A stretch of DNA of 64,000 bases from Eledone cirrhosa (taxonomy: Eukaryota), in the NCBI GenBank assembly GCA_964016885.1, contig OZ024743.1, positions 222,580,001 to 222,644,000 of the forward strand. The letters are read 5' to 3'. The notes beneath the pieces were generated by a model. That model did not search any database. It had not been told where the DNA came from and was given only the letters and a program-made list of their open reading frames with translations. This document shows, piece by piece, positions 1-64,000 of this stretch. The position numbers and the translations under genes were made by a program. The stretch's first letter is position 1. Each line of letters begins with the position of its first letter.

Positions 1-98
1 TATCATTTTAAATATATATATATATATATATATAAATGAAGTATTTCCGTCAGAAAGCTACAGGAAAAAGAGTGCTCTATGTAGGCTACAGAGCTTAT

Positions 99-204
99 TA
101 GTTATGTAATAAAGAACATAAGATAATTATTTCATTTACCAGTGGTTTCTTGAATTCAAGAAACCACTGGTAAATGAAATAATTATCTTATGTTGTTTAT
201 TACA

Positions 205-210
<6 letters not shown>
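99..210. repeat. Near-perfect 56-bp-arm palindrome (fold-back micro-element) between (TA)n tracts
   Basis: TAGTTATGTAAT...GGTTTCTTGAA|TTCAAGAAACC...ATTACATAACTA, one mismatch; contains GAAA-CCACTGG-TA (hammerhead 3'-half-like). Confidence 0.85.
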
Positions 211-236
<26 letters not shown>

Positions 237-241
<5 letters not shown>

Positions 242-312
242 TGTCCCCAAAAAAATGTATACTCACTTCAACAGCATTCTAATTAAGTGAGTATACATTT
301 TTTGGGACACCC

Positions 313-314
<2 letters not shown>
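237..314. mobile_element. Tc1/mariner-type MITE (CAGGGTGTCCC TIR family)
   Basis: TIRs GTGTCCCCAAAAAAATGTATAC / GTATACATTTTTTGGGACACCCTG; relatives at 511-604, 36107-36182, 36851-36882 (half), 56593-56691. Confidence 0.75.
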
Positions 315-353
<39 letters not shown>

Positions 354-470
354 TACAAAAATATTGGATTCTTGTATGCTGTTGACTTTAATAATGCATC
401 AAGCTTGACACACCTTACCAAAATAGTAGTGGACTATTCCACTCTCATTATCTCTCTCTCTCTCTCTCTT

Positions 471-510
<40 letters not shown>

Positions 511-512
<2 letters not shown>

Positions 513-604
513 GGGTGTCCCAAAAATGTATCCACACATTCTAATAAATATTGCCTGTATAGGTAATCAAAGTGTGTATACATTTTTTGGGGGGACATCT
601 TCTG
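511..604. mobile_element. Tc1/mariner-type MITE (CAGGGTGTCCC family)
   Basis: CAGGGTGTCCCAAAAATGTAT ... ATACATTTTTTGGGGGGACATCTTCTG. Confidence 0.7.
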
Positions 605-725
605 TATATATATATACATATATATGTATATATATATATATGTGATATGAATATATATGAATATATATATGTGATATGAATATATATGTATATATATGTG
701 ATATGAATATATATATACATGAATA

Positions 726-758
<33 letters not shown>

Positions 759-899
759 GTGATATGAATATATATGAATATATATATGTGATATGAATAT
801 ATATGTATATATATATATGTGATATGAATATATATACATGAATATATATGTATATATATATATGTATATATATATATGTTATATGAAGAATACATATAT

Positions 900-1374
900 A
901 TATATAAAGTTGTATTCCTGTCTGTTTGTTTGTTCACAAACTCCTCCTATGATTTTGGAGATAGACCCCCATAACCATATATATTCTGAAACTACATTGC
1001 CCAGGGTACTTGGATAAGTATATTTCAATTTAATGAAAGGTTTCCTCAGAGGCACAAAACCCCCACTGAAAATATTTTCCCTTCGATTTATATGAAATTT
1101 AAACCATAGCTAAATGACAAGATGCCTATTCACAAAATTTTGAATTGATATTTTGAAAAAAATTATTTACAAGAAACAAAATAGGAATAAGATTTAATAA
1201 TGTAATTTTGATTTGATATATTACAAAAAATAATGTTTTCCAATTTTCCATGCATTACATTTTATATTGAGTAATATTGAAATGCAGACTTTTTCTCCAT
1301 AAATTATATCACTGATTTAAAAATCAATCATCATTTTATTACAAAAAAAAATGTGAAACGCAGCAAGGCGCGGG

Positions 1375-1378
<4 letters not shown>
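900..1378 (+). mobile_element. Probable non-autonomous Helitron-like element
   Basis: Starts TATATAAAG...TGTCTGTTTGTTTG and ends in GC-rich subterminal hairpin-like CGCAGCAAGGCGCGGGTA. Confidence 0.4.
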
Positions 1379-1414
<36 letters not shown>

Positions 1415-1431
1415 TATATATATATATATAT

Positions 1432-1622
1432 AAAGAAGGTATGGTAAGATACCAGGTAGACCATGATGCACCACAGTACTGGATACTTAGGGTAGTAGAG
1501 TGGGTAATAGGAAAAGAGTTAGGACCCCAACGGCTGAGCTCCGGCCGTTTCGACTCCTGGCTTAGTTTGAATCTATCTGTCGAAATGGCCGGAGCTCAGC
1601 CGTCAGGGTCCTAACTCTTTTC
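1432..1622. mobile_element. Fold-back micro-element in (TA)n (family also at 36236-36335, 36770-36835, 58550-58742)
   Basis: Shared leader GGTAAG..ACCAG...ATACTTAGGGTAGTAGAGTGGGTAATAGGAAAA, then a ~44-bp-arm inverted repeat 1511-1622. Confidence 0.75.
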
Positions 1623-1640
1623 ATATATATATATATATAT

Positions 1641-1890
1641 TTCCTTGAGTAAGACACTTTATTTCACATTGCTCCAGTTTACTCACCTGTAGAAATGAGA
1701 TGATAGGGACTGAGGTCCTTATCATTCCAATGTAAAGTGGACGTGTAGGTGCCACGGCAAAAAAGCACCCAGCACTCACTGTAAATGAGGTTGGTGTTAG
1801 GAAGGGCATCCAGCTGTAGAAATCAAGCCAGAATCAGTTCCCGTCCCACCCTTGCAAGCAGGAAAAAAGCGGACGTAAAATGATAATGAC
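1641..1890 (+). mobile_element. 5'-truncated CORE-like SINE (family A) with RTE-type tail
   Basis: Near-identical to reverse complement of 8846-9100; CCTTGAGTAAGACACTTTATTTCAC core; tail GCGGACGTAAAATGATAATG. Confidence 0.85.
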
Positions 1891-2264
1891 AGAGAGAGAG
1901 AGATATGAGAAAGTTTAAAGAAGATATTGCCTTCCTTATATAACTGGCACATTCCAACTATATAACTATTATATCACAATTATAACTATGAACACTACCA
2001 CACACACCATTGAGTGGTATCTTCTCTTTCAACTACACACAGTCATCCTTTCACTACTTTCATTAACTATTTATTTCATTCAATTAATTATTCATTCATA
2101 CATTCTACCATTCTACTACATTAGCTCCCATAGTTGTTTCCTTCTGTTGTTGCCAGTTTTGTCTCACATCCTATATATATATATCTATGAGTAATTTTGT
2201 AGAACAATAAAACTATGCATATATCAGATAAGTAGCACTCAACAGTTGGTAGAACTGGAGTATA

Positions 2265-2352
2265 TATAATAAAGAAGAAATTAAAAGATGGTTAAAAAAT
2301 GGTTAAAATATATGGAACTCTTTTAACCATCTTTTAATTTCTTCTTTATTAT
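2265..2352. repeat. Inverted repeat next to (TA)n
   Basis: ATAATAAAGAAGAAATTAAAAGATGGTTAAAA ... TTTTAACCATCTTTTAATTTCTTCTTTATTAT. Confidence 0.75.
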
Positions 2353-2644
2353 CTATATATATATATATATATGCACATACATATATATATATATACACAC
2401 ACATATATACATATAGACACACTCACTTATATACATTTATGTACACAGATACATATATAAACACACACATATATATTTAAACATACATATACACACACAC
2501 ACATATATATATGTATATACACATACACATATATATACACACAAATACATATATATATACACACACACACACACATATATATGCACCTATACACACACAT
2601 AGTGAGTGAAGAGTTAGAAAACAACTAAAAACTAAAACATTCTA

Positions 2645-5600
2645 AGAGAATAATAGTAAGAATGAGAGAGAAGGAAAGAGATGGAAAGAGAATGAGAGAA
2701 GGAAAAAGAATGAGAGAAGGAAAGAGAATGAGAGAAGGAAAGAGAATGAAAGAGAATGAGAGAGAAGGAAAAAGAATGAGAAGGAAAGAGAATGAGAGAA
2801 GGAAAGAGAATGAAAGAGAATGAGAGAGAAGGAAAAAGAATGAGAAGGAAAGAGAATGAAAGAGAATGAGAGAGAATGAAAGAGAATGAGAGAGAAGGAA
2901 AGAGAATGAGAGAAGGAAAGAGAATGAAAGAGAATGAGAGAGAATGAAAGAGAATGAGAGAGAAGGAAAAAGAATGAGAGAAGGAAAGAGAATGAGAGAA
3001 GGAAAGAGAAGGAAAGAGAATGAGAGAGAATGAAAGAGAATGAGAGAGAAGGAAAAAGAATGAGAGAAGGAAAGAATGAAAGAGAAGGAAAGAGAATGAG
3101 AGTAGGAAGGAGAATGAGAGAAGGAAAGAGAATGAGAGAGAATGAGAGAAGGAAAGAGAATGAAAGAGAAGAAAAGAGAATGAGAGAGAATGAGAGAAGG
3201 AAAGAGAATGAAAGAGAATGAGAGAAGGAAAGAGAAGGGAAAAGAATGAGAGAAGGAAAGAGAATGAGAGAGAATGAAAGAGAATGGAAGAGAATGAGAG
3301 AAGGAAAGAGAATGAGAGAGAATGAAAGAGAATGAGAGAGAAGGAAAAAGAATGAGAGAAGGAAAGAAAATGAAAGAGAATGAGAGAAGGAAAAAGAATG
3401 AGAGAAGGAAAGAAAATGAAAGAGAATGAGAGAGAAGGAAAAAGAATGAGAGAAGGAAAGAGAATGAAAGAGAATGAGAGAAGGAAAGAGAAGGGAAAAG
3501 AATGAGAGAAGGAAAGAGAATGAGAGAGAATGAAAGAGAATGGAAGAGAATGAGAGAAGGAAAGAGAATGAGAGAGAATGAAAGAGAATGAGAGAGAAGG
3601 AAAAAGAATGAGAGAAGGAAAGAAAATGAAAGAGAATGAGAGAGAAGGAAAAAGAATGAGAGAAGGAAAGAGAATGAAAGAGAATGAGAGAGAAGGAAAA
3701 AGAATGAGAGAATGAAAGAGAATGAGAGAGAAGGAAAGAGAATGGGAGAAGGAAAGAGAATGAAGGAATGAGAGAGAAGGAAAAAGAATGAGAGAATGAA
3801 AGAATGAGAGAGAAAGAAAAAGAATGAGAATGAAAGAGAATGAGAGAGAAGGAAAAAGAATGAGAGAAGGAAAGAGAATGAGAGAAGGAAAGAATGAGAG
3901 AGAAGGGAAAAGAATGAGAGAAGGAAAGAGAATGAGAGAAGGAAAGAGAATGAAAGAGAATGAGAGAGAAGGAAAAAGAATGAGAGAAGGAAAGAGAATG
4001 AAAGAGAATGAAAGAGAATGAGAGAAAAGGAAAGAGAATGAAAGAGAGAAGGAAAGAGAATGAGAGAGAGAAGGAAAGAGAATGAGAGAGAGAAGGAAAG
4101 AGAATGAGAGAGAAGGAAAGAGAATGAGAGCGAGAAGGAAAGAGAATGAGAGAGAAGGAAAGAGAATGAGAGCGAGAAGGAAAAAGAATGAGAGCAAGAA
4201 GGAAAAAGAATGAGAGCAAGAAGGAAAGAGAATGAGAGAGAAAGAAAGAGAATGAGAGAGAGGGAAAGAGAATGAGAGAGAGAAGGAAAGAGAATGAGAG
4301 AGAAGGGAAAAGAATGAGAGAAGGAAAGAGAATGAAAGAGAATGAAAGAGAATGAGAGAGAAGGAAAAAGAATGAGAGAAGGAAAGAGAATGAAAGAGAA
4401 TGAGAGAAAAGGAAAGAGAATGAGAGAGAGAAGGAAAGAGAATGAGAGCGAGAAGGAAAGAGAATGAGAGAGAGAAGGAAAGAGAATGAGAGCGAGAAGG
4501 AAAAAGAATGAGAGCGAGAAAGAGAATGAGAGAGAAAGAAAGAGAATGAGAGAGAGGGAAAGAGAATGAGAGAGAAAAGGAAAGAGAATGAGAGCGAGAA
4601 GGAAAGAGAATGAGAGAGAGGGAAAGAGAATGAGAGAGAGAAGGAAAGAGAATGAGAGCGAGAAGGAAAGAGAATGAGAGAGAGAAGGAAAGAGAATGAG
4701 AGCGAGAAGGAAAGAGAATGAGAGAGAGAAGGAAAGAGAATGAGAGAGAGAGGGAAAGAGAATGAGAGCGAGAAGGAAAGAGAATGAGAGAGTAGGAAAG
4801 AGAATGAGAGAGAAGGAAAGAGAATGAGAGAGAGAAGGAAAGAGAATGAGAGCGAGAAGGAAAGAGAATGAGAGAGAGAAGGAAATAGAATGAGAGCGAG
4901 AAGGAAAGAGAATGAGAGAGTAGGAAAGAGAATGAGAGAGAAGGAAAGAGAATGAGAGAGAGTAGGAAAGAGAATGAGAGAGAGGGAAAGAGAATGAGAG
5001 AGAAGGAAAGAGAATGAGAGCGAGAAGGAAAGAGAATGAGAGAGTAGGAAAGAGAATGAGAGAGAGAAGGAAAGAGAATGAGAGAGAGTAGGAAAGAGAA
5101 TGAGAGAGAGGGAAAGAGAATGAGAGAGTAGGAAAGAGAATGAGAGAGAGTAGGAAAGAGAATGAGAGAGAAAGAAAGAGAATGAGAGAGAGGGAAAGAG
5201 AATGAGAGAGAGAAGGAAAGAGAATGAGAGAGAAGGGAAAAGAATGAGAGAGAGAAGGAAAGAGAATGAGAGCGAGAAGGAAAGAGAATGAGAGAGAGAA
5301 GGAAAGAGAATGAGAGCGAGAAGGAAAGAGAATGAGAGCGAGAAGGAAAGAGAATGAGAGAGAAGGAAAGAGAATGAGAGAGAGTAGGAAAGAGAGGGAA
5401 AGAGAATGAGAGAGTAGGAAAGAGATTGAGAGAGAGTAGGAAAGAGAATGAGAGAGAGGGAAAGAGAATGAGAGAGAGAAGGAAAGAGAATGAGAGAGAG
5501 AAGGAAAGAGAATGAGAGAGAGGGAAAGAGAATGAGAGAGAGAAGGAAAGAGAATGAGAGAGAGAAGGAAAGAGAATGAGAGCGAGAAGGAAAGAGAATG

Positions 5601-7471
5601 AGAGCAAGAAGGAAAGAGAATGAGAGAGAAAGAAAGAGAATGAGAGAAGGAAAGAGAATGAAAAAGAATGAGATAAGGAAAGAGAATGAGAGAGAAGGAA
5701 AAACAATGAGAGAAGGAAAGAGAATGAAAGAGAATGAGAGAAAAGGAAAGAGAATGAAAGAGAGAAGGAAAGAGAATGAGAGAGAGAAGGAAAGAGAATG
5801 AGAGAGAGAAGGAAAGAGAATGAGAGAGAAGGAAAGAGAATGAGAGCGAGAAAGAAAGAGAATGAGAGAGAAAGAAAGAGAATGAGAGAGAGGGAAAGAG
5901 AATGAGAGAGAGAAGGAAAGAGAATGAGAGCGAGAAGGAAAGAGAATGAGAGAGAGGGAAAGAGAATGAGAGAGAGAAGGAAAGAGAATGAGAGCGAGAA
6001 GGAAAGAGAATGAGAGAGAGAAGGAGAGAGAGAGAGAAGGAAAGAGAATGAGAGCGAGAAGGAAAGAGAATGAGAGAGAGAGGGAAAGAGAATGAGAGAG
6101 AGAGGGAAAGAGAATGAGAGCGAGAAGGAAAGAGAATGAGAGAGTAGGAAAGAGAATGAGAGAGAAGGAAAGAGAATGAGAGAGAGAAGGAAAGAGAATG
6201 AGAGAGAGAAGGAAAGAGAATGAGAGCGAGAAGGAAAGAGAATGAGAGAGTAGGAAAGAGAATGAGAGAGAGAAGGAAAGAGAATGAGAGAGAGGGAAAG
6301 AGAATGAGAGAGTAGGAAAGAGAATGAGAGAGAGTAGGAAAGAGAATGAGAGAGAAAGAAAGAGAATGAGAGAGAGGGAAAGAGAATGAGAGAGAGAAGG
6401 AAAGAGAATGAGAGAGAAGGGAAAAGAATGAGAGAGAGAAGGAAAGAGAATGAGAGCGAGAAGGAAAGAGAATGAGAGAGAGAAGGAAAGAGAATGAGAG
6501 AGTAGGAAAGAGAATGAGAGAGAAGGAAAGAGAATGAGAGAGAGAAGGAAAGAGAATGAGAGCGAGAAGGAAAGAGAATGAGAGAGAGAAGGAAAGAGAA
6601 TGAGAGCAAGAAGGAAAGAGAATGAGAGAGTAGGAAAGAGAATGAGAGAGAGAAGGAAAGAGAATGAGAGAGAAGGAAAGAGAATGAGAGAGAGAGAGAG
6701 GGAAAGAGAATGAGAGAGAGAAGGAAAGAGAATGAGAGCGAGAAGGAAAGAGAATGAGAGAGTAGGAAAGAGAATGAGAGAGAGAAGGAAAGAGAATGAG
6801 AGAGAGAAGGAAAGAGAATGAGAGCGAGAAGGAAAGAGAATGAGAGAGAGAAGGAAAGAGAATGAGAGCGAGAAGGAAAGAGAATGAGAGAGTAGGAAAG
6901 AGAATGAGAGAGAGAAGGAAAGAGAATGAGAGAGAGAAGGAAAGAGAATGAGAGAGAGTAGGAAAGAGAGGGAAAGAGAATGAGAGAGTAGGAAAGAGAA
7001 TGAGAGACAGTAGGAAAGAGAATGAGAGAGAGAAGGAAAGAGAATGAGAGAGAGAAGGAAAGAGAATGAGAGAGAGGGAAAGAGAATGAGAGAGAGAAGG
7101 AAAGAGAATGAGAGAGAGAAGGAAAGAGAATGAGAGCGAGAAGGAAAGAGAATGAGAGCAAGAAGGAAAGAGAAGGAAAGAGAATGAGAGAGAGAGAAGG
7201 AAAGAGAATGAGAGAGAGTAGGAAAGAGAATGAGAGAGAGGGAAAGAGAATGAGAGAGTAGGAAAGAGAATGAGAGAGAGAAGGAAAGAGAATGAGAACG
7301 AGAAGGAAAGAGAACGAGAGAGAGAAGGAAAGAGAATGAGAGAGGGAAAGAGAATGAGAGAGAGGGAAAGAGAATGAGAGAGTAGGAAAGAGAATGAGAG
7401 AGAGAAGGAAAGAGAATGAGAGAGAGGGAAAGAGAATGAGAGAGAGGGAAAGAGAATGAGAGAGAGGGAAA
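2645..7471 (+). repeat. 4.8-kb polypurine satellite, unit ~GGAAAGAGAATGAGAGA(GA)nA (about 19-25 bp)
   Basis: Directly visible tandem array; + strand almost entirely A/G. Confidence 0.97.
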
Positions 7472-7874
7472 GCCATCCTCAAACTTTATTTAATAGAGGC
7501 AGCAAAACGTTAGTCATTTTATACAAAATAACCACATTCTTTTCCTCTATAGTTAAATGAACACACATACACTATTCAAACATACATGAATGGCAAAAGT
7601 ACACTCACACATACACACACTCACACCCACACTGATTTATTTTACAAGAAAGCTTACCTCTCTCAGCTCATCTCACAAAAAAAATGAAACAAACACCTGT
7701 TGACAATAGGTGTTGCACATTATGGTGAATTCAGATTGTACATAACTCTTGCATGCCTTCCTCTTATCCCTGTGTATATGTGAGTTTTCTGTTGTTGTTT
7801 TACATAGTTTACAAGTGTCTCATTGGAATGGTTTAAGCTAGAAGGCAAGGCTTACTTGCAATGTTGTATATAGT

Positions 7875-8082
7875 ATTTTCAAATTTTAAATTTACTAGCT
7901 TCAACGATTTTGGCTGTGAAAAATTGTCTAAGTTGGGTGCATAAATCCTTGAAGATGGAAAAAATTTATACAGTGTCGCCGGTACTGTATATATTTTTCC
8001 ATCATCAGAGGCTTATGTGTCCAGCTTAGACTATTTTTCATAGTCAAAATGCTGAAGCTACTAACTTTAAAATTTAAAATTT
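7875..8082. mobile_element. Old imperfect palindromic MITE-like element
   Basis: ~100-bp degenerate arms centred on TACAGTGTCGCCGGTACTGTA. Confidence 0.55.
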
Positions 8083-8845
8083 CCTATCAGCTCAACAATT
8101 CTAAAAAAAGATTGTTTACGCATGGTGATTGTTTACGCAAACACACCATGTAATCCAGTACAACCCGCTTCATGGTCGAGTGGTCAACAACCTTGGTCTG
8201 GTGAGGATGGTAAATGCAAAAAATAACGGTTGTTAAAAGGGTGAATGAACTCTGAGGAGCCGACAGCCATCCACCCCGATTATGAGTTAAATAGCCTCAC
8301 CAATCCACAATTTGCCAAGCGTAGTGAGTACAGCTACCCCCATGAAGACATGACTGAAACCAATCAGTGGAGGTCAACTAGGGAGGGCTTTCTCCAACAG
8401 GAGTGAGAAGGCTCTGAATTGGATTGGATCAGATAGATATATATATATCACCATCATCATCATTTAACGTCTATCTTCCATGCTAGCATGGGTTAGACGA
8501 TATATATATGACGTTCAACGATGATGATGATGATGATATATATAAATATATATATATATATATGCAAAAAGTAAACAGAAATAACAAACCTAACTACACA
8601 ATACAATGAAGAAATATATTAGTTTAACGCTTGATACAGCAGAAAAGAGTCTTAATATTTCGAACACTTGATCACACACACATATATATGCGTGTGTGTG
8701 ATCAAAATGACAAAAGACCAAGGTTAACAACTTACATTCATTCTTTTCTCTACATCCATTTCAATACAGTTACAATGGTACATGCATACGCAAACATAAT
8801 AGTGACGTACTCCACTATAATCACATATTATATATGTATATATAT

Positions 8846-9182
8846 ATCATCATCATCATTTTACGTCCGCTTTTTCCCTAGTTGCAAGGGTGGGACAGGA
8901 ACTGATTCTGGCTTGATTTCTACAGCTGGATGCCCTTCGTAACACCAACCTCATTTACAGTGAGTGCTGGATGCTTTTTTGCCGTGGCACCTCCACAACC
9001 ACTTTGCAGTGGAATGATATGGACCCCAGTCCATATCATCTCATTTCTACAGCTGAGTAAACTGGAGCAATGTGAAATAAAGTGTCTTGCTCAAGGAAAC
9101 AACACATCACCCGGTCTGAGAATTGAACTCACAACCTTTCGATTGCAAGGCCAATGCTCTAACCACTAAGCCATGTGCCTCC
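8846..9182 (-). mobile_element. Full-length tRNA-derived CORE-like SINE (family A)
   Basis: Minus strand: A box TGGCTTAGTGG, B box GAGTTCAATTC, CORE-like domain, RTE-type tail ending (GAT)n; flanked by (TA)n. Confidence 0.88.
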
Positions 9183-9639
9183 ATATATATATAATATGGT
9201 GGTTAAGTGACTACTATTACACACACCACACAAGTCTAATAGATTTCATATTTTGCAGGAAAAGAGAGGTGGTTGTGAATACCAAGTCTTTCACTGGTGA
9301 AGAACCTATCACTCAACATAGACTGGTGATTGGTGCAATGGAGTAAAGAGCCAGAGATACAAATGCACAAGACAAACTGGAGAAGATATGAAATCTGAAA
9401 GATCCCTCAACCTAACACAGGTTTAAAGAAGTATTAGGTGGCACATATATCAAGAAGGAGATGTCACTTTAGAGTTATCTACATAAAAAGCCAAGTTATG
9501 AAAGTATCTGATATATAGTACATCAATTAAAAAGAAAATTAACTGAGATGAGATGCAGTCCAGGTTTGTACCAGGATAGGAGACCACTAATGCCCTCCTT
9601 TTCCTAGTGAGGCCACTAATGCTCTGCTTTTCCTAATGA

Positions 9640-10575
9640 GACCACTAAAGACAGAAGAGTTTAGAAAAGAGCAAGCTTTTACACCTACCATTAATTGACC
9701 ATGAAAAGGTTTTTGGCAGAGTGCTACGCACTACATCAAGTGACCCACTAAGAAATCTAGGTGTAGATGATTGGTTTGGGAGAGCTGTACAAATCATAGA
9801 TGGAGATATTGCCAGTAAGTTGAGAATTAACAATGGAATCAATGAGGAATTTAACATATAGATAGCTGTCCTTCAGAGCTCTGTTCTGAGCCAACTCCTG
9901 TTTAGAGCTCTCTAAGCTAAGAGGTGCTTAAGTCAAGTTGTCTGTGGGAACTTCGGTATGTATATGAACTAGTTCTTATGGCTGTGTCTGTCAAAGAATC
10001 ATAATCTTCAATTTACATCCACTTTCTATTTTGCCATGGGTTGAATGGGTTGTCATGGTTGGAGATAAGACATACTCATATATTCCATATTTTGGTATGC
10101 CTCCTACAGCTGGATGCTCTTCCTAGTGCTAATCCCTTTACAGAGTGTAATGGGAGCATTTTATCATGTGACTAGTACTATTTTATAGAGGGTACTAGGT
10201 GCAAAAAATAAGCAAAGAAATTCCAAATATTGAAGCAGAACTTAAAACCAAGAAGTATTAAAATAAGACTAGCACTTTAGTTAACAGGAAAAACAAGACA
10301 CTACAACCATGCTCAATATGCAGAAAAGGACTAGGTAGAAATTCCATATGCTATACTCAATGTAAACTATGGGTGCATGTAGGATCACAGGTAGGCTGAC
10401 AGAATAAGTTTATATGTAACATATGTGTTGAAATAGTTAGCTCTAAGAACACATAAAATAAATTCTTCCAATGCTTGTAGGGGCTCCATAGAGGTAGTTG
10501 ATAGTTTCTGTTGCATAGGTGAACATTAGCAATTTAGAGGCTTCAGAGAAATATTGCCTTTATGAGCAACAAATG
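9640..10575 (+). pseudogene. Decayed RTE-clade LINE RT fragment interrupted by a SINE (~10010-10170, -)
   Basis: Residual motifs resembling D.EK.F..V, LRNLGVDDW, SVLS.LLF, VVDSFC; many stops and frameshifts. Confidence 0.65.
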
Positions 10576-10741
10576 ATTTTACTAAATGTGTTTAATATAT
10601 ATATATATATATACACACACAGAGACTCTTCAGCCTGTCTGAAAGGTCAGTAGCCCTGCTTCAGTACTGATTTGGTCTATATAGACCTGTTCAACCCTTA
10701 CTAGCAGGGAAAGTGGATGTTAAATGCTGATGATGATTATG

Positions 10742-10791
<50 letters not shown>

Positions 10792-10799
10792 GTGTGTTA

Positions 10800-12122
10800 G
10801 AAATGACTGATGCTCAAAAGAAAGAGACCTGTTACTATGAGAGGTTGGTGAATGTAGAGAATAAATGGGAGGAAGAGAAACTAACATAACAGAGGGACCA
10901 GCTACTGAAATTGAGAGTTATAGGGTCAAAGAAACAATCAAGGAGATGGAGAATAGCAAAGCTGCGGAACTGTCAGAGATAGTTGCGAAGATGCTAAAAG
11001 CATGAGAAGTAGGAGTCTAAGTAGTGAATCAGGTAATACAGGACAGAGCCATACCCAATGACTGGTGCAGCAGTACAATCATAAATTGCTACAAGGCCAA
11101 AGGTGATGCTCTAGAAAGGAGCAATTACAGAGGAATAAAACTAATGGACCAAGTTATAAAAGTGACAGAAATTTATAGCACAGCTTATTAGTCAAATCCA
11201 TAAAAGAACTGGAGAATAAGGTCTGATTATAGAAACAGAATTTAGAATCAAAAGGTCTGAAAGTAGATTTAGTCAAACTAAAGTGCTAGTAAGTAGGAAA
11301 GAAGATAGGACCCTGATTCCTTTAGGAAAGTGGCCCTGCTCAATATGTAGAAAAGAGGTAGGCATCATTTCTATACGATGTACACAATGTAAATCTTGAA
11401 CACACAAGAGATGTAGTAGGATATCAGATAGACTAAACAGAAAGGGAAAACTTTATATGTAGAAGATGCACAGGGGTAATTGATGGGAAGAGTTTCAGTA
11501 ATATAAACCTTTTCCAATCACATGAAGCATCCATAGAAGTGGTTGATAGCTTCTGCTACCTCGGTGACCTAATTAGTAGTGGAGGAGGGTGCTCCAAGCA
11601 CATAATAGCTAGAATAAGAATAAGGATAGGATGGAAAATGTTTAGAGAGCTACTACCACTGTTGACAATAAAAGGTGTCTATGTACAAAAGGATAGCTAT
11701 ATGATGTCTGTGTGCAAAGTATGATGCTGTATGGTGGTGAAATATGGACGTAGATTGGAGAGAAATTAAGCAACTATGCGTCAATGTAAATGTGAGAGAA
11801 AGGTAGAGCTTGGATGAACTGAGGGAGAAACTGGGTCTAAGAGGAATCCGGTGTGATGTGCAAGAGAGAAGACTGTGTTGGCACAGACATGTGATACACA
11901 TGGATGATTATTGCTAGATCAGGAAGTGCCAGGAAATCACATTGGAAGAAAGCTGCAGTAGAAATAGACCAAGGAAAACCTGGGCTGAGGTAGTGAGAGC
12001 TGATCTCAAATCACTGAGACTCACAAAGGAGATGATGAAAGAACACAGTAAATGGAAAGATGCTGTGGTGAAAAGAACCCATCCAACTTGTGTGAACATG
12101 GAAAAACGGACATAAAAAAGAT
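10800..12122 (+). pseudogene. Decayed, internally deleted RTE-clade LINE with 3' end
   Basis: IPNDW..STIINCYK.KGDALERSNYRGIKLMDQV; VDSFCYLGDLISSGGGCS; 3' tail CATGGAAAAACGGAC shared with family A SINEs. Confidence 0.8.
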
Positions 12123-12579
12123 GTACATAAATACACGTACATACATACATACATGTATAATATATGTATTTATGTGTCTTGTATGTGTATGTACATGTGT
12201 GTGGATGTATGTACAAATGTGTGTATGAATAATTCAAGCCAATATACGGAATGAAAGTCAATACCATAATATTCCCATCAGTCATCACATGTAGTATATG
12301 TACACATACTCCCCTTTTATTGAAATGAACCTTATAAATATGTAGATCCCTGCAGCCTGACTAAGCAACAAAACTGTAATGTAAGCTATATATATATCAA
12401 TACTGGCATGTGTTGAACAGGTCGTTTGGAAATCAACTCAATGCTTAATCAGAGCTATTGTCCTCTCAGACGAGCTACGGGGCCCCCGAATCTCACTTAC
12501 ATACATTCCAACACTTTTCAGAGTGTAGAAATTATTGTTCCCTTGCTAGCAGGAGAAGACGGATGATAAATGATGATGT

Positions 12580-12643
<64 letters not shown>

Positions 12644-12645
12644 CT

Positions 12646-37888: not shown

Positions 37889-40800
37889 ATACATACATAT
37901 ATATATACACATATATATACACACACACATACATACACATACATACATATATACACACACACATACATACACATACACTCACACATATATACACACATAC
38001 ATTAATAACAATAATAATAATAATAATAATAATAATAGCAATAATAATAATAACGACAACAACAATAATAATATACATATTCATATATATATACACACAC
38101 ACGCACGCACATAAGCATATCTACACACACACACACACACGCACACAAACACACGATAGCAACTAACAGTGCTGCGATCGAATGTGGCTTTTTAGCCCAG
38201 CCAATGATCTAAAATGTCTTGCACAGAGTCGGCAACCAAAACATTTACTGGGAATAGTCGGCTGTGGTTGGAGTTCGTGTACTTTTGCATGTCGCTTGAG
38301 TCCTCCTGCTGATTTACATTCTCTACCACATGTTTGGCAAGCATGATGAGTAGCATCTCCAACAGCAGCCTGGTAGTCAACCACTGGTCTTACTTTATGA
38401 CTGCGAAGATGACTTTCGAGTCCAGCTTTGCTTAGGCAGAGTCTCGCACAGACGCTGCATGTCAGAAACATAGGAGGACCCTCGCCGTCTGGAAGTGCAA
38501 CAGCAATACCCTTCCTCACGTCCCGCTTTACTTTCTCGTGTGCGATTCGAGATGCCTCAAAGGCAACTTTTCCCTCATATACAGTCTTTCTCCATTTATT
38601 ACGATCAGCAGCAATATTTTCCCATGTATCAGCAGAGATGTTAGCGTCCCTCAGAGAGGCTTTCAAGGAATCCTTATACCTCTTTTTTGGTTTATGTGGC
38701 GGTCGTTTTCCTTTAACCAACTCTCCATAGAAGAGTTGTTTTGGTATTCTAGAATCCTTCATCCTGGCAAGGTGACCACTCCAACGGAGTCGCTGCTTAA
38801 GCACAAGAGCTTCTATACTGTCACACATAGAGCTTTCCAAAATCTCGACATCACTGATGTGGTCCCTCCAGCGAACGCCATGTATCCGTCTGAGACACAT
38901 CTGATGGAAACGCTCCAATTGCTTAAGGTGGCGTCGATATGTGACCCAGGTCTCGCAGGCATAAAGAAGACAAGAGAGTACACATGCCCTGTACACCCTT
39001 ACCTTTGTCCTCCTGCATATGTCTCGCCGACCCCAGAGTCGCCTTTCTAGCTTTCCGAAAGCATCACTTGCTTTCCTAATCCTAAGTGAGATTTCACTGT
39101 CAAGGTTGCCGTATCGATTGACAGTGCTTCCCAGGTAGACAAACTGATCAACCACTCCAAGTCGTCTGCCATACACATAGATGTTTGGTTCAGTGTACTG
39201 CCTACCAGGTGCAGGTTGGTACATGACGACGGTTTTCTTGAGACTGACAGTCAAACCCAGGGCAGTGCAAGCGTCAGAAAATACATTCAAAATGTGCTGC
39301 ATATCACTCTCTGTGTGCGCTACAAGATCGCAATCATCTGCATACAAGAGGTCTCTTATGACTGATGTAAATACTTTTGTCTTCGCAGCAAAGCGCCTGA
39401 TGTTAAATATGCTGCCTGAGGTTCGATATCGGATGTAAACACCATGCTCGCAATTCCTGAATGCAACACAGAAAACCATTGCAAAGTATATGGCAAACAG
39501 GGTCGGTGCTGGAATATCCCCCTGTTTCACTCCATTTTTTACTGAGATAGGCTCCGACATGTTACCTCCGACATTAACCCAAGCCTTCATGTCGTCATGG
39601 AAAGACCTAACTAAAGCAAGGAACTTATCAGGGCAACCAAGTTTCTGGAGAACCTTCCATAATGCATCTCTGTTGACAGTATCGAAAGCCTTTGTCAGAT
39701 CGACAAAAACCTGATACAGATCCAAGCCCTGTTCAATGCACTTCTCCTGGAGCTGTCTAGCTGAGAAGATCATATCAGTAGTGCCGCGTCCAACACGAAA
39801 ACCAGATTGACTTTCAGGAAGGACACAATCTGCAATGTGTGTCAGCAGACGGTCCAGAAGCACCCTACATAAAACTTTCCCCACGACAGAAAGCAATGAT
39901 ATACCTCTGTAGTTCCCACAATCATTCCTGTTACCCTTTCCCTTGTACAAGACCACCATTACTGCATCTCTCCAGTCCTCAGGCACGGATTCATTAGCCC
40001 ATATCCTTCCAAACAGAGAGTGAAGATGTTGCAGGAGTCTCTCACCACCATATTGTAGGAGCTCAGCATGTATGCCATCCATACCTGGAGATCTTCCACT
40101 GTTCAGCTTCGAAATAGCCACTGCAACCTCCACAAGTGTCGGAGGCTCTGCGAGAGCTACTTTCACAGGACTTTCCGGAATGAGATTGAGGAAATCTTCA
40201 CTGACGACAGACGGCTGATTCAAAAGATCATCAAAGTGCTCCCGCCACCTTCGTAGAATTCCCTGTGAGTCACGAAGAAGTTCTCTGCCATCCTTGCTGC
40301 GAATCGGTGTCACCAGAGAAGAAGACGGTCCATAAACCTCACGCAAGAGACTGTACAACAGCTTTGTGTTATTGCAATCAGACGCAGTTTGTATCTCACC
40401 AGCCTTCTCACTCCACCACTGATCCTTCATCTGAGAAAGACTCCGCCTAACACGTGATTTCACATCCCTGAGCTCCTCATGCAACGTATTCCTCTCCTGT
40501 GGTTTTGCCGTCAAGTAGCGTGACAGAGCGCGCCTCTTATCAGCCAACAAGTCATCTATATGCACATCTTTCTCATTAAACCAGTCCTGATGTTTTCTCT
40601 GCACCAATCCCAGAACACGTCTGCCTACATCATAAACCGACTTTTTAAGGGTCGGCCAATCCTCACCAAGATCTGCAGCCTGCATCTCTTCTTCCAATGT
40701 CCTCTTCACATTTTTATCCTTAAGACGAGCAGCATTCAATCTTTTGGGCAGGGTAACACCAGGAGCCCGGATTTTACGTTTGGTGATTAGATTCACTTTT

Positions 40801-41716
40801 GCGCGTACCAGGCGGTGGTCCGTCCAGCACTCAGCTCCACGAAGAACACGAACACACCGCACATCCTGTCTGTCACGCATCCTGACTAGGACGTAGTCCA
40901 AAAGATGCCATTCCTTAGATGCAGGATGCATCCATGTGGTCTTGAATTTGTTCTTTTGTTGGAACATGGTGTTGGTAACACACAGATCCAGCTCCTCACA
41001 CATCTGCAGCAAGAGCATACCATTGCTGTTACACTTTCCCACCCCATGCCTTCCGATTACATTCCATGTGTTAAAATCCCTACCCACTCTAGCATTAAAG
41101 TCACCAAGCACGATGACTTTGTCTGCCTGAGGGATATTTCTTAAAACACCTTTCAAGGCATGGTAAAAGGACAGTTTTTCTTCATCGACAGAATTCATAG
41201 TTGGAGCATACACACTCACCAGGGTAGCATATCTTCCCTTGTCCAGCGGAACTCTCATGGACATAAGACGCTCACTAATCCCCACTGGGAATTCCTCCAA
41301 TTTATTCACCAGTACAGTCTTAACAGCAAATCCTACCCCAGCCTCTCTTCTGGTTCCTTCATCTCTTCCTTTCCAGAAGAATGTATATTCTCCACAAAAT
41401 TCCGTAAGATGACCATCTCCAGCTAACCTCGTCTCAGACAAAGCCACGATGTCAAGATCGTAACGTCGAAGCTCCTTTGCAACAAGAGCGGTCCTTCGTT
41501 CAGGACGCTCCAAAGAATCCCTGTCAAGCAGCGTCCGTACGTTCCAGCAGCCAAGACTAAATGCCCTGTTTGGCTCTATTACAATGGCACGATGACGGGC
41601 GGGCCCAGGTTGTGATAACTTGGGGCCCCTGCCCTTATTGCCAATGATCTTTTTTGTTCCAGAACCCAAATTGGCAATTATCTCGTTTACATTGTTCTGG
41701 AACATCATTGAATTGG

Positions 41717-41747
<31 letters not shown>

Positions 41748-41752
41748 TAATA

Positions 41753-41789
<37 letters not shown>

Positions 41790-42090
41790 ACTATTAATAA
41801 TTATTAATGCACTCGTGCAATGCCTGTGCGTGACGAATATTTTTAAAGTGAGGAAAGACTGTGCACTGAACCAATCCCACTCTCTGAGCGACAGTAGCTA
41901 TAACCCGAAAAGAAGAAAAGATCAACATCATCGGTAACTACTGAGCCGCAGGTTTTATATCGGAGTTAACCCAGTTTCCTGAGATGCCTTCTCCTAGAAG
42001 AATACCCTGACATGGGCTAGGGGTTCTTCACTCCCAGTGGTTTAACTGCGCGATCGGGCATCCAGCCCGATTATTTCTATGTCCCCGCGC
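37679..42090 (-). mobile_element. Apparently full-length RTE-clade LINE with microsatellite-filled UTRs
   Basis: Intact ORF; 5' UTR motif AACTCCGATATAAAACCTGC; 3' stem-loop TGGCCATACTCGATAACGAGGGGGCAGCCATCATG at 37713-37679. Confidence 0.85.
38163..41708 (-). CDS. RTE LINE polyprotein: APE endonuclease + reverse transcriptase + three C2H2 zinc fingers (1181 aa)
   Basis: WNVRTL, ALSETR, VYAPT, LGDFNARVG, LDYVL, TDHRLV (APE); YRGISLLS, QSGFR, DLTKAFD, GVKQG, LLYADD, YLGS (RT); CSVC..H..H, CQTC..H..H, CRLC..H..H. Confidence 0.97.
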   Translation of the reverse strand: MMFQNNVNEIIANLGSGTKKIIGNKGRGPKLSQPGPARHRAIVIEPNRAFSLGCWNVRTLLDRDSLERPERRTALVAKELRRYDLDIVALSETRLAGDGHLTEFCGEYTFFWKGRDEGTRREAGVGFAVKTVLVNKLEEFPVGISERLMSMRVPLDKGRYATLVSVYAPTMNSVDEEKLSFYHALKGVLRNIPQADKVIVLGDFNARVGRDFNTWNVIGRHGVGKCNSNGMLLLQMCEELDLCVTNTMFQQKNKFKTTWMHPASKEWHLLDYVLVRMRDRQDVRCVRVLRGAECWTDHRLVRAKVNLITKRKIRAPGVTLPKRLNAARLKDKNVKRTLEEEMQAADLGEDWPTLKKSVYDVGRRVLGLVQRKHQDWFNEKDVHIDDLLADKRRALSRYLTAKPQERNTLHEELRDVKSRVRRSLSQMKDQWWSEKAGEIQTASDCNNTKLLYSLLREVYGPSSSLVTPIRSKDGRELLRDSQGILRRWREHFDDLLNQPSVVSEDFLNLIPESPVKVALAEPPTLVEVAVAISKLNSGRSPGMDGIHAELLQYGGERLLQHLHSLFGRIWANESVPEDWRDAVMVVLYKGKGNRNDCGNYRGISLLSVVGKVLCRVLLDRLLTHIADCVLPESQSGFRVGRGTTDMIFSARQLQEKCIEQGLDLYQVFVDLTKAFDTVNRDALWKVLQKLGCPDKFLALVRSFHDDMKAWVNVGGNMSEPISVKNGVKQGDIPAPTLFAIYFAMVFCVAFRNCEHGVYIRYRTSGSIFNIRRFAAKTKVFTSVIRDLLYADDCDLVAHTESDMQHILNVFSDACTALGLTVSLKKTVVMYQPAPGRQYTEPNIYVYGRRLGVVDQFVYLGSTVNRYGNLDSEISLRIRKASDAFGKLERRLWGRRDICRRTKVRVYRACVLSCLLYACETWVTYRRHLKQLERFHQMCLRRIHGVRWRDHISDVEILESSMCDSIEALVLKQRLRWSGHLARMKDSRIPKQLFYGELVKGKRPPHKPKKRYKDSLKASLRDANISADTWENIAADRNKWRKTVYEGKVAFEASRIAHEKVKRDVRKGIAVALPDGEGPPMFLTCSVCARLCLSKAGLESHLRSHKVRPVVDYQAAVGDATHHACQTCGRECKSAGGLKRHAKVHELQPQPTIPSKCFGCRLCARHFRSLAGLKSHIRSQHC

Positions 42091-42376
42091 AAAAAAAAAA
42101 AAAAAAAAAAAAAAAATTACTTATTGACACTTATACGTACGACATACACACACACGCATACATATGCGTAGACACAGCAACACTCACACACACAACAAAT
42201 ACACACACACGCTACTCTACTCACTTACACGCACACACACACATATATATATATATATTACCGTCATTACTGATACAAGATTACCAGATTATGTCAACTG
42301 TTGACTTTCAAGAGTTTGTATAGTTGAAGCCGATCGTATTACATACATATATATATACATACATATATATATATAT

Positions 42377-42685
42377 AAGTAGAAGGGATATTTAATTTGT
42401 TGGAAATTCAACAAATATAAATGTTTATAACTGATTCAGAGCACTCGACAGTTTTATGGAGTAAATATTCAATGATATTAAATAAATGGAAACTATATTT
42501 ATAAAACCATATTTATTTTCAACTGATAAGGTATGGTTTCCTTGGCTATGTCAAAATTTATAAAACACTCTTTGTATTTTATCTGATGAAAGCGTACCAA
42601 AGTTTGATGGTACCCTTGGAATATATATAATAGAATAAATATGGTTTTATAAATATAGTTTCCATTTATTTAATATCTTTGTATT
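42377..42685 (+). mobile_element. Penelope-type micro-element with ~44-bp inverted repeats around a hammerhead
   Basis: IR 42474-42518 / 42634-42677; between (TA)n tracts. Confidence 0.7.
42575..42637 (+). ncRNA. Type I hammerhead ribozyme fold (GAAA mutated to GGAA)
   Basis: TATTTTAT-CTGATGA-AAGCGTACC..GGTACCCTT-GGAA-TATATA-TA-ATAGAATA; 8-bp stem I, palindromic stem III. Confidence 0.7.
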
Positions 42686-42699
42686 TATATATATATATC

Positions 42700-42900
42700 A
42701 TCATCATCATCACCGTTTAATGTCCATTTTCCACGCTAGCATGGGTTAAATGAGTTGTCTCATTGTGAGACAAGCTAGGTCGGATGACCGTGTCTTGTTC
42801 ATACAGAACTGATTTTGGCTTGGTTTCTATGGCTGGATGTCATTCCTAACGCCAACCACATTTAGAGTGTGTACTGGGTACTTTTTGTCATGACACCAAC
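42700..42900 (-). mobile_element. SINE family A-related 3' fragment
   Basis: (CAT)n, TCCATTTTCCACGCTAGCATGGG tail, GGCTGGATGTCATTCCTAACGCCAACC core. Confidence 0.75.
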
Positions 42901-43064
42901 ACAACTACAATATATATGCGCATACACACAAGCACAGAATCATTTCTGGTTTTGATTGTATTTGTTTCTGTGACGGACGCGTTCCTTCCTCCTTTGTTGA
43001 GTTGTTCGCTATTTTTTGCCACGACCTACCTCATCTTCTATCACGTGATTTGTTGTTTTGTCTT

Positions 43065-43272
43065 TGTTATCACACCGTTTAAATGTCGCTACGACCATCT
43101 CATCAATTCTCTGTACATCACCTACTCTGTGTTGTTGTTATCACACCGTTTAAATGTCGCTACTACCATCACATCAATTCTCTACGCATCACCTACTCTG
43201 TCTTGTTGTTATCACACCGTTTAAATGTCACTACAACTAGTTCACTAATTCTCTGTACATCACCTACTCTAT
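43065..43272 (+). repeat. Three ~71-bp tandem repeats inside a larger unclassified element (~42917-44155)
   Basis: TTGTTATCACACCGTTTAAATGTC(G/A)CTAC...AATTCTCT..ACATCACCTACTCT x3; hammerhead 3' half at 43702-43736. Confidence 0.75.
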
Positions 43273-44243
43273 ATCTTGTTTTTGTCTCTATAAATCTAAC
43301 TGATCATCTTTGCTACACATTGTTCAATTATCTATTTGCTCCTCACCGTGTAATTCCAAGTAAATTTTGCTTTATTTGTTATTTATTTTATTTAATGAAA
43401 GCTACATGCTGGTTGTTGGTAAGAGGATGAGAAATATAGATGTGTTGTGTCAAGAGAAAGAGATATCGTGGATAGCAACCAGGAAGTGTGATAGTGAGAG
43501 TTGTATATGACATCACAGCCTCAGGAGAACAGAAAATTGTGATGATTAACAGTGGAGGCTGATGGTACTGTACACGTGTTTGAATTTTGCATAAATGTCA
43601 ATGAAGAATCTTATGTTTGCATTCTGTACTGTAGTTTTCGTCTCATTCTTCGTTTAGTAAAATACACCAGGACAGTGTTTAACAATCTTTTTAGACGCTA
43701 TGACCCTGACTGAACCATCAGAGTCGAAACTAAGTCCATTTTGACAACTGATCTCCATGGAGTTCTTACTTTGTTCTTATTACCATTTTGTATTGTCTGT
43801 CTACCGTCTCGTCCACTATTCGCCTGACCCTGTGTTTGTGTCTGGTTTTAACTGCAGCCATTGCTAATTTTGCATACACACACACATACACACATTCTTC
43901 CTCCCATAGGATTCCCCATAGCTCCCGTCCGTGTTCTCACCCTCGCTTTATCACCTGTCCTTTCATTTCCAACCTCACTACTCACACAGACACTAACAGT
44001 TCTTTCCATATCTGCCACTCATTCACCTGCACCTCCTCCACTGTCGTTGATGTATCTTTCTATTTCGTATCTAACGTCTCATTCTAGTTTCTTCTGAAAC
44101 ACCGTATGTAACTATGGTGCCCCTACGACTTCGTCAGGAGTTACAGGACTATACCACACACACACACACACACGTGTGTGTGTGTGTGTGTGTGTGTGAT
44201 ACTACAGGGACGACTTGTTATGCCTTCATTACGTTTATTGATT

Positions 44244-44328
44244 GGTGACGCGCGTTTTGCTATTGATCAGCCCAAGGTTCGATCTGTATCGATCTGGCCC
44301 GACTCTGGAATCAAAAGCTCGTCGGACC
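44244..44328 (-). ncRNA. Degenerate type I hammerhead fold, CCGACGA core, extended stem II
   Basis: GGT-CCGACGA-GCTTTTGAT...ATCAATAGC-AAAA-CGCGCG-TC-ACC then AATAAA. Confidence 0.62.
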
Positions 44329-46696
44329 TCTAGAGAGAGGGGATTGTTATAAAACTGAAGACCAAAATATACCAGATTCAGAAACACGGGGAAAACAGTG
44401 TTCGCCTCCTCAGCTGCCTACTATAAATTATGTAACAACATGGTTTTGATGTTTAAGGTAGTACCGGATCCATAGCTTCACCAATAGCTTATAAAGCTCT
44501 AGCAACTTGTGAATAAATACCATGTTTATACTAAGCGGAACACTATAGTAGCATGAATAGCAGGGTACCTATAAAAATTATCAATAACAAAGTGAAAGGC
44601 TGCTGGAAAGACATACAAGGTGAACAAAAGAATATGTTAAGCTTGGTAAATACGAAAGAAAAATTATTTCGAATGTAAATAGAAAGCAAGAAAGTAAAAC
44701 GCATATATTTGTGCATGGTGAAAACACTAAAAGAAGGGAATAAATACATAGTGTCTTGCAAGCAGAGTCTAGATAACAGAAATATAGATTGGGTGAGGGA
44801 GGGGATAAATATCGACGATGCGAACAAAAGGCCAGTATGACTTGTGAAAGGAAAGTATGTCTGGGAGGGAAGGGAGAATGGTATAGTGGGAGGGTGGGGT
44901 TAGGTAGGAGAAGAAAAAAGATGACAAAAGAGAAAGTGAGGGATTGAAAGAGAGAAAGGAAGAAAGAAAGAGCAAAGATGAAATTATATCACTTTGTTCT
45001 TTACAATTATTTCAGTAAAAGAACTCTTCTTTAAATCCATCATAGATAATGATTTCTAACATGGGCAGAGGGCCAGCGAATTTGAGGGGAGGGAAAAGTC
45101 GATTATATCGACCCCAGTGCTTGACTGGTGCTTTATTTTGTCGACCCCAGAAGGATAAAAGGCAAAGTTGGCCTCGGTGATATTTCAACTCAGAATGTAG
45201 AAAGTCGCAACTACATGCCGTCAAGCATTTTGTCCAACCTGCTAACTATTCTACCAATCCACCAAGCATTTTGTCCAATGCTGTAACGATTCTATCAATC
45301 CGCTGCCTTCAAATTCATCATAAACAATAAAACCACTTTTATATATTATAATCTGATATGTGAATCTACTAATATTTGCACTCCCAGAGAAAATTCTAAA
45401 ATTCTAGGCTGGGAGCCCTACCGGATGCATAAGGAGAATATACCCATTTAGATAAGATCAACGCCAGGAGACGACCCGCGAGGTAGGTGAGTTAAGCTTT
45501 TTCTACCGATGTGGAGATGTGGAGGGCGCAGCCTGGCTCAGGAAGAAGTATGACTGCAACTGTATCAACGTAACTGCATGGGACGTCGTGTTAAAGAGAG
45601 GGAATATGGCCCTGAGATGGGGGCTGTGTACTATCAAAATCCGAATTGATTCGGTCACTGTAATCAGATGGGTGAGATCTAGTAATCACCGATGAGAAGA
45701 GGGTACGAATGAAAGGGGCAGCAAATATATTAATAAAGCACCGCCTAGGAATTCTGGAGGAACTAGCAGCTGAGATCGGCCTGAAACGAAGGGGGGTCTT
45801 TGTGTCCCCGGAAAAGAATAAGGTGGGCATTCTAACCAGGTTGAAGAAAGTCTGGTTGAAAGTGTCCAGTGTCACGACTGAGTGTCTCGGGGCTAAAGAG
45901 ACTGCATCCCATGTAGGAGTGGAGAGAAACTGGGAAGATTGACTCTGACGTTGCAATATATATATATAAGCATATGATTAATTTAGGTGTGTTTACAGAT
46001 ACGAAACCGTTTGGTAATGCATAACTGAAATAGTTGATATAGATATTCTCAACTTTCACAGAATATGTTGAGTTTCGTTGCTTTCATTTGTTCTCACACC
46101 TGTGTGCGTGTCTGTGTGCGTGCGTATATTATGTATGTATATATGATGGTCAGCTGAAAAGTTCATAGGCTGACCCAGATACTCTCATGGAATGACCAAA
46201 TGAGGTTTATTTTTCAATCATAGACCCTGGAAATAAACAATGCGGTTATTAATAAGAAGAGTCTAAATTAAACCATGCAAATTTTCACAGCTCTAACATC
46301 AATCCTTCATAGTCAGGCTTTGAACTTTTCAGCCCAGCATCGTATGTAAAGTTGCTATCAATGACAATCTTGACTGAACATTTCTGTGACTATTTACAAT
46401 GTGAAAAAAATTGAAGTAATGGAAGAATTAACGAACTTCTCGTAATGTCTCACGAAGGTAGTTTGGAACTAAACTGAATTGAACTGGCGAGATTTGACAA
46501 GATTTTGATTTCCAGCCTTGTTCTTAAGACATTTGCTGTCTACTGAATAAGTGTCTCCAAATAGCTGTCTCCATAAGTCTGCATTTTTGTTGGGGAGGGT
46601 GTGGTAAATACATTTAATTTGAATAGAATGATACCACCTCTTCCCTTGATGCCCTAATTATGTGCTTATTTTGTTTAGTGGTTAATACAGCCATGC

Positions 46697-47766
46697 TCCT
46701 GGCGGTAATAACAACATAGATATCACTTCAGTCGTAGTCCTGACAGTAATAACAACATAGATATATTCAGTCGTAGTCCTGACAGTAATAACAACATAGA
46801 TATATTCAGTCGTAGTCCTGACAGTAATAACAACATAGATATATTCAGTCGTAGTCCTGACAGTAATAACAACATAGATATCACTTCAGTCGTAGTCCTG
46901 ACAGTAATAACAACATAGATATATTCAGTCGTAGTCCTGACAGTAATAACAACATAGATATATTCAGTCGTAGTCCTGACAGTAATAACAACATAGATAT
47001 CACTTCAGTCGTAGTCCTGACAGTAATAACAACATAGATATCACTTCAGTCGTAGTCCTGACAGTAATAACAACATAGATATCACTTCAGTCGTAGTCCT
47101 GACAGTAATAACAACATAGATATATTCAGTCGTAGTCCTGACAGTAATAACAACATAGATATATTCAGTCGTAGTCCTGACAGTAATAACAACATAGATA
47201 TATTCAGTCGTAGTCCTGACAGTAATAACAACATAGATATCACTTCAGTCGTAGTCCTGACAGTAATAACAACATAGATATCACTTCAGTCGTAGTCCTG
47301 ACAGTAATAACAACATAGATATCACTTCAGTCGTAGTCCTGACAGTAATAACAACATAGATATATTTAGTCGTAGTCCTGACAGTAATAACAACATAGAT
47401 ATCACTTCAGTCGTAGTCCTGACAGTAATAACAACATAGATATATTCAGTCGTAGTCCTGACAGTAATAACAACATAGATATATTCAGTCGTAGTCCTGA
47501 CAGTAATAACAACATAGATATCACTTCAGTCGTAGTCCTGACAGTAATAACAACATAGATATATTCAGTCGTAGTCCTGGCGGTAATAACAACATAGATA
47601 TATTCAGTCGTAGTCCTGGCAGTAATAACAACATAGATATATTCAGTCGTAGTCCTGGCAGTAATAACAACATAGATATATTCAGTCGTAGTCCTGACAG
47701 TAATAACAACATAGATATATTCAGTCGTAGTCCTGGCAGTAATAACAACATAGATATCACTTCAGT
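46697..47766 (+). repeat. 39/41-bp minisatellite (~27 copies)
   Basis: CAGTAATAACAACATAGATAT(A/CAC)TTCAGTCGTAGTCCTGA. Confidence 0.96.
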
Positions 47767-47811
47767 TGAGCCAAATTATTTGTTGACCGATATGATAGAC
47801 ATAAACTAGAA

Positions 47812-47937
<126 letters not shown>

Positions 47938-48014
47938 ACACACACGCACACACATAGACACACACAGACATATATATATATATATACACACATACACCGA
48001 TCATGTTAAAATGC

Positions 48015-48725
48015 ACACACCACATATTACTACGACACACAAACATCAAAATGACCTACACACCCACACATTACAACGACCCACACACGCACACATCACG
48101 GCAATCCACAGCGGCCCACACACCACAATGACCCACACACCCACACATTACAACGACCCACACACGCACACATCACGGCAATCCACAGCGGCCCACACAC
48201 CACAATGACCCACACACCTACACACCACAGTGACCCACACACCCATACATTACAGAGATCCACACACCTACACACCACAGTGACCCACACACCAACACAT
48301 CACAATGACCCACACACATACACATCACAGAGATCCACACACCTACACACCACAGTGACCCACACACCCCTACATTACAACGATCCATACACCCACACAC
48401 CACAGAGATCCACACACCTACACACCACAGTGATCCATACACCCACACACCACAGAGATCCACACACCTACACACCACAGTGATCCATACACCCACACAC
48501 CACAGAGATCCACACACCTACACACCACAGTGACCTACACACCTACACATTACAGATATCCACACACCTACACACCACAGCGACCCACACACCTACACAC
48601 CACAGCGGCCCACACGCCTATACACCCCCACATTACAACGATCCACACACCTACACAACACAGAGATCCACCCCACCCCACCCGACCCCCACATTACAAC
48701 GATCCACACACCTACACATCACACT
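48015..48725 (+). repeat. CA-rich degenerate minisatellite
   Basis: CACACCACAG(TGACC/AGATC)CACACACC(T/C)A repeats. Confidence 0.85.
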
Positions 48726-48858
48726 AACGCGGCAACGAATACGCCCAGCCACACTACTGACGTAAATGAAAATCCGATGGAATTTGAACTTAATGAAGAG
48801 AAGAAAGAAGTGGAAGAAATAGAAAAAGAGATGAGAAAAAGTGTGTGTGTGTGTGTGT

Positions 48859-48900
<42 letters not shown>

Positions 48901-49039
48901 CCTGTTTGTTCATTGGAGCTAGCATCACATGATGCTTGAATAATGTCAATAAGAGTCGATGGTGTTGGTCAGATCATAGATAATCCTGCTGGGATGTAAA
49001 CAGCGAAGGGGAAAGTGTCTGTAGATAGATAGATAGATA

Positions 49040-49270
49040 AATTTCTTTATTAGCCACAAGGGCACAAAAGAAGGGGACAAATACAAATGGGGAGTTTACA
49101 TACAGGTATATGAAAATAAAACTATTAATAAAATAGATAGATATGTTTCTTTTATTTGCCACCAGGGCATCAAATGTGGGACAAGTACAAAGGGGGGAGT
49201 TTACAAAACAAGGCGTCCTCAATAAGGAGGAGGCAATAACAATATATAAAAATAAAATAAATTAATAAAA
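49040..49270 (-). mobile_element. Two tandem 3'-end stubs of the Tx1-like LINE, each abutting GATA repeats
   Basis: GATAGATA..TTTCTTTATT(A/T)GCCAC(A/C)AGGGCA at 49040 and 49145. Confidence 0.8.
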
Positions 49271-49281
49271 TAGATAGATAT

Positions 49282-51550
49282 GTTTCTTTTATTTGCCACA
49301 AGGGCATCAAAAGTGGGACAAGTACAATGGGGGGAGTTTACAAAACAAGGCGTCCTCAATAGGGAGAAGGCAATAACAATATATAAAAATAAAATAAAAT
49401 ATAACAAAAAATAGAATTATAACAAAATCCTCAATAGAGGATTTTGTTATAAAATATAACAAAAAATAAAATTTATAACAAAATCCTCAATAGAGAGGAG
49501 GCGCCTTGGGGGTCGCACACACCCCCGAAAAAAGTGTGCAACCCTTTTCCTCAGGAGCACAGAGAGGGGGTGCTCCCTCGTTCCTTCCTCTTTTCCACCT
49601 ACAGGCTTATGTAAAGAGAAGGCCCATTCACACGGGCCATTCTCGCCACTTTCACCCACCTTTCATAAAAACGACTGGGGTGCAGCACCTCTCTCTCCAT
49701 CCTGATCCTTCTTCCGAAATGATATCGGAAGAAACGGACCAGTTGTTGGCCAGAGAGAAAGGTGCCTGACCTCAGTCCTTTCAGACGCGTCCACCATACA
49801 ACCTCTTTCGCCATGGCTATTACGCACAGAAACACCGCCTCTGCTTCATCTTTGAAGGGGGGGGGGGGGGGGGCTTGATCATTACAATAGACTCGGTGGT
49901 CAACCAGATCGGTCCCACCCTTGACAGCAGTTGTTCGACATAGCCCCACAGATCGGCTACGCCCGAGCAGTGTACCAATGCGTGTGTAACGGTTTCCTCG
50001 TCGCACACGCATCTGGGACAGATCTTTTTGGCGGAGTCCCTACCCGGGCGCCCGTGTCTGTAGAGCCTTTCTCGAACGGGTAAAGCTCCTCGGTAGCACT
50101 GCCAGGCCAGGGACTTCTGGAAGTTGTCCATATGTCCCGGGCTGAATGTCCTACCGAACAGGCTGGCCAGTTCGTCCTCCTCCATGTCTAGGGCTTCTCC
50201 GAGGGCGTCGTCGCACCTGCTGCGTACCAGCCCTCTATAGAATGTTGCGGTGGAGTCTCCACTGATAACCGGATCCGCCTGCCAGAGGGCGGTGAGCGCC
50301 TGGGCACACTCAGTGTGCCAGGCGCCCAGTTTTCTCGGTCTTTGCTTGACCCAGGATTGCAGCTCGGTGAGTGAGACGAGTCTGGGAAAGGTTCGTCTCA
50401 CAAACGAGGCCCACACCGGTTGTCCGGTGAGGAATACGTAGAGGTGCCGTAGCCTTAATGCGTGTTTACGCATCATTAGCCACGGCATCCCCAGCCCTCC
50501 TTTCGAAGAGTGTTGACAGCAGATGGATCTCCTCACCATAGGAGCCCGCCTCTTCCAAAGGAATTGGAAGAGCGCGCGCTCCATCTTGGTGAGGGTTTCC
50601 CTTGGGCAGGGCACTACGGTCAGGCGGTAGTAGATGACGGACGCTATGTAGGTGTTCGCCACCTCCGCCCGACCTTTCAGGAATAGTTTGCAACTGGCCC
50701 ACTTCTGGGTCAGTGCAAACACCCTGTTCGTAACCTCCGCCCAGTTTTTCTCCACCTGGAGGTCCGGTCCGAACCAGACCCCGAGCAACTTCACCGGGCC
50801 CTCCGTCCAGCGTCCGACGACGCCATCGGAGGGCATCGGTCTGCCCCTCCACGTGCCGAGTTGCAAACCGATCGACTTGTCCCGGTTCAGCTTAGCCCCT
50901 GTGAACTTTTCGTACTCCTCCAGTAAGGTGCCGACCGCCTCGATTTCGGAGGCCGTCGACACCATTACTGTCACGTCATCGGCGTAGGCCGACACCGCTT
51001 TCCGCAATCCCGGTTCCAAAGGGATGCCCTGCAACAACTCCAACTTCCGCAGTAGTGGCTCGAGAGTCAACACATACAGAAGGGAGGAGAGAGGGCACCC
51101 TTGTCGGATGGACCGCGCGATTTTGAACGGCTCCGAGAGGTAGCCGTTCACCTTGACCCTAGAGCAGATGCGGCTGCTGTGCATAGCAGTGATCCAGCCC
51201 CTGAAAACGGGTCCGAAGCCTGCCGCCGCTAGCACCGCATCCAGGTAACCATGGTCGACTCTATCGAACGCCTTAGATTGATCCAAGTTGATCAGAGCCC
51301 CACCAAAGCCGGGTTCGTTCCCAACCCTCTCTATGATGTATCGCATGAGGTGGAGGTTGTCATGGATGGACCTGGACGGGATAGCGCATGTCTGCGCATC
51401 TCCCACCAGGTTGCCCACGACAAGCGCCAACCTCTTTGCTAGCACCTTGGCCAAAATCTGTAACTCTGTATTTAGCAGAGTTATGGGCCTGAAGTTACTT
51501 ATTTCGTCCCCCTTGTTCTCGTCCTTCCTCACTAGCGTGACTACGCCCTT
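49282..51550 (-). mobile_element. 5'-truncated L1/Tx1-clade LINE (RT + CCHC + 3' UTR)
   Basis: FRPITLLN, DQSKAFDRV, RQGCPLS, AYADD, GGLG, CPRC..EETVTHALVHC; frame broken at G run 49857-49873. Confidence 0.92.
49820..51532 (-). pseudogene. Tx1-like ORF2 reverse transcriptase fragment (570 aa open)
   Basis: RT motifs above; lacks APE domain. Confidence 0.9.
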
Positions 51551-51552
51551 AG

Positions 51553-51878
51553 ATAGGTAGGTAGGTGGGTAGGTGGGTAGGTAGGTAGATAGGTAGGTAG
51601 GTAGGTAGGTAGGTAGGTAGGTAGGTAGGTAGGTAAGTAGGTAGGTAGGTAGGTTGGTAGGTAGGTAGGTAGGTAAGTAGGTAGGTTGGTAGGTAGATAG
51701 GTAGGTAGGTAGGTAGGTAGGTAGGTAGGTAGGTAGGTAGGTAGGTAGGTAGGTAGGTAGGTAAGTAGGTAGGTAGGTTGGTAGGTAGGTAGGTAGGTAG
51801 GTAGGTAGGTAGGTAGGTAGGTAGGTAGGTAGGTAGGTAGGTAGGTAGGTAGGTAGGTAGGTAGGTAGGCAGGCAGGT
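51553..51878 (+). repeat. (TAGG)n microsatellite
   Basis: Direct. Confidence 0.97.
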
Positions 51879-52108
51879 ATATTTCTTTATTTGCCACAAG
51901 GGCGCACAAGAAAAGGTAGATAGATAGAAAGATAGATAGAAAGATATGTTTCTTTATTAGCCACAGGGGCACAAAAGAAGGGGACAAATACAAAGGGCGA
52001 AGTTTACATACAATAAAAACGTGTAAAATGTTATCACAAATGCAATAGAAAGATAGAAAGATAGAAAGATAGAAAGATCTTTTTCTCTATCTATCTATCT
52101 AACTATAT

Positions 52109-52447
52109 CAGGGTGGAGAGAGAGGCACTGCACCCCAGTAAATTTACTGAAAAATGGGTGAATGAAGCGAAAATGGCCCGAGTGATTGGGCCTTCTCTGT
52201 TTATAAGCCTGTAGGTTGAGGAAGAGAGCAAAAGGAAGAAAGGAGCACTTGCACAACACGCTCCTCGAGTTGAGGGTTGTTCTATCGACGGGGTATTAAA
52301 CAACCCATTTGTGGCGCCTCCCCCCTATTGGGGATTTCGATTGTTATAATTGTTTGTTTTTATATTTTTTACACGACTGTATGTAAAATCCCCGGCATGT
52401 CTTTGTTTTGTCCCCTTTTCTTGTGCGCCCTTGTGGCTAATAAAGAA
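52109..52447 (+). mobile_element. Tx1-like LINE 3' fragment with 20-bp target-site duplication
   Basis: ATCTATCTATCTAACTATAT at 52089-52108 and 52448-52467; similar to reverse complement of 49282-49700. Confidence 0.85.
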
Positions 52448-52457
52448 ATCTATCTAT

Positions 52458-52567
<110 letters not shown>

Positions 52568-52945
52568 TGAGTGTATGTGTGTGTGTGTGTGATAGAGAGA
52601 GAAGAAAACAGAGAGATTGTAAGAGATGGTGACAGTGTGTGAGAGAAAGAGAGATAGTAACCGTAAAATAGTGACAGAGAGAGGGAGGAGAGATATTGAG
52701 AAAGTGATAGAGAGAGAAGGAAACCATTAGATAGTGAGTGAGAGAGTGACCATTTGGTAGTGACACAGAGAAAGAGAGAGAGGGGTAGGACTATGAGAGA
52801 TAGAGAGAGACAGACAAAGTGAGAGAGGGACAGAGAGAGAGAGAACATGAGATAGCGACAGATAAATAGAGAGAGAGAGAGGAACTGAGATAGAGACAGA
52901 GGGAGAGAGACCATGAGATAGTGACAAAGAGAATGAGAAGGATCG

Positions 52946-52998
<53 letters not shown>

Positions 52999-53159
52999 AA
53001 GAGAAAGAGAGAGAGAGACTATGAGATAACTACAGAGAAATAGAGAGAGAAGTGACTTGTATATAAATATTAGAGAGTGAGAAAGAAAACGAAAGAGAAG
53101 ACAAAAAGAGTGTGAAATAGAGAAAAAAGTGATAAAGAGAAGGTAGTAGCGGTGGAGAC

Positions 53160-54180
53160 TTCTGGTGTTGTTGGTCCTTGGATTACTTCCCTACTTACTG
53201 CTATTCGGGTGGAGTTGGTCACCCGCAAGAGTGAAAGCCGCGAATAATTCCGGTGTTGTTGGTCCTTGGATTACTTCCCTACTCACTGCTATTCGGGTGG
53301 AGTTGGTCACCCGCAAGAGTGAAAGCCGCGAATAATTCCGGTGTTGTTGGTCCTTGGATTACTTCCCTACTCACTGCTATTCGGGTGGAGTTGGTCACCC
53401 GCAAGAGTGAAAGCCGCGAATAATTCTGGTGTTGTTGGTCCTTGGATTACTTCCCTACTCACTGCTATTCGGGTGGAGTTAGTCACCCGCAAGAGTGAAA
53501 GCCGCGAATAATCCTGGTATTGTTGGTCCTTGGATTACTTCCCTACTCACTGCTATTCGGGTGGAGTTAGTCACCCGCAAGAGTGAAAGCCGCGAATAAT
53601 TCTGGTGTTGTTGGTCCTTGGATTACTTCCCTACTTACTGCTATTCGGGTGGAGTTGGCCACCCGCAAGAGTGAAAGCCGCGAATAATTCTGGTGTTTTT
53701 GGTCCTAGGACTACCTTCCTACTTACTGCTATCGGGGTGGTGTAGGATACCTGCAGAAGTGGGCCCCATGAAGACTTCTGTCATTGTTGGTCCCCTATAC
53801 CATCTTCCTACTCACTGTTAATAGGGTGGAGCTGGCAAAGACGCAAACACTTCTGGCGCTGTTGGGCCCTTTTACCACCTTCCTACTTACTGCTATCAAG
53901 GTGGAGTTGGCCACCTGCAGGAGTGGGCCCCGTGAAGACTTCTGGTGTTGTTGGTCCCTACTCACCGCTAATATGGGTGGAGCTGGCCACATACAGGAGT
54001 GAAACCTGCGAAAACTTCTAGCGTTGTTGGTCCCTTTTACCACCTTCCTACTTACTGCTATCCGGGTGGAGTTGACCACCCGCAGGAGTGAGACTCGCAA
54101 AGACTTCTGGTGTTATTAGTCCCTGGACTACCTCACTACTCACTGCTATCGGGGTAGAGTTGGCCACCCACAGGAGTGGG
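53160..54180. repeat. 88-bp tandem repeat (about 6-7 near-identical copies plus ~5 diverged)
   Basis: TTCTGGTGTTGTTGGTCCTTGGATTACTTCCCTACTCACTGCTATTCGGGTGGAGTTGGTCACCCGCAAGAGTGAAAGCCGCGAATAA. Confidence 0.92.
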
Positions 54181-54464
54181 CCGGCCAGTTGGAATAGCTA
54201 CTTCAACGTGTCTCCTTTGCTATCATACGGAGTAACGCTTTCTCCATTCTGGTAGTTGAGACCATGAGGTGGTGCCTGCTTGGGTTTCTGCACATCAAAG
54301 AATATTACCCCGCACTGTGGTTTCATTGGGCACAAAGATGGTATAGGTTGTTGTTATTTCTTGGTCCCAATGAATAATATAAAAAAGCTAGGGTTGGAGA
54401 GCTATAACAACAACAACAAGCAAGAAATATGAGATAAAGTCAAAATAGAGTAACATCGTATATG

Positions 54465-54629
54465 CAGTGCTGGATTTACCATTGCGCTTAGGTGTCTTTC
54501 AGCACAGGGCCCGGTTGGCCAGGTGAGCCCATCTTCCTGCCCCCAAAATTTTTTACTATGAATTTTTCAAAATAAGGGACCTTATAACTTAACTAGTAAA
54601 GGGCCTCATTTGTCCTAAATCCGGCACTA
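54465..54629. mobile_element. hAT-superfamily MITE with 8-bp TSD
   Basis: TIR CAGTGCTGGATTTA / TAAATCCGGCACTA; TSD CGTATATG at 54457-54464 and 54630-54637; related fragment at 21490-21570. Confidence 0.85.
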
Positions 54630-54736
54630 CGTATATGAGATACTTGAATAGGGAGAAAATTAAAATGAAAATGAAACTGAAAATGAAAGAGAGATAAAAT
54701 AAAAAATGGAAGAAAAGCAATAGGAAAGCGGAAGAA

Positions 54737-56070
54737 AATAGTAATGGAGATGGGGGAAATAGTAATAGAGAGGAGGAAATAGTAATAGAGAGGGGGAAAT
54801 AGTAATAGAGAGGGGAGAAATAGTAATAGAGAGGGGAGAAATAGTAATAGAGAGGGGAGAAATAGTAATAGAGTGGGGAGAAATAGTAATAGAGAGGGGG
54901 AATAGTAATAGAGAGGGGGAAATAGTAATAGAGCGGGGGAAATAGTAATGGTGAGGGGAAAATAGTAATGGAGAGGGGGAAATAGTAATAGAGAGGGGGA
55001 AATAGTAATAGAGAAGGGGAAATAGTAATAGAGTGGGGGAAATAGTAATAGAGAGGGGGAAATAGTAATAGAGAGGGGGAAATAGTAATAGAGAGGGGAG
55101 AAATAGTAATAGAGAGGGGAGAAATAGTAATAGAGAGGGGAGAAATAGTAATAGAGTGGGGAGAAATAGTAATAGAGAGGGGGAATAGTAATAGAGTGGG
55201 GGAAATAGTAATAGAGCGGGGGAAATAGTAATGGAGAGGGGGAAATAGTAATGGAGAGGGGGAAATAGTAATAGAGAGGGAGAAATAGTAATAGAGTGGG
55301 GGAAATAGTAATAGAGAGGGGGAAATAGTAATAGAGAGGGGGAAATAGTAATAGAAAGGGGGAAATAGTAATAGAGTGGGGGAAATAGTAATAGAGAGGG
55401 GAAATAGTAATAGAGAGGGGGAAATAGTAATAGAGAAGGGGAAATAGTAATAGAGTGGGGGAAATAGTAATAGAGAGGGGGAAATAGTATTAGAGTGGGG
55501 GAAATAGTAATAGAGAGGGGGAAATAGTAATAGAGAGGGGGAAATAGTAATAGAGAGGGGGAAGTAGTAAGAGAGTGGGGGAAATAGTATTAGAGTGTGA
55601 AAATAGTAATGGAGTGGGGAAATAGTATTAGAGTGGGGGAAATCGTAATAGAGAGGGGGAAATAGTAATAGAGAGGGGGAAATAGTAATAGAGAGGGGAG
55701 AAATAGTAATAGAGTGGGGAGAAATAGTAATAGAGTGGGGGAAATAGTAAGAGAGTGGGGGAAATAGTAAGAGAGTGGGGGAAATAGTAATAGAGTGGGT
55801 GGCAATAGTATTAGAGTGGGAAAATAGTAATAGAGCGGGGGGAAATAGTAAGAGAGTGGGGGAAATAGTAATAGAGAGGGGGAAATAGTAATAGAGAGGG
55901 GAGAAATAGTAATAGAGTGGGGAGAAATAGTAATAGAGTGGGGGAAATAGTAAGAGAGTGGGGGAAATAGTAAGAGAGTGGGGGGAAATAGTAATAGAGT
56001 GGGTGGCAATAGTATTAGAGTGGGGAAATAGTAATAGAGCGGGGGGAAATAGTAAGAGAGTGGGGGAAAT
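54737..56070 (+). repeat. 20/21-bp G-tract minisatellite
   Basis: GAAATAGTAATAGAG(A/T)GGGG(G) x ~65. Confidence 0.96.
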
Positions 56071-56460
56071 AGGGGACGTAAAATAGAGTGGGGGAAGATA
56101 AGTAAATTGGAGAGAAAAGAGAGGTAAAGAAATGAAGAAGTAAAAATTAAAAAAAGTAAGAGAAATATGAGGTTAGAGAGTAAGAATGTTAGAGAATGTA
56201 AACGTAGAGGACAATATATGGCGTGCTGATATATGTATGTGTATGTGTGTGTGCGTGTGTGTGTGTTCCATATACACATATATATATGTGTGTGTATATG
56301 TGTGCCATATACATATATATATGTGTGTGTGTATGAGTGTGCCATATACATATATAAATGTGTGTATATGTGTGCCATATACATATATGTGTGTATGAGT
56401 GTGCCATATACATATCTATCTACATATCTGTGTGTGTATGTGTGTGTATATGGCGTGTCG

Positions 56461-56543
<83 letters not shown>

Positions 56544-56592
56544 GATATATATATGTGTATGTGTATGTGTGCCATATAAATATATATATATG

Positions 56593-56691
56593 CAGGATGT
56601 TCCAAAAAATGTATACACACTTTGATTACCTGTACAGGCAATATTTCTTAGAATTCTGTTGAAGTGTGTATACATTTTTGCGGACACCCTG
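56593..56691. mobile_element. Tc1/mariner-type MITE (CAGGGTGTCCC family)
   Basis: CAGGATGTTCCAAAAAATGTATACACACT ... AGTGTGTATACATTTTTGCGGACACCCTG. Confidence 0.75.
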
Positions 56692-56728
56692 TATATATAT
56701 ATATCCTATATATATTATAAATATATGA

Positions 56729-56795
<67 letters not shown>

Positions 56796-56913
56796 GCCAA
56801 CACAAGAGCAAGAATGAAGTGTTCATTCTACTGACATGGCTATAAAATTGAGGTTTGTTTGCATAATTGCAAACGAATCGAATTTATAATTAATATTCGA
56901 AAAAAACTCAGAT

Positions 56914-56951
<38 letters not shown>

Positions 56952-57242
56952 GTTCAAGGGTATCTTAAAGAGAGAGATGGAGATAGGAGAGGAGAAGAGA
57001 GATTGGTGAATTGGTTAGAAGCCAAAGCGTAAAGGCATGTGCTCAATGTGCAATATGCTGTGGAAGGCAGCTAGGTGGCTGGGTTCATGCAGAGGTTAGG
57101 TGCACAGAGCTGGAAATATTCATTAGTTAAGCAAAACAAGACCACAAATTTCACAAGGAAGACATTATTAAAAGATTGTCAGCATAGTTTTAGTTTAATG
57201 TAAGGAATGTAAAGAATAATAATGATAATACTAATAATGTCC

Positions 57243-57361
57243 GTTTACAATTGTTTCGCTACTCCATATAATGTTTCTGGATCAAATGATTATAGATCAT
57301 TATTGATCTGGTTCAGATGAAGATAATTAACTTAGGTAAAATTGGAGCAGCTCATCGGAAC
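57243..57361 (-). ncRNA. Hammerhead fold (CCGATGA core, long stem II), pLTR copy 1
   Basis: Reverse complement of 58271-58389. Confidence 0.62.
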
Positions 57362-58270
57362 TTCAAAATGAATATAAATTAAAGTAAAGAAAGAAGGTTA
57401 CATGAATGTACTGTTCCATATATTGGTATTTCACTATGGTGTCCTGGGTATTTCTATTGTCTGCCATAGGCGAGCAATATTCTTCTGTCGAGGCTGCATT
57501 ATTTGAGATCTGCCTATGGGGAACAAGATGGCCGCAAAAGGACATATTTATCTTACTAATTAGAGGGTGGTTTCAGGGGAAGTAACTCCTCGAGAAATTA
57601 GAAATTGTAGATAGTTTATAGTTAAGAATTGCTAATGAGTTTAAATGAGAGACAATGTAAGGGAGGTAACTTATAATTATCTAAATTAGCTGTAACTATT
57701 TAACTTGTTAGCTATAAGGAAAAGTGGGGATAGATAACTATGTTGGGTCAAATATTCTGTTCGCGAAGGAATTAGCCCTTCGATGTTGACAGCTAATAGT
57801 TACCTCCGTTCTATCATTAATCGGTGGAGGTCGTGATAGAGTTATGTAATAGGCTTCGGTAAGACAGAGATCACAATAGTTTCTTCGTCCATTGAACGAT
57901 TGGGCTCTGGCCAAGATATCCCATGTTAGTGAGTGTTCAATGTTGGTTAATTTAAGGTGTTTAATGAGCCTAGATAGAGATGTCGAACATCTATTGCTAG
58001 GGTCTCGGAAGGAAAATGAGTGCGCATTATAGCGTACCTTAAAAGGGTTATAGTTGTTGCTAATTTTGTGAGGAAATTATTCTTGTGTTTATAATGCTTT
58101 TTGAATTTAATGCTCCTGACGAAGTTAAATAGATCTTTCTCAAAAGGGTCCAGCAGGATGTTGTGTGGAAGGTTCTTGCGGGTGGTAAATCCATATCTGT
58201 TTGCTGTACTATATGGAACATTACATTCATGTAACCTTCTTTCTTTACTTTAATTTATATTCATTTTGAA

Positions 58271-58389
58271 GTTCCGATGAGCTGCTCCAATTTTACCTAA
58301 GTTAATTATCTTCATCTGAACCAGATCAATAATGATCTATAATCATTTGATCCAGAAACATTATATGGAGTAGCGAAACAATTGTAAAC
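58271..58389 (+). ncRNA. Hammerhead fold (CCGATGA core, long stem II), pLTR copy 2
   Basis: GTT-CCGATGA-GCTGCTCCA...TGGAGTAGC-GAAA-CAATTG-TA-AAC; 9-bp stem II base, palindromic stem III. Confidence 0.65.
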
Positions 58390-58509
58390 GGACATTATTA
58401 GTATTATCATTATTATTCTTTACATTCCTTACATTAAACTAAAACTATGCTGACAATCTTTTAATAATGTCTTCCTTGTGAAATTTGTGGTCTTGTTTTG
58501 CTTAACTAA

Positions 58510-58549
<40 letters not shown>

Positions 58550-58552
<3 letters not shown>

Positions 58553-58738
58553 CGAAGGGGGTGTGGTAAGGAACCAGATGAACCACAACGCACCAGAGTA
58601 CTCAATACTTAGGGTAGTAGAGTGGGTAATAGGAAAATGTATGATCCCGACGGCAGAGCTCAAGCCGTTTCGATGGTATTTCTGAACTGAAATACCCGTT
58701 GAAACGGCTTGAGCTCTGCCGTCGAGGTCATACATTTT

Positions 58739-58742
<4 letters not shown>
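58550..58742. mobile_element. Fold-back micro-element in (TA)n (same family as 1432-1622)
   Basis: Shared leader; inverted repeat 58629-58742. Confidence 0.78.
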
Positions 58743-58823
<81 letters not shown>

Positions 58824-58896
58824 ACCTCCCTGTATAGATAAGAAATGTATAATCTATAAATTAAGCCCCCATATTAACTGTAAAACTAGAAATGTA

Positions 58897-59214
58897 GTGT
58901 ATAGCATAAGATGTACTGAAGGACAATGTAGAGATAAGAATATAGTGTACATAGGTGAGACAGCTCATAGTATAGGGGAACGGATAAATGAACACTGGCG
59001 AGAGCTTCAAGATAGTAAAGAATCATCTGTACTCCACCAACATGCTAAAATAGAACATAAGGGTAAATTAGAGAACATAGAAAAAAAAATAGAATCTACA
59101 CACAGAAAAGACGCAATGTTTAGACAAATCACAGAGGCAATAAACATAAATGAACTCCAACCAAAATTAAATAGAAAACATGAATGGAATAGCAACATCA
59201 CAACTTACAATTAA
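58897..59214 (+). pseudogene. Penelope GIY-YIG endonuclease domain (5'-truncated)
   Basis: VYSIRC..QC....YIGETAHSIGERINEH...SVLHQH...RQITEAININELQPKLNRKHEW. Confidence 0.9.
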
Positions 59215-59389
59215 GGACAAAATGAAAACACACACACACATAGAACAAACAACCAACCAGTAACATGTAAATAAACAAATAAATAAACAAATATAAACAC
59301 ACACAGACACCCGGATGTAACACATACAAAAACAAGATGGCGTAGGACAGAACAAAGGAGAAGCACAAAAACAAACAAAAGAATCCCCA

Positions 59390-59432
59390 GTCACTGAAGA
59401 GGTCACAGAATGTGTGACGAAAGAACTTTGAC
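59390..59432 (+). ncRNA. Minimal type I hammerhead ribozyme with intact core
   Basis: GTCA-CTGAAGA-G-GTCACA-GAATG-TGTGAC-GAAA-GAAC-TT-TGAC in the Penelope 3' region. Confidence 0.78.
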
Positions 59433-59560
59433 AATATATGAACAATTGTCTGGTTGTGGAACCAACCAATCAACCGGAAATTTATAAATTTAATTTAATA
59501 AATTGAAGTGAAACAACTGGTGCGTGTGTTTCTTATTGGCAACATGACCCTCCCAAAGTA

Positions 59561-59593
<33 letters not shown>

Positions 59594-59595
<2 letters not shown>

Positions 59596-59768
59596 GATTT
59601 AATATAGAAGTGGATTCTACAGGACTAGAACTGTTTCATTCTGATGATTTCCTTCGAATGAAACATTCTAGTCCTGTAGAAATCATTTATATATTAAATA
59701 TTGTATATACTCTACTATGTATTGAGTACCTTACTTACTGTGGTTACCCCCGATTGAACCCGGGATAC
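59594..59768 (+). mobile_element. Penelope-type fold-back terminal fragment
   Basis: IR GATTCTACAGGACTAGAACTGTTTCATTC / GAATGAAACATTCTAGTCCTGTAGAAATC around CTGATGA. Confidence 0.7.
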
Positions 59769-59882
59769 ACATAGACATGTATGTATATATATAAATATAA
59801 ATATATATATATATAAATATAAATATATATATAAATATAAATATATAAACACACACACACATACACACACACACACACATAT

Positions 59883-60095
59883 AAAGACCTGAAAATCCGC
59901 CTCTTCATTGCTGTAGTGGAATCTGTGCTGCTGTACGGGTCTGAGACTTGGACACTGACCAAGAAACTCACTCAGCTGGTTGATGGGTGCTACACGAGAA
60001 TGCTGAGGATGGCTCTGAACATTAATCAGTATAGACTGAGGATGAAAAACTCAGAGCTGTATGGGAGCCTCCCAAAAGTCAGCTCAAAAGTGACA
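59883..60095 (+). pseudogene. RTE-type LINE fragment (post-RT region)
   Basis: LKIRLFIAVVESVLLYGSETWTLTKKL...DGCYTRMLRMALNI. Confidence 0.85.
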
Positions 60096-60249
60096 CATAA
60101 GAGTGGGAAATGAATTTTCGTTTCATTTTTTCCGTTTATCGTTTTCGGTGCACCCGGCCGATTAACCCACTCGATATGCAAATTCGGCTACTCAGCCGTT
60201 AATATGCATAAGGTAAGTATATACGTTCAACAATCTGGCAGAAAGGTAT

Positions 60250-60292
60250 ACGTTGCTGACAATAGCTAATAAGCTTGAAACTAGTACAGCGT
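60250..60292 (+). ncRNA. Minimal type I hammerhead fold (CTGACGA mutated to CTGACAA)
   Basis: ACGTTG-CTGACAA-TAGCT-AATA-AGCTT-GAAA-CTAG-TA-CAGCGT; lies between ~41-bp direct repeats 60098-60139 / 60508-60548. Confidence 0.68.
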
Positions 60293-60667
60293 TCCTTTGT
60301 CAAACGAGCAACGAAGGTTGCTAGACACTACGGCTTAATACGGGATGTTTGTTTACAAACACACCGAGCATTATAATAAATGTTCGGTGAATCCAAACGT
60401 GCATATATATATGTGTGCATGTATGTATATATATATACATACTACTGTACGTCTGTACACATATAAGTATGTACGTGTACATACTTATATTTAAGTAACA
60501 GCCGTACTAAGAGTGGGAAATGAAATTTCGTTTCATTTTTTCCGTTTATATATATATATATATATATGTTTGTACGTATGTATGTATGTATGTATGTATG
60601 TATGTATGTATGTATGTATGTATGTATGTATGTATGTATGTGTGTATGTATGCATGTATGTATGTAT

Positions 60668-60822
60668 AGGAAAACTCTGATATAACACCTGCAACCCTGA
60701 TGGTATCCAATGATGTTCACTTGTTCTTCTTTTTGGTAAATATCATCTTGGTTAAGAGAGTGGTTCTCCTACATGGATATAAAGTAGTGGCCGTACTCGA
60801 AAACGAGTTGGCAGCCACCATG
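60668..60822 (+). mobile_element. 155-bp bipartite non-autonomous RTE derivative (5' UTR piece + 3' stem-loop)
   Basis: 5' part aligns to RTE 5' UTR 41967-41876; 3' 35 nt match RTE terminus 37713-37679 at 30/35; flanked by (TATG)n. Confidence 0.8.
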
Positions 60823-60928
60823 TATGTTTGTATGTATGTATGCATATGTGTATATATGTACGTGTATGTATGTATGTGTGTGTATGTGTGTGTATGGATA
60901 TGTATGCGTGCGTGGGAGTGTATGCATG

Positions 60929-60976
<48 letters not shown>

Positions 60977-61154
60977 AGTGTGTGTGTGTGTCAATGAAGG
61001 AAGAAGTAATTATCTGTATCGGTACAAGATCAACGGCTGCAACACTGCAGTGATATTTAGATGTGGTGTGACGTCTTACTGCAACATGTAAACAGCAATG
61101 TTGCTCTACATCTCCTCCTCCTCCTCCTCCTCCTCGACAACAAACACACATCTC

Positions 61155-61275
<121 letters not shown>

Positions 61276-62317
61276 TTCTACCGCTCTTTCTACCTCTCTC
61301 TCTACCTACCTCTCTCTCTACCTCTCTCTCAATCTCTACATCTCTCTCTCTTTCTACCTCTCTCTCTCTCAATCTCTACATCTCTCTCTCTTACTCTCTC
61401 GCTCTCTACCTCTCTGTCTATCTCTTACTCTCGTACACATGCCAACATCTATCCATACATCCATACATCTCTACCTCTCTGTATCTCACACAACCACCAC
61501 CACCACCACCACCACAACAACAACAACAACAACACGCAAACACAACCAAAACAAGAACAACAAACCAACCTGCAAGCACAGTCCCACCCAACCCCACTCC
61601 ACCTAAAACCACTGCAAAAACACCCACAAACACAACAGCTCCCCAAAACATACCCCTTCCAAATAAGACACCACAACGGACGAGGCTCCCACATCATCAC
61701 CAAGTGATGATGAGGGAGAGCCTCTCCGTTCAAAAAGAAAGAAGAAAAGACACCACAAGAACAAAAAAACAACAAACATCACTACAAACATACAACCACC
61801 AACACAAACAACATAAACATTACAAACAAAAACCCTCCCGTTCCGAAAACAAAACCACGACATCACTCCAAACACAAACACCTACAACAAAACGAAAGCT
61901 CCCACAAGAACAACAGACAAAAACCACCGCAACACAACAAGAACATTACACATATATAAACAGTAAAAACAAAACTTTAATGGAGGTCATCTCCAACGAC
62001 CCTTTTCGAACTGTGTAGACAAACCTAATTTAAAGATGATTAGGGTCCCTACGGACACCTATAAGTCTTTAAAGGAAAACTTTCCTAAGGACGTGGGTAA
62101 TCCTTGTGTTAAACCCATTAACCGCGTCCTTTTAAAAAGTTTCCCCATCATCACCCCAGACGCCTCCACCCCACCAAACATCTCCGTCCCCACCCCGCCG
62201 GAAACCACCACCCACCCAGACAACCCCTCTAACACCCCATGGAAACCGTGCAGCCTGATCCTCGGGAGACGAAGAGGTGAGTGTTTTCTTCTCCTCTTTT
62301 AACTTTTCAGAACCAAC

Positions 62318-64000
62318 ATGGCCAATATAAGAGTTGGGTGTGTGAATGTACGTGGCCTGGGGATGCTCTGGAAACAGGGCAAACTCTTAAACGACCTCAG
62401 GTCGCACAGTATGGATGTAGTAGCCATTTGCGAGTCCAGGACCCACAGCGAGCGACAGCTGGCCCCCATCTTCGATGACTTTGAAATCTACGCATCTCTC
62501 TATCTCTCTGTCGGCCGGGGGGTGGGTGGGGTTGCCGTTTTGCTACGGAAACACCTGGGCCTCGTAACACAGACGGTACATCTGGAGCCGGAGGGTCGAC
62601 TGGTGGTCCTAGACGTTGACGGTAGTGAAGGTGGAGCCTTCAGGCTGGTGGCCGCATATACCCCATCCGGGACACCGCGGCCAGACTTCTTCAAACGTCT
62701 AGAGACTTTTCTGAGAACGTCCCGTTCCTTGATTTTAGTGGGGCAACTGGAATGGAATCCTAGATGCACATTGGGACTATGTGGGAGCATGTCCCGATAA
62801 AGTGTGTGGGGGGGGGGGGGGGGGGTGTAACAGCCTCAAACAGTTAATCGGCCGATTTGACCTGGCCGATAGATATCGACTAGATTTTCCGACTGTGCCA
62901 CTGTGGGCGTGGACTAATCTTAGCGGAACATCTAGATCGTACCTAGATAGGGTTCTAGTTAGAAATAAGGATAGGGACATGTTAAGCTGTCCACAAATGT
63001 TCATGGTTGCCTATTCAGATCACAAACTAGTGACCTGCATGGTCAACCTTGATAGAACCCATAGACAAGGACCCGGCTACTGGAAGCTGAATTTGTCGTT
63101 ACCGACATGCAAAGCCTACAGTAGACGGATTAGCACTTTAGTTAAACAGCACTTGACAGGGGCCATTGTCAACAACAGATAGTGGCACTCTCTCAAGAGG
63201 GCAGTTAGATTAGACTCGTTAGTTTTTAGTAAAGAATTAGCGTTAGATAGAAATAAAACCGAGAAAGAACTGGTAGATAAAGTAGAAGAGGCAATTAGAA
63301 GTGGCAACGTAGCCAGCGTGCTAGCAACGAGAACGTTCTTGGACCAGTTCTTCGACGAAAAGCACGAGGGCTGCGTTGTCAGAAGCAAAATACGTGCTCT
63401 GGGAAACGAGGGAGCCAAAGCTGTTAGCTGGGCCCGAGTGACGGAGGCAAAAAGTGGCAACAAGTCCACAATTCGGTCTTTGAAGGACCAAAACGGACGC
63501 GTGATACGTGAGCCAAAGCAGATGTTTGCGGCCTTTCAGCGGCACTTTGCTCAACTGTTCGGGCAGGGCGTCGCGCCGGGAGGGGCTATGGATTTCGGTC
63601 CATACCTCGACAGCCAACCGTGACTCTCGGACAGCGAGGCAAAGTTCTGCGAAAAGCCGATTTCAGCCGCTGAGATAGGGGACGCGCTGAGCCAATGCGG
63701 CAAACGCAAATCTCCAGGTCTCGACGGTCTACCCTACGAATTTTAAGTAGCAATGTCGGACTTATTCTCCGGTCTCCTGGAAGCGGTCTACTGCAACTGG
63801 CAACAGAACGGGAGAATTCCCAGTTCTGTGACCGGGACGGTAGTCACACTAGTCAGGAAGGACGAGAATAAGGAAACTTCCGGCCCATAACTCTGCTAAA
63901 CACAGAGTTACAGATTTTGGCCAAGGTGTTGGCAAAGAGGCTGGCGCTTGTCGTCGAGAACCTGGTGGGAGAAGCGCAGACATGCGCAATCCCGACCAGG
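62318..64000 (+). pseudogene. L1/Tx1-clade LINE ORF2 (APE + start of RT), frameshifted, runs off window; likely ORF1 remnant upstream (~61440-62300)
   Basis: VGCVNVRGL, AICESR, GGVAVLL, SYLDRVLV, SDHKLV, GPGYWKLN, KSPGLDGLPYEF, RPITLLNTELQILAKVL; same family as 49282-51550. Confidence 0.92.

What the first reader, a model, noticed from the sequence alone, without database searches (positions are those of the whole stretch)
57243..58389. Recurring CCGANGA (U4C) hammerhead core paired with a greatly extended stem II
Seen: the pLTR hammerhead reads CCGATGA instead of CTGATGA, with a ~76-nt structured insert in stem II (inner helices GATCAA/TTGATC and AATGAT/ATCATT). The unrelated element at 44244-44328 also has CCGACGA with a long stem II, and a weaker case occurs at 34806-34893 (CCGTCGA). 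T>C here creates a CpG, the opposite of the CpG decay seen at other cores in this window (CGA>CAA at 60261, CG>CA at 44258). Inference: this may be an ancestral, functional ribozyme variant class rather than decay. Caveat: stem I is only 3 bp in both main cases.
Basis: partly seen in the sequence, partly recalled or inferred. Interest (0 to 1): 0.75.

Follow-up and report, generated by a model that had tools for sequence, protein, structure and literature searches.

The report
Retroelement hammerheads with drifting catalytic cores
These are hammerhead-ribozyme motifs at the ends of Penelope-like jumping genes; the odd core letter (C for U) is fixed in whole families but arose several times and is not tied to the unusually long second arm, and the motif likely cuts its RNA only slowly, which is untested.

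Summary
The sequences are real. The two copies at 57243-58389 are mirror arms of one insertion of a Hydra-clade Penelope-like element. C4 is the family state, not decay: 91 of 100 listed copies, and 23 of 24 copies chosen by the endonuclease protein. The 44-kb and 35-kb motifs are homologous to each other, not to the main one; CCGACGA and CCGTCGA (A6U) are also family states. The proposed pairing fails. Long stem II occurs with U4 about as often as with C4 (4,251 versus 5,216 raw matches), and one short-stem family has C4. C4 is derived: 49 of 52 hammerheads in metagenomic relatives are CTGA, all with short stem II; a tree shows U/C flips both ways and two origins of A6U. No A4 or G4 family was seen; the other core letters and the stems are kept, with covariation. 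Best reading: a weakened, likely dimer- or protein-assisted hammerhead under relaxed constraint at positions 4-7, plus a separately conserved long arm. Cleavage is untested; no RNA run was listed. U4C is known from viroid-like RNAs. This scan reported the long arm with C4 before on other DNA of this genome, and A6U in other genomes.

The parts
58210..58516 (+). Inverted, 5'-truncated copy of the 3' end of the Hydra-clade Penelope-like element (family F1)
   Evidence: 307-nt 100% inverted repeat of 57116-57422; typical PLE insertion structure per PMC8557442 passages
58271..58389 (+). F1 type I hammerhead motif: stem I 3 bp, core CCGATGA (U4C), 9-bp stem II, palindromic stem III, predicted cut after A58386
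58290..58365 (+). 76-nt stem II insert of F1 (AT-rich loop plus inner hairpin)
   Evidence: fold -9.2 vs shuffles -5.3 +/- 2.1, 9 of 300 as low; pairs largely kept in 61 copies, little two-sided covariation
57243..57361 (-). Same hammerhead in the sense copy, about 380 nt after the endonuclease stop codon
57738..58249 (-). Frameshifted C-terminal part of the GIY-YIG endonuclease with CxxC..E..N..CxH, Hydra-type
   Evidence: ORFs 57738-58076 and 57947-58249; longer copies show CxCX5C linker and RT; clade definition
56945..57115 (-). One-sided 'tail' of the F1 insertion, ending in (TA)n
   Evidence: 33 blast matches run on to 56910-56949 while 38 stop near 57116
44244..44328 (-). Family F2 hammerhead (CCGACGA, 60-nt stem II region, stem III CGCGCG); this copy has lost G12 at 44258
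34806..34893 (-). Family F3 hammerhead (CCGTCGA = U4C plus A6U, A10.1-C11.1 mismatch, 61-nt stem II region); homologous to F2
59390..59432 (+). Canonical minimal hammerhead (CTGAAGA, 18-nt stem II) of a separate PLE, after GIY-YIG ORF 58822-59214; in-window contrast

Best explanation
These are type I hammerhead motifs at the 3' ends of Hydra-clade Penelope-like retroelements and their non-coding derivatives; C4 is a repeatedly fixed, likely tolerated change in a ribozyme that likely cuts only slowly, as a dimer or with help from the element's protein, and the long stem II is a separate, conserved add-on. Shown: family-level fixation of C4; link to a Hydra-type endonuclease; all four combinations of U4/C4 with long/short stem II; several U/C switches; two origins of A6U; invariance of C3, G5, G8, A9, G12 and A14 in the aligned set; covariation of stems I, II, III and the inner arm. 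Inferred: the palindromic stem III pairs between two RNAs; reverse transcription starts about 50 nt past the cut site on mostly uncut RNA, so fast cleavage is not needed and selection on positions 4-7 and pair 10.1-11.1 is relaxed but not gone; the inner arm of the F2/F3 class is likely bound by the element's protein or aids folding.
For: C4 in 91 of 100 listed of 128 matches with positions 4-5 left free (TG 5, CA 2, other 2, counted by eye); 23 of 24 arms from protein-selected copies, none T. U4 long-arm matches 4,251 (control 334) vs C4 5,216 (control 244); short C4 family 20 C4: 1 U4 in 100 listed (by eye). A4/G4: 1,387 vs control 698, listing shows a satellite and singletons, no family. 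Tree of 63 copies with 4, 6, 7 masked: U4 basal, one clade rejected for C4 (p-AU 2.7e-7) and U6 (2e-18). 33-copy alignment: 82.9% of cells paired vs 29-37% for slid controls, 20 of 31 pairs with two-sided change. Outgroup: 49 of 52 CTGA, stem II at most 39 nt. U4C tolerated in viroid-like RNAs. In another PLE, cleavage was protein-assisted and not needed for insertion in vitro (PMC11167929 passages); PLE hammerheads are slow and dimeric (PMC4209133). Further weakening changes are fixed in subfamilies: A10.1-C11.1 in 21 of 61 F1 copies and in F3; a one-base core insertion subfamily.
Against: No cleavage measured. C4U6 cores with a 3-4-bp stem I may be fully dead; A6 changes are damaging (PMC3088659 section 8). 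The hammerhead-compatible monomer fold is 1.4-7.6 kcal/mol above the minimum in 7 natural copies. Branches since C4 arose are short, so retention of other core letters is only modest evidence. F1 copies in the listing lie as inverted pairs or alone, and a transcript through both arms would be a long duplex. Covariation counts are inflated by relatedness (tool caveat). The F1 copy with the longest ORF (L173) has U4 in both arms.
Confidence: 0.6

Rival explanations
1. The C4 and above all the C4U6 motifs no longer cut; the fold is kept as a landmark for the element's reverse transcriptase or for 3'-end processing.
For: A6U fixed twice; about 52 of the first 100 C4 long-arm matches are U6 (by eye); 0 of 55 C4U6 copies with 900 nt upstream have a Hydra endonuclease there and long copies have non-coding bodies; cleavage dispensable for insertion in another PLE; AWTAAA lies 3-26 nt after the cut site in 83 of 93 class members vs 1 of 93 upstream.
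Against: C3, G5, G8, A9, G12, A14, A15.1 and U16.1 invariant in 33 copies of mean 68% column identity; only U and C seen at position 4 at family level, matching the change tolerated in viroids; reversions to U4 occur.
Confidence: 0.25
2. One reading: C4 and the long arm form a coupled, old and fully active class in which the arm compensates for C4.
For: All three window cases have both features; most C4 matches found have long arms; related elements outside this genome lack both.
Against: About 77 of 100 listed U4 long-arm matches are members of U4 families (by eye); short-stem C4 family; one CCGA short-stem case in metagenomes (L269); F1 insert not homologous to the F2/F3 insert (1.3 vs 26-34 bits); C4 switches on and off under an unchanged arm.
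Confidence: 0.1
3. The motif has no present function; it drifts with the master elements.
For: Several damaging changes fixed in successful families; F1 stem pairs broken in subfamilies.
Against: Two-sided changes in all helices and invariant core letters across lineages 72-93% alike within groups.
Confidence: 0.05

Closest known systems
Hammerheads of Hydra-clade C-terminal EN+ PLEs (Craig et al. 2021, PMC8557442; passages, section 11, supplement parts 1-2 seen)
   Same: Host clade motifs, (TA)n insertion, inverted truncated copy and tail, type I hammerhead near the 3' end with short palindromic stem III
   Different: All Hydra hammerheads listed in File S2, including the octopus one, read CTGA with short stem II; here 60-95-nt stem II regions and C4, C4U6 or insertion cores
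Minimal type I hammerheads of metazoan PLEs (Cervera and de la Pena 2014, PMC4209133; parts 1-2 of 4 and a search of 2 supplement files seen, file 1 not searched)
   Same: Short stem I, long-ish stem II, palindromic stem III, predicted dimer, low activity; family-level core variant (U3-A8) known
   Different: Consensus CUGANGA and G10.1-C11.1; no U4C, A6U or large stem II domain in the parts seen
Natural U4C (CCGA) hammerheads of viroid-like RNAs (PLMVd variant via PMC3088659 and PMC9608096 passages; zeta and betaviroid-like RNAs, bioRxiv 10.64898/2026.09.16.752053 passages)
   Same: Same core change, recurring, compatible with replication
   Different: Type III ribozymes of circular RNAs with tertiary contacts; here type I in a retroelement, fixed in thousands of genomic copies and sometimes joined by A6U
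PAc Poseidon element hammerhead of Anolis (PMC11167929; passages seen)
   Same: PLE hammerhead upstream of the internal RT start that makes the tail
   Different: Tested: protein-assisted cleavage, dispensable for insertion in vitro; canonical short motif in another clade
Dimeric PLE hammerhead variants of Lunse, Weinberg and Breaker 2017 (not held; known only from citation in PMC6765202 and recall)
   Same: Reduced stem III, dimer cleavage, PLE association
   Different: Cannot say; its large variant set may already contain these motifs

Membership tests
Type I hammerhead ribozyme | Stems I, II, III around the core, open end at stem I | tested here: met
   covariation in all helices
Type I hammerhead ribozyme | Canonical core C3 U4 G5 A6 N7 G8 A9 / G12 A13 A14 A15.1 / U16.1 H17 | tested here: not met
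   U4C in F1, F2; U4C plus A6U in F3 and an F2 sister family; other letters kept
Type I hammerhead ribozyme | Self-cleavage after position 17 | not testable with these tools
   no RNA holder listed
Type I hammerhead ribozyme | Loop 1-loop 2 tertiary contact of fast hammerheads | not tested
   stem I is 3-4 bp with no obvious loop; no formal search made
Minimal PLE hammerhead (min-HHR) | Palindromic, unstable stem III | tested here: met
   CAATTG and CGCGCG palindromes, 93.9% of cells paired; F1 8-bp homoduplex -6.4 kcal/mol
Minimal PLE hammerhead (min-HHR) | G10.1-C11.1 and compact stem II | tested here: not met
   13 of 33 copies unpaired at 10.1-11.1; stem II region 60-95 nt
Hydra-clade PLE | C-terminal GIY-YIG without CCHH, CxCX5C linker, CxxC and CxH around E and N | tested here: met
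   read from F1 ORFs and L066 against the definition; by motif, no tree with reference proteins
Hydra-clade PLE | N-terminal RWK and DKT motifs | not tested
   no complete N-terminus examined
Hydra-clade PLE | Insertion into (TA)n, inverted truncated copy, tail | tested here: met
Non-autonomous PLE derivative (F2, F2b, F3) | 3' end homologous to an autonomous element, non-coding body | tested here: met
   about 150 nt upstream of the core match the 3' UTR of endonuclease-coding L066 at 74-86% for F2/F2b; non-coding bodies; 0 of 55 C4U6 and 1 (incidental) of 39 C4A6 copies with endonuclease upstream; no coding partner found for F3
Non-LTR retrozyme | Tandem head-to-tail units with a hammerhead each, circular RNA | tested here: inconclusive
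   by eye, C4 listings show inverted pairs only; direct tandems seen only for U4 family F4; RNA not available

The most novel reading that the evidence does not exclude
The long stem II arm is a docking site for the element's own protein that switches the ribozyme on, and this protein help has let the core drift (U4C, A6U, a one-base insertion, a broken 10.1-11.1 pair) while it still cuts: a natural protein-licensed hammerhead with a graded series of cores.
Probability: 0.15. Interest if true: 0.75.

Novelty: new variant of a known kind. Interest (0 to 1): 0.45.

Why it matters
Whether Penelope-like elements need their hammerhead is open. One genome here offers a natural series (U4A6, C4A6, C4U6, core insertion; short and long arms; coding and non-coding hosts) that can be assayed side by side. 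Descriptor searches that demand CUGANGA and a short stem II miss thousands of these motifs.

Tried and rejected
Rfam scan of the window: no hammerhead family among 102 matches at E up to 1. Pfam: no family for the F1 ORFs. RNA evidence: no RNA holder listed; laying four contig runs of unknown kind showed presence only; neither is evidence on expression. tree discarded (core mis-parsed for most rows) and redone, where 2 of 65 rows without a readable core were dropped; rows were hand-picked from 149 distinct copies, so the tree counts switches, not frequencies. (C/G/U at position 6) was confounded by matches inside stem II; its total is not used; by eye it showed only single G6/C6 copies. Totals include such internal matches and chance hits (9 internal and 8 other in the first 100). 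The idea that a shared CAGATC..GATC word makes the F1 insert homologous to F2/F3 was rejected. The idea that C4 strengthens a common inactive pairing was dropped: by eye it strengthens one in F2 and breaks one in the F3 lineage. The idea that U4C is required before A6U fits both origins here but is weak (two events), and unchecked scan notes report A6U on U4 in other genomes. An old-family artefact (C4 decayed to U4) is unlikely: neighbouring CpGs are mostly kept in U4 lineages. The short C4 family could not be linked to an ORF. The class model found no long-arm member in 79 metagenomic loci (best 22.9 bits, short motifs). Paper searches showed no description of C4 or long-arm PLE hammerheads; Lunse 2017 could not be read.

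Full report
1. What is in the window. The window lies in a 3.0-Gb animal genome; that it is an octopod is inferred from a repeat I recall and from a related protein named for Argonauta. The sequence 57116-58516 is one insertion: a 5'-truncated element on the minus strand plus a 307-nt perfect inverted copy of its 3' end, flanked by (TA)n, with a one-sided tail. The interior encodes the frameshifted end of a GIY-YIG endonuclease. Longer copies show RT, a CxCX5C linker and CxxC..E..N..CxH, the marks of the Hydra clade as defined in PMC8557442 section 11. About 380 nt after the stop lies the hammerhead motif with core CCGATGA, a 9-bp stem II enclosing 76 nt, a palindromic stem III and a 3-bp stem I. 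Chance is excluded: 0.05 hits per shuffled window. Rfam does not detect it.

2. Is C4 fixed? Yes. With positions 4-5 free, 128 matches were found and 100 listed: 91 CG, 5 TG, 2 CA, 2 other (counted by eye). Copies picked by the endonuclease protein, blind to the ribozyme, read C in 23 of 24 arms and T in none; over all F1 copies held, 62 of 69. The copy with the longest ORF has U4 in both arms (L173), one event against the trend. The 44-kb family (F2) has CCGACGA and an intact GAAA, so the window copy is a decayed one. The 35-kb family (F3) has CCGTCGA in many near-identical copies: A6U is the family state.

3. Is C4 paired with the long arm? No. Genome-wide patterns gave 5,216 matches for C4 with a 45-75-nt spacer (control 244) and 4,251 for U4 (control 334). 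By eye, 83 of the first 100 C4 rows are true cores of the F2/F3 class (52 with U6), and about 77 of the first 100 U4 rows belong to U4 long-arm families (48 to a separate family F4, 29 to the F2/F3 class). A short-stem family reads C4 in 20 of 21 listed rows. A or G at position 4 gave 1,387 matches against a control of 698, with a satellite and scattered single copies but no family in the 100 rows listed. The F1 insert is not detectably homologous to the F2/F3 insert, so long arms arose more than once or diverged beyond recognition.

4. Is C4 ancestral? Only within each family. Of 79 metagenomic loci encoding relatives of the F1 protein (the best 80 of 382), 52 carry a hammerhead: 49 CTGA, 1 CCGA, 1 U3-A8, 1 CGGA, all with a stem II region of at most 39 nt; the reversed control gave 1. 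Craig et al. File S2 lists only CTGA cores for Hydra. A tree of 63 hand-picked copies of the F2/F3 class, with positions 4, 6 and 7 masked and rooted on a U4 lineage, puts U4 lineages at the base of both arms, needs 10 changes at position 4 (some are single-copy CpG decay) and 2 at position 6, and rejects one clade for C4 and for U6. Switches appear in both directions; one subfamily has an extra core base. The alignment is short and several deep forks have under 95% support.

5. Is the fold maintained? In 33 copies across the class, C3, G5, G8, A9, G12, A14, A15.1 and U16.1 are invariant. A named structure of 31 pairs has 82.9% of cells paired against 29-37% for slid controls, with two-sided changes in stems I, II, III and the inner arm (the alternative register scores slightly lower; RNAalifold recovers stem II and the arm). 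The arm has a near-invariant internal loop and bulge shared by U4 and C4 lineages. For F1 alone the copies are too close for much covariation, and some pairs are broken in subfamilies, including 10.1-11.1 in 21 of 61. AWTAAA follows the cut site in 83 of 93 class members but 0 of 42 F1 copies.

6. Hosts. F1 is protein-coding (9 of 34 copies with enough flank have the endonuclease upstream). In the F2/F3 class one U4 copy follows a Hydra endonuclease (L066), and its 3' UTR matches the region upstream of F2 and F2b cores. C4U6 copies have no endonuclease upstream (0 of 55) and non-coding bodies, so they are likely passengers.

7. Mechanism. Established: PLE hammerheads with palindromic stem III are slow and work as dimers (PMC4209133); in the Anolis element cleavage needs the protein and is not needed for insertion in vitro (PMC11167929); U4C lowers activity yet supports viroid infection (PMC3088659) and recurs in viroid-like RNAs; A6 changes give low activity. 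That U4A and U4G are inactive, and that U4 and A6 are the two ends of the uridine turn, is recalled, not read. Inferred: with RT starting past the cut site on uncut RNA, a slow ribozyme costs little, so the 4-7 loop drifts among tolerated states while the catalytic G8 and G12 and the stems are kept. I put 0.6 on slow residual cleavage with an independent arm, 0.25 on a non-cutting fold kept for protein binding or end processing (more likely for C4U6), 0.1 on coupling, 0.05 on no function.

8. Novelty. Host clade, ribozyme type and U4C are each known. Family-wide C4 and C4U6 cores and 60-95-nt structured arms in PLE hammerheads were not found in seven paper searches, but Lunse et al. 2017 and its supplements could not be read, nor file 1 of the 2014 supplement. 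Earlier notes of this scan reached a similar reading on other parts of this genome and report A6U elsewhere; these are unchecked and are not counted as support. Verdict: new variant of a known kind, interest 0.45.

Noticed in passing
window 59390-59432 (+), ORF 58822-59214: A second PLE with a GIY-YIG domain and a canonical CTGAAGA minimal hammerhead sits right next to F1.
   Followed up: partly
window 58629-58743: Imperfect hairpin made of two inverted pieces of another repeat that holds GAAAC and a GTC triplet around a hairpin; may be half of a differently wired hammerhead. Similar pieces in L097.
   Followed up: no
window 60256-60295 (+), 42575-42639 (+), 35285-35371 (-): Three more decayed hammerhead-like motifs: G8A core; short CTGATGA motif; a degenerate relative of the long-arm class.
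   Followed up: partly
F2/F3 class and short C4 family, 3-26 nt after the cut site: AWTAAA in 83 of 93 and 5 of 5 copies, 11 of 48 metagenomic motifs; in F3 a U-rich stretch follows. A poly(A) site would fall between the cut site and the element end.
   Followed up: partly
L104, L105, L110, L037, L224: Subfamily with one extra base in the core (CTGAAGGA / CTGAAAGA), nested among C4 copies.
   Followed up: partly
L129-L132, L181-L183 and listing: U4 family F4 with 48-60-nt stem II region and CCATGG stem III occurs as direct repeats 300-720 nt apart, as retrozymes do.
   Followed up: no
L134, L135, L179, L180: Short-stem family with CCGAAGA core and a C-C mismatch at 10.1-11.1; no linked ORF found.
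   Followed up: partly
L119, L050, L099: U4 hammerhead-like motifs with 81-101-nt stem II regions in further families.
   Followed up: no
L269: One metagenomic Hydra-like element with CCGATGA and a 12-nt stem II.
   Followed up: no
window 2659-7472, 22079-28286, 54736-56072: Long satellite arrays.
   Followed up: no
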